Shown here: positions 1-64,000 of the stretch, piece by piece | Numbering within the stretch: the stretch's first letter is position 1 | Layout of the letters: the number at the start of each line of letters is the position of its first letter | Origin: Candidatus Heimdallarchaeum endolithica | Lineage (GTDB): Archaea > Asgardarchaeota > Heimdallarchaeia > Heimdallarchaeales > Heimdallarchaeaceae | Assembly (NCBI GenBank): GCA_021513715.1 | Contig: CP084167.1 | Span: 512,001-576,000 of the forward strand | Length of the DNA stretch: 64,000 nt | Direction of reading: 5' to 3' | Position numbers and translations under genes: made by a program | Notes under the pieces: generated by a model | Database searches by the model: none | What the model was told of the DNA's origin: nothing | Seen by the model: only the letters and a program-made list of their open reading frames with translations

Positions 1-2510
1 ATTCTATATTCAATCCCAACCCACTTAATTATATCTTCTATTCTAATTTCTAGCGTTTCTACTAAATTTAATTCTTGATCTATACTATCATCTGGTCTAA
101 AATTGTAGCATCGAATTCTTTTGGGAGTATCAAGTCTTGTTGCACGGCCAATTCTCTGTATCAATTTTACAGGATTATATGGAATATCAAAATTTACTAC
201 TATATCAGCACCACTGATATTGTAACCTTCAGATAAAGTGTCAGTTGTTACTAAAATTTTAAGTTCATTATCTGAATCATTAAATTTTTCTATTATAGAA
301 TTTTTATTTTTTGTTTGAGAATCAACAAATTTTATAATTGTTGAATCGATCTTATCTTTAAGGAATTCTTTTATAGCTTTTAAGCTATCTTTGTATTCTA
401 CAAAAATGAGTATTTTCTTTTTTATATGTTTATTTATCAATAACAAAAATTCTTCTAATTTTTTGTCATCAATGAAAAGGATTTTACTATTTGGAATCAA
501 AAATTTTTCTAGTTGTTTTAACTGTTCATCTATTTTTTTTGTATCTTCTTCTAAATCTTCTAAAATTGTTAAGTGACTTTTTCCTTCTCCAGATTTTATT
601 TTTTCTATGATCTCTCCTAGTTTTTGTCTAAAATCATACCCAAAGTTAACTTCTATTTCATCCTGTTCATCGATTCTTTCTCTTTCTAATATTGAAATAT
701 CTCTTTTTTTTATTGATGTAAGAATAAGTTTATTTTTCTTTGATAATCTTTTCAATGTAAGGTAATATGATGTAATATCGCTTTCAAATCTTTTGTATAA
801 AATCCATTTAAAGAACCCGCCTAGTCTTGTACCTAGTTCTGGTTCTAATATTTTTAAGTGAGCTGCAGTAAGGCTATTTATGAAATCTATGATACCTTCA
901 ACAATTTCTTTATACTTTTTATCTAATTTATATGCAATTTCTCTAACTTCAGGATCTGGTATTTGCCGAATATCTATACCTGATAATTCTTCAATTTCCT
1001 TTATATATTCTTCAGAAGTTTTTATTGTTTCACGTGTTGATTTTATGAATAACTCACGTTCTATTTCTTCTTGTTTTTTTGAAATTAATTTTTTATCTTC
1101 ATCAGAGAGGTTTTCATAATCTTTTTCACTTACTAAATTTAGTATTTCAACCAGATTTCTAACAAGTTTGTCAAGATATGGATTTTGTCCTTTCCTATAG
1201 ATAAGTTTTATAAGATTAAGAAGGTCAAAAAGGCTTGTGTTAATAGGAGTGGCTGTTAAAAATAAAACTTTTGCATCTCCATTTTCATCAATAATTTTTT
1301 TTAAATTTCTTGTTCTAAATGCATCTTCATTTCTATAATTATGAGCTTCATCAATGATTATTAGGTTATATTTTTTTTCTAGAAGACTTATCTTTCCAAA
1401 TGGTGGTGAATATTTATTGACCTTTTTATCCTCAAATAATAAGGGGTCTTCTTGAAGGTCTCCCATTGAAACTAGATCAACTTTATCAAAAATTCCAAAT
1501 TCGCTTAAATATTTTGGCCAGTTATCTTTTTGTTCTTTTTTTTCTAAAGCTGATTTTACCAAACCAGCTGGAGCAATAACAAGTATTTTTCCTCCATTTT
1601 TGAGGAAATATTCTGCTAGAGCACATGCAACATAAGACTTACCTAATCCTACAGAAGAAGTAAGAAAAACTCCACGATAATTCTTCTCTGCAAGAAGGGT
1701 TGCACATCTTAAAGTGTCTATGATTTGGAATTTTAGCAACCCTTTTTTCTCCCATTTTTCAAAAAGATATTCAGCTTTTAAATATTTAATCAAAAACTTG
1801 AAAAATTGTTCTGGCTTTACATAATGATACACCTCTTTTAAATATTTACCAAATTTTGATTTCTCTATTCCCTCTAAAAGTATTTCAACAACTTTTAATT
1901 TGTCAAATTCTTCTGAACCTCTTTCCCATAAACTATCAAACCAACTTTCAAGGTACTCAAGATTTTCAGGTTCTGAAATAATCACATTTAATTCAGTATT
2001 TCCTATTAATCCACTAGGAGTTAAGTTTGAAGAACCAATTATCCCAGCTTTATACCTTTCAAGTACATCTCTTGTTTTAATATTTCTAATAAAAAGATAA
2101 GCTTTAGAATGCAGTTTTTCTATTTTATTATCATCTCCAAAATAAACACGTATTTTTATTGATTTAGAATCCTTAACTAATTGATGAAATAAAACAATTG
2201 ATGGAATTGTTGAACTATTTTCCTCTATTTCATTAAACTTTTCTTTAAATGCTTTAATTAGCTCATTTTTTGTCAATCGAGTAGTTTCGCTACCCATTAA
2301 TATTTTTATTTCTTTTAAATCTTTTAATTTATCAATAATAAGTGCAAGACCTTCAATATAGAAATAACCAGTGGCACACTTTAACCCCTCTGTACCATTT
2401 GCAATACTCCTTACAACATCTTTAAGAGTAACGGTTTCTCCTTTGTATTTTCTTCTATTATCTATTATTGAACCTTTTTTCAAAATTTCACTAAAATTTA
2501 CTTCAACCAT
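1..2510 (-). CDS. PLD-nuclease domain + SNF2/SF2 helicase (restriction/defence-type), truncated by window start
   Basis: Not in ORF track because it runs off the edge. Manual translation from ATG at 2510 (RBS AGGTGA upstream): MVEVNFSEIL...CATGYFYIEG...LHSKAYLF...IIGSSNLT...ELNV (PLD-type), Walker A SVGLGKS, IIIDEAHNYRN, LTATPIN, TDTLSEGYN, VNFDIPYNPVKLIQRIGRATR. Motifs are in one frame to position 3. Confidence 0.88.
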   Translation of the reverse strand, partial: MVEVNFSEILKKGSIIDNRRKYKGETVTLKDVVRSIANGTEGLKCATGYFYIEGLALIIDKLKDLKEIKILMGSETTRLTKNELIKAFKEKFNEIEENSSTIPSIVLFHQLVKDSKSIKIRVYFGDDNKIEKLHSKAYLFIRNIKTRDVLERYKAGIIGSSNLTPSGLIGNTELNVIISEPENLEYLESWFDSLWERGSEEFDKLKVVEILLEGIEKSKFGKYLKEVYHYVKPEQFFKFLIKYLKAEYLFEKWEKKGLLKFQIIDTLRCATLLAEKNYRGVFLTSSVGLGKSYVACALAEYFLKNGGKILVIAPAGLVKSALEKKEQKDNWPKYLSEFGIFDKVDLVSMGDLQEDPLLFEDKKVNKYSPPFGKISLLEKKYNLIIIDEAHNYRNEDAFRTRNLKKIIDENGDAKVLFLTATPINTSLFDLLNLIKLIYRKGQNPYLDKLVRNLVEILNLVSEKDYENLSDEDKKLISKKQEEIERELFIKSTRETIKTSEEYIKEIEELSGIDIRQIPDPEVREIAYKLDKKYKEIVEGIIDFINSLTAAHLKILEPELGTRLGGFFKWILYKRFESDITSYYLTLKRLSKKNKLILTSIKKRDISILERERIDEQDEIEVNFGYDFRQKLGEIIEKIKSGEGKSHLTILEDLEEDTKKIDEQLKQLEKFLIPNSKILFIDDKKLEEFLLLINKHIKKKILIFVEYKDSLKAIKEFLKDKIDSTIIKFVDSQTKNKNSIIEKFNDSDNELKILVTTDTLSEGYNISGADIVVNFDIPYNPVKLIQRIGRATRLDTPKRIRCYNFRPDDSIDQELNLVETLEIRIEDIIKWVGIEYR

Positions 2511-2726
2511 TTTTTCACCTTGATATTTTCGTGATTCTCTCTTGCTAGTTTTTGTTACGATTTATTGAAATTATTAAATCAAATCCATTTTAACTATTCA
2601 ACTTTTTATTAGCAAACTATAAACATAAAATATTTTTTTATAGTTTGTAGGTAATTATTAAATTTTAAATTTTTTCATTGCCTTTTGTTAATACAGATCC
2701 CATAGTTTTTTATGTATATTGCAAAT

Positions 2727-3488
2727 GGTAGTGTCTAGTTTTTATACCACCTCCTAGGCAAAAAGGAACTAAGGGGAGGATGTCCCAAGCTCTGATGAGG
2801 ACGAACGAAATTATAATAGAGTATAAAGAGTGTAAGGAAACCAGAAAGATGGGTAGAGCCATAGACGGCACGAATAGAACATGTGCAGTGGAGAATAGAA
2901 TGAAACCAACGATAGCTCTTAAGTGTGGCATTAAAACGTTCAATATAGGAGCGTAAACCACCATTGATAAAAGAGATTTTGATACCGAGACGAAGTAAGA
3001 CAGGATACCATACCCCTGCATCTGTAACGACAATACGAGGCTTAGAACCCCAACATTTGAACCAATAACGGAAAGTTAGTAAACATTCAAAATTACTCCG
3101 TCCTTTAGTAATACTAAAACCCAGTAAAGTCTTATTGTAAGGATCTAACGCGAACCACATATACATTGAGCCTTGAGAGGTCTTAATCTCTGTTTCATCA
3201 ACTACTATAATCTCTGGTATTCCCCCTCTCTCTGCTACAATTCTATGTAAACTTTCCCTAAAGAGCCTGAACTTCTTTACCCAATACCATAGTGCCTGGT
3301 GTGTTAAACCATTCTTCCATCCTACTGTCCTCAACCCATTCTTTGAACCAATATATTCGTAAATAGCTCTTATGATTATTTTCTTGGGGATTCTGCTCCC
3401 TTTAAAAAGGGAGTATATTCTTAGTTTGTTCATATTTTCACATTAGAATCTCCAATAATATTTTTGTCGGGAGAAACTAGACACCACC
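2727..3488 (-). mobile_element. IS6-family insertion sequence, copy 1 (762 bp)
   Basis: Terminal inverted repeats GGTAGTGTCTAGTTT (2727) and AAACTAGACACCACC (ends 3488). Direct repeat ATTGCAAAT at 2718-2726 and 3489-3497. Contains a DDE transposase. Confidence 0.92.
2735..3433 (-). CDS. IS6-family DDE transposase
   Basis: N-terminal HTH (LTHQALWYWVKKF), VVDETEIK, Y-x-W-x-A-x-D, VVTDAG, IERFNATLK, YYNFVRPHQSLG. The stop codon lies inside the IR. Confidence 0.9.
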   Translation of the reverse strand: MNKLRIYSLFKGSRIPKKIIIRAIYEYIGSKNGLRTVGWKNGLTHQALWYWVKKFRLFRESLHRIVAERGGIPEIIVVDETEIKTSQGSMYMWFALDPYNKTLLGFSITKGRSNFECLLTFRYWFKCWGSKPRIVVTDAGVWYPVLLRLGIKISFINGGLRSYIERFNATLKSYRWFHSILHCTCSIRAVYGSTHLSGFLTLFILYYNFVRPHQSLGHPPLSSFLPRRWYKN

Positions 3489-3645
3489 ATTGCAAATACC
3501 ATTAAACTTTTTATAATCAAACTCATAACAAGATAATTATAACAATAATAATTGTTTTTTATGTTACTTAAAAAGAAATTATAAAGAAGGAAAAAACAAA
3601 AATAGCATGATATATCGTAAAGTAATGTAAGATAAGAAAGAAAAA

Positions 3646-4083
3646 TTATATATTGAAGGATTCTCCTTTAACTTTTTTAATATGGTGTAAATCGTGTTTC
3701 CATAGACCAAATAAATCTGCAGCTTTTCCCTCAAGATTCTTTTCTATAAGTAATTTATAGTTTTTAATTAATTCTTCTCTTTTTTCTTTAAACATGTCTA
3801 CTACTTCATTCAGACTTTTTTCTTTATATTGTTCTAGTTGTTTATCGTTCCATTCGTCAAGCTTTGAACCAGAATATTCTTCAGACCATACAACTTCTTT
3901 ACCCTCAAATACATCTTTTACAATTCTCAAAATTTCAATGTCCCAGACTAATAAGTGTGCAATAAGTTCTTTCTTTCCCCAACCATTTGATAAACTAAAA
4001 TCTTCGGAAAGATCTAACACAATTTCAGTTGTTTTTTCAAATTTGTTTATATGTTCAGCTGGTTCAATTTTTTCTTTAGTCAT
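3646..4083 (-). CDS. DinB/ClbS-DfsB-like four-helix bundle protein
   Basis: GWGKKELIAHLLVWD motif and C-terminal HDLHH putative metal ligands. Confidence 0.65.
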   Translation of the reverse strand: MTKEKIEPAEHINKFEKTTEIVLDLSEDFSLSNGWGKKELIAHLLVWDIEILRIVKDVFEGKEVVWSEEYSGSKLDEWNDKQLEQYKEKSLNEVVDMFKEKREELIKNYKLLIEKNLEGKAADLFGLWKHDLHHIKKVKGESFNI

Positions 4084-4260
4084 AGGAAAGTAATAGAAAA
4101 TATTCTTTTATCCTTTTCTTTTAGAACTATATTTTATTTGTTAAATGATTAAAAATTCTTTCATCTTTTTTGCACTTTAATTTTCTAAAGTTGTTTACTT
4201 TACCCTTCTAAATAATAAACTATTCAAAAAAGGGGAATAATTGTCATTTGGTGAAAAAAA

Positions 4261-5307
4261 ATGTTCACAAAAACAAAAATAATTGGTTTGGGAATACTTC
4301 TTTCAATGTTGATAAGCTCTATTGCTGTATCAGCTGAAAGTCAAGGGATTCAATATTCTGAACAGAATAAGCTTGTTACAATAAGTTATGAGGATTTAAC
4401 CCTCATGGTTAATGCTGGAGGTCAAGTACCAAAATTTCATATTATTCAGGAAGACGGACTAGAATTCCAAGTAATGTTCAAGATGCTTGTAGAGTATTAT
4501 GATGCAAACGAAGATGGAGCTTTTCAATACAATGAAACAAACATTGCTCAAACAGATGAACATGGCCGTCCTAGTGCAAGAACAAACATTTTAGCTCTTC
4601 CTAGTGTTATTTGGTCATTTAGTGGTTTTGATTTAGAATATGAAGAAGGAACAGAAAACATAGTTGCAATACACTTTGCTTTCGTCAGTGAAAATATACT
4701 TATTCCATTTTATGCTGATTTTTCGATGGAGATAAAAGCTCATTTCTATTTAGATAATAAAACTATTGACGGATATGAAATTATTGGCGGAAGAGAACTG
4801 AAGTTTGACATTATTATGAACAATTGGCCATGGGAAAAAGATGATACTTATCTTGCTTTAAGATTTGACATAACACCTTTGAAAGATGCTGAAATAAAAG
4901 ATGTTGAAGGAAAACCTGTCGACACAAAGACAAATTCAACAGGTTATGAACACAAAGTCAATAATCAAAATCAAATGAAGAACGCATTTGAATTGGGAAA
5001 TGCTACAGATAAAGGATTCTTTGCTTACGCTAACAAAGCTAACTATTCTTATCAAAATGAATATCAACAAGGAACAGTAAATTGCTCTTATTCAACTAAT
5101 GGAGACGATACTATTCAAACATATTTGAGCTTTGAACATTTCGATGAAGAAGTTGTTTATGATCCTTCATTAGGTGTGGTTTCTGATACAGAAGAAGGAA
5201 ATAATGAAGAAGATACAACTGGATTAGGAAACTTGGAAATATTAACACTCAGCGCACTTTCAATATCTGTTATTACTGCAGTAGCTATTTTGAGAAAGAA
5301 AAGATAA
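4261..5307 (+). CDS. secreted cell-surface protein with C-terminal membrane anchor
   Basis: Signal peptide, acidic beta-rich body, C-terminal TM helix followed by RKKR; RBS GGTGA upstream. Confidence 0.75.
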   Translation: MFTKTKIIGLGILLSMLISSIAVSAESQGIQYSEQNKLVTISYEDLTLMVNAGGQVPKFHIIQEDGLEFQVMFKMLVEYYDANEDGAFQYNETNIAQTDEHGRPSARTNILALPSVIWSFSGFDLEYEEGTENIVAIHFAFVSENILIPFYADFSMEIKAHFYLDNKTIDGYEIIGGRELKFDIIMNNWPWEKDDTYLALRFDITPLKDAEIKDVEGKPVDTKTNSTGYEHKVNNQNQMKNAFELGNATDKGFFAYANKANYSYQNEYQQGTVNCSYSTNGDDTIQTYLSFEHFDEEVVYDPSLGVVSDTEEGNNEEDTTGLGNLEILTLSALSISVITAVAILRKKR

Positions 5308-5309
5308 AA

Positions 5310-5339
5310 TATTCATTTTTCCTTTTTTTCATTTTTTTA
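5310..5339 (+). terminator. T-rich archaeal-type terminator
   Basis: Successive T tracts just after the stop codon, between convergent genes. Confidence 0.4.
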
Positions 5340-5437
5340 GTAATTATCAAAAATATTAGGAAATTGAAAGGTTTCTAACACTTAATTTTATATTACATTA
5401 AAAAAAAAGAAAAAAAGTTTTAGTTTAACCACTTAAA

Positions 5438-8400
5438 CTAATATTTCTTTCCAAGTACATCAATTTCTTCAAGAGTTTCAGTAACTCTTCTTTTTTTTTG
5501 TATTTTTCTGAAGATAATTTCAAATAAAACAATTGAAAAAATGAAAACTATCCAAACTGTAATTTTAAGGAAAATATCACTTCTTACAAAAATAGTAAAG
5601 TTTGAATCATAAGTCAATGGGTCAAAATTGTTCATTACTTCTTCGTAATCACTCATTCCATCTCCATCTGTGTCAGGATCTTTAGGATTTGTACTATAAA
5701 TGATTACTTCTTCTGCGTCATCTAACCCATCATCATCCGAATCAGTATCAAACGGGTTTGTACCATAAACCATTACTTCTAAGAAATCATTTAAATTATC
5801 ACCATCTGTGTCTTCATTTAGAGGATTAGTATGATAATCATGTACTTCACTTCCATCTAGTAATCCATCGTTATCAGAATCACAATCCAAGGGGTCAGTA
5901 GAATACATGAAAATTTCGAGATTATCGGATAAACCATCCAAATCTGAATCTTTTAATGTAGGATTTGTTCCATAAACAAGTACTTCTACTCCATCATCTA
6001 TTCCATCATTATCCGTATCATCATTTGTAGGATCTGTTCCGTAAGCGTATATTTCATCACCATCCAATAATCCATCAAAGTCAGTATCATTATTCCTTGG
6101 ATCAGTATTGTTTTCAAATTCGTGAATATTATATAATTCATCATTATCAAAGTCAACATAGGCATCAATTGGATTAGTAACATCTAAACCATAGTAATAT
6201 TCCCAGTAATTTGTCATTCCATCGCTATCTAAATCTCCATCAGCATCGCTTGGATCATCAGGATCTAATCCTACACTAACTTCCCAGTAATCAGGCATTT
6301 TATCGTTATCACTATCTCTTACTAATTTTATGATAAAAGCATCAATATATCCTTCTAAAGTGGAATTTAAAGAATTTTTTAAAAGAAGATCACTACTCTC
6401 TGTACTCCCTACTATACAGATAGAACCATCATTATCTACTGCTATATCTCTACCTACATCTTCTTCTCTTCCACCAAAATATGTGCTAAAAATTAAATCT
6501 GTTCCACTTTTATTTAACATTGAAACAAAAATGTCAGAATTATAAGTAGGATTTCTTTCTTCAATTGCGTTCTTAATTGGAAAATCATTGCTCCATGTTC
6601 CACCAGTTAAATAGACATTCTGATCATTATCTACTGTTATTGACAAACAAGTATCATTTGATGAACCACCTAAAAATGTACTATATATTATATTATCCGC
6701 TGTTGAACTTATTTTTGTTAAAAATATGTCAGAATATCCATTTAGTGTGTCATCATAAGCATTTTTAGTTGGAAAGTCAGCACTGGTAGTGTATCCTGCC
6801 ACATAAATGTTATCTTGGCTATCTAAAGTAATTGAATAAACGTTTTCTAAATCTTCTCCACCCAAAAATGTACTATGAATTAATTCTGTTCCTGTGTTAG
6901 ATAATTTTAGAATAAAAATGTCAAAGTTACCACTTATTGTAAAAGCTAAAGCATTCTTGATTGGAAAATCAGTACTGTTTGTTATTCCAGCTATGTAAAC
7001 ATCTCCATTATCGTTAACAACAATATCCTGCCCCATTTCGAAATCTGAACTACCAATAAAAGTAGAATAAACAATGTCTCTTCCTGTAAAGTTAAATTTA
7101 GTAATAAAAACATCATAATTTCCATTTGAAGAATTATCATAAGCATTTTTTGTTGGAAAGTCAGTACTATTTGTAACACCAGTAATATATACAAAGCCAT
7201 CACTATCAATAGCTATTCCCCTGGCATAATCATTATACTTTCCTCCTAAATAAGTGCTATAGATTAACCCATTTCCTGTAGAGTTAATATAGGATAAATA
7301 AACATCAAAAAAGCTTCCACCACCATAAGTAGAATTAAAAGCATTTTTAGTTGGAAAATCATCACTTCTTGTAGTCCCAGTAATGAAAACAGAACCATTA
7401 GAGAAAACTTTACCATTTGCAAAGTATTCAGCATCACTTCCCCCTATTATTGTAGTGAAAATAGGTTCAAGAGTTTCTCCATCCAGTTTAGTAACAAAAG
7501 CATCATAATCATCATCTGAGATATTTCCAAAAGCAAAGTTGTTGAATAAAGAAGTGCTCATAGTATCTCCAAAAATGTATATATTTCCATCATTTCCTAT
7601 TTCTATCTTGCGTCCATAATCAAAAACATCTCCGCTTAAATAAGAACTAAAATCTACTAAATAAGGATCAATAATCAATTTTTTTGCTGTATCATATTGT
7701 TCAATATTAAAATTATAACAGTTATCATCAAGACTAAAATAAGCGGGGATAATTTTTCCCTCTTGAAAAACTTTTAAGTTTCTATCGTTAAAAATTCTAT
7801 ATTCTGTATTTCCGATTCTTGAGATTCCAACTATATTAGTTTTATCTTCTTGTTTTAAGTAAAACTTTGAATCTGATGATAGTTGAACCTTAATAACTGA
7901 AGGATCAACATTTGGTTCAACAATAAATTCGTACTTCAGAAATGAACCTGTAAAATAGTATCTTAAAGATATTCCTGGGTATATATCTTCATATATTATT
8001 TCTTGATAACAGCTTATTTGAGTAATTACTTTATCTTTGTAAAAAAAGTTGGAAAAGTAATTTGCTACTCCTTTTGCTTGTGGTACAACGATATTTGAAT
8101 CGGGAAAAGAGATAGTAATTAAGAAAAATTTATTATTTTCTTCTTTATTCGGTTTAAGATTCTGAATAAAGTGGACCTTAGATTCTCCAAAGTAAACATT
8201 TGTTAGAGGAGATTGAGCATAATAAAAAACTGTCTTGTCAAATATTTGCCCTTTATTTTGCATAAAAAAGAATTTAGAATTGTAATCAAGGGCATAATTC
8301 TCTAAATATTCGTCAAAAATACCGTAAAAATTATTTTTTGCCTTATTTTGCTGTTGTGAATATTTTATACTATAAGAGCCAACCAAAGTATTATTTTTGA

Positions 8401-8494
8401 CATAAAATCCAGAAAAACGGCTTACACTTACAAGAAAAATAAAAAACAAAGTAACAAAAAATAAAAAAATTCCTCTGCTTTTAATTCCATTCAT
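5438..8494 (-). CDS. surface protein: SBBP beta-propeller repeats + DxDxDG (TSP3-like) Ca-binding stalk + C-terminal TM
   Basis: F-x-x-NKGQ N-domain and LIIDP. About 7 repeats of YSTYLGG..D...IA.D..G..YITG.T.S.DFPT.NA. Many DTDxDGLxDxxE repeats. C-terminal TM and basic tail. Confidence 0.88.
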   Translation of the reverse strand: MNGIKSRGIFLFFVTLFFIFLVSVSRFSGFYVKNNTLVGSYSIKYSQQQNKAKNNFYGIFDEYLENYALDYNSKFFFMQNKGQIFDKTVFYYAQSPLTNVYFGESKVHFIQNLKPNKEENNKFFLITISFPDSNIVVPQAKGVANYFSNFFYKDKVITQISCYQEIIYEDIYPGISLRYYFTGSFLKYEFIVEPNVDPSVIKVQLSSDSKFYLKQEDKTNIVGISRIGNTEYRIFNDRNLKVFQEGKIIPAYFSLDDNCYNFNIEQYDTAKKLIIDPYLVDFSSYLSGDVFDYGRKIEIGNDGNIYIFGDTMSTSLFNNFAFGNISDDDYDAFVTKLDGETLEPIFTTIIGGSDAEYFANGKVFSNGSVFITGTTRSDDFPTKNAFNSTYGGGSFFDVYLSYINSTGNGLIYSTYLGGKYNDYARGIAIDSDGFVYITGVTNSTDFPTKNAYDNSSNGNYDVFITKFNFTGRDIVYSTFIGSSDFEMGQDIVVNDNGDVYIAGITNSTDFPIKNALAFTISGNFDIFILKLSNTGTELIHSTFLGGEDLENVYSITLDSQDNIYVAGYTTSADFPTKNAYDDTLNGYSDIFLTKISSTADNIIYSTFLGGSSNDTCLSITVDNDQNVYLTGGTWSNDFPIKNAIEERNPTYNSDIFVSMLNKSGTDLIFSTYFGGREEDVGRDIAVDNDGSICIVGSTESSDLLLKNSLNSTLEGYIDAFIIKLVRDSDNDKMPDYWEVSVGLDPDDPSDADGDLDSDGMTNYWEYYYGLDVTNPIDAYVDFDNDELYNIHEFENNTDPRNNDTDFDGLLDGDEIYAYGTDPTNDDTDNDGIDDGVEVLVYGTNPTLKDSDLDGLSDNLEIFMYSTDPLDCDSDNDGLLDGSEVHDYHTNPLNEDTDGDNLNDFLEVMVYGTNPFDTDSDDDGLDDAEEVIIYSTNPKDPDTDGDGMSDYEEVMNNFDPLTYDSNFTIFVRSDIFLKITVWIVFIFSIVLFEIIFRKIQKKRRVTETLEEIDVLGKKY

Positions 8495-8818
8495 TTTTTC
8501 AAATAATTTAAATCAAAAAACATTATATAAATATTATCAAATGATTTTGTATAATTATTTATTTAAAATTTAAAAATACGCTTAAATAGATTGTAGAACA
8601 AAAAGAAAAATTTTTGCCAATTTCTTTTTTGCAAGTTTTTATTCTAAAGGAGATAAATAAAAATTATGTGTAATAACACAGATAATATTAGGCTAATTAT
8701 CAGCTTTTTTATACAAAATCGAAATAAAGGTCTAGAACGCTAAAAAAAATATTAGAATGAGGATAATAGTAAAAAGCTAACAACAATTTTTTTAAGTAAA
8801 AATATGAATTAAAAAATA

Positions 8819-9640
8819 ATGGGCAATTTGAATGATTCAATAAAGGAAATGAAACTTTTTTCAAATCAAACAAGAAGGGATTTGCTTAAACTTCTTGGAG
8901 AATCAGGAGGATTGTCTTTTACAAATATTAAAGAAGAATTAGGATTAACAGATGGAAGATTATATTTTCATTTAAAGAAATTAGAGGGGTATATAGAGAA
9001 AGATGCACAGAATAACTATAAACTAACTTCTGAAGGTAAGAAAACTTATGACACTTTATTTTTCAGTCATATGGTTGAAAAGAAAAAATTTGAAGAAGAT
9101 GTCTCTTCAAAATCACTAAACAAGTTGTTTCCTGAAGATATCGTTTATTATTTTATTGGAACGAAAGTAAGAAGTATGATTGAACTTAACTCATTATTAA
9201 TAATTTTGTGTTGGTTCTTTGGAGTAACTAATAGCTTCTTTAGTCCTATAGAAACAATAATTATAGGTGGAGCTATATTAAATTTTGTAATCAATCTCGT
9301 TCATTGGTACTTTTATTGCATTCTTATCTATTTCATCTTGAAAGTCTTTAAGAAAGAAGTAAACTTTATAGAGTTAGTTATTACAACCATCACAGGAATT
9401 ATTCCATATTTCATTTATTTAATTACGAAAGGCATTCTACAGTTGTTAAATATTGAAATTGTTGGGTGGGTTAATGTAGTTATGATTATTATATTCATCA
9501 TTTGTAAAATGTGGTCCTCATTAATAATTGCTCAAGGGTTAAGCATTGTAGCCAAGATACATACTTCACAAGCTATACTTACAGTAATATCTTTGATCAT
9601 TATTGATTACATGTACATGTTTATCACTTTATCAATTTGA
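8819..9640 (+). CDS. ArsR-like winged-HTH fused to multi-pass (Yip1-like) membrane domain
   Basis: FSNQTRRDLLKLL..LSFTNIKEELGLTDGRLYFHLKKL followed by about 5 hydrophobic helices. Confidence 0.7.
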   Translation: MGNLNDSIKEMKLFSNQTRRDLLKLLGESGGLSFTNIKEELGLTDGRLYFHLKKLEGYIEKDAQNNYKLTSEGKKTYDTLFFSHMVEKKKFEEDVSSKSLNKLFPEDIVYYFIGTKVRSMIELNSLLIILCWFFGVTNSFFSPIETIIIGGAILNFVINLVHWYFYCILIYFILKVFKKEVNFIELVITTITGIIPYFIYLITKGILQLLNIEIVGWVNVVMIIIFIICKMWSSLIIAQGLSIVAKIHTSQAILTVISLIIIDYMYMFITLSI

Positions 9641-9721
9641 TGTAAGAACTTTAGAAAAATAAATAAGAAGAATAAAAAAAAAGAAGGAGAGAAAATAAAT
9701 AGAGAAAAAGAGCTGAGAAAA

Positions 9722-10390
9722 ATGAATAAAAGAAATTTGATAACTCTATTCCTACTTTCAATTATAACTAGTTCTATAGTTGTTTCTGGGATTCTAACTT
9801 TTAGAAATTATGATGAAATAGTCGAGGATTTGAATAGCATCGACATTTTTCCTACAGAACCAATATATAATGGAGATGATGAATTAAAAACTGGAATATT
9901 GGAGTTATTCTACCTCAGCTCTGTTTCTGAAAGTCAAGTTTCAAAAAGTATGAATAGCTATGGCCCCCCAAATGTAACTGAAACTTTACAAAATGTGTGG
10001 ATAAACATTACTAAAATTGAACTTGTTGGCAATGACTCAAAGTTAATTAACTTATTTGATGATCATGTTCAGTTAGACCTTAAAAAAGCAGAAGAAGGGA
10101 CGATTTTCTTATTTTCGTTTAACATCACTATAGGATTCTATTCATCGATAAAAATCTATTATGAGAATACTTTAGTAACTAACAGCACTGAAGGGGTAGA
10201 AAAAACTTATGTTATTCAAGGTTCAACTTTTCTAGTTGTGCCTTTCAGACAAAATAAATCTTCTAGTAATCAATCTAATCTGGAAATAACGAAAAATGCT
10301 AAAAAAAACATATATTTAGACTTTAATCTTAATCTCATATCCTTTACTCAATCAGCAGTACTAACCATTCAAGCTTTTTTAAACCTTTAA
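9722..10390 (+). CDS. secreted DUF4382-like protein
   Basis: Signal/anchor helix; NVWINITKIEL, G.YS.IKI and terminal LDFN patterns typical of DUF4382. Confidence 0.5.
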   Translation: MNKRNLITLFLLSIITSSIVVSGILTFRNYDEIVEDLNSIDIFPTEPIYNGDDELKTGILELFYLSSVSESQVSKSMNSYGPPNVTETLQNVWINITKIELVGNDSKLINLFDDHVQLDLKKAEEGTIFLFSFNITIGFYSSIKIYYENTLVTNSTEGVEKTYVIQGSTFLVVPFRQNKSSSNQSNLEITKNAKKNIYLDFNLNLISFTQSAVLTIQAFLNL

Positions 10391-10507
10391 TCTAGGTAAT
10401 TATAAATTGCTCAAATTTCTTTTTTGCCCTATTTTAATCCTCAAGAAAATATTTTTCTTCATCTCTCAGATAATCTTTTATATTTTCTTTAAAAGAAACA
10501 ATTAATA

Positions 10508-11422
10508 ATGAAAATTGGTTTTTCTATTCCTATTACAGTAAATAATAAAAAGCAATTGGATCATATACTAAAACTAAAAAATTTAGGAATAGAACAATTT
10601 TGGATAGGGGATAATCCTCCTGTTAACAATGCATTTCTCACTATTGAGCATATTCTAAGTAGATTAGATGATGTAACTTTAGGAACAGGTATTACTTCAC
10701 CATTTTATTATTCTAAAAAGACTTTAGTAGGCACAGTGGAGTATTTCATAAAAAATTATGGTAAAAGATTCATTTTGGGGTTGGGTTTTGGAAGAAAGAA
10801 GTCTTTTTTTGACAGTAATAAGAGATTAGATTTTAGACAATTTCAATCTTACACTCTTGAATTAGTAGAAACAGTTAGACGCAGGTTAAAGAAAAACAAT
10901 TTACAAGATTCTTTTTCCTATGCAATAGGAGGTTTAGGAAATTGTATATCGAAATTTGCTATCCTCAATGCAGACATATTTTTGGTGAATAGTGCTTCTA
11001 AATATGATCTCAAGCGAATAAATAAGATATTCAACAATTTTGATGATAAAAAGAAAAGCCAAGTGTTTCTTTATTCCATGTTGGAGTTACAAGAAAATAA
11101 AGAACTAGTTAGTTTAAAATTATGGAATATAATAAGAGAAATAGCTCGGAATTCTTCAATAAACATTTTGAAAGAACACAATTATTCAAAAAGTATGATA
11201 GAAAGGATAAAAAAACTGCCAAGTGAGTATATGCATGAAATTCCAAAAAATGAAGTAACGCAGATCATTAATGATTTTGCTTTGGTTGGAACAGTAAGTA
11301 ATATTGCTGAAAAAATCTCTAGCTTAAAAAGAAGTTCTTCAATTATTGATGGTTTCGTTTTTGGCTGGACAAACGAATCTTATAACTATAATAAAATCCA
11401 AGAATTACTCGAGATTCTTTAA
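10508..11422 (+). CDS. LLM-class (luciferase-like, flavin/F420-dependent) oxidoreductase
   Basis: MKIGF start, GIEQFWIGD, TLGTGITSPF, RFILGLGFG, FALVGT. Confidence 0.75.
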   Translation: MKIGFSIPITVNNKKQLDHILKLKNLGIEQFWIGDNPPVNNAFLTIEHILSRLDDVTLGTGITSPFYYSKKTLVGTVEYFIKNYGKRFILGLGFGRKKSFFDSNKRLDFRQFQSYTLELVETVRRRLKKNNLQDSFSYAIGGLGNCISKFAILNADIFLVNSASKYDLKRINKIFNNFDDKKKSQVFLYSMLELQENKELVSLKLWNIIREIARNSSINILKEHNYSKSMIERIKKLPSEYMHEIPKNEVTQIINDFALVGTVSNIAEKISSLKRSSSIIDGFVFGWTNESYNYNKIQELLEIL

Positions 11423-11477
11423 AATACAACAACATTAATTTGCAAATATTTAAATTTACAAATAAAAATATACTTTC

Positions 11478-12440
11478 ATGAGTTCTTCAGAATTTGCTGT
11501 TGAAACAATTAGATTAACCAAAGATTTTGATTCTTTACGTGCAGTAAACGAGATTGATCTTACAATTGAAAAGTCTGAAATTTTTGGTTTACTTGGCCCT
11601 AACGGTGCAGGAAAAACTACTACAATCAGGCTTCTTTCAGGAATGTTAATTCCTACTTTTGGGAAAGCTAAGGTATTAGGTATGGATTCTGTCGAAAAAT
11701 CTCTTCAAATTAGAGAAAAAACAGGTTTGTTAACAGAGACTCCTTCGATTTATGATAGATTATCAGTTAGAGAAAATCTTACTTTCTTTGGGAGGATATA
11801 TGGAGTAAAATCTGAAGATATACAGAAAAACATTAAGAAATTATTAAAAATTTTTGATCTAGAAGAAAGAATCGACAGTAAAGCAGGTACTTTGTCTAAA
11901 GGTATGAAACAAAAAGTAGCTATAGCAAGAACACTTATTCACGACCCTGAACTGATTTTCCTTGATGAACCTACAGCTTCTCTTGCTCCTGAATCAGCTA
12001 AAGTTGTTAGAGATTTAATTCTTAATTTAGCTAAAGAAAGTAATAAAACATTCTTTATTGCTACTCACAATCTCTATGAAGCTGAAATACTTTGTGACAG
12101 AGTAGCAATTATAAATAGAGGAAATATTCTAGCAGTAGGAAAACCTAAAGAACTAAAAGAAATGATGAAGGGAGAAACATATACAATTATCAGATTCCAA
12201 GAATGGAATAATGAAGTAGAAAATTTTCTTGAAATTAATAATTACAAAATAAGTAATCTTGTTCAAGAAGAAAGAAAAATACAAATTAAACTAAAGGATA
12301 TTGAGAAAGAAACACCCCCTTTAATTAAAAAATTAATTGAAAATAATTACAACATTGTAGAAGTCTTCCATGAAAGACCTTCTTTAGAAAAGATCTATCT
12401 TGAATTAGTAGAAAGAGAAACAAATGGAGGAGTGAGATAA
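11478..12440 (+). CDS. ABC-2 exporter ATP-binding subunit
   Basis: GPNGAGKTT, LSKGMKQ signature, IFLDEPT, H-loop THN. Confidence 0.95.
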   Translation: MSSSEFAVETIRLTKDFDSLRAVNEIDLTIEKSEIFGLLGPNGAGKTTTIRLLSGMLIPTFGKAKVLGMDSVEKSLQIREKTGLLTETPSIYDRLSVRENLTFFGRIYGVKSEDIQKNIKKLLKIFDLEERIDSKAGTLSKGMKQKVAIARTLIHDPELIFLDEPTASLAPESAKVVRDLILNLAKESNKTFFIATHNLYEAEILCDRVAIINRGNILAVGKPKELKEMMKGETYTIIRFQEWNNEVENFLEINNYKISNLVQEERKIQIKLKDIEKETPPLIKKLIENNYNIVEVFHERPSLEKIYLELVERETNGGVR

Positions 12441-13256
12441 ATGAGATGGGATAGAGTTTGGGCTCTAGCTAAAAAAGATATAAAAGAGTATACTAAATCA
12501 AAATATGTATTTTTCACAATTATTTTTATGCCATTATTTCTTTCTCTTTTAATGGCAATATCTGGCGTTTTGCCACTAGTTAGTATTCCTGAAGATGAAG
12601 TTAATGAAAATGATTTTGCTTCTATCGATAATATTGTAGCAAATGTTGTTACAGGTTGGGAGAATTTTTCTCCTAAAGCTAAAATGCTAATTATTACTGC
12701 TTATGGAATGTTATTCTTTGTAGCTCTCATTCCTGTAATAATTCCTTCAATAATTGCTTCTGAAACAATAGTGGGCGAAAAAGAAAGAAAAACAATGGAA
12801 GGAATAATAGCTTCTCCACTCAGCGAAGGAGAGATAGTAGTAGGAAAAATTGTTTCTGCTTTTCTTCCTTCAATAATAGGAACTATTGTTGCCTCTATTG
12901 TTTATGCAGTAAGCATCGATATAATGCTTTATCCAATAATAGGAAGACTTCTCTTTCCAGATCCTTTGATTATTCTTTTCACTTTTGTTATCAGCCCTAT
13001 AACGACCATAATTTGTGTAGAATTGATGATTATGATTTCTACCAAGATGTCAAGTGTAAGGGATGCTTATCAAGTTGGTTCTCTGGTTGTAATGCCTGTA
13101 TTTTTATTCATTTTCCTTCAGATGGTGTCATTTTTCTTTTCAAGTTTATTAGCAATAATAGGAGGTACTCTGATACTTATTCTAGCAGCTATCTTCTTCT
13201 ATAAACTTGCAGAAAACATTTTTGATAGAGAAAATGCACTTGTAAAATTAATGTAA
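12441..13256 (+). CDS. ABC-2 exporter permease
   Basis: IVGEKERKTMEGIIASPLS..EIVVGK motif, 6 TM helices, abuts the ATPase gene. Confidence 0.9.
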   Translation: MRWDRVWALAKKDIKEYTKSKYVFFTIIFMPLFLSLLMAISGVLPLVSIPEDEVNENDFASIDNIVANVVTGWENFSPKAKMLIITAYGMLFFVALIPVIIPSIIASETIVGEKERKTMEGIIASPLSEGEIVVGKIVSAFLPSIIGTIVASIVYAVSIDIMLYPIIGRLLFPDPLIILFTFVISPITTIICVELMIMISTKMSSVRDAYQVGSLVVMPVFLFIFLQMVSFFFSSLLAIIGGTLILILAAIFFYKLAENIFDRENALVKLM

Positions 13257-13274
13257 TTTTCTCTTTTCTTTTTT

Positions 13275-13310
13275 ATTTTTATTTTCATTTTTATTTTCAT
13301 TTTTATTTTC
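13275..13310. repeat. 3 x 12-bp tandem repeat (ATTTTTATTTTC) in T-rich terminator region
   Basis: Read directly; follows the ABC permease stop codon. Confidence 0.6.
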
Positions 13311-13353
13311 AGAAAAATTTTTATTAAATATATAAAAATATAATTGAAGAGGT

Positions 13354-15342
13354 TTGAAGAAAACAAAACTAAAACTAATTACTACAATAATGTTAATTCA
13401 AGTCTTTCTTTTAACTATTCTAAGCCTTTCTTTTACTAAAGGAGATGAGATTGAATATAAGGTAATGGGAATAAATATTACCTCCAATAGTGATTTTATT
13501 AATTTTGCCAAGGCGGGAGTTGGAACTAAAGAAAACCCATACATAATTTCAGGATATGATTTTGAATATTATGAAATTGGGATCTTTATTTCCCAAACAA
13601 GTAAATATGTTATTATAACTAACTGTTCTTTTTCTAACATTAAATATGAAGCAATAAGATTGTGGTCTGTCAAATCTGGAACTGTAAGAATAGAAAACAA
13701 TACGATTGTTAATGCAAAAGTGGGAATATTCCTATACGAAGCTCCTGAATGTACAATAGTAAATAATAAAATAGTTAACTGTTCTGCTTTTGCAATTAAA
13801 GATGATTTTTCTAAAATAGGATCCAAAATTATAAGCAATACTCTTTATAACAACGAAGAAGGAATAACCATAAGTGAAACTAATTACACTCAAATAATGG
13901 ATAATTATATAATTTACAGCAGGAATGTAGGCATTTATTTAATGGATACCACAAATGGAACAGAAATACATCATAACTTCTTCCTAAATGCTATCAAACC
14001 TGCTTTTACAACAGCTTGTGGTTATGGATATTATAACAATTGGACATCTAATTATTGGAGTGATTGGGATGGTTTTGGTTCGTATAAAATTGTGAATAAA
14101 TATGAATCAACCTTCGATAGAAATCCTTTAAGTTTTGAAGACTCTGATGGAGACAAAATAATCGATGTAGTAGAACTAGTTATGAATATGAATCCACAAT
14201 CTACTGATAACGATGAAGATAAAATTTCTGACTATGATGAATTGCTAGTTTATGCAACAAATCCTAATGCTCGAGATAGTGATGGAGATGGAATAACAGA
14301 TTATGAGGAAATATTTATGTATTTAACGAACCCCAATTCAATAGATTCAGATAAAGATGGAATAACAGATTATGAGGAAATATTGACTTATCATACAGAT
14401 CCGAATAAAAAAGATACAGATGGTGATACCTTTTCAGATTATGAAGAAATAATGCAGAAAACTAATCCTAGGAAGAGCTACAGTAATCCAATTACTAAAA
14501 AATATATTACAATATTTATTCCTACCTTTTCAGGAATACTTGTTCTTGCAGCTTTTTCAACTAGATACTATTCTAACTCAAAGAAAAACAAAATTAAAGT
14601 AATTTTTGACACTTGGAATGAATTCTTTAATGAATGGGAGAAAATAATTGAACAAATAAACAATACTAAAAGATCAGAAGTTGAAGAAATAATTTTTGAA
14701 GTAAAGGAACTTAAAAATAAAAAAATTGACGAACTTGAAATTGTAAAGAAAATAATCAGTCAAGCTAAAAAATTACTTATCAATCACATGAAGTTTAATG
14801 TTGAATTAAGCTTACAAAAATATAAAAAACAAGCTGAAATTGTAATTAATCTACAGAATAAATTGATTAACCAAGCATTATCTGCTCTCAATCAAATAAC
14901 AAAAAATACAATATTTAATGCTGTAAAAGATTACTTGTGGATGAGGTTTGTTTATTTGTATAGTACAACGAGCAAATCAGAAACAATAACTACTATTGAA
15001 GATATAAGTGGAGATGCACTTTTTAATAAGTTCATCAAATTTTACAAATCATTAGATTATGAAGAGAGATTGAAAGAAGAAGTTGCTAAATTGGCAGAAG
15101 AAATCACGTATCAAATAAGAAAAACAAAAGATTATGAAATAGACCTTTTAGAAAGTTCAATAAATTCAATTATAGACTCATTACTTGATAAGTTTAACAA
15201 ACTTGAAGTTGACATTAATTTTCTTGAAGAAAAAATAAAGGATATTAGTATTAAACAAACAAAGCTCGATGATCCAAAAGATTCCTTCTTAAAAATAGAA
15301 AATATTGTTAAAGAAGAAGTGAAAGAAAAAAAAAGCAAATGA
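13354..15342 (+). CDS. surface protein: NosD/right-handed beta-helix + DxDxDG stalk + TM + large cytoplasmic helical domain
   Basis: Signal peptide, G.GT..NPYII motif, parallel beta-helix repeats, NYWSDW, D.D.DGITDYEE repeats, TM near aa 385-405, helical tail of about 250 aa. Confidence 0.82.
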   Translation: MKKTKLKLITTIMLIQVFLLTILSLSFTKGDEIEYKVMGINITSNSDFINFAKAGVGTKENPYIISGYDFEYYEIGIFISQTSKYVIITNCSFSNIKYEAIRLWSVKSGTVRIENNTIVNAKVGIFLYEAPECTIVNNKIVNCSAFAIKDDFSKIGSKIISNTLYNNEEGITISETNYTQIMDNYIIYSRNVGIYLMDTTNGTEIHHNFFLNAIKPAFTTACGYGYYNNWTSNYWSDWDGFGSYKIVNKYESTFDRNPLSFEDSDGDKIIDVVELVMNMNPQSTDNDEDKISDYDELLVYATNPNARDSDGDGITDYEEIFMYLTNPNSIDSDKDGITDYEEILTYHTDPNKKDTDGDTFSDYEEIMQKTNPRKSYSNPITKKYITIFIPTFSGILVLAAFSTRYYSNSKKNKIKVIFDTWNEFFNEWEKIIEQINNTKRSEVEEIIFEVKELKNKKIDELEIVKKIISQAKKLLINHMKFNVELSLQKYKKQAEIVINLQNKLINQALSALNQITKNTIFNAVKDYLWMRFVYLYSTTSKSETITTIEDISGDALFNKFIKFYKSLDYEERLKEEVAKLAEEITYQIRKTKDYEIDLLESSINSIIDSLLDKFNKLEVDINFLEEKIKDISIKQTKLDDPKDSFLKIENIVKEEVKEKKSK

Positions 15343-15349
15343 AATTTTT

Positions 15350-16441
15350 CTAATGTATCCTTAGATTAGGTGGAATAAGGTTTAGAACTCCGCAAGCAGG
15401 ACACTCTATTACTCCATTTTCATTCATATCTTTTAGATCCAAAAGTTCTCCACAATTACCTGCACAATACATGGGAATTAATTCTGGTCCTTCTTTCACC
15501 CCTTCAATTGCTGTATTAATCTTTGGAATAACTTCTTTGTAGAGTTTTTCGTGTATTTGGTCTACTTCATATCCATAAACCCAAATAGCTATGTTTCCAC
15601 TTTTTTCTCTTCCTGTGACAATAAGTTCAACTATGGAAATATCTTTTTTTCCAATTTGGGAAACAAACATTAAGTTACCAATGAAATTTTCGATTGAATC
15701 CATTACAATTTGTTCATTTACTGTCTTATAAGAATCAAACAAGGTTTTCAAAACTTTAAAAGCGACTTTCGGCTTTGCATGAAATTCTATTGATCTTCCT
15801 AATGAATCAAATCTATTATTCTTCAATTCCATTAAAGCATCATAATAACCGTTCTCTATTCTTTCTTTAAGTACTAAAGCTCTTTCCTCTCTTTTTTTGT
15901 AAGCTTCGTAGATTAATTCTGTGAATTCCATCTGTTTTTTCTTTACTATTGTAAACTTTGTCCCTTCGTGTATTTTTACAGGAGGAAAGGGTAAACTACT
16001 TATTATTTGAGATTGGACAATATAAGGTTCTCTTAAAGTCGAAGGAACAATAAAACTTAATGATGTTCCATAATCTATTATTTTTCCTATATTTCCTTCT
16101 CTTACTATTGAACTCCAATCTCCTCCAGGAATTGTAACTGTATCAGGAACAGCTAAAAATACGATATCTGCTCTAGGAGGAGCAGAAGAAATTAAAGCTG
16201 TAACTTCTTCTCCATCACCTATTTCTCCTGCGATTCGTTTGTCTAAATATATCAAAGATTCTTTTCCTTTTTTTGCTATCTCATTTATTTCAGCAAAAAC
16301 TGAACTAGTTCTTCCTATTCCTGAAGAGAAGATAAGAGCATATTTCTCTTCATTTGAAAGTTCTAATTCTGAATCTTCAGATAATACTAATCCAATACCA
16401 TTTCTAAATACTAATTTTATTTTACAAGTAACAGTTTTCAC
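15350..16441 (-). CDS. Cdc48/VCP N-domain-like protein without AAA module, C-terminal Zn ribbon
   Basis: IYLDKRIAGEIGDGEEVT...PPRADIVFLAVP and IISSLPFPPVKIHEGTKFTI resemble the CDC48_N/CDC48_2 subdomains. C-terminal CAGNC...CPAC. No Walker motifs. Confidence 0.5.
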   Translation of the reverse strand: MKTVTCKIKLVFRNGIGLVLSEDSELELSNEEKYALIFSSGIGRTSSVFAEINEIAKKGKESLIYLDKRIAGEIGDGEEVTALISSAPPRADIVFLAVPDTVTIPGGDWSSIVREGNIGKIIDYGTSLSFIVPSTLREPYIVQSQIISSLPFPPVKIHEGTKFTIVKKKQMEFTELIYEAYKKREERALVLKERIENGYYDALMELKNNRFDSLGRSIEFHAKPKVAFKVLKTLFDSYKTVNEQIVMDSIENFIGNLMFVSQIGKKDISIVELIVTGREKSGNIAIWVYGYEVDQIHEKLYKEVIPKINTAIEGVKEGPELIPMYCAGNCGELLDLKDMNENGVIECPACGVLNLIPPNLRIH

Positions 16442-16514
16442 ATTCTGCTCTTAGAATATCTTCACATTTATATTTTCCTATTTTGAAAATAAAAAAAAAA
16501 GGTAAGTTTTAAAT

Positions 16515-17474
16515 CTAAAAAGGTAGTTGTGGAAGAAAACTCAAGAAATTAGCTAATGTTCCATATAAACCAAAAATAGAACCAAGAATAGAATAAATAA
16601 GTAAAACATACTTTTGTAACCCAGAGATATTTAGACCTAACAATGCTTCAAATGACCTCTTGTAGATTTTCACTGGAATATTTACAACTAAAAGTTCTTT
16701 GTATTTTTGTTCAAAATCAACTCTAATCTCATTTGCTACTTTTGATGTCCAAGTAGTAGGTGTTACAAAAAATTCTGCTCTTATCTCTTCTTTGTTTGGT
16801 TCAAAATATACGTTTCTTTCAGATGGTACTATATATCCAATTCCATTAGTAAAATAAGCTCTTATTGTTATTGGTCCTTCAGTAAGACCTTTTAATTTAA
16901 CTTTTGTCTTTGTTAATCTTTTTCCTAATCTTTCTGCAGTTAAGCTATAAAGTTTTGCTTCCTCTGAACCAACTTTTAAATAACTAATTTCAATCTCATC
17001 ACTAGCATAACCTGATTTTTTAATAAAAATAACAAGCTTGAAAACTTCGTTAACACATAAATTATGGGGCACTTTTATTATTAAGTTTCGAGAATAAGTT
17101 TTTTCCTTAATTTCTGAAATTGGTGATAAAATAGTTTCTTCTTTGTCTTCTTCCATTTCTAATTTAAAAGCTTTAACTAGCTCGCTTTCCCTTGATTTAG
17201 AAGAAGAAAGAGGTTGTGATGAAACTATTGATTCAATATCCACTTTTTGAGGGAGAGGAGGCTTTTTTGCAACAGAACGTTTTCTTTTTCCTTTTTTTTC
17301 TTCTTTAATACTATCTTTTTTAGATTCTTTTCTATTTTCTCTTGTTAAAGTCATAAAATCAGAAGAAAAAATTTTTTCAGACTGAAAATCTATCTTTCTT
17401 GCAGTTAAAACAATAATAAGAGTAAACAAGCTACTTACTAAAAAAACTAATCCTAAAATAAAAGATATTAACAT
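16515..17474 (-). CDS. hypothetical membrane protein (N- and C-terminal TM, central beta-rich domain)
   Basis: Hydrophobic termini, charged linker, beta-rich core; co-oriented with 15350-16441. Confidence 0.6.
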   Translation of the reverse strand: MLISFILGLVFLVSSLFTLIIVLTARKIDFQSEKIFSSDFMTLTRENRKESKKDSIKEEKKGKRKRSVAKKPPLPQKVDIESIVSSQPLSSSKSRESELVKAFKLEMEEDKEETILSPISEIKEKTYSRNLIIKVPHNLCVNEVFKLVIFIKKSGYASDEIEISYLKVGSEEAKLYSLTAERLGKRLTKTKVKLKGLTEGPITIRAYFTNGIGYIVPSERNVYFEPNKEEIRAEFFVTPTTWTSKVANEIRVDFEQKYKELLVVNIPVKIYKRSFEALLGLNISGLQKYVLLIYSILGSIFGLYGTLANFLSFLPQLPF

Positions 17475-17597
17475 TTATATCTAAGAAAATAAAATATTTC
17501 CTATAATAAATATATCTGAATCCCTTGAAAAACCAGAATTATTTAGATTAAACGTTGTTGATAGCGTTTTATTAGCCTATTTAGCTTTTGCAATAGT

Positions 17598-18359
17598 GGT
17601 GGTGTCTAGTTTCTCCCGACAAAAATATTATTGGGGATTCTAATAGTAAGATATGAAAATTCAAAAACTATCTACTCTTTTTAAGAGATGCAGAGTCCCC
17701 AAAAAGATAATCATAAGAGCTATTTATGAATATATCGGTTCAAAGAATGGTTTGAGGACAGTAGCATGGAAGAATGGTTTAACACACCAGGCACTATGGT
17801 ATTGGGTAAAGAAGTTCAGGCTCTTTAGGGAAAGTTTACATAGAATTGTAGCAGAGAGAGGGGGAATACCAGAGATTATAGTAGTTGATGAAACAGAGAT
17901 TAAGACCTCTCAAGGCTCAATGTATATGTGGTTCGCGTTAGATCCTTACAATAAGACTTTACTGGGTTTTAGTATTACTAAAGGACGGAGTAATTTTGAA
18001 TGTTTACTAACTTTCCGTTATTGGTTCAAATGTTGGGGTTCTAAGCCTCGTATTGTCGTTACAGATGCAGGGGTATGGTATCCTGTATTACTTCGTCTCG
18101 GTATCAAAATCTCTTTTATCAATGGTGGTTTACGCTCCTATATTGAACGTTTTAATGCTACCCTTAAGAGCTATCGTTGGTTTCATTCTATTCTCCACTG
18201 CACATATTCTATCCGTGCCGTCTATGGCTCTAGTCATCTTTCTGGTTTCCTTACACTCTTTATACTCTATTATAATTTCGTTCGTCCTCATCAGAGCTTG
18301 GGACATCCTCCCCTTCGTTCCTTTTTGCCTAGGAGGTGGTATAAAAACTAGACACTACC
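17598..18359 (+). mobile_element. IS6-family insertion sequence, copy 2 (762 bp)
   Basis: IRs GGTGGTGTCTAGTTT (17598) and AAACTAGACACTACC (ends 18359). TTTGCAATAGT occurs on both flanks. Same length as copy 1. Confidence 0.92.
17653..18351 (+). CDS. IS6-family DDE transposase
   Basis: Near-identical to 2735-3433 beyond residue 15; DDE residues intact. Confidence 0.9.
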   Translation: MKIQKLSTLFKRCRVPKKIIIRAIYEYIGSKNGLRTVAWKNGLTHQALWYWVKKFRLFRESLHRIVAERGGIPEIIVVDETEIKTSQGSMYMWFALDPYNKTLLGFSITKGRSNFECLLTFRYWFKCWGSKPRIVVTDAGVWYPVLLRLGIKISFINGGLRSYIERFNATLKSYRWFHSILHCTYSIRAVYGSSHLSGFLTLFILYYNFVRPHQSLGHPPLRSFLPRRWYKN

Positions 18360-18428
18360 ATTTGCAATAGTACCCATTAATTTTAAAAGTGAATAAGTTA
18401 ATTTATTTTTTGAGCAATTGGGATAATA

Positions 18429-19478
18429 ATGAATAAACAAAAAAACAATAATTCATACAGTTCAGATGTATACAAAAAAATATTTGAAACAGCTCAAGAT
18501 TCTATATTTCTGCTTACTAAAAACAATATTTTCATAGATTGCAATCCTTATACTTGTGAAATGTTTAATTGTGAAAAAGAAGATATTATAGGAACTACCC
18601 CAGTTGAATGGTCACCTGAACTACAATTTGATGATGTTCCATCCGAGAAAAAGGCAGTAAATTATATCAAAAAAGCTTTTTCTGGAGTACCTCAACGTTT
18701 TGAGTGGATACACAAGAGAAAATCGGGAGAATTATTTTACTGTGAAGTATCGCTTAACAAGGTAGTAGTAGATGAAGAAGACTATTTACAAGCTATTGTA
18801 CGTGAAATAACTGAAAAAAAGTTTAGAGAAGAAGTAGAAATGATTTTCTCAAAAATAATTGATCATGATACTAGAAACCTTGCTTTTACAACATCATCCT
18901 ATATTGAATTAATAAGAAAAAATTTTGATATATCTGAAAAACTAGCACATTATCTTGAAAGGATAGAAGAAAATTTGGAAGAATTGATAAACATAATAAA
19001 TAAATTTTCAATTTTGCATGAAATTTTATATAATACAAAAAAAGAAAGCATAAATCTTAATGAAACTATAAATAAAAGTGTTCAATCCTATGAGGATAAA
19101 ATTAAAGAGAAGAATGTTATTATTGAAAATAAAGTTAATAAAGCACACAAGGTTATAGCTGGAAATTTGTTGGTTGAAGTGATAAATAATTTAATAAGTA
19201 ATTCTCTTAAGCACTCTAACTCAAAAAAGATAGTTATAAAAAGTAAAGAAACGCCAGAGAGAATCATTCTTGTTTTTTCTGATGATGGTAAAGGAATTGA
19301 GGAAAATATAATTCCTAATTTATTTAGAAAAGGAATAAAAGGTACTGAATCTAAAGGTTCAGGTTTAGGATTGTATATTACTAAGAAAATAATCAATTTA
19401 TATGAAGGACATATTATTGCAAGAAATGGTAGAAAAGGAGGAGCTGAATTTATTATTGAGTTAGAAAAAGCAGATTAA
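18429..19478 (+). CDS. cytoplasmic PAS-domain sensor histidine kinase
   Basis: PAS (IFETAQDSIF...DCNP...FEWIHKRKSGE), H-box IDHDTRN, N-box NNLISNSLKH, G boxes DDGKGI and GSGLGLY. Confidence 0.92.
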   Translation: MNKQKNNNSYSSDVYKKIFETAQDSIFLLTKNNIFIDCNPYTCEMFNCEKEDIIGTTPVEWSPELQFDDVPSEKKAVNYIKKAFSGVPQRFEWIHKRKSGELFYCEVSLNKVVVDEEDYLQAIVREITEKKFREEVEMIFSKIIDHDTRNLAFTTSSYIELIRKNFDISEKLAHYLERIEENLEELINIINKFSILHEILYNTKKESINLNETINKSVQSYEDKIKEKNVIIENKVNKAHKVIAGNLLVEVINNLISNSLKHSNSKKIVIKSKETPERIILVFSDDGKGIEENIIPNLFRKGIKGTESKGSGLGLYITKKIINLYEGHIIARNGRKGGAEFIIELEKAD

Positions 19479-19552
19479 TTTGAAATTGCCTTTTTCCAAA
19501 AAATATAATAAAGATAAAAAAAAAATTAGCGTTAATTCAAAAGAGATTTAGT

Positions 19553-27572: not shown

Positions 27573-28274
27573 GTGCTTCAAGAACTGATTATGATTGATG
27601 GTCTTCTATCATTGATATTCTTTGCAATAGAATTTGCAATATTAATAATGGTAGTGCTTCTAAATAGAGATCACCCATACTTTTGGACTACAATTTCTCT
27701 ATTAGCATTACTTCAACTATATCAGCTATCTGAATTCTTAATTTGTAGTGGAATTGCACCAGCTATATTTATTCGAATTGGGTATGTAATTATTACTTTT
27801 CTTCCACCAACAGGATATTTTCTTTCATCTCAAATATCAGGATGGAAAAATAAAAGTAATATCTTAGGTAAAGATTACATACTGGGATTTATTTTGGGTT
27901 TAGGTTTTGCCATTTACTATCTAGTAGATACGGCTTCTGTTACACTTTTAGATTGCAACCCATTTTATGCAACTTATGATAGTAAATATTCTCTAGCTTA
28001 TGGTATTTTTTATTATGGATACATAATGTTTGGAATAGCGTTATTGTTTTATTCAATTGGCTTTGGAATATACAAAGAACAAAACTATCCTAACAAAAAA
28101 TATGCTATCCTTATTCTAATTGGATATCTATCTTTTCTTGTACCCATGCACTTAATGACTTTAATTGATGTGAGTTGGCTCAAAGTTGTTCCTTCAGTTA
28201 TGTGTAAATATGCTATTCTACTAGCAATAAGTTTGGGAATATTTAGTTTTATAAAAAAGACTAAAACAGAATAA
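27573..28274 (+). CDS. 7-TM membrane protein (sensor N-terminal-domain-like)
   Basis: About 7 hydrophobic helices, LQLYQLSEFLIC and FLPP motifs, no cytoplasmic output domain. Confidence 0.55.
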   Translation: MLQELIMIDGLLSLIFFAIEFAILIMVVLLNRDHPYFWTTISLLALLQLYQLSEFLICSGIAPAIFIRIGYVIITFLPPTGYFLSSQISGWKNKSNILGKDYILGFILGLGFAIYYLVDTASVTLLDCNPFYATYDSKYSLAYGIFYYGYIMFGIALLFYSIGFGIYKEQNYPNKKYAILILIGYLSFLVPMHLMTLIDVSWLKVVPSVMCKYAILLAISLGIFSFIKKTKTE

Positions 28275-28289
28275 TTCCTTTTCTTTTTT

Positions 28290-29195
28290 TTAAAGTGGTA
28301 CAGTTACAAATTTCATTTTGTTAATAATCATTAGCCCATTCATTATTAAAGTAGCACAAGCTTGTAAAAAAGCAGGAAAAGCAAAGTCTATAGTTATTTC
28401 ATCTAGAAGCGAAGAGTAGACAGCCAAGAGTTTCTTACTTGAGTTATCTTTTGCAAGAGAGATCAACTTTTTGTAAATTCTATGAGTTGTTAAATCAATT
28501 TCAGGAATTATTTCTCTCCAATTCTTTTGATAAATTTCAATTGTCGTTTCATTAGAATAAATAACAGAAATTGTTGAATTAAGTAGTAAATCTAGTTCCA
28601 ATAACTGACGGACTTGAGGAGTACTAACTAATCTTGTTTCTAAATAAGCAGCTACATAATGCAACATTTCTTCATCTAAAACAACTAAAGATTCAAAAGA
28701 ATTAGCAAGTTGTGTAAACCATGTATCTACAATTTCCTTATTTATAGCACTTGATACTTGGACAGTTATCTCAATAAAGCCTAAACGGGAAACATATCTA
28801 TACTCAATGCTCTGTACCTTAGCAATAACCTCTTCTTCAATAATATAGTGCGTTTGTCTTAAATGATCTTTAATTTTCAAACTTTGGAGGTTAAAAGGAG
28901 AATAACCAATAGAGTCAACATAGACTTTCCTTAAGTCTGATTTCTTTGGCATAGGAATATTTAATCCTTGTTCTTCCTTTTTTTCCTTCTTTTCTTTCTT
29001 TTTAGCTTGTACTTGAGACCTTACATTGAAATCTTCATCAACATAAAGAATTATTGCATCCAAAGAATCCTTGCAATCATGAACATCGACATAAGTTGTT
29101 AATCCTTCAACCCCTATTTCTACTACTAGTTCAGAAGGTATTTCCATTGTTCTCTTTTTACTACAATAGTTGCATTGATATGTAATTACAGCCAT
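28290..29195 (-). CDS. hypothetical protein, N-terminal CxxC...HxC Zn site, C-terminal winged-helix-like region; paralog of 33333-34244
   Basis: YQCNYC...YVDVHDC...LYVD..F.VRSQ and C-terminal K.KFVT shared with the paralog. Confidence 0.65.
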   Translation of the reverse strand: MAVITYQCNYCSKKRTMEIPSELVVEIGVEGLTTYVDVHDCKDSLDAIILYVDEDFNVRSQVQAKKKEKKEKKEEQGLNIPMPKKSDLRKVYVDSIGYSPFNLQSLKIKDHLRQTHYIIEEEVIAKVQSIEYRYVSRLGFIEITVQVSSAINKEIVDTWFTQLANSFESLVVLDEEMLHYVAAYLETRLVSTPQVRQLLELDLLLNSTISVIYSNETTIEIYQKNWREIIPEIDLTTHRIYKKLISLAKDNSSKKLLAVYSSLLDEITIDFAFPAFLQACATLIMNGLMIINKMKFVTVPL

Positions 29196-29278
29196 TTAGT
29201 CTCTAAAAAATTTAATTGTTCTGAGCCTATAAAAAATTTACTAGAAAAAGATAAAAGCAGTTTTTTTACTTGTGTGTA

Positions 29279-30145
29279 ATGAACAAATACCCTGTCTTCA
29301 TTCTCGCTGGAAGAGACAAGGAAAGAAGAGAAATAATGAAAAAAATGGATCCTAATGAAAAATATCAAATAAAAGCTCAACTTCCATTTTTGGGAAAAAG
29401 AGTAATAGATTTTGTCGTAGAAGCTCTTTATCAATCAAAGATGGTAGAAGAAGTATATATTGTAGGACAAAATAATGAAACTTTACCCTTTGATAACTTT
29501 CCGGTTAAGTATATTGAAGCAGATTACATTTCTGATATTAAAACTAAATATAATGCTATTTTAAATCATTTAGAGAGAGAAAATAAGAAACTAAACTACA
29601 TAATTTTTTGCTCTTCTGACTGTCCAGCAATAAGACCTGAACTAGTTGATCAATTCATCAAAGAAGTAGACTCTTGTGAGAATTGCGATTTTATAATGTC
29701 TATTGTTCCAAATGAAAGAGTTGTAGAACTATATGGTAAATCTAATAGAGTTGTGGGTAAATTTACTGATGCAGAAGTATTTCCTGGAGAAATGTATGCT
29801 CTTTCTCCACGAGCAATAAAAGTAGGAACAAAAGAAATAGAAATTTTATCTAACAGACGAAGGAATAGAACTTTTTGGGGAACAGCTTCTTATATCGTTA
29901 AAAAGGCGCTAAAGAAACCTTCAACTTGGTTTAAGATTCTTAAATTAGTTTTTAAAAGAGCAAGTTTAGAAGATGCAAAAATTATTTTTGAAAAAGTATT
30001 TGAAATAAGAGGAAAAGCAGTGATTATCGATGACATTGGATTTGGTTACGATCTTGACTTAGTAGAAGATTATGAAAGATTAGAAAAACTAATTGTTCAA
30101 AGAGAAAACGAAATAAAAAAGAGGACTGTTTTACAAAAAAATTAA
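29279..30145 (+). CDS. MobA/GlmU-like NTP transferase
   Basis: VFILAG, KAQLPFLGKRVIDFVVEAL, FCSSDCP, GYDLD..EDY. Confidence 0.8.
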   Translation: MNKYPVFILAGRDKERREIMKKMDPNEKYQIKAQLPFLGKRVIDFVVEALYQSKMVEEVYIVGQNNETLPFDNFPVKYIEADYISDIKTKYNAILNHLERENKKLNYIIFCSSDCPAIRPELVDQFIKEVDSCENCDFIMSIVPNERVVELYGKSNRVVGKFTDAEVFPGEMYALSPRAIKVGTKEIEILSNRRRNRTFWGTASYIVKKALKKPSTWFKILKLVFKRASLEDAKIIFEKVFEIRGKAVIIDDIGFGYDLDLVEDYERLEKLIVQRENEIKKRTVLQKN

Positions 30146-30170
30146 AAATGAAGTTCGAATCATTAATATT

Positions 30171-31127
30171 ATGAAAAAAAAATACTTTTCTTTTTTTATC
30201 ATAGCAATTTTTATTGCTTCAATATTGAATAGTGTTTCAATATTAGCTGAAACAGCTCCTGATGAGCTTGAACTTAAAGAAGGAACTTATGTGAAAGGTA
30301 GATATTATACTGATGCAGATAATGAGACTATTTCTACAATTACTTTATCTGTTACAAAAATATGGAATATAACTAATTCTCTTGATGTTATTGCAATAGA
30401 ACAAAAGATGGAATACCCTTCTGGTTCAACAGATATTTTCTTTGGTTCAACTTATTCTACTATCATTATGACAGAACTAGTTTGGAAGCATAATCGTACT
30501 GTTATCTATCCTGCAGCTAAATTAAAACTCGTAAATAGTTCTGATACTATTGAAGCTACAATTTTAGATAATCCTGATTATGAATCTATGATGGATGTAG
30601 ATAACTTGAAGGTAGTCTTAAAAGATGGAACTAGTTATAGAATAGGAGAAATTGACAATTCTAACCCTGATTACTCTAAAGTAATAGGAATGGCTTTTGC
30701 ATGGGCAATAATAAATGCTATGTTGATCATTGGTTATACTTACACATGGTTAGCGATCAGTCCTGATACTGAAGACACGCAGACTGTAAATTATAGAAAT
30801 GGAACTGCCTCAGTTGAAGATATTAGTTCCTTTACTGTAGGAGGAAAGAAATACTCAACTGTTCATCTACAACAAAGCAAAAAGAAAGTTACTAGCGGAA
30901 TTTTCTCTAACTATTTCAACGAAGTAGATGCATACTATGAAACAAAAACAGGTTTTTTAATTAAATGGAAAGAAAAAGATTATGATACTGATGAACTCTA
31001 CATTTTCGAACCCAGTGAAATAGAAATAAAAGCTTCACTAATTGGAAACATAGACTTTTCTATTTATGGAGCTCTAGTTGCTTTTGCAGTCCTTTCTTTC
31101 GCAGTTGTTGCAAGAAAGAAAAAATAA
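30171..31127 (+). CDS. secreted surface protein with C-terminal membrane anchor
   Basis: Signal peptide, YYETKTGFLI motif, C-terminal TM followed by RKKK. Confidence 0.72.
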   Translation: MKKKYFSFFIIAIFIASILNSVSILAETAPDELELKEGTYVKGRYYTDADNETISTITLSVTKIWNITNSLDVIAIEQKMEYPSGSTDIFFGSTYSTIIMTELVWKHNRTVIYPAAKLKLVNSSDTIEATILDNPDYESMMDVDNLKVVLKDGTSYRIGEIDNSNPDYSKVIGMAFAWAIINAMLIIGYTYTWLAISPDTEDTQTVNYRNGTASVEDISSFTVGGKKYSTVHLQQSKKKVTSGIFSNYFNEVDAYYETKTGFLIKWKEKDYDTDELYIFEPSEIEIKASLIGNIDFSIYGALVAFAVLSFAVVARKKK

Positions 31128-31201
31128 TATCTATTTATTTTTCTCTTTTTTTTTATAAGAGGAAATTTAAATATTAGCTATTTATTTATTTTTGAGAAGG
31201 A

Positions 31202-32431
31202 ATGAAACATATTTCAGAAGACATTTTAGGAACTTTAAGTTTAGAATTAAAAGGTAAGACTATTGTTCACTGTGTAACTAGTTCTATTTCTTGCTTTCTT
31301 GCACCAATGATAAGTAGATTACTAATGAGACATGGTGCAAAAGTTATTCCAGTTCTCTCTCCTGAAGCTGCAAAGTTTGTTCATCCTATGATTTTTGAGT
31401 GGGCAACAGGAAATGAACCAATAGTAACAATAGAAGGAAAAGTAGAACATGTCCATTACGCAGGATTATCAAAAGAAAAAGCTGATTTGATACTTATTGC
31501 TCCTATAACTGCTAATTCACTTTCTAAAATAGCAAATGGAATTATGGACACATCTGTTACTCTGACAGCAGGAACAGCTTTGGGAAACAATATTCCTATG
31601 ATAATTGTTCCTACTATGCATGAAGTTATGCTTTACAATCCTGCTGTAAAAGAAAATATTAAAAAGTTAGAGAAGATGGGTGTTAAAGTCTTAATGCCCT
31701 TGATTGAAGAAGAAAAAGCTAAAATTCCTTCAGAAGAATATATAGTTAATGAAATTCTAAAAGAACTAACTGAACAATCGTTCAAAAACACTTCTGTTTT
31801 AGTAACTGCTGGACCTACTAGAGCATATATAGATGGAATAAGGTTTATTAGCAATCCTTCAAGTGGAAAAATGGGTTTTGCTTTAGCATTTGAAGCTTGG
31901 AAAAAAGGTGCTAAAGTAAAGGTTGTTTATGGGGCTACAGAACTTTCTCCAGAAAAGAATTTAGAAGAAAAGGTATATGTTGAAAGACCAGAAGAAATGT
32001 ATTCAGAGGTTTTAGAATCATTAAAAAAAGAAAAATTTGATCTTGTAATCCTTGCAGCAGCTATGAACGACTTTGCAGCAGAGGAGATACCAGATGAAAA
32101 AATCAAGTCAAAGTCAGAATGGGTTCTTAAACTGAAGCCTGTAGCCAAATTAGCAGACAAAATAAAAGAGATTTTACCAGAAACAACATTAGTTTTATTT
32201 AAAGCAGAATATGCAAAGACAGATGAAGAATTAGTTAAAATAGCTAAACAAAGACTAGAAAAAGCTCAAGCAGACTATATTGTTGCTAACGATGTTTCTG
32301 TAAAAAAGTATGGATTTGCAAGTGACCAAAATAGGGTAGCTTTGATATCAAAAAACTCAGAAAAAGTCCAATGGTTTGAAGGAAGTAAAAAAGAAGTAGC
32401 AAGAAAAATACTAGAAAATATCAAAAAATAG
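31202..32431 (+). CDS. coaBC: bifunctional phosphopantothenoylcysteine decarboxylase/synthetase
   Basis: IAPITANSLSKIANGIMD, VPTMH, VLVTAGPT...DGIRFISNPSSGKMG, YIVANDV. Confidence 0.95.
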   Translation: MKHISEDILGTLSLELKGKTIVHCVTSSISCFLAPMISRLLMRHGAKVIPVLSPEAAKFVHPMIFEWATGNEPIVTIEGKVEHVHYAGLSKEKADLILIAPITANSLSKIANGIMDTSVTLTAGTALGNNIPMIIVPTMHEVMLYNPAVKENIKKLEKMGVKVLMPLIEEEKAKIPSEEYIVNEILKELTEQSFKNTSVLVTAGPTRAYIDGIRFISNPSSGKMGFALAFEAWKKGAKVKVVYGATELSPEKNLEEKVYVERPEEMYSEVLESLKKEKFDLVILAAAMNDFAAEEIPDEKIKSKSEWVLKLKPVAKLADKIKEILPETTLVLFKAEYAKTDEELVKIAKQRLEKAQADYIVANDVSVKKYGFASDQNRVALISKNSEKVQWFEGSKKEVARKILENIKK

Positions 32432-32459
32432 TAAAAAGAAAAAAAAATCATTTATTTTT

Positions 32460-33191
32460 TCAGTTACTTGAAACAACAGGAACTTCTGTTAGTTTATTGT
32501 TTTTTCTATGGTCAATAATGAAGTTAAGCAAAAACAATACTGGTATTCCAGAATTGAATTCTAACAAACTGTCGAAAAGAATAATGGACAAACTTCCTTC
32601 AATTGGTCTTATTCCTGAGATGTGTAATGTAAATTCCATTCCAAAGTGAACTAAAATACCTATTAAGAAGAGATAACCTATTCTCAAATAAGAAAAGTCT
32701 TTCATTGGTTCATAGAACCATTTAACTAAAAGAATTATAAGATAGCCTATCCCAACCATCAGAATCTGTGTTAACCTTGCATTTGTCATATCTCTGTAAA
32801 TAGAAATTGTGCGATCATCAAAAGGGATATATTGAGACATAAAAGCTGAAATTATCCAACCTAAATATAGAAAAACTGTCCAGAAAAAAGCTTTCTTTAC
32901 ATTTTTTGATCTAATCATAATTACAGCATAAGAAAATTCTATTACTCCATAAGTAAAAGAAAAGTATAACAAGAATAAGTCAGACTGTAAGGGGGCATCA
33001 ATAACCCTTGTTCCCTTTAGATGAAGCCAAATAACATCATCTGTAAAGAAAACTACCATGAATCCGAATAGTCCAAAGAAAAATTCTCTATAGTATTTTT
33101 TCCTTAGTAAAACTAAAATCCAAATTAGACAGAATAATAAATCGAAATAAATAAAATCGAAATTAAACACTCTGGCAACAATATTATTCAT
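32460..33191 (-). CDS. hypothetical multi-pass membrane protein
   Basis: About 7 hydrophobic segments; no motif recognised. Confidence 0.65.
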   Translation of the reverse strand: MNNIVARVFNFDFIYFDLLFCLIWILVLLRKKYYREFFFGLFGFMVVFFTDDVIWLHLKGTRVIDAPLQSDLFLLYFSFTYGVIEFSYAVIMIRSKNVKKAFFWTVFLYLGWIISAFMSQYIPFDDRTISIYRDMTNARLTQILMVGIGYLIILLVKWFYEPMKDFSYLRIGYLFLIGILVHFGMEFTLHISGIRPIEGSLSIILFDSLLEFNSGIPVLFLLNFIIDHRKNNKLTEVPVVSSN

Positions 33192-33332
33192 TAATTTCGA
33201 GACAATTTGTGTGGTTAATAAGATTTATCTACATTTTTATGGAATTTAATTTTTAATTAATTGTATTTGATATGTTTTTGCTGTGACAATGAATAGTGTT
33301 ATAAATTCTCTCTTTAGAGTCAAGATGGGAAA

Positions 33333-34244
33333 TTGAATAGGCAAATAGAATATCAATGTAATCAATGTAAGAAATTAAGAATGCTACTTATTTCAGATGC
33401 AATTGAACTCAAAAGTTTTATGCACGATGTCGGAACTATAGAATTTGTTGATGTTCACGAATGTATAAACAACAAAATCAAAGCATCCCTACTTTATGTT
33501 GACACTCATCACAAAGTTCGATCTCAGTGGATAATAGAAGCAGAAGAAAATGGTTATTCTGATGCTAAGTTAGGAGTAGATATGTCAATTCCAGTTACTC
33601 CAAAAGCTGATCTTCCAAAGATACAGATTGTGCCTACTTCAGATTTTGGTTCATTCAATTTAAAGGGATTTAAGATTAAAGATAAACTACGACAATGTTA
33701 TTTTTTACTTAATGAGAATTCAAAAGGAGAAAAAATTAAAGCTATATCACCTTTAAAATTCATAGAATTTGAAGCTACTATTGCTCCAGAAATAGATAAA
33801 AAAATAGCTGAACTTTGGATAAAAAGAACAGCCAAGTTGATTGAAAGTGTTCCTATTTTAGAAGAAATAGTTATTACTTTTCTTCCTTCATACCTTGATA
33901 ATTTTATTACTTTTGAACCAAAAGAAAGAGAAATAAATGAACTAGAATTACTTTTTAATTCCCCTATAAGTGTAATTTACACATCACAAAACAAAAAAAG
34001 TCTTTTTCAAGAAAATTGGAAAACTATTTGCCCAGATATAGGAAGTACAGGATATAGAATGTACTATTCAATATTGAGAGAATGCGCAGATGAACTTGAA
34101 AAATCTATTATCGATGTTTATTTCCAAATAGGCTCACAATATACATTTCCTTACTTTTTGGCTTCAATTAATGAGCTAATTTCACTAGACTTGATCTGCT
34201 TTGAAAAATTTGAATTTGTTACTATAAAACAACCAGATAATTAA
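33333..34244 (+). CDS. hypothetical protein, N-terminal CxxC...HxC Zn site; paralog of 28290-29195
   Basis: YQCNQC...FVDVHEC...LYVD..HKVRSQ; FNLKGFKIKDKLRQ versus FNLQSLKIKDHLRQ in the paralog. Confidence 0.65.
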   Translation: MNRQIEYQCNQCKKLRMLLISDAIELKSFMHDVGTIEFVDVHECINNKIKASLLYVDTHHKVRSQWIIEAEENGYSDAKLGVDMSIPVTPKADLPKIQIVPTSDFGSFNLKGFKIKDKLRQCYFLLNENSKGEKIKAISPLKFIEFEATIAPEIDKKIAELWIKRTAKLIESVPILEEIVITFLPSYLDNFITFEPKEREINELELLFNSPISVIYTSQNKKSLFQENWKTICPDIGSTGYRMYYSILRECADELEKSIIDVYFQIGSQYTFPYFLASINELISLDLICFEKFEFVTIKQPDN

Positions 34245-34338
34245 AAGAAATATTAAATAAACAATTGATTGTTTATTCATTTTCAAGATTTTTTTGATAA
34301 ATAGGACACATTTAAAAAGGGGAACAAAGAAAAACCCT

Positions 34339-36721
34339 ATGAAATAAAAAAGATATTTTTTCTCTACTATTTTCATAACTTTAATTGTATTTGCTGTTCC
34401 AAAAGGATTATACAAAGAGGTTGAAGCAGGATATACACAATCAACTCCTATTAACATATATTCAGATTCAGACTTAGAAAGTCATTCATTTCCTGGTTCA
34501 GGAACTGAAGCTGACCCGTATATTATAGAAAATTATAACATAACAGTTACAAGTGGATATGCTATTTTAATTAGAGCAACAACAAAATATGTAGTTATTC
34601 GAAACAACTTTATTCTGGCTTCAGATTCAGGAAATGGTATATACATTTTTTCTGGTGCAGCTAACAGTGTTCAATTAGTAAATAATACAATTGTAAATGG
34701 ATATAATGGAATTTATGTTAGTTCAGGAGGAGGAGGAATTCTGATTGAAAATAATACTGTAACAGGAGGAGAATCTGCTTATTATCTAATGACAACACCA
34801 AACATTAATTTTACAAATAATAAGGCTATTAATCCCACAAAATATGGTCTTAGAACTTATAATTTAAATTATTTCAGAATGGATAATAATACCTTAATAG
34901 GTGCAGGAATAAGTCTAAGTACAAACAGTTTGTCTTTATATCCCAATTATGATTTTGAAAATAATACTATTAATGGAAAACAATTAAAATTTTTGTATTC
35001 TGCCTCAGACCAAGTATTAGATAAAAATCAATATGGACAGATAATAATAGCAGATAGTACAAATATAACCATCAGAAATTATATTTCGAGTAAAAATTCA
35101 TTTGGTGTCTATATCTACTATTCAGAAAATATAACTATTGAAAATAGTTTCTTTTCTAAAAGCATTTCATCAATTAAATCATTGCATTCTTCAAATATAA
35201 AAATAAGAAATGTAACAATTGAAAATATGCTCGAATTCGGCTCTTATTTCGATAATTCACATGATGTTATTATAGAAGACTCTTTTGTTAATAACTCTAT
35301 TAGTGGACAATATATTAGAAATTCCTATCAGTTTGAAATCAAAAATGTCAGCTTTATGGATAATAATAATTATGGTATTTATTTATGGCACACTTCAAGT
35401 ATAAATATTACTGATTCAAACTTTTCTAACTGTAAAGATGGACTATTTTTAAAAGATTCAGAAATAATCAAATTAGAAAGCAATATATTTTCAGATTGTT
35501 ATCATTCTGGTATTTATCTCTATGTTTCAGACAATGTAATAATTAAGAATAACATTCTAAACAACTGTGGTGTGAATCTTATTCATAATAGTGTTGAATG
35601 GAACTATGAGTTTGAAAATAATATAGTAAACGGAAAGCCTTTAGGGGTATTTTACAATGAAACAGGTTTAACTATTGATTCTTCCTATTCTCAATTAATT
35701 TTAATAAATTGTACAGATTTTACTATTGAAAACGCTATTTTATCTCAAATTGAAACTGGAATTAACATTATTTATGGAGATAATATACTAATAAAAAACA
35801 CTTCTATCTACAACTTTACACAATATGGAATAAAGGTAGAATATTCAAAAAACATTGATATGCGAGAATTATACATTGATGGAGAAAATAAAGAAGTATA
35901 TGGATTGTATGCTTATAATGTTTCAACTATTTTTCTAAATCATTCAATCTTTACCCAATGTATCTATAGTTCTATTTATGGAGAAGAAGTAGCTGACTCA
36001 TTGTTTACCTATAATATCTTTAATAATAACACTGAATATACATTATATTTGTCTTATTGCACTAATCTTTCAATTTACGGTAATGATTTCTTACTTAACG
36101 TTGATGATCCTTATATTGAAGATTCTAGTGATTGTTATTTTTTATAATTCTGAATTAGAAATAGGAAACTGTTATTCAAAATGGAATGGTTCTTCTAGAT
36201 ATCCTATTGAAACAGATTATGGTTTCATTTATGATGAATTTCCAATTAATGATACAGATAGAGATCAATTAAATGATAGTTTAGAAGTATTTAATTATGA
36301 AACAGACCCATTTCTTGCTGACTCTGATGGAGACTTACTCAATGATTTCGATGAATTAATAAATTATGGAACTAATCCTAACTCTTCTGATACTGACGAA
36401 GATGGTATGCCTGACAAATGGGAAGTAGACAATAGTCTTGACCCGACTACAGATGATACTGATGAAGACCCTGATAATGATGGATTAACTAATATACAAG
36501 AATACTTGAATAACACAGACCCCAACAATCCAGATACTGATGGAGATGGGTACTCAGACTCTGAAGAAATAGAGAAAGGCTCTAACCCTACGGATAATAC
36601 AGATAAACCTCTTAATTTGGGATTAATTCTTGGTTTATCCCTTGGTATTCCAGTTGTAATTATTGCTACCTCTTTATTCATAATGAAGAAAAAAGGTTTA
36701 CTTTTCTTTAGGAAGAAGTAA
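34339..36721 (+). pseudogene. disrupted NosD beta-helix + DxDxDG stalk + TM surface protein
   Basis: ATG AAA TAA at 34339-34347 interrupts a signal peptide (MK*KRYFFSTIF...GSGTEADPYII) that is in frame with ORF 34789. An extra T in the T6 run at 36138-36143 splits 34789-36147 from 36083-36721. Confidence 0.8.
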
Positions 36722-36766
36722 ATTTTTTTATTTTTTATTTTTCAACAAAAAGGATAAGAAAAGAAG

Positions 36767-37654
36767 TTAATAGAATTCTTTAGTTATAATTTCTATTTGT
36801 TCATCGCTTAAACCTAATTCTTCATGTGCAGGAATATATCCTTGGTTTAAGGCAAAATCTCTTTCCTCGTATGTTGTTTTGTTTTCAATTTGGTAAAAAA
36901 TTCCTATTGGCAAATGATCCCTTACAAATCTTTGATTAGCTAAATCTAGAGCCGCATGGAAATCTTCTTTGTCGTGTTCTGTTTCTTCAATTTTATATAT
37001 TCTTGCTCTAAAGAAATCAAAAGTCTGGTTTTTGTTGAAAGTTATACATGGACTAAAAACATCAACAAATGCAAATCCTCTGTGTTGTATTGCTTCTTTA
37101 AAGATATATTGTAAGTGTTTTGCATCACCGCTAAATCCTCTTGCCACAAAAGTTGCACCAGCAGAAATTGCTAAAGAAACTGGATTCAAAGGATTTTCAA
37201 TACTTCCTCTCGGGGTAGTTTTTGTTAATGTTCCAACTGGAGAAGTAGGAGAAGCTTGACCTGTTGTTAAACCGTAAATGAAATTGTTGGAAACTATTGT
37301 TATAATGTCTACATTTCTTCTACAAGCGTGTAAGAAGTGATTCCCTCCTATTCCATATATATCTCCATCCCCACCATAAACCAAAACAGTTAATTTAGGA
37401 TTAGCAAGTCTTACACCTGTTGCAACAGGAATTCCTCTACCATGTACGGTTTGCATCCCATAAACATTTAAGAAATTGGGCATATGAGAAGAACATCCAA
37501 TTCCTGAAGCTAATACAACATTTTCAGGAGGAATTTCAAGTTCAGCTAGAGCAGCTCGTATAGCTCTCCATTGAGCAAAGTTCCCACAACCAGGACACCA
37601 TGTGGGCCTAAAATCGCTTTTATAATCATCAGCTTTATATTTTCTTTCAGTCAT
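36767..37654 (-). CDS. korB: 2-oxoacid:ferredoxin oxidoreductase beta subunit
   Basis: PTWCPGCGNF, SGIGCS, HGR, GGDGD, NNFIYGLTTGQASPT. Start likely ATG 37654, overlapping the alpha stop. Substrate not determinable. Confidence 0.92.
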   Translation of the reverse strand: MTERKYKADDYKSDFRPTWCPGCGNFAQWRAIRAALAELEIPPENVVLASGIGCSSHMPNFLNVYGMQTVHGRGIPVATGVRLANPKLTVLVYGGDGDIYGIGGNHFLHACRRNVDIITIVSNNFIYGLTTGQASPTSPVGTLTKTTPRGSIENPLNPVSLAISAGATFVARGFSGDAKHLQYIFKEAIQHRGFAFVDVFSPCITFNKNQTFDFFRARIYKIEETEHDKEDFHAALDLANQRFVRDHLPIGIFYQIENKTTYEERDFALNQGYIPAHEELGLSDEQIEIITKEFY

Positions 37655-39398
37655 TTTTAACAATCTCCTTTACTTTTTCTACTATTTGGCTAGGAACAAT
37701 TAATTCTCCATCATATCTTCGTAAGTGATGCTTAATATCAAAAGCAGTTTGCATGCAGATATATCGCTGCATCTGACCAGAAAAATTCTGTTCTATTATC
37801 AACACTTCTTTTGCATTCTCTAAAATTTCTTTTACTTTTTCTTTTTGGAAGGGAAGAATATACTTAATGTGAAGATGGTTAGCTTTTATTCCTTCTTCTT
37901 CAAGATTAATTCTCGCTTCTCTAACAATATTTAGTGTTGAACCCCAAGAAACGAGTGTAATATCTGCATCTTTGTCTCCTTCAAAAATAGGTTCTGGTAT
38001 CTCTTTTGCTACTTGTTTCAGTTTTCTAGCTCTTTTTTCAACCATTGCATTTCTAATAGGTAAAGTTTCAGGAAGACCTGCTAAAGTTGATGCAATTGAA
38101 AAACCTTTTTCATTTCTTTCACTAGAACCAGTAAAATGCATACCTTTAGGTGTTCCTGGAAGTGTTCTAGGTGAAATTCCACTTTCAGTTATTTTGTATC
38201 TGAGATAATCGTCATCTACTTTATCTAAAATCCCATATCTTTTTGTTTTGTACTTTAGATTAAGTTTTCTAACTGTAGCTATTCCTTCTGATAAATAGAG
38301 ATCCATTAAAACTATTACTACCATCTGATATTTTTCAGCTAATTCTAAAGATTCTATACCCACATTAAAAGCATCTTCTATATCATTTGGGGCAATTATG
38401 ATTTTAGGAAAGTCTCCTTGACTTGCTCCATAAGCCTGGAACAAATCAGCTTGTTCAGTTTTTGTCGCCATTCCAGTTGAAGGGCCAGCACGCATGGAAT
38501 TAATTATAACTAATGGGACTTCTTGGATTGAAGCCATTCCTACAATTTCGGTCATGAGCGCAAAACCTCCTCCAGAAGTTCCTGTAGCAGCTCGCGCACC
38601 GCAGTATGAAGCGCCTACCGCCATTCCTGCTGCTGCAATCTCATCTTCAGTTTGTTTAACAATAATCCCTAATTTAGGTAAATACCTTGTGAGAAAGTGA
38701 ATAATTGAAGTAGCAGGAGTCATAGGATAACCAGAATAATACTTTAATCCTCCAGTTAAAAGACCTAAAGCTAATGCTTCATTTCCTGTAATAACCATCT
38801 GTTTTCCTTTTTCGAATTTAAGTTTTTTAGAAACTTTTTCCCAGTTATTGTTTTTGGCAAATTCTATTCCTAGGTCTAAAGCTTTAAAGTTAACTTCCAC
38901 TAGTTCTTTTCCCTTATAACCAAACTGTTCTTCCAATACTTCCTTAATAAGTTCAGTATCTAATCCTAATATATGTCCTAAAGCTCCAAACACGACAATA
39001 TTCTTAATTACAGAAAGCTTAGAAACTTGTTTTGCTAATTCTTTCATAGGAATAGGTAGTTTTTCTATTATGTCAGAAGGGTATCCTAGTTCATCTAAAT
39101 CAACATAGTCTTGATCGTAAACTATTTTCGCGTTCTCATTCACTCTTGGAAGATGTAATGAAGCAACTTGTTTATTTAATAACACTATAATATCTGCTTC
39201 TTCACCGACAGAATAGACTTTCTCGTCGCTGAATCTTAGCTGGTATTCATTGTATCCTCCTCGAATAACAGACTGGTAACTTCTAAATCCTACAAGATTT
39301 AGATTGTGTTTTTTAATAATTTTAGCAAAAAGCCAACCTAAAGAGACTAAACCATCTCCAGCACTGCCAACAAATCTTACTGAAATATCTTGATTCAT
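37647..39398 (-). CDS. korA: 2-oxoacid:ferredoxin oxidoreductase alpha subunit (gamma-alpha fusion)
   Basis: GSAGDG, IRGG, GNEA, YPMTPAT, QTEDEIAA, TSGGGF, RAGPSTG.ATKTEQAD. Confidence 0.92.
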   Translation of the reverse strand: MNQDISVRFVGSAGDGLVSLGWLFAKIIKKHNLNLVGFRSYQSVIRGGYNEYQLRFSDEKVYSVGEEADIIVLLNKQVASLHLPRVNENAKIVYDQDYVDLDELGYPSDIIEKLPIPMKELAKQVSKLSVIKNIVVFGALGHILGLDTELIKEVLEEQFGYKGKELVEVNFKALDLGIEFAKNNNWEKVSKKLKFEKGKQMVITGNEALALGLLTGGLKYYSGYPMTPATSIIHFLTRYLPKLGIIVKQTEDEIAAAGMAVGASYCGARAATGTSGGGFALMTEIVGMASIQEVPLVIINSMRAGPSTGMATKTEQADLFQAYGASQGDFPKIIIAPNDIEDAFNVGIESLELAEKYQMVVIVLMDLYLSEGIATVRKLNLKYKTKRYGILDKVDDDYLRYKITESGISPRTLPGTPKGMHFTGSSERNEKGFSIASTLAGLPETLPIRNAMVEKRARKLKQVAKEIPEPIFEGDKDADITLVSWGSTLNIVREARINLEEEGIKANHLHIKYILPFQKEKVKEILENAKEVLIIEQNFSGQMQRYICMQTAFDIKHHLRRYDGELIVPSQIVEKVKEIVKND

Positions 39399-39481
39399 AC
39401 ACTTATTCGCTCTTCTAAGCTTCTAAGAGCACATAATTTATAGAGATAAAAAATCTTGCTAAATGGATATAATTTAATTCT

Positions 39482-40504
39482 GTGAGAATATTAATGTCTC
39501 AAAAATGCTTAAAATTTAAGAATAATAGTGCATATTTACATTTGGTGGTCTTTATTTCAAAAGAGAAAAATTTTAACGGGAAAAAAGAATTTGAAGATGA
39601 ATTTGATCAGTTTACAATAAAAAAGCCTTCAGTTTTTAAATGGATAATAGTAGTATTTATAACTCTTGGCTCTAATTTGCTTTGGGTTGCACTAACAGAA
39701 ATTCCTCTTACGCTATTGCTAGTTGTTGTTAGTGGAGTAATATTTTTTTCAATATTCTTTTGGTTTATAACTGGACAATGGAGTGTAAGGATACTTGTTC
39801 TTAAGAACATTAAACGTATCCATGTTGGAAAAATGGGATTCTTTCTCAAATATTCAATGAAATTTCTGGGAATGCATTTTGATAAAAATAATAAATATTT
39901 CTTAGAAAAAATAAGCTATTTAAGAGATTACAATAGTGTAAAAGAATTATTTTATGATAGACTTCTTGATCCAGTTTCATCATCTCTAGGATTAGGTTTC
40001 TTAATCATAACTTTTGTCAAACCTTTGATAACTACTGTTCCACAAGCAATGATTATTGCAAATATAGTTCTTGTTACTACTCCTTTGCTCTCAGGTTTCA
40101 TAATCCCATTCTATTGGGTGATAAAAGATTCAAGAATAAGATATATAAATGAGAAAAACGATGTCTTTAAAGCAGAAGAAAATATAAAAAATAGTACATT
40201 AAACAAATTTCTGGGTTTTTCTGGTTTTGTAGCAGGGATAAATTTCTTATTAGAAAGTTTACCAGAACATCCAGCATTTGCTCATGTCCATTCGACTTTA
40301 GTTTTATTCATACTAGCAGTAATAATACTTCTTTTCATAAGTTTAATAATCGCAGGAATAAATCTCTTTGTGGCAACGGTCTATTTAACAACTAAACATC
40401 AAAAATTAGTAAATGAATTAAGAAAAAAAATTACAAATTACATTCCTGTTGGGGAAACAAGGGTTTTATTTAATAATGAAAAAACTGAAGTAATTATCTT
40501 ATAA
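39482..40504 (+). CDS. hypothetical multi-pass membrane protein (start uncertain)
   Basis: About 6 hydrophobic helices. Confidence 0.6.
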   Translation: MRILMSQKCLKFKNNSAYLHLVVFISKEKNFNGKKEFEDEFDQFTIKKPSVFKWIIVVFITLGSNLLWVALTEIPLTLLLVVVSGVIFFSIFFWFITGQWSVRILVLKNIKRIHVGKMGFFLKYSMKFLGMHFDKNNKYFLEKISYLRDYNSVKELFYDRLLDPVSSSLGLGFLIITFVKPLITTVPQAMIIANIVLVTTPLLSGFIIPFYWVIKDSRIRYINEKNDVFKAEENIKNSTLNKFLGFSGFVAGINFLLESLPEHPAFAHVHSTLVLFILAVIILLFISLIIAGINLFVATVYLTTKHQKLVNELRKKITNYIPVGETRVLFNNEKTEVIIL

Positions 40505-40607
40505 TTTCTTTCACTTTTTTTCATTTTCATTCAATTAGGAAACAAACATTTTTTAATTTTTAACGAGAAAATTATTTGATTAATATCTATTAAATACTTT
40601 ATTTATA

Positions 40608-41147
40608 ATGTCAAATCTTCACATTTCTGTTGTTGGGGGAGAAAATATTGATAAGTCAACACTTCTCTTTAAGCTTGCTGAAGAAAAAGAATATTCAAAT
40701 ATTTTCGATCAACATGTCCAACAATACGATGAAATTGGTTTTACTCCAATGAGTATTAGTTTCAAGATAGAAAATAAATATGTCCCTTTAGTTTTTTACG
40801 AAATGAATAGTTTATCAAGATATAAATATATAAGAACAATTTATTTTAAACGAGCCAATGCTTTTATACTTATTTACGATTTGACTAATCGCCAATCTTT
40901 TGAAATTATGAAGAATCTTTATTTTAGTTCAGTAAAAAGAAAAAGAGAAGAAAAAAACATTCCTTGTTTTCTTTTAGCTAACAAAAAAGATAAAGAAAAA
41001 GAAAGAGAAGTTTCATTCAAAGAAGGAGAAAGGTTCGCTAAAGAAGAATCAATAAATAAATTTTATGAAGTTTCTTCAAATAATTCTTTTGTTTCGATAT
41101 TTGATGAATTTGCCAAATATATATTCTACTCAATTAAACAAAAGTAA
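40608..41147 (+). CDS. Rab/Ras-like small GTPase with degenerate G1 and G3 motifs
   Basis: VVGGENIDKSTL, YFKRANAFILIYDLTNRQSF, LLANKKD, REVSFKEG, FYEVSS. Confidence 0.8.
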   Translation: MSNLHISVVGGENIDKSTLLFKLAEEKEYSNIFDQHVQQYDEIGFTPMSISFKIENKYVPLVFYEMNSLSRYKYIRTIYFKRANAFILIYDLTNRQSFEIMKNLYFSSVKRKREEKNIPCFLLANKKDKEKEREVSFKEGERFAKEESINKFYEVSSNNSFVSIFDEFAKYIFYSIKQK

Positions 41148-41255
41148 ATTAGAAAAGCTGAAAAAAAAATTACAACAACTTCATTTTAATTGCAAGAATA
41201 TTTTTTACGTTATGAATAAATTGTATAATGAACCTAAATTAAAAAAGAAAGGAAA

Positions 41256-43163
41256 TTAGTAGATTTTTTTCAATTGTTTAAGCAGAGGAGTATAAATATC
41301 ATACTCTTCTTTTAGATCTTTTGCTATTATTAGTTCTTTCAGATTCTGTGCAGATTGTAAAATAAAAGTTGGTGCAGTACTCTCAATTAATGGATATTGT
41401 TTTGATTTATATCCTGCTAAAACAGTATTGTTCTTCAGGCAAATAGAAGTCAATAGTTTAATTTCTTCTTCTTCGTTTAGTTCTTCTCCTTTTTCAAATA
41501 ACCAGTTTATAGAACCTTTTTCTGCTATACTGCCTACCCAGATTAAAAGAAGATAATCATAGATGTCGTTAGGGACGCCTAAACTATTGTATTTGTTAAA
41601 AACAGAAAATAAATCGGCAAATTGTTCTAACTCTTTATCATCTTTACTTACCATCATTATTGAGATAAGAAAATCTTTTTGAACATCTGTGAGAGTATCT
41701 AAAAGCTCTTTCTTTATTTTTAACAATTCATCTTTTTTTTCTTTAATTTCTTCATAACTTTTATTGTTTATTTGGTAATTTCCAATTATCTCATCAAGAT
41801 GTTTTTTCCTTTCTTCTTCTAAACCTTCTAAGTCTTTTGTATAATTTTCAATAATCTCTTTAAGAGTTTCTTTAGCTTCTTCTACTTCTTTCTCTGTAAC
41901 TTCTTCATTAGTGATGGTCTTTCCTTGCATTGCAGCTTTTGTCTGTTTTTGCCAACTAAGTGCATCTTTCAAACTTTTATCGTTTAATAAAGAATTGATC
42001 AGCTTTGCAACTATGTATTTAATTTCTACACTAGAATTAGCATCTTTAGCAGCTATTGAAAGATATAGGTGCAAAACATTAGGCATCAAATTATAAGGAT
42101 CAATTTGTTGATTTCCTCTCAATGCACTGAAATTAAAGTTTGATAATGCCCATTCGTATAAAGAGCTTCCAACGAAATTTGAAGGGGGGTTAAGAGCAGA
42201 AAATATAGGTAAAGAAGTATACATATTACCTATTGACAATAAAACATTATGCCAACCAAAGGTCGAAGAATCAAATTCTTTAATTCTTATTTCTTTACCT
42301 GAAATCAGAAATTCCTCAGTTAAATAGTAAATTAAATGTTTGTTTAAGCTGATTGAAGAAAGAGAATCTGCTTCGTATTTGGTCTCGTTGCTGTTTAATA
42401 CCGATATCAGTTCTATATTGTTAAATAATTCTGCTTGATTAGCGTCATCAAGTATTTCTTTAATTGATTCTTGGTTTTCAGGATATAAAGCTTCTATAAT
42501 GTGGTATATCCAATGAATAATGTAAGCATAAACATTCTCATTTTGTTTAAGCACTTTTCTCCATTTAAACCATTGTTTTAGCTTATTCAGATAGATTTCA
42601 CTCATCTTTTCAATATCTGAATCGCTTAATTCTTTTGTTGAATAGCGCAATGGAAAGATTGAAACAGGCTCTTTGTTATTAAACAGCACTTCTTTTATGT
42701 TTTTAATTAGAGTGTTTATTATTAGTTCAAGATCCATTATTGCATATCGTGAGATCACTTTTGCTTCTTTAAAATAATCAAAAGAGCAGCTACCATTTCT
42801 CAAGAAGATAGGTTCATGAATGTAACTAATTATTTTATCAAAAAATTCTTTTCCTTTTTCATCTAATTGATCAATAAGTTCTGATGCTTCTTGAAAGATA
42901 TAGGCATTAAGAAAAGCGTTAAACGCTGTTCCCATAATTTTTGCATTAGAAGCATAACTCTTGATAATTTTATTAATTTCTGGACTGTTCTTTTTTATTT
43001 TACTCAAATCAATGTCATCTGGAATTTTAACTAATTCTTTATTACTATCTCGTGGCCTAAGAAATTTTCCTTCACTCTGAAAGACAAGTAGTTTATTCTT
43101 TGTATCCAAACCAAAAATTATTTCCTTGTCCAACAATTTACCTTCAAAAATTTTTATATCCAT
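41256..43163 (-). CDS. hypothetical protein (635 aa, helical, central coiled coil)
   Basis: Long ORF with purine-rich RBS-like sequence upstream; no family recognised. Confidence 0.7.
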   Translation of the reverse strand: MDIKIFEGKLLDKEIIFGLDTKNKLLVFQSEGKFLRPRDSNKELVKIPDDIDLSKIKKNSPEINKIIKSYASNAKIMGTAFNAFLNAYIFQEASELIDQLDEKGKEFFDKIISYIHEPIFLRNGSCSFDYFKEAKVISRYAIMDLELIINTLIKNIKEVLFNNKEPVSIFPLRYSTKELSDSDIEKMSEIYLNKLKQWFKWRKVLKQNENVYAYIIHWIYHIIEALYPENQESIKEILDDANQAELFNNIELISVLNSNETKYEADSLSSISLNKHLIYYLTEEFLISGKEIRIKEFDSSTFGWHNVLLSIGNMYTSLPIFSALNPPSNFVGSSLYEWALSNFNFSALRGNQQIDPYNLMPNVLHLYLSIAAKDANSSVEIKYIVAKLINSLLNDKSLKDALSWQKQTKAAMQGKTITNEEVTEKEVEEAKETLKEIIENYTKDLEGLEEERKKHLDEIIGNYQINNKSYEEIKEKKDELLKIKKELLDTLTDVQKDFLISIMMVSKDDKELEQFADLFSVFNKYNSLGVPNDIYDYLLLIWVGSIAEKGSINWLFEKGEELNEEEEIKLLTSICLKNNTVLAGYKSKQYPLIESTAPTFILQSAQNLKELIIAKDLKEEYDIYTPLLKQLKKIY

Positions 43164-43343
43164 TTCTGTCCCCTTTTCTCGCTATAAATGAAAATTTTGT
43201 AAAGTTTTTATTTGTTTGCTTGTATGACATACAATTTTAACGTCAAATAATAATTCTAAATATTAATTTAAATTAGGTCCCTTTAAAAAATCTTAAAAAA
43301 TAAATAAGTTATTCATTTTATCGATTATACAGAGAATCTAGAA

Positions 43344-44642
43344 ATGAATAAAGTAAATTATCTTTCAGAGAAAGGAATATTTATCGAGAAAAATGTTAAT
43401 CTTTCAGCAGGAACTCTTGCTTGGGGAAGTAAAGCAAGGCAAAGAGCTAAAGAAGTTAAGGGTTTTATAGACGCAACAATTGGCTCAGCAAAAAACGATG
43501 AAGGAAAGTTATTTGCTTTTAAAACCTTTGAAGAAGAATTAAAAGGATTATCAGCAGATAAGATATTTGGCTACGCAAACGTTAGGGGACAAAAAAGATT
43601 TACAAGAGCTTGGATGGAAGATACGTTGGAAACCTTTCCAAGTGAACATAGAGAAAAATCTCGTTTGTTATCAACAGAACCTATAACAACTTGCGGAGGG
43701 ATTACAGGAGGATTAACTATTGCAGGCCAACTCTTTTTCGATAAAACAGATAATTTACTTGTTCCTAATTCAAGATGGAGTAATGTAGACAATTGTTTCT
43801 TCAAAAACCAACAGATAACAGAATTAAATTATAATCTGATTGATAAAGAAGGAAATCTATCTTTTGATGACCTTATAGAAAAAATCAAAATTTTAGAAAA
43901 AGAAAATAAAAAGATAGGTATATACTTTAACTTTCCTAACAATCCCAGTGGTATAAGTCCCACTCTCTCACAGATAAAAGCAATCCAAGAAACTTTAAAA
44001 GAAGTAAAAGTTCCAACAGTTATTATTTTAGACGATGCTTATGAAGGTTATGTCCATTCTGATGAAGTTTTAGATCATTCAATTTATCCTTATCTAATCG
44101 GGCTAAATGAGAATGTCTTAACAATTAAAGTAGATGGCATGAGTAAAAGATATTCTGCTTATGGAGTAAGATTAGGTACAATTATGCTTGGTTTTGGAAA
44201 AGAGGTTGATGAAGAAGAAAAAGAAGATTACCGAGAACTGATAGCTAAAGGTGCAAGAACCTTAACTTCTAGTTCTCCAAGAGGTCCTCAAGAAGCTTTC
44301 GCTAACATTTCAGAAGACAAAAAGAAGAAAAAACAACTTAAGAAAGAAAAAGAAGAGTTAAAAAATCTATTAAAAGAGAGGTATCTAGAAATAAAAAGAT
44401 TAATAAAAGATAGAGAAAACAAAACTATACATCCTGTTGATTTTAACAGTGGATTCTTCGGATATTGGATTATTAAAAATAATCTTCTATCATTTGATTT
44501 AGGAGAAAAGTTATTAGAAAAAAGTTTAGGAACTGTACCATTCTATAATAAAACATCAGGACTAAATGGAATAAGATTAGCTTTTTGTTCAATAAAAAGA
44601 GATGACCTCGAAAAAGCTATTGATATTCTTTATTCGGTCTAA
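43344..44642 (+). CDS. PLP-dependent aminotransferase class I/II
   Basis: NFPNNPSG, ILDDAYEG, DGMSKRYSAYGVRLG (PLP Lys), GIRLAF. Confidence 0.9.
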   Translation: MNKVNYLSEKGIFIEKNVNLSAGTLAWGSKARQRAKEVKGFIDATIGSAKNDEGKLFAFKTFEEELKGLSADKIFGYANVRGQKRFTRAWMEDTLETFPSEHREKSRLLSTEPITTCGGITGGLTIAGQLFFDKTDNLLVPNSRWSNVDNCFFKNQQITELNYNLIDKEGNLSFDDLIEKIKILEKENKKIGIYFNFPNNPSGISPTLSQIKAIQETLKEVKVPTVIILDDAYEGYVHSDEVLDHSIYPYLIGLNENVLTIKVDGMSKRYSAYGVRLGTIMLGFGKEVDEEEKEDYRELIAKGARTLTSSSPRGPQEAFANISEDKKKKKQLKKEKEELKNLLKERYLEIKRLIKDRENKTIHPVDFNSGFFGYWIIKNNLLSFDLGEKLLEKSLGTVPFYNKTSGLNGIRLAFCSIKRDDLEKAIDILYSV

Positions 44643-44813
44643 ATTTTCGTTTTCTTTTAAGTTTTTTACTTTTCCACTTTTTCAGTTTCTAAAAAAAAAT
44701 AGTTATTAGACAAATAAGTAATTTATTACCCAATAGAACAAATTTATGATGAGTTAATATTCTATTTAATTTTAGAAAAAATTTATAAAATAGCTATTGC
44801 ACAAAAAATTGAA

Positions 44814-46331
44814 ATGAATTTACTAAAGACTATTGTAAAAATAACTCCAGTTCCTATATTGCGTAAAGTTAAATCGTTTTCATTAAAAAAACCCAGCAGA
44901 ATTAAATTCCTATTTAAAGTATCTAATGAAGAAGCTTTAATCGAAATAGGAAAAAAATTAGCATTTAACAATTTCAAAAAAGTATCCAAGAATACACTCG
45001 CTTACAAGAAGTTCTTGGAAAGTAATGGAGTCAATGCAAAGAAAGTTAATAGCTTTAAGAAATTTATTGAAATTGTTCCCACTACAGATAAGAACAACTA
45101 TATTGCCAAATACCCAATGAACGAACTATGTATAAACGGAGATCTTTCACCTCTAGCTGTAATAGATAGAAGTTCAGGATATTCGGGAAAATCCATTTAC
45201 TTTCCAATATCCAAAAAAGAAAACCTTTTTGATGAACTAGTCATGGCAAATTGGTTTAAAACACAATTCAATATCACAACCAAAGATTTACTCATAAATT
45301 GCTTCTTTTTAGGATCATGGGTAGCAGGACTAAAAATAGGTAACTCTGCTAGAATGATAGGAACTTCAATAAATACAGGACCTCGTTTAGATGAAATAGT
45401 AGAAACAATATTCGATCTAGATAAATACTATGAAAGAATAATTATTTTATCCTATCCTCCCTTTGCAATGATGCTTGTTTACAAGTTAATAGAAGCAGGA
45501 TATGATTTCAAAGGTAAAAACTTCTTGTTTTTGGTAGGAGGAGAAGGATATAACCTGGAGTTCAAACAAAAATTACAAGAACTTACAAAAAAAAGTAGCG
45601 AAATTTTTGGAGCTTTTGGTAGCACTGAAACAGGAATAAGAATAGGAAATGAAACAGTCGATACACACATGCTTAAGCAAATGGCAGCATCAAACAAAGA
45701 ATTCTGCAAGAAAATGTTTGGAAAAGAATTCCCACCAAATATCTTTCAATATGATCCAACAAACGTTCATTTATTCACAAAAAAATATAAAAACGGAAAA
45801 GATGCCCTGATTTTCACCTCAGCTTCTAAAAGAGCAGTTCCAGTAATTAAATACAACTTAAAAGATGAGGGAGGAGTACTAACACAAAAGGAAGTAAAGA
45901 AAATAATAAAAGAAGTATTTAACATGGACTTCAATTTTAAACTACCTTTACCAATCTTTTATGTGTATGGAAGAGTGGATGATACAATATCAATAGCAAG
46001 TGCAATATTCTATCCTCATCAAATAAAATCAGGACTGTTGGAGTTCATGGATAATGTAATAGATTACAGATTGGAATCAAAAACAACAGATACAGGAGTA
46101 ATTTATCCAGCTGTTTATGTAGCAGTAAAAGAAAAAAGAAAAGCTTCCAAAAAGAAAATAGAAGAAAGTATTTACAAAACGTTATTAAAATACAGTAGCA
46201 CCTACTCAGAATCAATAAAAGAAGGAATAGCAGATAGACCTATAGTTTTCCTATACACAGAAAAAGACTTCCCCTTTGAACTAAACGAAATAACAAAAGA
46301 TCAAGTAAAAGAAAAGCATTTAGTAAATTAA
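44814..46331 (+). CDS. phenylacetate-CoA ligase (PaaK)-like adenylate-forming enzyme
   Basis: RSSGYSGK, SYPPF, GGE, FGSTE, PVIKYNLKDEG, VYGRVDD. Confidence 0.78.
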   Translation: MNLLKTIVKITPVPILRKVKSFSLKKPSRIKFLFKVSNEEALIEIGKKLAFNNFKKVSKNTLAYKKFLESNGVNAKKVNSFKKFIEIVPTTDKNNYIAKYPMNELCINGDLSPLAVIDRSSGYSGKSIYFPISKKENLFDELVMANWFKTQFNITTKDLLINCFFLGSWVAGLKIGNSARMIGTSINTGPRLDEIVETIFDLDKYYERIIILSYPPFAMMLVYKLIEAGYDFKGKNFLFLVGGEGYNLEFKQKLQELTKKSSEIFGAFGSTETGIRIGNETVDTHMLKQMAASNKEFCKKMFGKEFPPNIFQYDPTNVHLFTKKYKNGKDALIFTSASKRAVPVIKYNLKDEGGVLTQKEVKKIIKEVFNMDFNFKLPLPIFYVYGRVDDTISIASAIFYPHQIKSGLLEFMDNVIDYRLESKTTDTGVIYPAVYVAVKEKRKASKKKIEESIYKTLLKYSSTYSESIKEGIADRPIVFLYTEKDFPFELNEITKDQVKEKHLVN

Positions 46332-46497
46332 CAAACCCTTTTTTATTTTTATTGATAAACAACTTTCTACCTTGCGTAAATAGTTTTGTTTATTTATAGA
46401 AAATTGAAAAAAAACAGAACTAAACATTATAAAAAGTTTTATCAAAAAATGAAATCGTGTTTTAAAATTTAAAAATAAAGAAAAAAAGAAATTTTCA

Positions 46498-49400
46498 TTA
46501 TTCTTTCTTCTTACCTTCACCTATAATTTCCCAATCACGATATTGGCTAAGTAAACGGTCAATCTCATTATCAATATCAATAGTTTCTTTTCTTACAAAA
46601 GATTGCTCAAGTTCATAATATTCACCAATATCAGGGTTAGCTTGTAGGATATCTTTGAGATACTCTTCAACAACAGATTTAGAAAGACCGCTAAGTTCGG
46701 AAATTCGTTGCAAAGTAACAGAAATGTTAGGTTTGAATTGGTTAAGCAAATTAATGAGAGTTTTATATTCTTCTTCTCTCTTCAATGCTTTCATGTACTC
46801 AGATTTAGTTTTATAACCTTGAGCAGAGATTTCCTCCCACTCAGACTTAGTTTTAAATCCTAACTTCATTGCTGTAAACATTTCTTTGATAGAAGAAAAA
46901 CCAAAAGAAGAAGCTCTTTTACGAAGATAAAGTCTAATTCCTATAAAAGTCAAAAAAGCAACAGCACCAGTAACAATGACAGCACCTGTAACTATTGAAA
47001 TAATTGTGATCATTCTTTTAACTTTCAATTTATTTTCTAAATTCGATTTAGGATTAAGGGGATTAAGACCATTTTCTATTTCCTTACCATCTTTATCTCC
47101 ATCTCCATCAGTGTCAGAATTGTTAGGGTCTGTTCCATAAATCTTTACTTCTTCATAATCAGTTAATCCATCACTATCAGAATCACTACTTGTGGGGTTA
47201 GTAAAATATTCTTTAATCTCTTCATAATCAGTTAATCCATCTTCATCTGTATCAGTACTATTAGCAAACGTACCAACATTAAATTCTTCAAGATTGGTTA
47301 AACCATCACCGTCTAAATCAGAGTTGGAATCATCTGTTAATGGGTCTAATCCAGAATGAACTTCATAACCATCAGGCATACCATCTTCGTCAGTGTCTGA
47401 GTTGTTAGCGAAAGTACCAAGAGTATATTCCTCAAAATTAGATAAGTTATCGTTATCGAAATCAGAATTATTATCATTAACAATTGCGTTTGTGCCTGTT
47501 TGAACTTCCCACAAATCATCCATCAAGTCACCATCTGTATCAGTATTATTAGCAAACGTACCAACATTAAATTCTTCAAGATTGGTTAAACCATCACCGT
47601 CTAAATCAGAGTTGGAATCATCTGTTAATGGGTCTAATCCAGAATGAACTTCATAACCATCAGGCATACCATCTTCGTCAGTGTCTGAAACCAAAGGAAC
47701 AGTACCATAAGTGTTAACCTCTTCTCCATCAGTTAAACCATCACTGTCAGTGTCAGAAACCAAAGGATCAGTACCATAAGTGTTAACCTCTTCTCCATCA
47801 GTTAAACCATCACTGTCAGTGTCAGAAGTAGTAGGATCAGTTTTATAATTTACTACTTCATTAAAATCATCCAATCCATCACTGTCAGTATCAACCTTAC
47901 TCATATCTGTCCCTAAAATCTCCTCCTCATGATCAAACAACCCATCACTGTCTGTATCTAAATATGTTCCAGTTCTTTGATTGGTAACTGAATCAGTATA
48001 GAGAGGAGCATATCCAAGACCAAAAGAATTCCAAACAGACACACCATTGTTGTATACAGCAATTATTTCTAGTTCTGAATCATTATCTATATCAGCAACA
48101 GCTAAAGAAGAAAAAGAAACATCACTAATTGTTTTTTTTGGCCAACCAGGAATAACAGTACCATCAATATTCCAAATCGTTCCTCCCCCTCCATACCCTG
48201 CAATTACTTCTAAGGATGAATCGCCATCAACATCAGCAACTGCTAAAGAAGAAACGGAACCAAGCGCTGTTTTTGGCCAATCAGGAATAACAGCACCATT
48301 ACTATTCCAAATAGTAACTCCACCTTCATACCCTGCAATTACTTCTAAGGATGAATCATTATCAATATCAGCAACAGCTAAAGAATAAACAGAACCACTT
48401 GTTGTTTTTGGCCAACCAGGAACAACAGTACCATCACTATTCCAAATAGTGACTCCACCATTTAAAGTTTCTCCATCAAAATATCCTGCAATTACTTCTA
48501 AGGATGAATCATTATCAATATCAGCAACAGCTAAAGAATAAACAGAACCATTTGCTGTTTTTGGCCAATCAGGAATAACAGTACCGTCACTATTCCAAAT
48601 AGTGACTCTACTATCATCCCCGGCAATTATTTCTAGGGATGAATCGCCATCAACATCAGCAACAGCTAAAGAATAAGTATATCCACTTGTTGTTTTTGGC
48701 CAACCAAGAATAACAGCACCATTACTATTCCAAATAGTGACTCCACCTTCATACCCTGCAATTACTTCTAAGGATGAATCATTATCAATATCAGCAACAG
48801 CTAAAGAATAAACAGAACCACTTGTTGTTTTTGGCCAACCAGGAACAACAGTACCATCACTATTCCAAATAACTACTTCACTATTATACCCTGTAAGTAT
48901 TTCTAGGGATGAATCGTCATCAACATCAGCAACAGCTAAAGATCTAACAGAACCACTTGTTGTTTTTGGCCAACCAGGAACAACAGTACCATCACTATTC
49001 CAAATAGTGACTCCACCATCGTTGTAATCACCGTACCCTGCAAGTATTTCTAAAGATGAATCGTCATCAACATCAGCAACAGCTAAAGAATAAACATAAT
49101 CACTTGTTGTTTTTGGCCACGAAGATAAAATTGAATAATAATTAATAAAAAAGTTATAACGAGTGTTGGTGGTATCATAGTTAATTGATACCCAATTAAA
49201 AACATTAGTGCTGCTAATTTGAGCAGCTAAAATATAACCAGAATAATCGATATAGTATAAATATTGACCTTGAATAGTAATTATTCCATTTGTATGCAAA
49301 TAACCCGATAATAATTGTTCATTCGTGGATGAGGAATAAAAGTGCTTTGCATAAACATTTGAAGAGGAACAATATAGTAATTCCCAATCATAATCACTAT

Positions 49401-50643
49401 CCACATCTGTAATTATAGGTTCTTCCTGAATATTTAGCCCTAAAGAACTACTATAATCATTTAGTATCTCTCCGGTAAAAGAAAAACTTTTTTGTTCTCC
49501 GAGTGTTGATAAAGAGATTATTTCATACTCTCTATCCCAATTAATATCAACAATTATTGGACCTAACCACTCGGAATTAGTTGAATCAGTAAGCCAAGAA
49601 TGAATAGTAGTACCATTATTTGATAAAAGATAAAGATTTCTTCCTGCAGGGCAAACAATGTCTATTTTACTGTCTTTGTTGATATCTGCAACAGCAAGAG
49701 GATGAGTAATAGGATCAGTTAAATCTTTGGGAAAATTTGAGATAATGTCTCCATTTCCTTTCCACGCGTAAACTTTTCCATCGGTACTACCTACAATAAC
49801 TTCATTGGAACCATCATTGTCTACATCAGCTAAAACTGGTGCTACTATTACTTCTCCTCCTGTTGTTTTAGGCCAACCAGCTAAAAGATTTCCACTTCCA
49901 TCAAATGCATAAACTTTTGAACTGTTAGATCCAACCACTATCTCATTTTTATTGTCTCCATTAATATCTCCGACTGCTAATGTTTCTTCTACTGGCCCCT
50001 CACAATTGACTGGCCAACCTGGTATAATAGAACCATTACCGTAAAATGCGTAAACCGACCCATTAGCTGCCCCTATAATTATTTCTTCAGTTGCACTATT
50101 TCCATCTATATTAGCTAACATTGGTATGGATGTTAAGGCAACACCTATGCTTTTTCCACCTACCCAATTTGAAGATTCTGTACCATCTGTCTCGTAAACT
50201 CTTATTATACCATTTAATGTTCCCACGACAATTTCATAATTTCCATCTCCGTCTATATCTCCTGTTCCAGGCCCTCCTTTTAACTGTCCCCCTACATATA
50301 TTGGCCAACTACCAAAAGAATTAAGAGATTGAGAGATTTTTTTACCTGAAAAATTGTTATCTAAAAGTTCAGAACGGGAAGAAGTTGTTTTGATCTCTAT
50401 GTCGTTGTTCGCTTCTTCAACTCTTTGTAAATCTGTGTGATAATCATTATTTTGACTTACATTATTTTGACTTACATTATTTTGACTTACATTATTTTGT
50501 TGTGAATCTAAAATGATATTATTAAAATCTTTCATCACTAGAGAATTTGTAGTCATTGAACTTGTAATTATAATTAGTAATGCTACTACCATTCCTAAAT
50601 ATTTTGATTTCCCTCTAAAACTTTTTTTCATTCGTTTCATCAT
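46498..50643 (-). CDS. large surface protein: FG-GAP/VCBS propeller repeats + DxDxDG stalk + TM + cytoplasmic winged-helix-like tail
   Basis: Signal peptide; repeats GWPKTTSG.V.SLAVADVD.DSSLEI; DTDSDGLTDGEE repeats; TM; GFKTKSE repeats; VTLQRISELSGLSKSVVEEYL...GEY; terminal EIDRLLSQYRDWE. Confidence 0.88.
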   Translation of the reverse strand: MMKRMKKSFRGKSKYLGMVVALLIIITSSMTTNSLVMKDFNNIILDSQQNNVSQNNVSQNNVSQNNDYHTDLQRVEEANNDIEIKTTSSRSELLDNNFSGKKISQSLNSFGSWPIYVGGQLKGGPGTGDIDGDGNYEIVVGTLNGIIRVYETDGTESSNWVGGKSIGVALTSIPMLANIDGNSATEEIIIGAANGSVYAFYGNGSIIPGWPVNCEGPVEETLAVGDINGDNKNEIVVGSNSSKVYAFDGSGNLLAGWPKTTGGEVIVAPVLADVDNDGSNEVIVGSTDGKVYAWKGNGDIISNFPKDLTDPITHPLAVADINKDSKIDIVCPAGRNLYLLSNNGTTIHSWLTDSTNSEWLGPIIVDINWDREYEIISLSTLGEQKSFSFTGEILNDYSSSLGLNIQEEPIITDVDSDYDWELLYCSSSNVYAKHFYSSSTNEQLLSGYLHTNGIITIQGQYLYYIDYSGYILAAQISSTNVFNWVSINYDTTNTRYNFFINYYSILSSWPKTTSDYVYSLAVADVDDDSSLEILAGYGDYNDGGVTIWNSDGTVVPGWPKTTSGSVRSLAVADVDDDSSLEILTGYNSEVVIWNSDGTVVPGWPKTTSGSVYSLAVADIDNDSSLEVIAGYEGGVTIWNSNGAVILGWPKTTSGYTYSLAVADVDGDSSLEIIAGDDSRVTIWNSDGTVIPDWPKTANGSVYSLAVADIDNDSSLEVIAGYFDGETLNGGVTIWNSDGTVVPGWPKTTSGSVYSLAVADIDNDSSLEVIAGYEGGVTIWNSNGAVIPDWPKTALGSVSSLAVADVDGDSSLEVIAGYGGGGTIWNIDGTVIPGWPKKTISDVSFSSLAVADIDNDSELEIIAVYNNGVSVWNSFGLGYAPLYTDSVTNQRTGTYLDTDSDGLFDHEEEILGTDMSKVDTDSDGLDDFNEVVNYKTDPTTSDTDSDGLTDGEEVNTYGTDPLVSDTDSDGLTDGEEVNTYGTVPLVSDTDEDGMPDGYEVHSGLDPLTDDSNSDLDGDGLTNLEEFNVGTFANNTDTDGDLMDDLWEVQTGTNAIVNDNNSDFDNDNLSNFEEYTLGTFANNSDTDEDGMPDGYEVHSGLDPLTDDSNSDLDGDGLTNLEEFNVGTFANSTDTDEDGLTDYEEIKEYFTNPTSSDSDSDGLTDYEEVKIYGTDPNNSDTDGDGDKDGKEIENGLNPLNPKSNLENKLKVKRMITIISIVTGAVIVTGAVAFLTFIGIRLYLRKRASSFGFSSIKEMFTAMKLGFKTKSEWEEISAQGYKTKSEYMKALKREEEYKTLINLLNQFKPNISVTLQRISELSGLSKSVVEEYLKDILQANPDIGEYYELEQSFVRKETIDIDNEIDRLLSQYRDWEIIGEGKKKE
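47260..47830. repeat. near-identical intragenic DNA duplications in the DxDxDG stalk (about 140-bp block repeated at 288-bp spacing; 66-bp tandem pair)
   Basis: TTAGCAAACGTACCAAC...GTCAGTGTCTGA occurs at about 47260 and about 47548. CAGTACCATAAGTGTTAACCTC...GTCAGTGTCAGAA occurs twice at about 47700-47830. Confidence 0.8.
48060..49120. repeat. about 8 tandem 120-140-bp FG-GAP-coding repeats with high nucleotide identity
   Basis: Recurrent ATCAGCAACAGCTAAAGAATAAACAGAACCACTTGTTGTTTTTGGCCAACCAGG. Confidence 0.85.
50445..50499. repeat. 15-bp perfect tandem repeat x3.7 encoding (NNVSQ)n
   Basis: CATTATTTTGACTTA repeated, just after the signal peptide. Confidence 0.9.
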
Positions 50644-50894
50644 TTATTTGAATTACCTATATTTAATAAATTTTTTTTTAATAATAATTCTCTAAGAACA
50701 CGTTTAAATTTTTAAAAAATTTCACTTCGCTACTTCTCACAAGTCTGTTTCAATTTATCATATCTATATATATAATAGACACTTTTTTAGGAAATTTATG
50801 ATGGGAATGCAAATAATTACGTATTAGTTATTCAAATGTTTCTATTTTCAATTTTATCCGATATCTTTAAATTTTAAAATACTTTTTTGCAAAT

Positions 50895-52019
50895 ATGATT
50901 TCTTACTATTCCATAGGCTTATTCTTATTTGAGCAACTTACTTTTATTACTAGTAGCATTATTCTATTTAGAACTTACAAGCAGACTCGTTTTCTTTCTC
51001 ACTTCCTTTTGGGTACTAGCTATCTTTTGTGGATTTTCAATTCTATAGGAAGATTTATTACTTCTTTTTTCAGTGAAAATGTAATAATCTTTAACAATAC
51101 TCGACTTATTTCACTTATTTGGATCATTGTTAATTGTTTATTAATTCTTGGAATGATTTTCGTTTTTTATTCTTTTATTTATTTCAAGACTAACAGATTA
51201 CATCCTATAATAAACATAGTTAGTTTTTTAGGAGGAGCATTATTTCTTGCATTTATAATACCTGATTTCACTGAAATAGCTTACTCTGAACAACTTGGAG
51301 CTTGGTCAGCGAAATATAATATTTGGATATCTGTTCTAGTTGTTCCGATGCTTCTATTCTTCATTTTTTCTTTTATTCTTCCCATTTATACAAAACTTAT
51401 TAGAACTACAGACAAAGATATTCGTAAGCAACTGTTTGTTCAGATAGTCGGGCTTATTATTGTAATTGTCTGGGCATTTTTCGCTGGTTTTACTAACAAT
51501 GCTGTACTTCGAGCTGTTCGTCCTTTCCTTATGGCAGCAGGTTGGTTTATCTGGTCTTTAACTTTGATTATGGATCCTTTCAATATAATGATTTCTAATG
51601 CCAAAATTAGTCAATTATTAATTACAACAACTAGCGGTTTACCTATCTATTATGACGACTTTACTTTTGATGAAAAAGAAGTAAAAAATGAGATTTCTGC
51701 AGATCTAGCTTCAGGTTTAATTTCAGGAGTTACCCAAGCTTTAGAGCAAATAATGGAAAGAAAATCGGAATTAAACACTGTTGTGTATAAAGACAAAGTT
51801 ATAGGTACTACTACAATAGGTTATCTTCAAGCGTATATTTTTGGAGAAAGATTTGATAAGGCTTTAAAAACGGTATTAAATGTTCTTCTAAGAGAAATAC
51901 AAGATAATCCAGCTCTTGCTTTAAAAATAACTCCTAACTTTGTAGATCTAGATGGGGCTTCAGGAAAAATCTTGAAACTTATAATTGAAAGAAATCTAAA
52001 ACGAATATTAGTTATTTAG
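50895..52019 (+). CDS. 7-TM membrane protein fused to C-terminal longin-like domain
   Basis: Seven TM helices, then LLITTTSGLPIYY..F...DLASGLISGVTQALEQI (longin/roadblock-like pattern typical of Asgard proteins). Confidence 0.68.
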   Translation: MISYYSIGLFLFEQLTFITSSIILFRTYKQTRFLSHFLLGTSYLLWIFNSIGRFITSFFSENVIIFNNTRLISLIWIIVNCLLILGMIFVFYSFIYFKTNRLHPIINIVSFLGGALFLAFIIPDFTEIAYSEQLGAWSAKYNIWISVLVVPMLLFFIFSFILPIYTKLIRTTDKDIRKQLFVQIVGLIIVIVWAFFAGFTNNAVLRAVRPFLMAAGWFIWSLTLIMDPFNIMISNAKISQLLITTTSGLPIYYDDFTFDEKEVKNEISADLASGLISGVTQALEQIMERKSELNTVVYKDKVIGTTTIGYLQAYIFGERFDKALKTVLNVLLREIQDNPALALKITPNFVDLDGASGKILKLIIERNLKRILVI

Positions 52020-52166
52020 TTTATTTGCCATTTTTTTCTCCCTTTTTTGCTCATAACTCTACTTTTTTTGGTAAATGATTTAGTTTTGTTGGTGTAATTT
52101 AAAATAGATATAAAACAATTGATTAATGTGAAATAAACTTTTAAATAACCAATTTTAGGATTAAAT

Positions 52167-52895
52167 ATGATTGCACCAACTATTGATTCGTTATTGTCTG
52201 CAGCTTTAGGATATTTTTTTGGTTCAATACCTTTATCCTTTATAATTGTCAAAGTTTTTCTTGATGGATTAGATATCCGTACGGTTGGATCAAAAAATGT
52301 CGGTGGAAGAAATGTTATTAGATCTTTCAAGTATAAAGGAAAATCGAATAATGTTGCTTATACTATGGGGTTAATTGTAGCTATCTTTGATATATTAAAA
52401 GGATACTTTGCTATGTGGTTATCACAATACCTATCTTACAATTTTGGAAATAAAGATCCCTGGAGTATTTGTTTTGCAGGTATTTTTGCTATTCTTGGAC
52501 ATAATTGGCCAATATGGTTATTAAGTCATGGCGGAAGAGGAGTAGCAACAACTCTTGGTAACTTAATGTTTTTCAATCCTATTTTCTTTTTAATATGGCT
52601 AGCAACGTTTTTCTTACTCAGTTTTCCTCTGATGTATTCAGCTATTGTTTACATTACTAGTTTTATAGTTATGGGAGTTATTCTATACTTCTGGCCCTGG
52701 TATGTAAGTCCGATGGTAGCAGAACTGAAAAACGACCCAAATCTTGGTTTTATTTCAATGATAATGCTTTTTGGTATAACTCTTGTTGTTCTTTCTCGTC
52801 AAAAATCTAATTTCATGAAAATTAAGAATGGCGAAGCAAAAAGAATGAAACTGTGGAAGATATTCCAAGGAAAGGCAGATGAAGCCCTGAAATAA
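52167..52895 (+). CDS. plsY: PlsY-family glycerol-3-phosphate acyltransferase-like protein
   Basis: GYFFGSIP, DIR..GSKNVGGRNV.R, DILKG, GHNWPIW...GGRGVAT; motif 3 reads RQKSN, with Gln in place of His. Confidence 0.85.
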   Translation: MIAPTIDSLLSAALGYFFGSIPLSFIIVKVFLDGLDIRTVGSKNVGGRNVIRSFKYKGKSNNVAYTMGLIVAIFDILKGYFAMWLSQYLSYNFGNKDPWSICFAGIFAILGHNWPIWLLSHGGRGVATTLGNLMFFNPIFFLIWLATFFLLSFPLMYSAIVYITSFIVMGVILYFWPWYVSPMVAELKNDPNLGFISMIMLFGITLVVLSRQKSNFMKIKNGEAKRMKLWKIFQGKADEALK

Positions 52896-52935
52896 ATTCA
52901 TTTTTTCTTTTTCTATCTTTTTAACAATTTTTTTA

Positions 52936-53679
52936 TTATATTTGTATTAATTCTGAAGATTCTATTTCCAGCGAAAGAGTCTCTTTTTCATTTTGTATTC
53001 TTAAAAGTCCATTATCCTCAATTCCTTCTACTGTATAGTCTTGATTTTTGTAGATAATATTATTTTTGCATAATATATCGTAAGAATTAAATTCTTTTAA
53101 GATTTCTTCAAAATTATTTCTTAAAACTTTGTTAATATAGTTTTTAATTTGCTTATACAATTCTTTTGTTAATTTCTCATTATCTGCTTTTATTTTCAAG
53201 GATTCATTTATTGAAATAGCTATAGAATTGACTGGAGAGTCTAAAGAAAGAACTTTGTTATTTGTATTTATTCCTATTCCAACGAGTAGAAAATTACAAT
53301 TTGTATCTTTCACTGTATCAATTAAAATTCCGCCTAACTTTCTTTTTTCTAGAATTATATCATTTGGCCATTTAATTTTAACAGGTATAGACAGAATTGT
53401 TTCTATTGCTTTTCTTACTCCTAAAGCAATAGAATAATGAAGAAAAGCATATTGCTTTTGATTTATTTCTTCTTTTTTACAAAAAACAAACGTTCCCCAC
53501 CAACCTCCTTTTGGAGAAAACCATTTATTCTGTTTTCTTCCAATACTTGCAGATTGTTCCTCTGCTATTATTAACAAATCTTCATTTTTTGCTAATTCTA
53601 AATAAGACAAAGCTACATTTTGAGTGGAAGGAACAGATTGAAAATGAATGATTTTCAAGGAAAAGGATTCTTGAACCAT
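52936..53679 (-). CDS. birA: biotin--protein ligase (no N-terminal HTH)
   Basis: V.STQ, AEEQ...GR...WFSPKGG, IKWPNDI, KLGGIL, VGIGIN, GI...G.L. Confidence 0.92.
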   Translation of the reverse strand: MVQESFSLKIIHFQSVPSTQNVALSYLELAKNEDLLIIAEEQSASIGRKQNKWFSPKGGWWGTFVFCKKEEINQKQYAFLHYSIALGVRKAIETILSIPVKIKWPNDIILEKRKLGGILIDTVKDTNCNFLLVGIGINTNNKVLSLDSPVNSIAISINESLKIKADNEKLTKELYKQIKNYINKVLRNNFEEILKEFNSYDILCKNNIIYKNQDYTVEGIEDNGLLRIQNEKETLSLEIESSELIQI

Positions 53680-53792
53680 TATTTTCGTCGAAAAACACTT
53701 TTATTTAAACTTTTTTTTGTTTTATCAAGATAAAATTATTTAATCATAAAAACAAATTGGGTTTTTAAAAGACCTTTTTTTCTTTAAACTTA

Positions 53793-55367
53793 ATGGCTCG
53801 TATTACTCATATTGGACATGATAAAGGAAATTTGGAAGAAAAAAGACAAACAATACTTTCACTAAGAGAAATTTCGCTAAAAGGTGGTGGAGAAGAAAAA
53901 ATAGCTAGTCAACACAAAAAAGGAAAGCTTACAGCAAGGGAGAGAATAGAGTTATTAGTTGACGAAAATTCTTTTTGCGAAATAGATCAAATAAGAAAAT
54001 CTCAGCATTCTGAATTAGAAATGGAGAAAATAGAAGGAGACGGGGTAGTAACAGGTTATGCAACTATTAATGGTAGACGAGTCTTTATTTATAGTCAAGA
54101 TTTTACAGTTTTGGGAGGAAGTTTAGGAAAAACTCATGCAAAAAAAATATGTAAAGTTATGGATCATGCTCTACAGAGTGGGTGTCCTATAATAGGCATA
54201 CTTGACTCAGGAGGAGCAAGAATTCAAGAAGGAATAGATTCTCTAGCAGGATATGGCGAAATTTTTTATAGGAATGTAATGAGCTCAGGAGTAGTTCCCC
54301 AAGTTTCAATTATTTTAGGTCCCTGTGCTGGAGGAGCTGTCTATTCTCCTGCACTAACTGATTTTATTATTATGAATCAAATTAATTCATTTATGTTTGT
54401 TACTGGTCCTCAAGTTGTTAAGACAGTTACAGGGGAAGATGTTTCATTCTATGATTTAGGTGGAAGTGAGGTACATGGTTCTCTTAGTGGAGTTAGTCAT
54501 TTAGTAGGAGAAGATGAAGAGGAAACAATAAATTTAGCTAAAAAACTTTTATCTTACCTCCCATCGAACAATTTAGATGACCCTCCACAAGAAATAGATG
54601 ATATAGAAGAAAATGGTCAAGATATTCTTTCTGATATTATTCCAGAGCAGGAAAACGAGCCTTATGATATGAAAAAAGTAGTTGAAACAGTTTTAGACCA
54701 AGACAGTTTCTTTGAATTACAAGAAAGTTGGGCAAAAAATATTATTGTTGGCTTTGGGAGGTTAGATGGTTTAACTGTTGGTATTATTGCAAACCAACCT
54801 TTATTCCTTGGAGGTGCTATAGAATATAATGCTGCAGATAAAGCAGCTAGATTTATTCGTTTTTGTGATTCATTTAACATCCCCATAATTACTTTCGTTG
54901 ATGTACCTGGATTTATGCCAGGGGTAAAACAAGAGCATGAAGGAATAATTCGTCATGGAGCTAAAATGCTTTTTGCTTATTCAGAAGCTACTGTCCCAAA
55001 ACTTGCAGTAATAACAAGAAAAGCTTATGGAGGAGCTTATATTGTTATGAGCTCAAAGCATTTAGGAGCTGATATTAATTTTGCTTGGCCTACAGCAGAA
55101 ATAGCTGTCATGGGGGCAGAGGGAGCTTGTAATATTATTTATAGAAAAGAACTGAAAAAAGCTGAAAATCCAGAACAAGCTTTGCAAGATTTTGTTGCAA
55201 AATACAAAAAACAATTCAGCAATCCTATTCGAGCAGCTGAAAAAGGATATATTGACAAAGTTATTTTGCCTGAAGAAACAAGGATTGAACTTTCTAATGC
55301 CTTGAAATTTTTACAAAATAAAAGAATAGATATCCCGAAAAGAAAACACGGGAATATTCCACTTTAA
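53793..55367 (+). CDS. pccB: acyl-CoA carboxylase carboxyltransferase subunit (PccB/MmdA family)
   Basis: GKLTARERI, GDGVVTG, QDFTVLGGSLG, DSGGARIQEG, GPCAGGAVY, DVPGFMPG, RKAYGGAY, KHGNIPL. Substrate specificity not determinable. Confidence 0.9.
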   Translation: MARITHIGHDKGNLEEKRQTILSLREISLKGGGEEKIASQHKKGKLTARERIELLVDENSFCEIDQIRKSQHSELEMEKIEGDGVVTGYATINGRRVFIYSQDFTVLGGSLGKTHAKKICKVMDHALQSGCPIIGILDSGGARIQEGIDSLAGYGEIFYRNVMSSGVVPQVSIILGPCAGGAVYSPALTDFIIMNQINSFMFVTGPQVVKTVTGEDVSFYDLGGSEVHGSLSGVSHLVGEDEEETINLAKKLLSYLPSNNLDDPPQEIDDIEENGQDILSDIIPEQENEPYDMKKVVETVLDQDSFFELQESWAKNIIVGFGRLDGLTVGIIANQPLFLGGAIEYNAADKAARFIRFCDSFNIPIITFVDVPGFMPGVKQEHEGIIRHGAKMLFAYSEATVPKLAVITRKAYGGAYIVMSSKHLGADINFAWPTAEIAVMGAEGACNIIYRKELKKAENPEQALQDFVAKYKKQFSNPIRAAEKGYIDKVILPEETRIELSNALKFLQNKRIDIPKRKHGNIPL

Positions 55368-55374
55368 AATTATT

Positions 55375-55382
55375 AAGAGGAG
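55375..55382 (+). promoter_or_regulatory. ribosome-binding site of the megasynthase gene
   Basis: AAGAGGAG 6 nt before ATG 55389, in the 21-bp gap after the carboxyltransferase gene. Confidence 0.6.
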
Positions 55383-55388
55383 AATTTT

Positions 55389-58300
55389 ATGAAAACTCAA
55401 AAAGAACTAAAAAATGAACTACAAATTAAATATCCAATTTTCGGATATAATCCTATTGGACTTACTGATCCCACGTTTGCTATTGAAATCTCCAGACTTG
55501 GAGGAGTGGGATTATTTAACACTATTGGACTTGAACAAGAAGAACTAACTAAGATTCTTGATCAATGCGAACTTAATCTGCCCACACAACTATGGGGCGT
55601 AAGGATTAACGATCTTTCTCACATTAAATGGATAAATCATGAACGAAGTATTCCAATCGTCATCCTACCGGAGAAACCTACAAGATTACAACTGGATAAA
55701 CTGCGTAAAATAAGTAAATTTATTGTCTCTGAAGTTTTATTTGTTGAAGAAGCAAAAAGTCATCTTGAATGGTCAGATTTCTTTTTAGTTAAAGGTATTG
55801 AAGCAGGAGGAAAAGTAGGTACAAAAGCTTCTTTTATTCAGATTCAAGAGTTTTATGAAACTGGATGGCCTTTTATCATTCAAGGAGGAATTGGAGCTTT
55901 TAATATTAGTTCTGCTCTAATAGGAGGAGCAATAGGAGTAGTTTTTGAGGGACAATTATACCAATTTCCTGAATGTCCTCTTTCTGAAGAAGTGAAAAAA
56001 TATCTTGCTTCTTTAGGTGAAAATGATTCTTTTATTATCAATGAAAGTGGTAAAGAAGGTTATAGAATTTCTGGAAAATTAGCAAATAAGGCTATTAGAG
56101 AGATAAAGCAATTAGAAGAAGAATCAAGTGAGGAAAAAATACTTGATAGGATCACTGAATTTGAAAAACCACATGAACAATTTGGTTTTAAGAGTCAAAA
56201 CATAAAACACGCATTTTTACCACTAGGTAATGATGTTTTCTTCTCCACATTCTTCAAAAAAAGATTTGGAAATTTAGCAAATTTTGTGAAACAAGCTCTT
56301 AAGATAGCTGATGAACAAATAGAAATTGCTCTAAAAAATTGGCCTTTTGCAAAAGGATCTCCTTTATCCAATTTTCTTGGGACAAAATATCCTATTATCC
56401 AGGGGCCTATGGCTAATGTTTCTGATAATGTAGATTTTGCTGTTAATGTAGCGAAAAGTGGAGCTCTACCTTTCTTAGCTTTAGGTGGACTACTAAAAGA
56501 AGAAACAGAGGAGCTGTTTGATAAAGTTAGAAAAAGTGAACTTTTGAAATATTCCTACGGCTGTGGAATTATAGGTTTAGAAGCAGTTAAACAAAGGAGA
56601 GAAGAGCATCTATCTTTAATGAGAGAACTTAAACCCCCTTTTGCTTTAATTGCTGCAGGAACAGTTAATTTAGCAAAACAAGTACAAGAGATGGGTTTTA
56701 AGACTTTATTACATACTCCTGCTCTATCAATGTTCAAAGATTCTATCAAAAATGGGATAGATCTACAGATTTTAGAAGGGAGTGAATGTGGAGGTCACAT
56801 TGGTCTCCTTTCATCCTTTATTTTATGGGAAAGCATATTGGAATTTTTAGATGAAAATAGAGAACAGATAGAAAAACCTTTGAAAATAGTTTTTGCAGGT
56901 GGGATATCTGATGGAACTAGTTCTGCGATGTTAGCAACCATGATCGCTAAACATCTAGATATAATAGAACCAGCAATACAAATGGGTACATCCTATTTAT
57001 TTACAGAAGAAATTTTAGAAACAAAAGCTTTAACTGGATTTTATCAAGAGCTTCTTCTTAATGCAAATTACACCAGAATAATAGGTTCAACAGTAAATAC
57101 TCGGGCACGAGCTGCACCTTCTCCTTTTGTAGATCAAACAATTAAAAGAGAAAGAGAGAGAATTAGACAAAAAATACCAATAAAGGAAAGGAAAGAACTT
57201 TATGAGAAAGATAATCTAGGTGCTTTAAGAATAGCAGCTAAAGCTGAAAAATGGAATAACAATCATATTCCTGGTACAGGAACTACCCAATTTATAAAAA
57301 TCGATGAAAAGGAACAAAAAAACTTTGGATGTTTTATGGCAGGAGAAGTAATAGCTAAAAAACGAAGTATATACAAGATAGAAGATTTACATTATGATAT
57401 TTCAATAATTGGAAAGGAAATTCTAGAAAAACAGTCAACTTCTATTGCTGAATATTTAGTTCCAAATGAAAAACTGGAAGTTTATTCTAAGGAACAAAGT
57501 CCTCTTGTTATAGATAGTAGTAATAAAATTGCTATTGTAGGAATAGGCAGTTTCTTTCCTGATGCTCCAAACACTGAAAAGTTCTGGGAAAATATTATTA
57601 ACAAACATTATTCTATAACAGAAGTTCCCATTGAAAGATGGGATCCTAAATATTATTATGATGAAGATCGAACAGCTCCAGATAAAACTTATACTAAAAT
57701 AGGAGCGTTTGTAAAAGAATTCAAATTTAAACCAATTCAATTCAAGATTCCTCCTAAAGTAGCTGAAAAGATGGATGAAGTACAGAAATGGTCATTAGTT
57801 GCTGCAAAAGAAGCTTTAGAAGATGCTGGTATTCCAACAGATGGAAAGAAGCGTCTACCTATAGGAGTAATTGTAGGAAATGCTTTAGGTGGAGAGAATC
57901 AGAGATTAACTAACAGAAGGTTACACTATCCTGAAATTGAAGAACAACTAAGAGTTTTGTTAAGTTCGAAATTATCTGATGAAGAAGTAGAAAAACTTGT
58001 TTCTTCTTTTAGAAAAGAATATCTCAGTAAATACGCAGAAATCACAGAGGATACTATGCCTGGAGAATTGTCTAATATAGTTGCAGGAAGAATAGCAAAT
58101 ATTTTCAATTTATCTGGTAAATCAATGACTACAGATGCTGCTTGCGCATCTTCTCTAGCTGCTCTAGATATAGCTGTAAAAAGTTTGTTGAACAATGATT
58201 TTGAAACAATTCTTGTGGGTGGAGCAGATAGATCAATGGATGTTTCTTCTTATGTTAAATTTAGTAAGATCGGTGCTCTTTCTGCAACTGGTTCTCGACC

Positions 58301-64000: not shown

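Follow-up and report, generated by a model that had tools for sequence, protein, structure and literature searches.

The type I fatty acid synthases (FAS I) of fungi, corynebacteria and animals are iterative multidomain enzymes that depend on an acyl carrier protein (ACP). The fungal enzyme contains an FMN-dependent enoyl reductase (ER) and a fused C-terminal phosphopantetheinyl transferase (PPTase). In Firmicutes, Fak (FakA/FakB) and PlsY form an acyl-phosphate pathway, and Fak is classically a scavenging system. Archaea are not known to build fatty-acid-containing membranes.

FAS I and a complete FAS II both seem to be lacking from archaea, almost all of which also have no ACP; Sulfolobus makes fatty acids de novo by an ACP-independent, CoA-based and thiolase-driven pathway (10.1101/2024.07.05.601840). 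The Type R/S secondary lipid synthases are described from bacteria only, with an uncharacterised product and no mention of archaea (Shulse & Allen 2011, PMC3098273), and for Desulfobacterium a related Type S cluster was suggested to be the core FAS (PMC3098273). Type R has a single PfaA homologue with the order KS-MAT-second KS-like-ACP(3-6)-KR, a PPTase of its own and, in some cases, ACC genes (PMC3098273). Archaeol bilayers are predicted for Heimdallarchaeia (PMC12042123), and the origin of bacterial-type membranes in eukaryotes has been called an enigma (PMC12872458). A full-text literature search, with subscription journals largely outside it, found no description of such a synthase in Asgard archaea, and the lipid passages of 2026 reviews make no mention of one.

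The DNA analysed here (the window, 64,000 nucleotides) comprises positions 512001-576000 of the closed genome of Candidatus Heimdallarchaeum endolithica (G000), a single contig of 3,326,783 bp with 30.8% GC. Features beyond its end are given in extended coordinates, that is, G000 position minus 512000. An earlier note on the window had described adjacent genes for PlsY, a biotin-protein ligase (BirA), an acyl-CoA carboxyltransferase (CT) and a megasynthase; all four lie where it placed them (Table 1), Pfam agrees on the families, and the gaps were re-measured at 21 bp between the CT and synthase genes and 113 bp between birA and the CT gene. Biotin carboxylase (BC), biotin carrier (BCCP) and PPTase were correctly reported as outside the window. 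All three are found less than 5 kb beyond its end, together with a dehydratase (DH) and a candidate thioesterase, when the downstream region is inspected as the note had recommended, and its proviso that the genome might have no PPTase or biotin carrier does not apply. Two other genes occur nearby: one for a 505-aa PaaK/F390-synthetase-like adenylating enzyme (window 44814-46331, plus strand), which the loci read show in this genus alone, and one for a 1381-aa FG-GAP/TSP3-repeat protein (46498-50643, minus strand), the internal DNA repeat number of which differs in Ca. Heimdallarchaeum aukensis.

Table 1. Genes and synthase domains of the cluster, in window coordinates or, where marked, extended coordinates (beyond the window)
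Feature	Position (strand)	Identification
Atypical PlsY paralog, 242 aa	52167..52895 (+)	PF02660 E 9e-34; motifs GSKN, GGRG, RQKSN
BirA, biotin-protein ligase, 247 aa	52936..53679 (-)	PF03099 E 5e-20; TIGR00121 139 bits, cut-off 83
Acyl-CoA carboxyltransferase (CT), PCC-beta/AccD type, 524 aa	53793..55367 (+)	PF01039 E 1e-189
Type I megasynthase, 3515 aa	55389..64000 (+), to extended 65936 = G000:567389-577936	1936 bp beyond window
Tandem FabK-type (FMN TIM-barrel) enoyl reductase x2	55389..57458 (+)	TIGR03151 E 7e-29, two stretches
KS1	57522..58943 (+)	PF00109/PF02801; triad C919/H1053/H1094
Acyltransferase (AT)	58980..59885 (+)	PF00698, TIGR00128 E 2e-73; GHS (S1296), R1321, AFH (H1402)
KS2	60156..61868 (+)	Triad C1860/H2008/H2048 intact; ~20% identical to KS1
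Three ACP domains	61926..62801 (+)	PF00550 x3; attachment residues Ser2217, Thr2323, Ser2434
Ketoreductase (KR)	63507..64000 (+), ends extended 64181	PF08659 E 6e-31
DH, PKS-type double-hotdog	Extended 64371-65243 (+)	H3035; E3198
Sfp-type PPTase domain	Extended 65271-65933 (+)	PF01648
Alpha/beta hydrolase, candidate thioesterase	Extended 65972-66733 (+)	PF12146 E 2e-14; PDB match
BCCP	Extended 66755-67237 (+)	PF00364 E 4e-16
Biotin carboxylase (BC), convergent	Extended 67302-68807 (-)	NF006367 623.7 bits, cut-off 597

The synthase has the domain order ER(FabK)x2-KS-AT-KS-ACP3-KR-DH-PPTase, of which Pfam recognises KS, AT, ACP, KR and NMO in the portion inside the window. The two ER halves are 25% identical to each other and match FabK structures (E 4e-12); the catalytic His is absent from the first domain and kept in the second (H470), where it is found in all 53 homologs aligned across the ER motif. 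The KS1 triad is invariant in 99 of 99 homologs. Because the KS2 triad is also intact, KS2 is not a Cys-less chain-length factor (CLF). The GHS and AFH residues of the AT correspond to the malonyl-type motif and are invariant in homologs. The KR has its GxxxG inside the window and its catalytic Tyr, invariant in homologs, just beyond it (Y2900). The DH is identified by a profile search against the PDB (E 2e-18) and by a model (pLDDT 92.8) with the CurF DH as top Foldseek match; it carries Glu (E3198) at a position that is usually Asp. PF01648 has no match in the genome other than the PPTase domain. Among 99 full-length homologs there is no variation in either KS triad, the AT Ser and AFH, the KR Tyr or the DH His; about 95 of them retain the PPTase motifs. 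The parts of a functional type I FAS (KS, malonyl-AT, ACP, KR, DH, ER and PPTase) are all present with their catalytic residues, and the enzyme very probably makes reduced acyl chains.

The attachment position of the ACP domains aligns to the Ser of solved ACPs. In a comparison of window 62247-62474 with the homologs, Thr is the sole residue at this position in the motif-located ACPs of 164 of the 171 long homologs. This copy and one close homolog, P0003, have two Ser-type ACPs out of three. Some relatives have KS2-like stand-alone genes of about 500-590 aa away from the synthase (G002:C1:136538-138184, G005:C12:45924-47606, G006:C197, G031:C171, G038:C190 and G036:C8); there are none in this genome. 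In H. aukensis (G001; L045:12999-20000, L046:1-17000) the synthase is broken into two ORFs by a perfect tandem duplication of 1993 bp, and a 2702-bp near-perfect duplication repeats the 3' end of the synthase, the hydrolase and BCCP, followed by CRISPR-associated-looking genes with the BC gene not adjacent. These duplications are either an assembly artefact or an element insertion.

Among described enzymes, the order KS-AT-KS-ACP3-KR with a PPTase fused at the C-terminus places the synthase beside Type R in architecture and PPTase; the KS tree described below does not include Koribacter, Solibacter, Elusimicrobium and Roseiflexus, from which that type is named. It differs from Type R in its archaeal host, in a second KS that has a full triad and is not a CLF, in the fusion of ER, DH and PPTase in one chain, and in the clustering with a full ACC, BirA and hydrolase. 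The PUFA synthase PfaABCDE shares KS-MAT, tandem ACPs and KR (PfaA), an FMN-type ER (PfaD) and an Sfp-type PPTase (PfaE). The enzyme here, however, is a single polypeptide in which a FabA-type DH/isomerase pair and a Cys-less CLF are missing: as to PfaC, there is one PKS-type double-hotdog DH only, and KS2 keeps its Cys. The PfaA profile TIGR02813 scores 969.1 bits, below its cut-off of 1010.1. Assignment as a PUFA synthase is thus excluded, and polyunsaturated products are not predicted. With fungal FAS the synthase has in common the FMN-dependent ER and the fused C-terminal PPTase. It is unlike FAS I in its domain order, its two KS domains and its tandem ACPs; there is no MPT or fused TE, and the PPTase is Sfp-type, not AcpS-type. 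Judged by its domains, the cluster would function as a type I FAS does, and its architecture resembles that of the Type R/S secondary lipid synthases.

The hydrolase, BCCP and BC genes all lie less than 3 kb past the end of the synthase gene, and at 11 loci the hydrolase shows no change in its triad S108-D197-H228. CT matches the PCC-beta/MmdA family (TIGR01117, 755 bits). The cluster contains a complete set for malonyl-CoA supply (BC, BCCP, CT and BirA), each a single-copy gene by self-search, and no carboxylase set, BirA or PPTase other than those of the cluster was found in the genome. At one other locus, L029 (G012:C9), a second BC and CT pair lies between birA and the synthase (5138-10035).

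Since the gene families are bacterial in type, mis-assembled or contaminating bacterial DNA has to be considered as the explanation of the cluster. The genome is closed and has one copy of SSU rRNA, which is archaeal. The nearest named locus is that of H. aukensis PM71, with KS1 96% identical, and the flank is collinear with that species at a nucleotide identity of 92-94%; homologous matches occur in 50 of 61 relatives. Cluster GC is 0.28-0.34 (genome 0.308), synthase GC3 is 0.184 (genome 0.210 +/- 0.041), the codon-usage score of the synthase lies at the 77th percentile, which is ordinary within the genome, and the tetranucleotide distance of the region at the 88th percentile among 199 windows. 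The composition is thus native, in keeping with the earlier note, to which it looked like the rest of the window. The Asgard origin is supported by the rRNA and the congener, and correct assembly by the collinear congener and the relatives. Together with the synteny, KS1 in 57 of 301 Asgard genomes and the single clade formed by the Asgard copies, these data rule out a foreign or mis-assembled fragment, which is a vanishingly improbable account of the cluster.

The KS1-bearing genomes are concentrated in five families of one class: f1 (24/28), f2 (1/1), f3 (10/11), f4 (2/3) and f6 (11/11). Beyond the class KS1 occurs only in f14 (5/68) and f27 (3/7), and it was found in none of the 21 genomes of f5 and neither of the two of f7. 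Labelled homologs and published traits point to f1 as Heimdallarchaeaceae, f3 as Kariarchaeaceae, f6 as Gerdarchaeales and f14 and f27 as Lokiarchaeia; f5 is probably Hodarchaeales. The prevalence of the synthase in the five families is housekeeping-like. At 11 loci outside the genus Heimdallarchaeum, CT is directly upstream of the synthase in all 11, BC and BCCP are present in all 11, the hydrolase in 10 and BirA in 9, so that the core cluster is conserved across families of the Heimdall group and some Lokiarchaeia. At an f3 locus (G036) the synthase has no FabK-type ER, the hydrolase is missing and a FabI gene stands beside the synthase, which points to selection for full reduction.

In a FastTree phylogeny of KS1 and KS2 (189 sequences, 960 columns, midpoint root), one clade of 88 sequences holds all Asgard-labelled ones with support 1.0. 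Lokiarchaeia are nested beside Heimdallarchaeaceae, most Thermoplasmatota form a separate clade, and the outgroups that can be named are bacterial (Polyangiaceae, Spirochaetales, Desulfobacterales). The midpoint-rooted tree suggests a single gain in the Heimdall group and later transfer to Lokiarchaeia. In the one locus read from the Thermoplasmatota clade (L106; P0080-P0120), BioY, BC and BCCP adjoin the synthase. The database labels of P0032, P0035, P0036 and P0062 (Zixibacteria, Bathyarchaeia, Hodarchaeota and Methanobacteriota) conflict with their positions in the tree; the Zixibacteria, Bathyarchaeia and Methanobacteriota labels are probably those of mislabelled bins.

The plsY gene of the window is a different matter. 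It is convergent with birA across a 40-bp gap and hence not co-transcribed with the core. It stands beside the synthase in the two Heimdallarchaeum genomes only and in none of the 11 other loci, and was dismissed as a conserved cluster gene. Its product matches the Aquifex PlsY structure 5xj5 (E 6.5e-14) and scores 124.5 bits with TIGR00023, below the cut-off of 137.2; motif 3 reads RQKSN, with Gln for the His of RHREN in Aquifex PlsY. There are three plsY genes in the genome, a canonical one with RHREN at G000:2094437-2095126 and two His-less ones, the window copy and one at 1584037. Being genus-local and without the motif-3 His, the window copy is not likely to be the first acyltransferase. 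The link to acyl lipids drawn in the earlier note, which had made its proposal depend on a conserved plsY linkage, therefore stands at the level of the genome, through the canonical plsY and Fak genes, and falls at the level of the cluster, where the adjacency proves genus-specific.

The acyl-phosphate source that is absent from the window likely exists elsewhere in the genome in the form of Fak. Nine DegV/FakB genes are present, together with two stand-alone genes for the FakA kinase domain, located at G000:1748522 and 684507, whose ORFs measure 209 and 227 aa. Both of these Dak2 genes are of the YloV/FakA type (NF038248 E 2e-43 and 7e-51, against about 3e-6 for DhaL), which rules out DhaL; no PF13684 match to the C-terminal domain of FakA was found in the genome. 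Searches of the genome found neither PlsX nor PlsC, and single E. coli or Asgard queries, which are less sensitive, gave no match to GpsA, CdsA, FabZ or FabI; GlpK is present. From these genes Fak and the canonical PlsY likely constitute an acyl-phosphate route. As in the Firmicutes, it has FakA-type Dak2 with the PVPDGDTG motif, multiple DegV and PlsY, and fakA, degV and plsY are consecutive on the same strand in two f6 loci read; unlike there, FakA is truncated, PlsX is missing, PlsC is missing in f1, f2 and f6, and His-less PlsY paralogs occur.

PlsY and DegV each occur in all 54 genomes belonging to the five synthase-bearing families, DegV being nearly absent from Asgard genomes outside the class; the FakA kinase domain is present in 54 of 58 and tracks DegV within the class. 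The FakA ORFs consist of the N-terminal domain only in f1 and of the N-terminal and middle domains in most other families, that of f6 covering profile positions 4-316 of 549. PlsC is present in f3, f4 and f5 and was not found in f1, f2 and f6; its absence from Heimdallarchaeum is known from published work. Where PlsC is missing there are mostly 3 (f1) or 4-11 (f6) PlsY copies, as against 1-2 where it is present, and the extra paralogs are without the motif-3 His. About half of f5 has FakA, DegV and PlsY without the synthase. Asgard PlsY and PlsC were already known (PMC6431249, PMC8813620), and were doubted as membrane-lipid genes (PMC6431249), with the acyl source left unnamed. Bacterial PlsY and PlsC accept G1P-type substrates, PlsY taking G1P as well as G3P (PMC13400652). 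The PlsY homologs of f14 are about 400-430 aa, nearly double the normal length, and often in tandem, and in one f1 genome (L072, G009:C62, 5228-7309) G1PDH and degV are divergently adjacent.

The committed step of ether-lipid synthesis shows a complementary pattern. GGGP synthase (GGGPS, PF01884) was detected in 2 of the 54 genomes belonging to synthase-bearing families; among the remaining 246 Asgard genomes it was detected in 221. These presence/absence counts come from mostly incomplete genomes and from kin that are not independent, since the pattern of the Heimdall group may reflect one ancestral event. A divergent GGGPS in this genome was rejected, because a profile built from 13 Heimdall-class GGGPS matches only triosephosphate isomerase (TpiA) and IMP dehydrogenase. 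G1PDH passes its NCBIfam cut-off (413.9 bits, cut-off 413), and two CarS, two prenyl-diphosphate synthases, a single DGGGPS-like protein, encoded at G000:3024082, and a DGGGPL-reductase-like protein are kept, the last two below curated cut-offs. The f6 genomes have no strong G1PDH match, and Gerdarchaeota have been reported without G1PDH (10.1101/858530). The lone canonical GGGPS of f1 (G009) is on a 7.6-kb contig of matching GC, and could therefore not be called contamination. The GGGP synthases of f5 and f7 (L057-L069) are strongly diverged (E 1e-10 to 1e-19 versus about 1e-55 in other Asgard genomes), those of f5 often beside LeuC/LeuD-looking genes.

In Ca. Harpocratesius repetitus FW102 (G230), which carries the synthase, and in G138 of the same genus, neither GGGPS nor DGGGPS is recognisable, and PlsC-family genes number three; G142, also of this genus, retains DGGGPS. 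It was tempting to read Harpocratesius as an independent exchange of GGGPS for the synthase. This was dropped because its synthase-less relatives MK-D1, G290 and G293 are also without GGGPS, and only the additional loss of DGGGPS, in 2 of 3 genomes, is specific to Harpocratesius. Five f14 genomes hold the synthase and GGGPS together. The MK-D1 co-culture yields phytane and ringed biphytanes (PMC11316595), so that absence of GGGPS is not proof of the absence of ether lipids, and by this analogy an unrecognised GGGPS substitute may exist; none was found beside DGGGPS in MK-D1 and L. ossiferum.

From the observed genes, domains, catalytic residues, synteny and distribution we infer a pathway, with its activities, chain length and membrane flux, as follows. 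BirA would biotinylate BCCP, and BC, BCCP and CT would make malonyl-CoA. The C-terminal PPTase would prime the ACPs and the AT load malonyl; the two KS domains would either serve priming and elongation or be specialised for short and for long chain lengths. KR, DH and the FabK-type ER (FabI in trans in f3) would reduce each unit to give a saturated chain, which the hydrolase, as the presumed thioesterase, would release as free acid. The acid would be bound by FakB/DegV, converted to acyl-phosphate with the FakA kinase domain and transferred by PlsY to glycerol phosphate, which G1PDH would supply as G1P or GlpK as G3P. PlsC, where present (f3, f4, Harpocratesius), would fill the second position. 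Elsewhere (f1, f2, f6) an atypical His-less PlsY paralog could serve or, alternatively, the DGGGPS-like prenyltransferase, giving an ester/ether hybrid; CarS would then activate the lipid.

A synthase with its own malonyl-CoA supply, acyl-transfer genes and a missing GGGPS make fatty-acid membranes possible, and it is moderately probable that fatty acids made de novo are built into ester or hybrid glycerolipids of the membrane. A bolder version is put forward tentatively, as possible rather than expected: several Asgard lineages near the eukaryote branch would have crossed the lipid divide, dropping the committed ether step and making their main membrane from synthase fatty acids, as diacyl phospholipids (f3, f4, Harpocratesius) or acyl-ester/isoprenyl-ether hybrids (Heimdallarchaeum, f6), with two-KS synthases and mostly Thr-linked carriers.

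Several observations run counter to this use of the fatty acids in the membrane. The genome retains G1PDH, the DGGGPS-like and reductase-like genes and both CarS, tested enzymes of which type favour DGGGP over phosphatidic acid (PMC9385802); searches found no PlsC, PlsX, GpsA or CdsA; the Fak/PlsY set occurs in f5 without the synthase; FakA is represented by its N-terminal part; and the plsY of the window is neither canonical nor conserved in its position. The retained ether pathway and the Fak/PlsY set of f5 agree with a synthase whose product, as with Pfa-like secondary lipid synthases, is a minor, specialised lipid (very-long-chain, hydroxylated, glycolipid-like, wax or storage) in a cell whose membrane is archaeol-based by way of an unrecognised GGGPS substitute and whose Fak and PlsY handle scavenged acids. 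The same alternative draws on PfaA as the nearest profile and on the Type R/S class of secondary lipids, on two intact KS domains, which suggest two-stage or long-chain elongation, on the precedent of MK-D1, and on those Lokiarchaeia that gained the synthase and kept GGGPS. On the other hand, five families keep the synthase almost without exception and a carboxylase is dedicated to it, as would suit a primary pathway; tailoring genes are not conserved among the loci that were read, and Harpocratesius FW102 and G138 are without DGGGPS too; a minor lipid is accordingly judged unlikely.

Two further destinations for the chains were weighed against glycerolipids. An Asgard association has been reported for sphingolipid metabolism (PMC12872458), and a gene at G000:2042948-2044171 (L118:6949-8172) best matches serine palmitoyltransferase structures (8guh, 3a2b; E 3e-93), which would suit chains going mainly to non-glycerol membrane lipids such as sphingolipid-like or amino-lipids. 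This gene, however, is unlinked to the cluster, reaches 436 bits with NF047600 where the family cut-off is 640, and is also close to Kbl/BioF, and such a product would leave the Fak and PlsY expansion unexplained, which makes it improbable. The affinity of CT, the genome's sole enzyme of its kind, to PCC-beta/MmdA could in turn mean a mainly catabolic propionyl-CoA carboxylase travelling with the synthase, or the synthase could make short or cofactor-bound chains (octanoyl for lipoate, pimeloyl for biotin, protein acylation). The position of CT directly upstream of the synthase at all 11 loci speaks against this, and a 3500-aa multi-ACP enzyme with nine fatty-acid-binding proteins far exceeds the need for cofactors; in either version the explanation is likewise improbable.

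The cluster is a candidate acyl source, and Fak a candidate activation step, for the PlsY and PlsC of Asgard archaea. Its relevance to eukaryogenesis, raised in the earlier note, is indirect: f5, probably the family closest to eukaryotes, is without the synthase in the genomes searched, the domain order is unlike that of animal and fungal FAS, and an origin of eukaryotic FAS from the Asgard synthase would not follow even if the glycerolipid pathway is correct. The missing GGGPS makes a sharp prediction, testable because enrichment cultures of such organisms exist. Should it prove true, gain and loss of genes can alter archaeal membrane chemistry with no need of an endosymbiont.

Follow-up and report, generated by a model that had tools for sequence, protein, structure and literature searches.

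The closest described counterparts of the enzyme considered here are the 'Type R' synthases, pfaA homologs with the order KS-MAT-CLF-ACP(3-6)-KR and a downstream PPTase (Shulse & Allen 2011, PMC3098273). They were reported from Koribacter, Solibacter, Elusimicrobium and Roseiflexus, defined as secondary-lipid synthases and listed as uncharacterised, and a carboxylase gene lies beside the Koribacter example (PMC3098273). Related sets of domains are found in the PUFA synthases (PfaA-E) of bacteria and thraustochytrids, and in the type I FAS of animals and of fungi and Corynebacterineae. A 2024 preprint (10.1101/2024.07.05.601840) states that both FAS I and FAS II are missing from archaea and that almost none of these organisms has ACP. 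PlsY and PlsC homologs are already known from Asgard archaea (PMC6431249, PMC6737245). The origin of bacterial-type fatty-acid ester membranes in eukaryotes with an archaeal host lineage, the 'lipid divide', is an open question. A full-text literature search found no description of the present enzyme as an archaeal FAS, and a Marine Group II paper mentions neither PKS nor FAS.

The synthase gene lies at the end of the 64,000-nucleotide stretch of Candidatus Heimdallarchaeum endolithica DNA that we analysed (the window). It begins with an ATG at 55389 on the forward strand, 7 nt downstream of a GAGGAG ribosome-binding site, occupies 55389..64000, and continues past the window end. Traced through the genome, it encodes 3,515 amino acids (G000:C1:567389-577936, ending at what would be window coordinate 65936), with no stop or N inside. 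A preliminary description, drawn from the letters of the window, had reported an unlisted ORF of more than 2870 aa and named an in-frame stop or frameshift as grounds for rejecting it. The frame is unbroken, and each of the motifs quoted there is found in its translation. An Rfam search of the window gave no match. A scan for sigma-70 promoters and terminators gave fewer promoter-like matches than shuffled sequence did; the consensus is bacterial and the host archaeal.

Along the chain the order is pseudo-ER, FabK-type ER, KS1, malonyl-AT, KS2, three ACPs, KR, PKS-type DH and Sfp-type PPTase. Pfam and NCBIfam models recover two FabK/NMO-type barrels, a KS, an AT, a second KS, three PP-binding domains and a KR, in agreement with the earlier reading of three ACP-like domains and a KR after KS2. 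The rest of the KR, a PS-DH dehydratase and the PPTase follow on the same chain beyond the window. The functional set of a Type I FAS (KS, AT, ACP, KR, DH and ER) is thus present with intact catalytic residues, and the active sites, ER1 apart, are conserved among 60-120 homologs per domain. This conservation supports the all-in-one iterative synthase that had been proposed.

The two N-terminal barrels differ in their catalytic equipment, as the preliminary description had noted from the missing GGH histidine of the first. ER1 (aa 1-320; 55389..56348, +) has the FabK fold (FabK model, E 8e-11) and is apparently a pseudo-enzyme. Lys142 occupies the position of the catalytic His of FabK, where K, R or I are the commonest residues in 62 homologs, and FGYNPIG stands in place of the QGxMA flavin-binding motif. 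ER2 (aa 321-700; 56349..57488, +) has the features of a catalytic FabK-type FMN enoyl reductase: a flavin-binding IIQGPMA, and an E-x-G-G-H motif whose His470, found in 64/64 homologs, lines up with that of S. pneumoniae FabK (2Z6I). Both domains match the FabK model weakly. In a structural model of aa 1-700, the ER1-ER2 pair is predicted as one rigid unit (pTM 0.92). FabK structures are the nearest neighbours of this model (target TM-score 0.86), and yeast FAS is among its weak matches. The fusion of two barrels in tandem, one of them lacking both His and QGxMA, sets the synthase apart from FabK itself.

Both ketosynthases are complete. KS1 (aa 705-1190; 57501..58958, +) is PfaA/FabF-like, matches PF00109 and PF02801, and keeps Cys919, His1053 and His1094 in 111/111 homologs. 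It is followed by a malonyl-type AT (aa 1195-1510; 58971..59918, +) that scores 247.9 bits against the FabD model, and whose motifs GQGSQ, GHSxG and AFHS are invariant across 116 homologs. KS2 (aa about 1640-2170; 60306..61898, +), which corresponds to the 'CLF' of Type R, is divergent; it nevertheless aligns with the Cys-His-His triad and Lys of FabF. Cys1860, His2008 and His2048 of KS2 occur unchanged in 121/121 homologs, so the claim that KS2 retains all three catalytic residues and is no dead chain-length factor holds across the family.

Three carrier domains, all PF00550, follow on the forward strand. ACP1 (61944..62150; DLGIDSI) and ACP3 (62598..62801; DLGVDSI) have the attachment residues Ser2217 and Ser2434, and ACP2 (62265..62468; DLGIDTV) has Thr2323 at the attachment position. 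The KR with its structural subdomain (aa about 2620-2995; PF08659) starts at 63246 on the same strand, is cut by the window end (63246..64000), and goes on to about G000:C1:576373; its TGGxxGIT motif, Ser2887, Tyr2900 and Asn2904 are conserved in 112 homologs. Beyond the window and on the same strand lie the PKS-type dehydratase (aa about 3000-3290; PF21089 and PF14765), with conserved His3035, Pro3044 and Gln3202, and the PPTase (aa about 3320-3515; PF22624 and PF01648). The latter carries both Sfp signatures in conserved form, D-x-E as GIDIE and W/F-x-x-K-E-x-x-x-K as WTAKESLTK, and its Asp3416, Glu3418, Trp3451, Lys3454 and Glu3455 are conserved among homologs.

As judged from its domains, the synthase fits the Type R PfaA-like class, with two ERs and a PPTase fused on. 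It appears to be a single-chain, carrier-protein-dependent, self-activating type I enzyme of that lineage. The core order of KS, AT, second KS-like domain, tandem ACPs and KR(-DH) on one protein is shared, as is a PPTase encoded with the synthase. Most archaeal loci have the PPTase fused or close by, as do 15/68 bacterial loci within the flanks examined. A carboxylase gene is often adjacent as well, with a biotin-carboxylase-like gene in 35/68 bacterial loci. The differences are the two N-terminal FabK-type barrels, the C-terminal fusion of the PPTase, and a 'CLF' that is a complete Cys-His-His ketosynthase.

The likeness to PUFA synthases is considerable: KS1, AT, tandem ACPs, KR and PS-DH resemble PfaA, the ER belongs to the FMN TIM-barrel class that also includes PfaD and FabK, and both systems have two ketosynthase-type domains and an Sfp-type PPTase. 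Membership was nevertheless rejected, and the earlier label of PUFA-like does not stand. The PfaA model TIGR02813 gives 871.4 bits, below its cut-off of 1010; the CLF of PUFA synthases lacks the active-site Cys that KS2 keeps; everything is on one chain without PfaB; and the genome has no FabA-type dehydratase/isomerase (PF07977), a feature of PfaC. Type I FAS likewise place KS, AT, KR, DH, ER and ACP on one polypeptide, and the fungal enzyme is also alike in that its ER is an FMN TIM barrel and its PPTase is built in. However, domain order and ancestry differ. The Heimdallarchaeum synthase has two KS, three ACPs and a dead ER partner, lacks an in-chain thioesterase or malonyl/palmitoyl transferase, and falls in neither type I family at the sequence level.

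Homologs were sought with the KS2 region as query. The architecture had been called unusual, but it is the commonest type among the best 120 homologs, near-universal in the archaeal order, and matches Type R. In the five closest families the synthase occurs in 23/28, 8/11, 1/1, 2/3 and 9/11 genomes, and within the phylum carrier domains lie almost only inside it. KS2 relatives at 40-50% identity are found in many bacterial phyla, including Acidobacteriota (among them Bryobacterales) and Chloroflexota. These bacterial sequences share one tree with those of Asgard archaea, in a sample that lies outside the Koribacter, Solibacter, Elusimicrobium and Roseiflexus genes. The Asgard sequences form their own group on one side of a branch (SH-aLRT 98), which suggests an old, retained trait.

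The surroundings of the gene point to lipid metabolism. Upstream lie PlsY, the acyl-phosphate:glycerol-phosphate acyltransferase (52167..52895, +; PF02660, E 9e-34; 124.5 bits against TIGR00023, slightly below the 137.2 cut-off), a biotin-protein ligase with a BirA catalytic domain (52936..53679, -), and a 524-aa carboxyltransferase subunit of an acyl-CoA carboxylase (53793..55367, +; PF01039, E 1e-189). The ligase was also considered as a lipoate ligase; this was rejected, as it is BirA (TIGR00121, 139.4 bits, cut-off 83.1). Downstream lie an alpha/beta-hydrolase with a GESFG elbow (L002:2972-3733, +), BCCP (L002:3755-4237, +) and biotin carboxylase (L002:4302-5807, -). Gaps of 21, 35 and 21 nt separate carboxyltransferase, synthase, hydrolase and BCCP, which form a tight four-gene operon. 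The cluster of biotin ligase, carboxyltransferase, synthase, hydrolase, BCCP and biotin carboxylase is conserved, and PlsY adjoins it. The carboxyltransferase gene adjoins the synthase in 8/10 archaeal loci and the ligase gene does so also in loci L015 and L017, and the carboxylase/hydrolase synteny is retained in distant Asgard lineages.

Whole-genome searches found no other KS (two thiolases only), no free ACP and no FabA/FabZ (PF07977). That this low-G+C genome might belong to a bacterium with a replaced FAS II was rejected on its archaeal 16S, the names of the homologs and the 96% match to Ca. H. aukensis; archaea by default have no FAS II, so that no replacement is implied. The preliminary description had mentioned neither the archaeal host, nor the acetyl-CoA carboxylase and PlsY genes nearby, nor the lack of a further fatty acid synthase. 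PlsY is present in three copies, and in every sampled genome of the order. PlsX was not found in the genome, and PlsC is missing from it, as also reported in PMC8813620; consequently, the standard diacyl phospholipid pathway is incomplete. The genome further encodes FakA-N-like kinase domains and nine DegV/FakB-like proteins. An assignment of the Dak2 proteins as dihydroxyacetone kinase subunits was rejected in favour of the FakA N-domain. A G1P dehydrogenase, a DGGGP-synthase-like prenyltransferase and two CarS copies are kept, which makes continued synthesis of isoprenoid ether lipids probable.

On balance, we consider it probable that the organism relies on this synthase alone to make fatty acids de novo, and that the enzyme feeds PlsY. 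From the observed domains and active sites, the gene context, the absence of another synthase and the distribution across genomes, we infer a product, roles for both KS domains, a release step and a route to PlsY as follows. Malonyl-CoA would come from the carboxylase encoded alongside (carboxyltransferase, BCCP and biotin carboxylase), to which the adjacent ligase would attach biotin. The C-terminal PPTase would arm the three carrier domains, and the AT would load malonyl units. KS1 and KS2, both catalytically complete, would carry out the condensations, probably as a pair within one chain that divides the work by chain length or between priming and elongation. KR, DH and ER2 would fully reduce each beta-keto group, with ER1 as a putatively dead partner packed against ER2. 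Full reduction would yield saturated chains, and the lack of a FabA-type dehydratase/isomerase leaves no route to cis double bonds. The downstream hydrolase, a candidate releasing thioesterase, may release the free acid. A FakA-like kinase domain and the DegV/FakB-like proteins could then convert it to acyl-phosphate, from which PlsY would place the acyl group on glycerol phosphate.

Five observations count for this fatty acid synthase reading: the full reducing set in one ORF, the operon context, the lack of a second synthase, the downstream enzymes (FakA-N-like and DegV/FakB-like proteins and PlsY), and conservation in the lineage. Several count against it. The family is known only as the uncharacterised Type R (PMC3098273), so the function cannot be taken from Type R. 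In bacteria, the relatives coexist with FAS II, and their role there is therefore accessory. In an Asgard culture whose synthase status lies outside this analysis, lipid analysis reportedly revealed archaeal lipids alone (PMC13400652, citing Imachi 2020). Further, ether-lipid genes are kept, PlsC is missing, the hydrolase is by sequence a generic esterase, the Fak kinase is an N-domain fragment, and most carrier domains of the family have Thr at the attachment site.

The strongest rival, which we regard as unlikely, is a 'secondary lipid' or polyketide-like synthase with a specialised long-chain product rather than bulk membrane fatty acids. Acyl chains that are very long, hydroxylated or otherwise modified would be candidates, as would diols, hydrocarbons and lipids with a signalling or surface role. 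The family definition (PMC3098273), the occurrence of relatives at 40-50% identity in phyla that have FAS II, tandem carrier domains typical of such systems, and the largely kept archaeal ether-lipid genes all speak for it. Yet in Asgard the ER is fused, giving a complete reducing loop, and neither the ORF nor its neighbours contain a tailoring domain or a release domain of the reductase or condensation type. The conserved neighbours (carboxylase subunits, hydrolase and PlsY) have primary lipid functions. With no other KS, ACP or FabA/FabZ in this genome and no FAS II in the archaeal host, there is no other fatty acid pathway to which the product could be 'secondary'.

The preliminary description had further suggested that KS2 performs a special condensation, joining chains head to head or branching them into very long or branched lipids. 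KS2 is indeed a distinct and strongly conserved clade with a family signature, SHETYTPxRGG, and some relatives also have a free-standing KS2-like gene of 500-590 aa. However, KS2 keeps the full FabF-type set for decarboxylative Claisen condensation (Cys, two His, Lys and the GFG loop). The known enzymes that join chains, those of the OleA type, fall in the FabH-like branch and have a different catalytic set. In PUFA synthases it is usual for a system to have two active KS domains, and nothing in the data points to joined or branched products; we consider this reading very improbable.

A cofactor-supply synthase resembling mitochondrial FAS, making short acyl carriers such as octanoyl for lipoylation, seems to us highly improbable. 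In its favour, acyl chains bound to carrier proteins are otherwise lacking in archaea, and almost all archaea are stated to be without ACP (10.1101/2024.07.05.601840). But the adjacent ligase is a biotin ligase, neither LipB nor LplA, no lipoate genes were seen in the cluster, and the presence of three carrier domains, a dedicated carboxylase and PlsY suggests lipid flux. That the gene is recently transferred or decaying, with no current function, is scarcely credible: an internal tandem duplication splits the sister species' copy into two ORFs, but active sites are intact, gene and synteny are conserved across the order and beyond, G+C (0.31-0.34) is near that of the window, and the tree groups the Asgard sequences together.

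If the synthase does make fatty acids, a complete, self-priming, carrier-dependent enzyme with its own malonyl-CoA supply beside PlsY would be a candidate source of acyl chains, and one that is conserved throughout the order to which the nearest known relatives of eukaryotes belong. Cloning takes a single gene or a four-gene operon, so the question of archaeal fatty acids can be put to a direct test. We tentatively speculate, at less than even confidence, that Heimdallarchaeia synthesise fatty acids themselves, using a carrier-protein-dependent single-chain synthase that is ancient and has been retained vertically, and pass them as acyl-phosphate to PlsY, forming ester or mixed ester/ether glycerolipids, with carriers armed on Thr by the enzyme's own dedicated PPTase. 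Were this true, they would represent a living intermediate across the 'lipid divide', and Thr arming would be a new kind of carrier-protein modification.

For enzymology, the obligate pair of active ketosynthases and the Thr at the carrier attachment site are of interest in themselves. Thr is found in about 95% of the family's carrier repeats, in the alignment column where solved ACPs have their Ser, and it occurs at this site in hundreds of archaeal and bacterial members. Thr instead of Ser as the family norm at a carrier attachment site was unexpected.

We consider, with moderate confidence, that the synthase is the sole and complete fatty acid synthase of this Heimdallarchaeon, producing saturated chains, and that it represents a Type R variant whose fusion is specific to Asgard archaea and which feeds PlsY. 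Its start codon (ATG, window position 55389, + strand) follows the preceding gene's stop by 21 nt and a GAGGAG ribosome-binding site by 7 nt. The frame is unclosed at the window end. In the host genome, a single contig of 3,326,783 bp with a G+C content of 30.8%, it runs to 3,515 amino acids (G000:C1:567389-577936), and neither a stop nor an N splits it. Pfam and NCBIfam models recover two FabK/NMO-type barrels (ER1 and ER2), a ketosynthase (KS1), an AT, a second ketosynthase (KS2), three PP-binding domains and a KR, followed past the window end by a PKS-type dehydratase and an Sfp-type phosphopantetheinyl transferase (PPTase). All motifs cited in the preliminary description are present in the translation, and its proposal of an all-in-one iterative synthase is upheld, since the whole domain set occupies one unbroken ORF with conserved active sites.

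In KS1, Cys919, His1053 and His1094 are conserved in 111/111 homologs. KS2 belongs to a family with the signature S-H-E-T-Y-T-P-x-R-G-G, and retains Cys1860, His2008 and His2048 in all 121 of 121 homologs, together with Lys2043. Because this Cys-His-His set is invariant and aligns with the FabF triad, KS2 is not a chain-length factor, and the earlier suggestion that the second ketosynthase is live stands. Homolog alignments further display invariant GQGSQ, GHSxG and malonyl-type AFHS motifs in the AT, a conserved nucleotide motif and Ser-Tyr-Asn in the KR, His3035...Pro3044 and Gln3202 in the dehydratase (DH), and D-x-E and W-x-x-K-E in the PPTase. The two ER barrels differ as had been proposed: ER2 carries the FabK catalytic His in 64/64 homologs, aligned with that of 2Z6I, whereas Lys, Arg and Ile are the commonest residues at this position in ER1, which also lacks the QGxMA flavin motif. 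Residues 1-700, modelled with AlphaFold from an input alignment of 10 sequences, give a mean pLDDT of 87.6 and a pTM of 0.92, and the closest structural neighbours of the model are FabK structures (target TM-score 0.86). A rigid ER1-ER2 pairing is predicted, with ER1 read as a putative dead partner barrel standing where a FabK-like dimer would have its second subunit.

Unexpectedly, the carrier domains of archaeal and bacterial members alike share the motif (E/A)-D-L-G-I-D-T-(V/I)-K-Q, in which Thr replaces the phosphopantetheine Ser of ACPs. This Thr occupies 369/391 carrier motifs of the top homologs (P0004-P0123) and 219/221 of those in the fetched loci (L015-L097), and in alignments it falls on the Ser of AcpM and of the PigH carriers. 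Here, the attachment residues of ACP1, ACP2 and ACP3 are Ser-Thr-Ser, as in H. aukensis, with Thr2323 at the attachment position of ACP2 (window 62265-62468). That a PPTase constantly accompanies the synthase would be understandable if this enzyme were specialised for these carriers.

As far as its sequence indicates, the rest of the genome is without classical means of making fatty acids. Searches of all genome ORFs with each synthase domain (phmmer) returned no match beyond the synthase itself, and PF00550 detected only its three internal carriers. Across the phylum, nearly all PP-binding matches fall within long synthase frames. PF00109 matched both synthase KS domains and, weakly, two further proteins, both archaeal thiolases. 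FabA/FabZ was not found in the genome. The PUFA or chain-joining chemistry once proposed is not borne out. The genome is estimated to be 92.6% complete, and is a closed circle according to its publication.

The synthase lies in a gene cluster. Upstream are PlsY (+), a BirA-type biotin ligase (-) and a 524-aa carboxyltransferase (+); downstream are a 253-aa alpha/beta-hydrolase, BCCP (+) and a biotin carboxylase (-). Gaps from carboxyltransferase to synthase to hydrolase to BCCP are 21, 35 and 21 nt. In the hydrolase sequence a GESFG elbow can be read together with Asp and His; overall the sequence is that of a generic esterase, matching AntI and ACOT2 weakly. The same gene set flanks homologs in the Lokiarchaeial Ca. 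Harpocratesius repetitus and on a JGI contig with an Arf-family GTPase. Over ten archaeal loci, the carboxyltransferase recurs in 8/10, the hydrolase in 6/10 and BCCP in 6/10, counts that are bounded by flank length; across 68 bacterial loci the sole recurrent neighbour is a biotin-carboxylase-like gene (35/68). An Asgard-type synthase with this flanking set also occurs on a contig labelled Zixibacteria (GCA_035528535.1). Its neighbours include an RPB9-type zinc ribbon and a ThiI/THUMP-domain gene, which look archaeal, and its KS2 groups with Asgard sequences in the tree; the contig is probably archaeal and either mis-binned or mislabelled. In the window itself, two further genes lie just upstream of the lipid genes: one for a 1,381-aa FG-GAP/TSP3-repeat protein (46498-50643, -), and a 374-aa ORF (50895-52019, +) that matched neither Pfam nor NCBIfam.

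Bacterial PlsY uses acyl-phosphate as its substrate. PlsX was not found in the genome, so a fatty acid kinase would have to supply the acyl-phosphate. The genome holds nine ORFs of the DegV/FakB type (G000:C1 3260915-3267428, 3228979, 1628449, 806002, 1190390 and 1411572), of which one is partial and another has an internal stop, and two stand-alone Dak2 proteins of 209-227 aa (G000:C1 684627 and 1748603) that match the FakA/YloV N-terminal kinase domain at 1.5e-69, versus 3e-7 for DhaL. A 441-aa ORF following one Dak2 gene had no family match. Together, the nine DegV/FakB-like and two FakA-N-like proteins resemble a fatty acid kinase system divided among separate proteins in an archaeon, and the downstream route would run from synthase through acyl-phosphate to PlsY. 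PlsY occurs in all sampled genomes of the order, with three copies in the host. A sister family of the class shows an unusual expansion, with 4-11 PlsY matches per genome. Most of the archaeal lipid pathway is retained: the host encodes two CarS copies, a UbiA protein resembling DGGGP synthase, and a G1P dehydrogenase that scores at its curated cut-off. Neither of the two closed Heimdallarchaeum genomes (G000 and its sister G001) gave a match to GGGP synthase (PF01884), and 18 sampled genomes of their family (f1) gave three, one strong. PlsC was likewise not found in the genome, in agreement with PMC8813620. It is pure speculation, but an organism with PlsY and no detected PlsC or GGGP synthase could conceivably make a mixed acyl/isoprenyl lipid.

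Both PlsY and PlsC have already been described from Asgard archaea (PMC6431249, PMC6737245, PMC13400652). According to a 2024 preprint devoted to CoA-based fatty acid synthesis in archaea, these organisms have no FAS I or FAS II, and nearly all have no ACP (10.1101/2024.07.05.601840). Our full-text literature search found no paper treating the synthase as an archaeal fatty acid synthase, which is not proof of novelty. The synthase is of high interest because of its host lineage and direct testability.

In its domain layout the family corresponds to Type R of Shulse and Allen (2011), which is defined by a KS-MAT-CLF-ACP(3-6)-KR pfaA homolog and a PPTase gene and is listed there as uncharacterised; the Koribacter Type R cluster contains a carboxylase gene (PMC3098273). 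The organism that carries the synthase is an Asgard archaeon. Its 16S is a full-length match to the archaeal SSU model (1,324 bits), which outscores the clan's other models. The nearest public locus is that of Ca. Heimdallarchaeum aukensis PM71 (KS2 96% identical); circular genomes of H. aukensis and H. endolithica PR6 are 3.08 and 3.32 Mb (Wu et al. 2022, PMC8813620). Among the 2,730 long proteins returned by a KS2-region search, the top 120 show 39-96% identity over that region. The architecture had been called unusual, but ER1-ER2-KS1-AT-KS2-ACPn-KR-DH-PPT is the commonest among these best 120 of 2,730, the second class lacking the ER pair. Sources of the best homologs are Heimdall-, Loki/Promethe-, Thor-, Hod- and Kariarchaeal, plus Thermoplasmatota and some bacteria. 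Scored across 301 sampled genomes of the phylum, the KS2 type occurs in 23/28, 8/11, 1/1 and 2/3 genomes of the order's four families and in 9/11 of one further family of the class; its occurrence elsewhere ranges from none to scattered (0/21, 0/76, 5/68 and 3/7). Species-representative genomes yielded 40-50% identical KS2 relatives in Acidobacteriota, Chloroflexota, Actinomycetota, Thermodesulfobacteriota, Calditrichota and others, including cultured Amycolatopsis and Paractinoplanes strains. In an unrooted, quick-method KS2 tree of 64 rows, one branch separates all Asgard-type sequences (SH-aLRT 98), and Thermoplasmatota form a separate group amid bacterial sequences.

Six relatives' genomes (G002, G005, G006, G019, G024 and G026) carry an extra free-standing KS2-like ORF of ~500-590 aa, 44-49% identical to KS2, with in-frame TGA codons in two cases. 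The H. aukensis locus (CP084166.1:483914-497953) contains an internal tandem duplication, in which residues 798-1466 (KS1 and part of the AT) occur twice, giving ORFs of 1,200 and 2,729 aa, and an additional PPTase-like fragment lies ~2 kb downstream.
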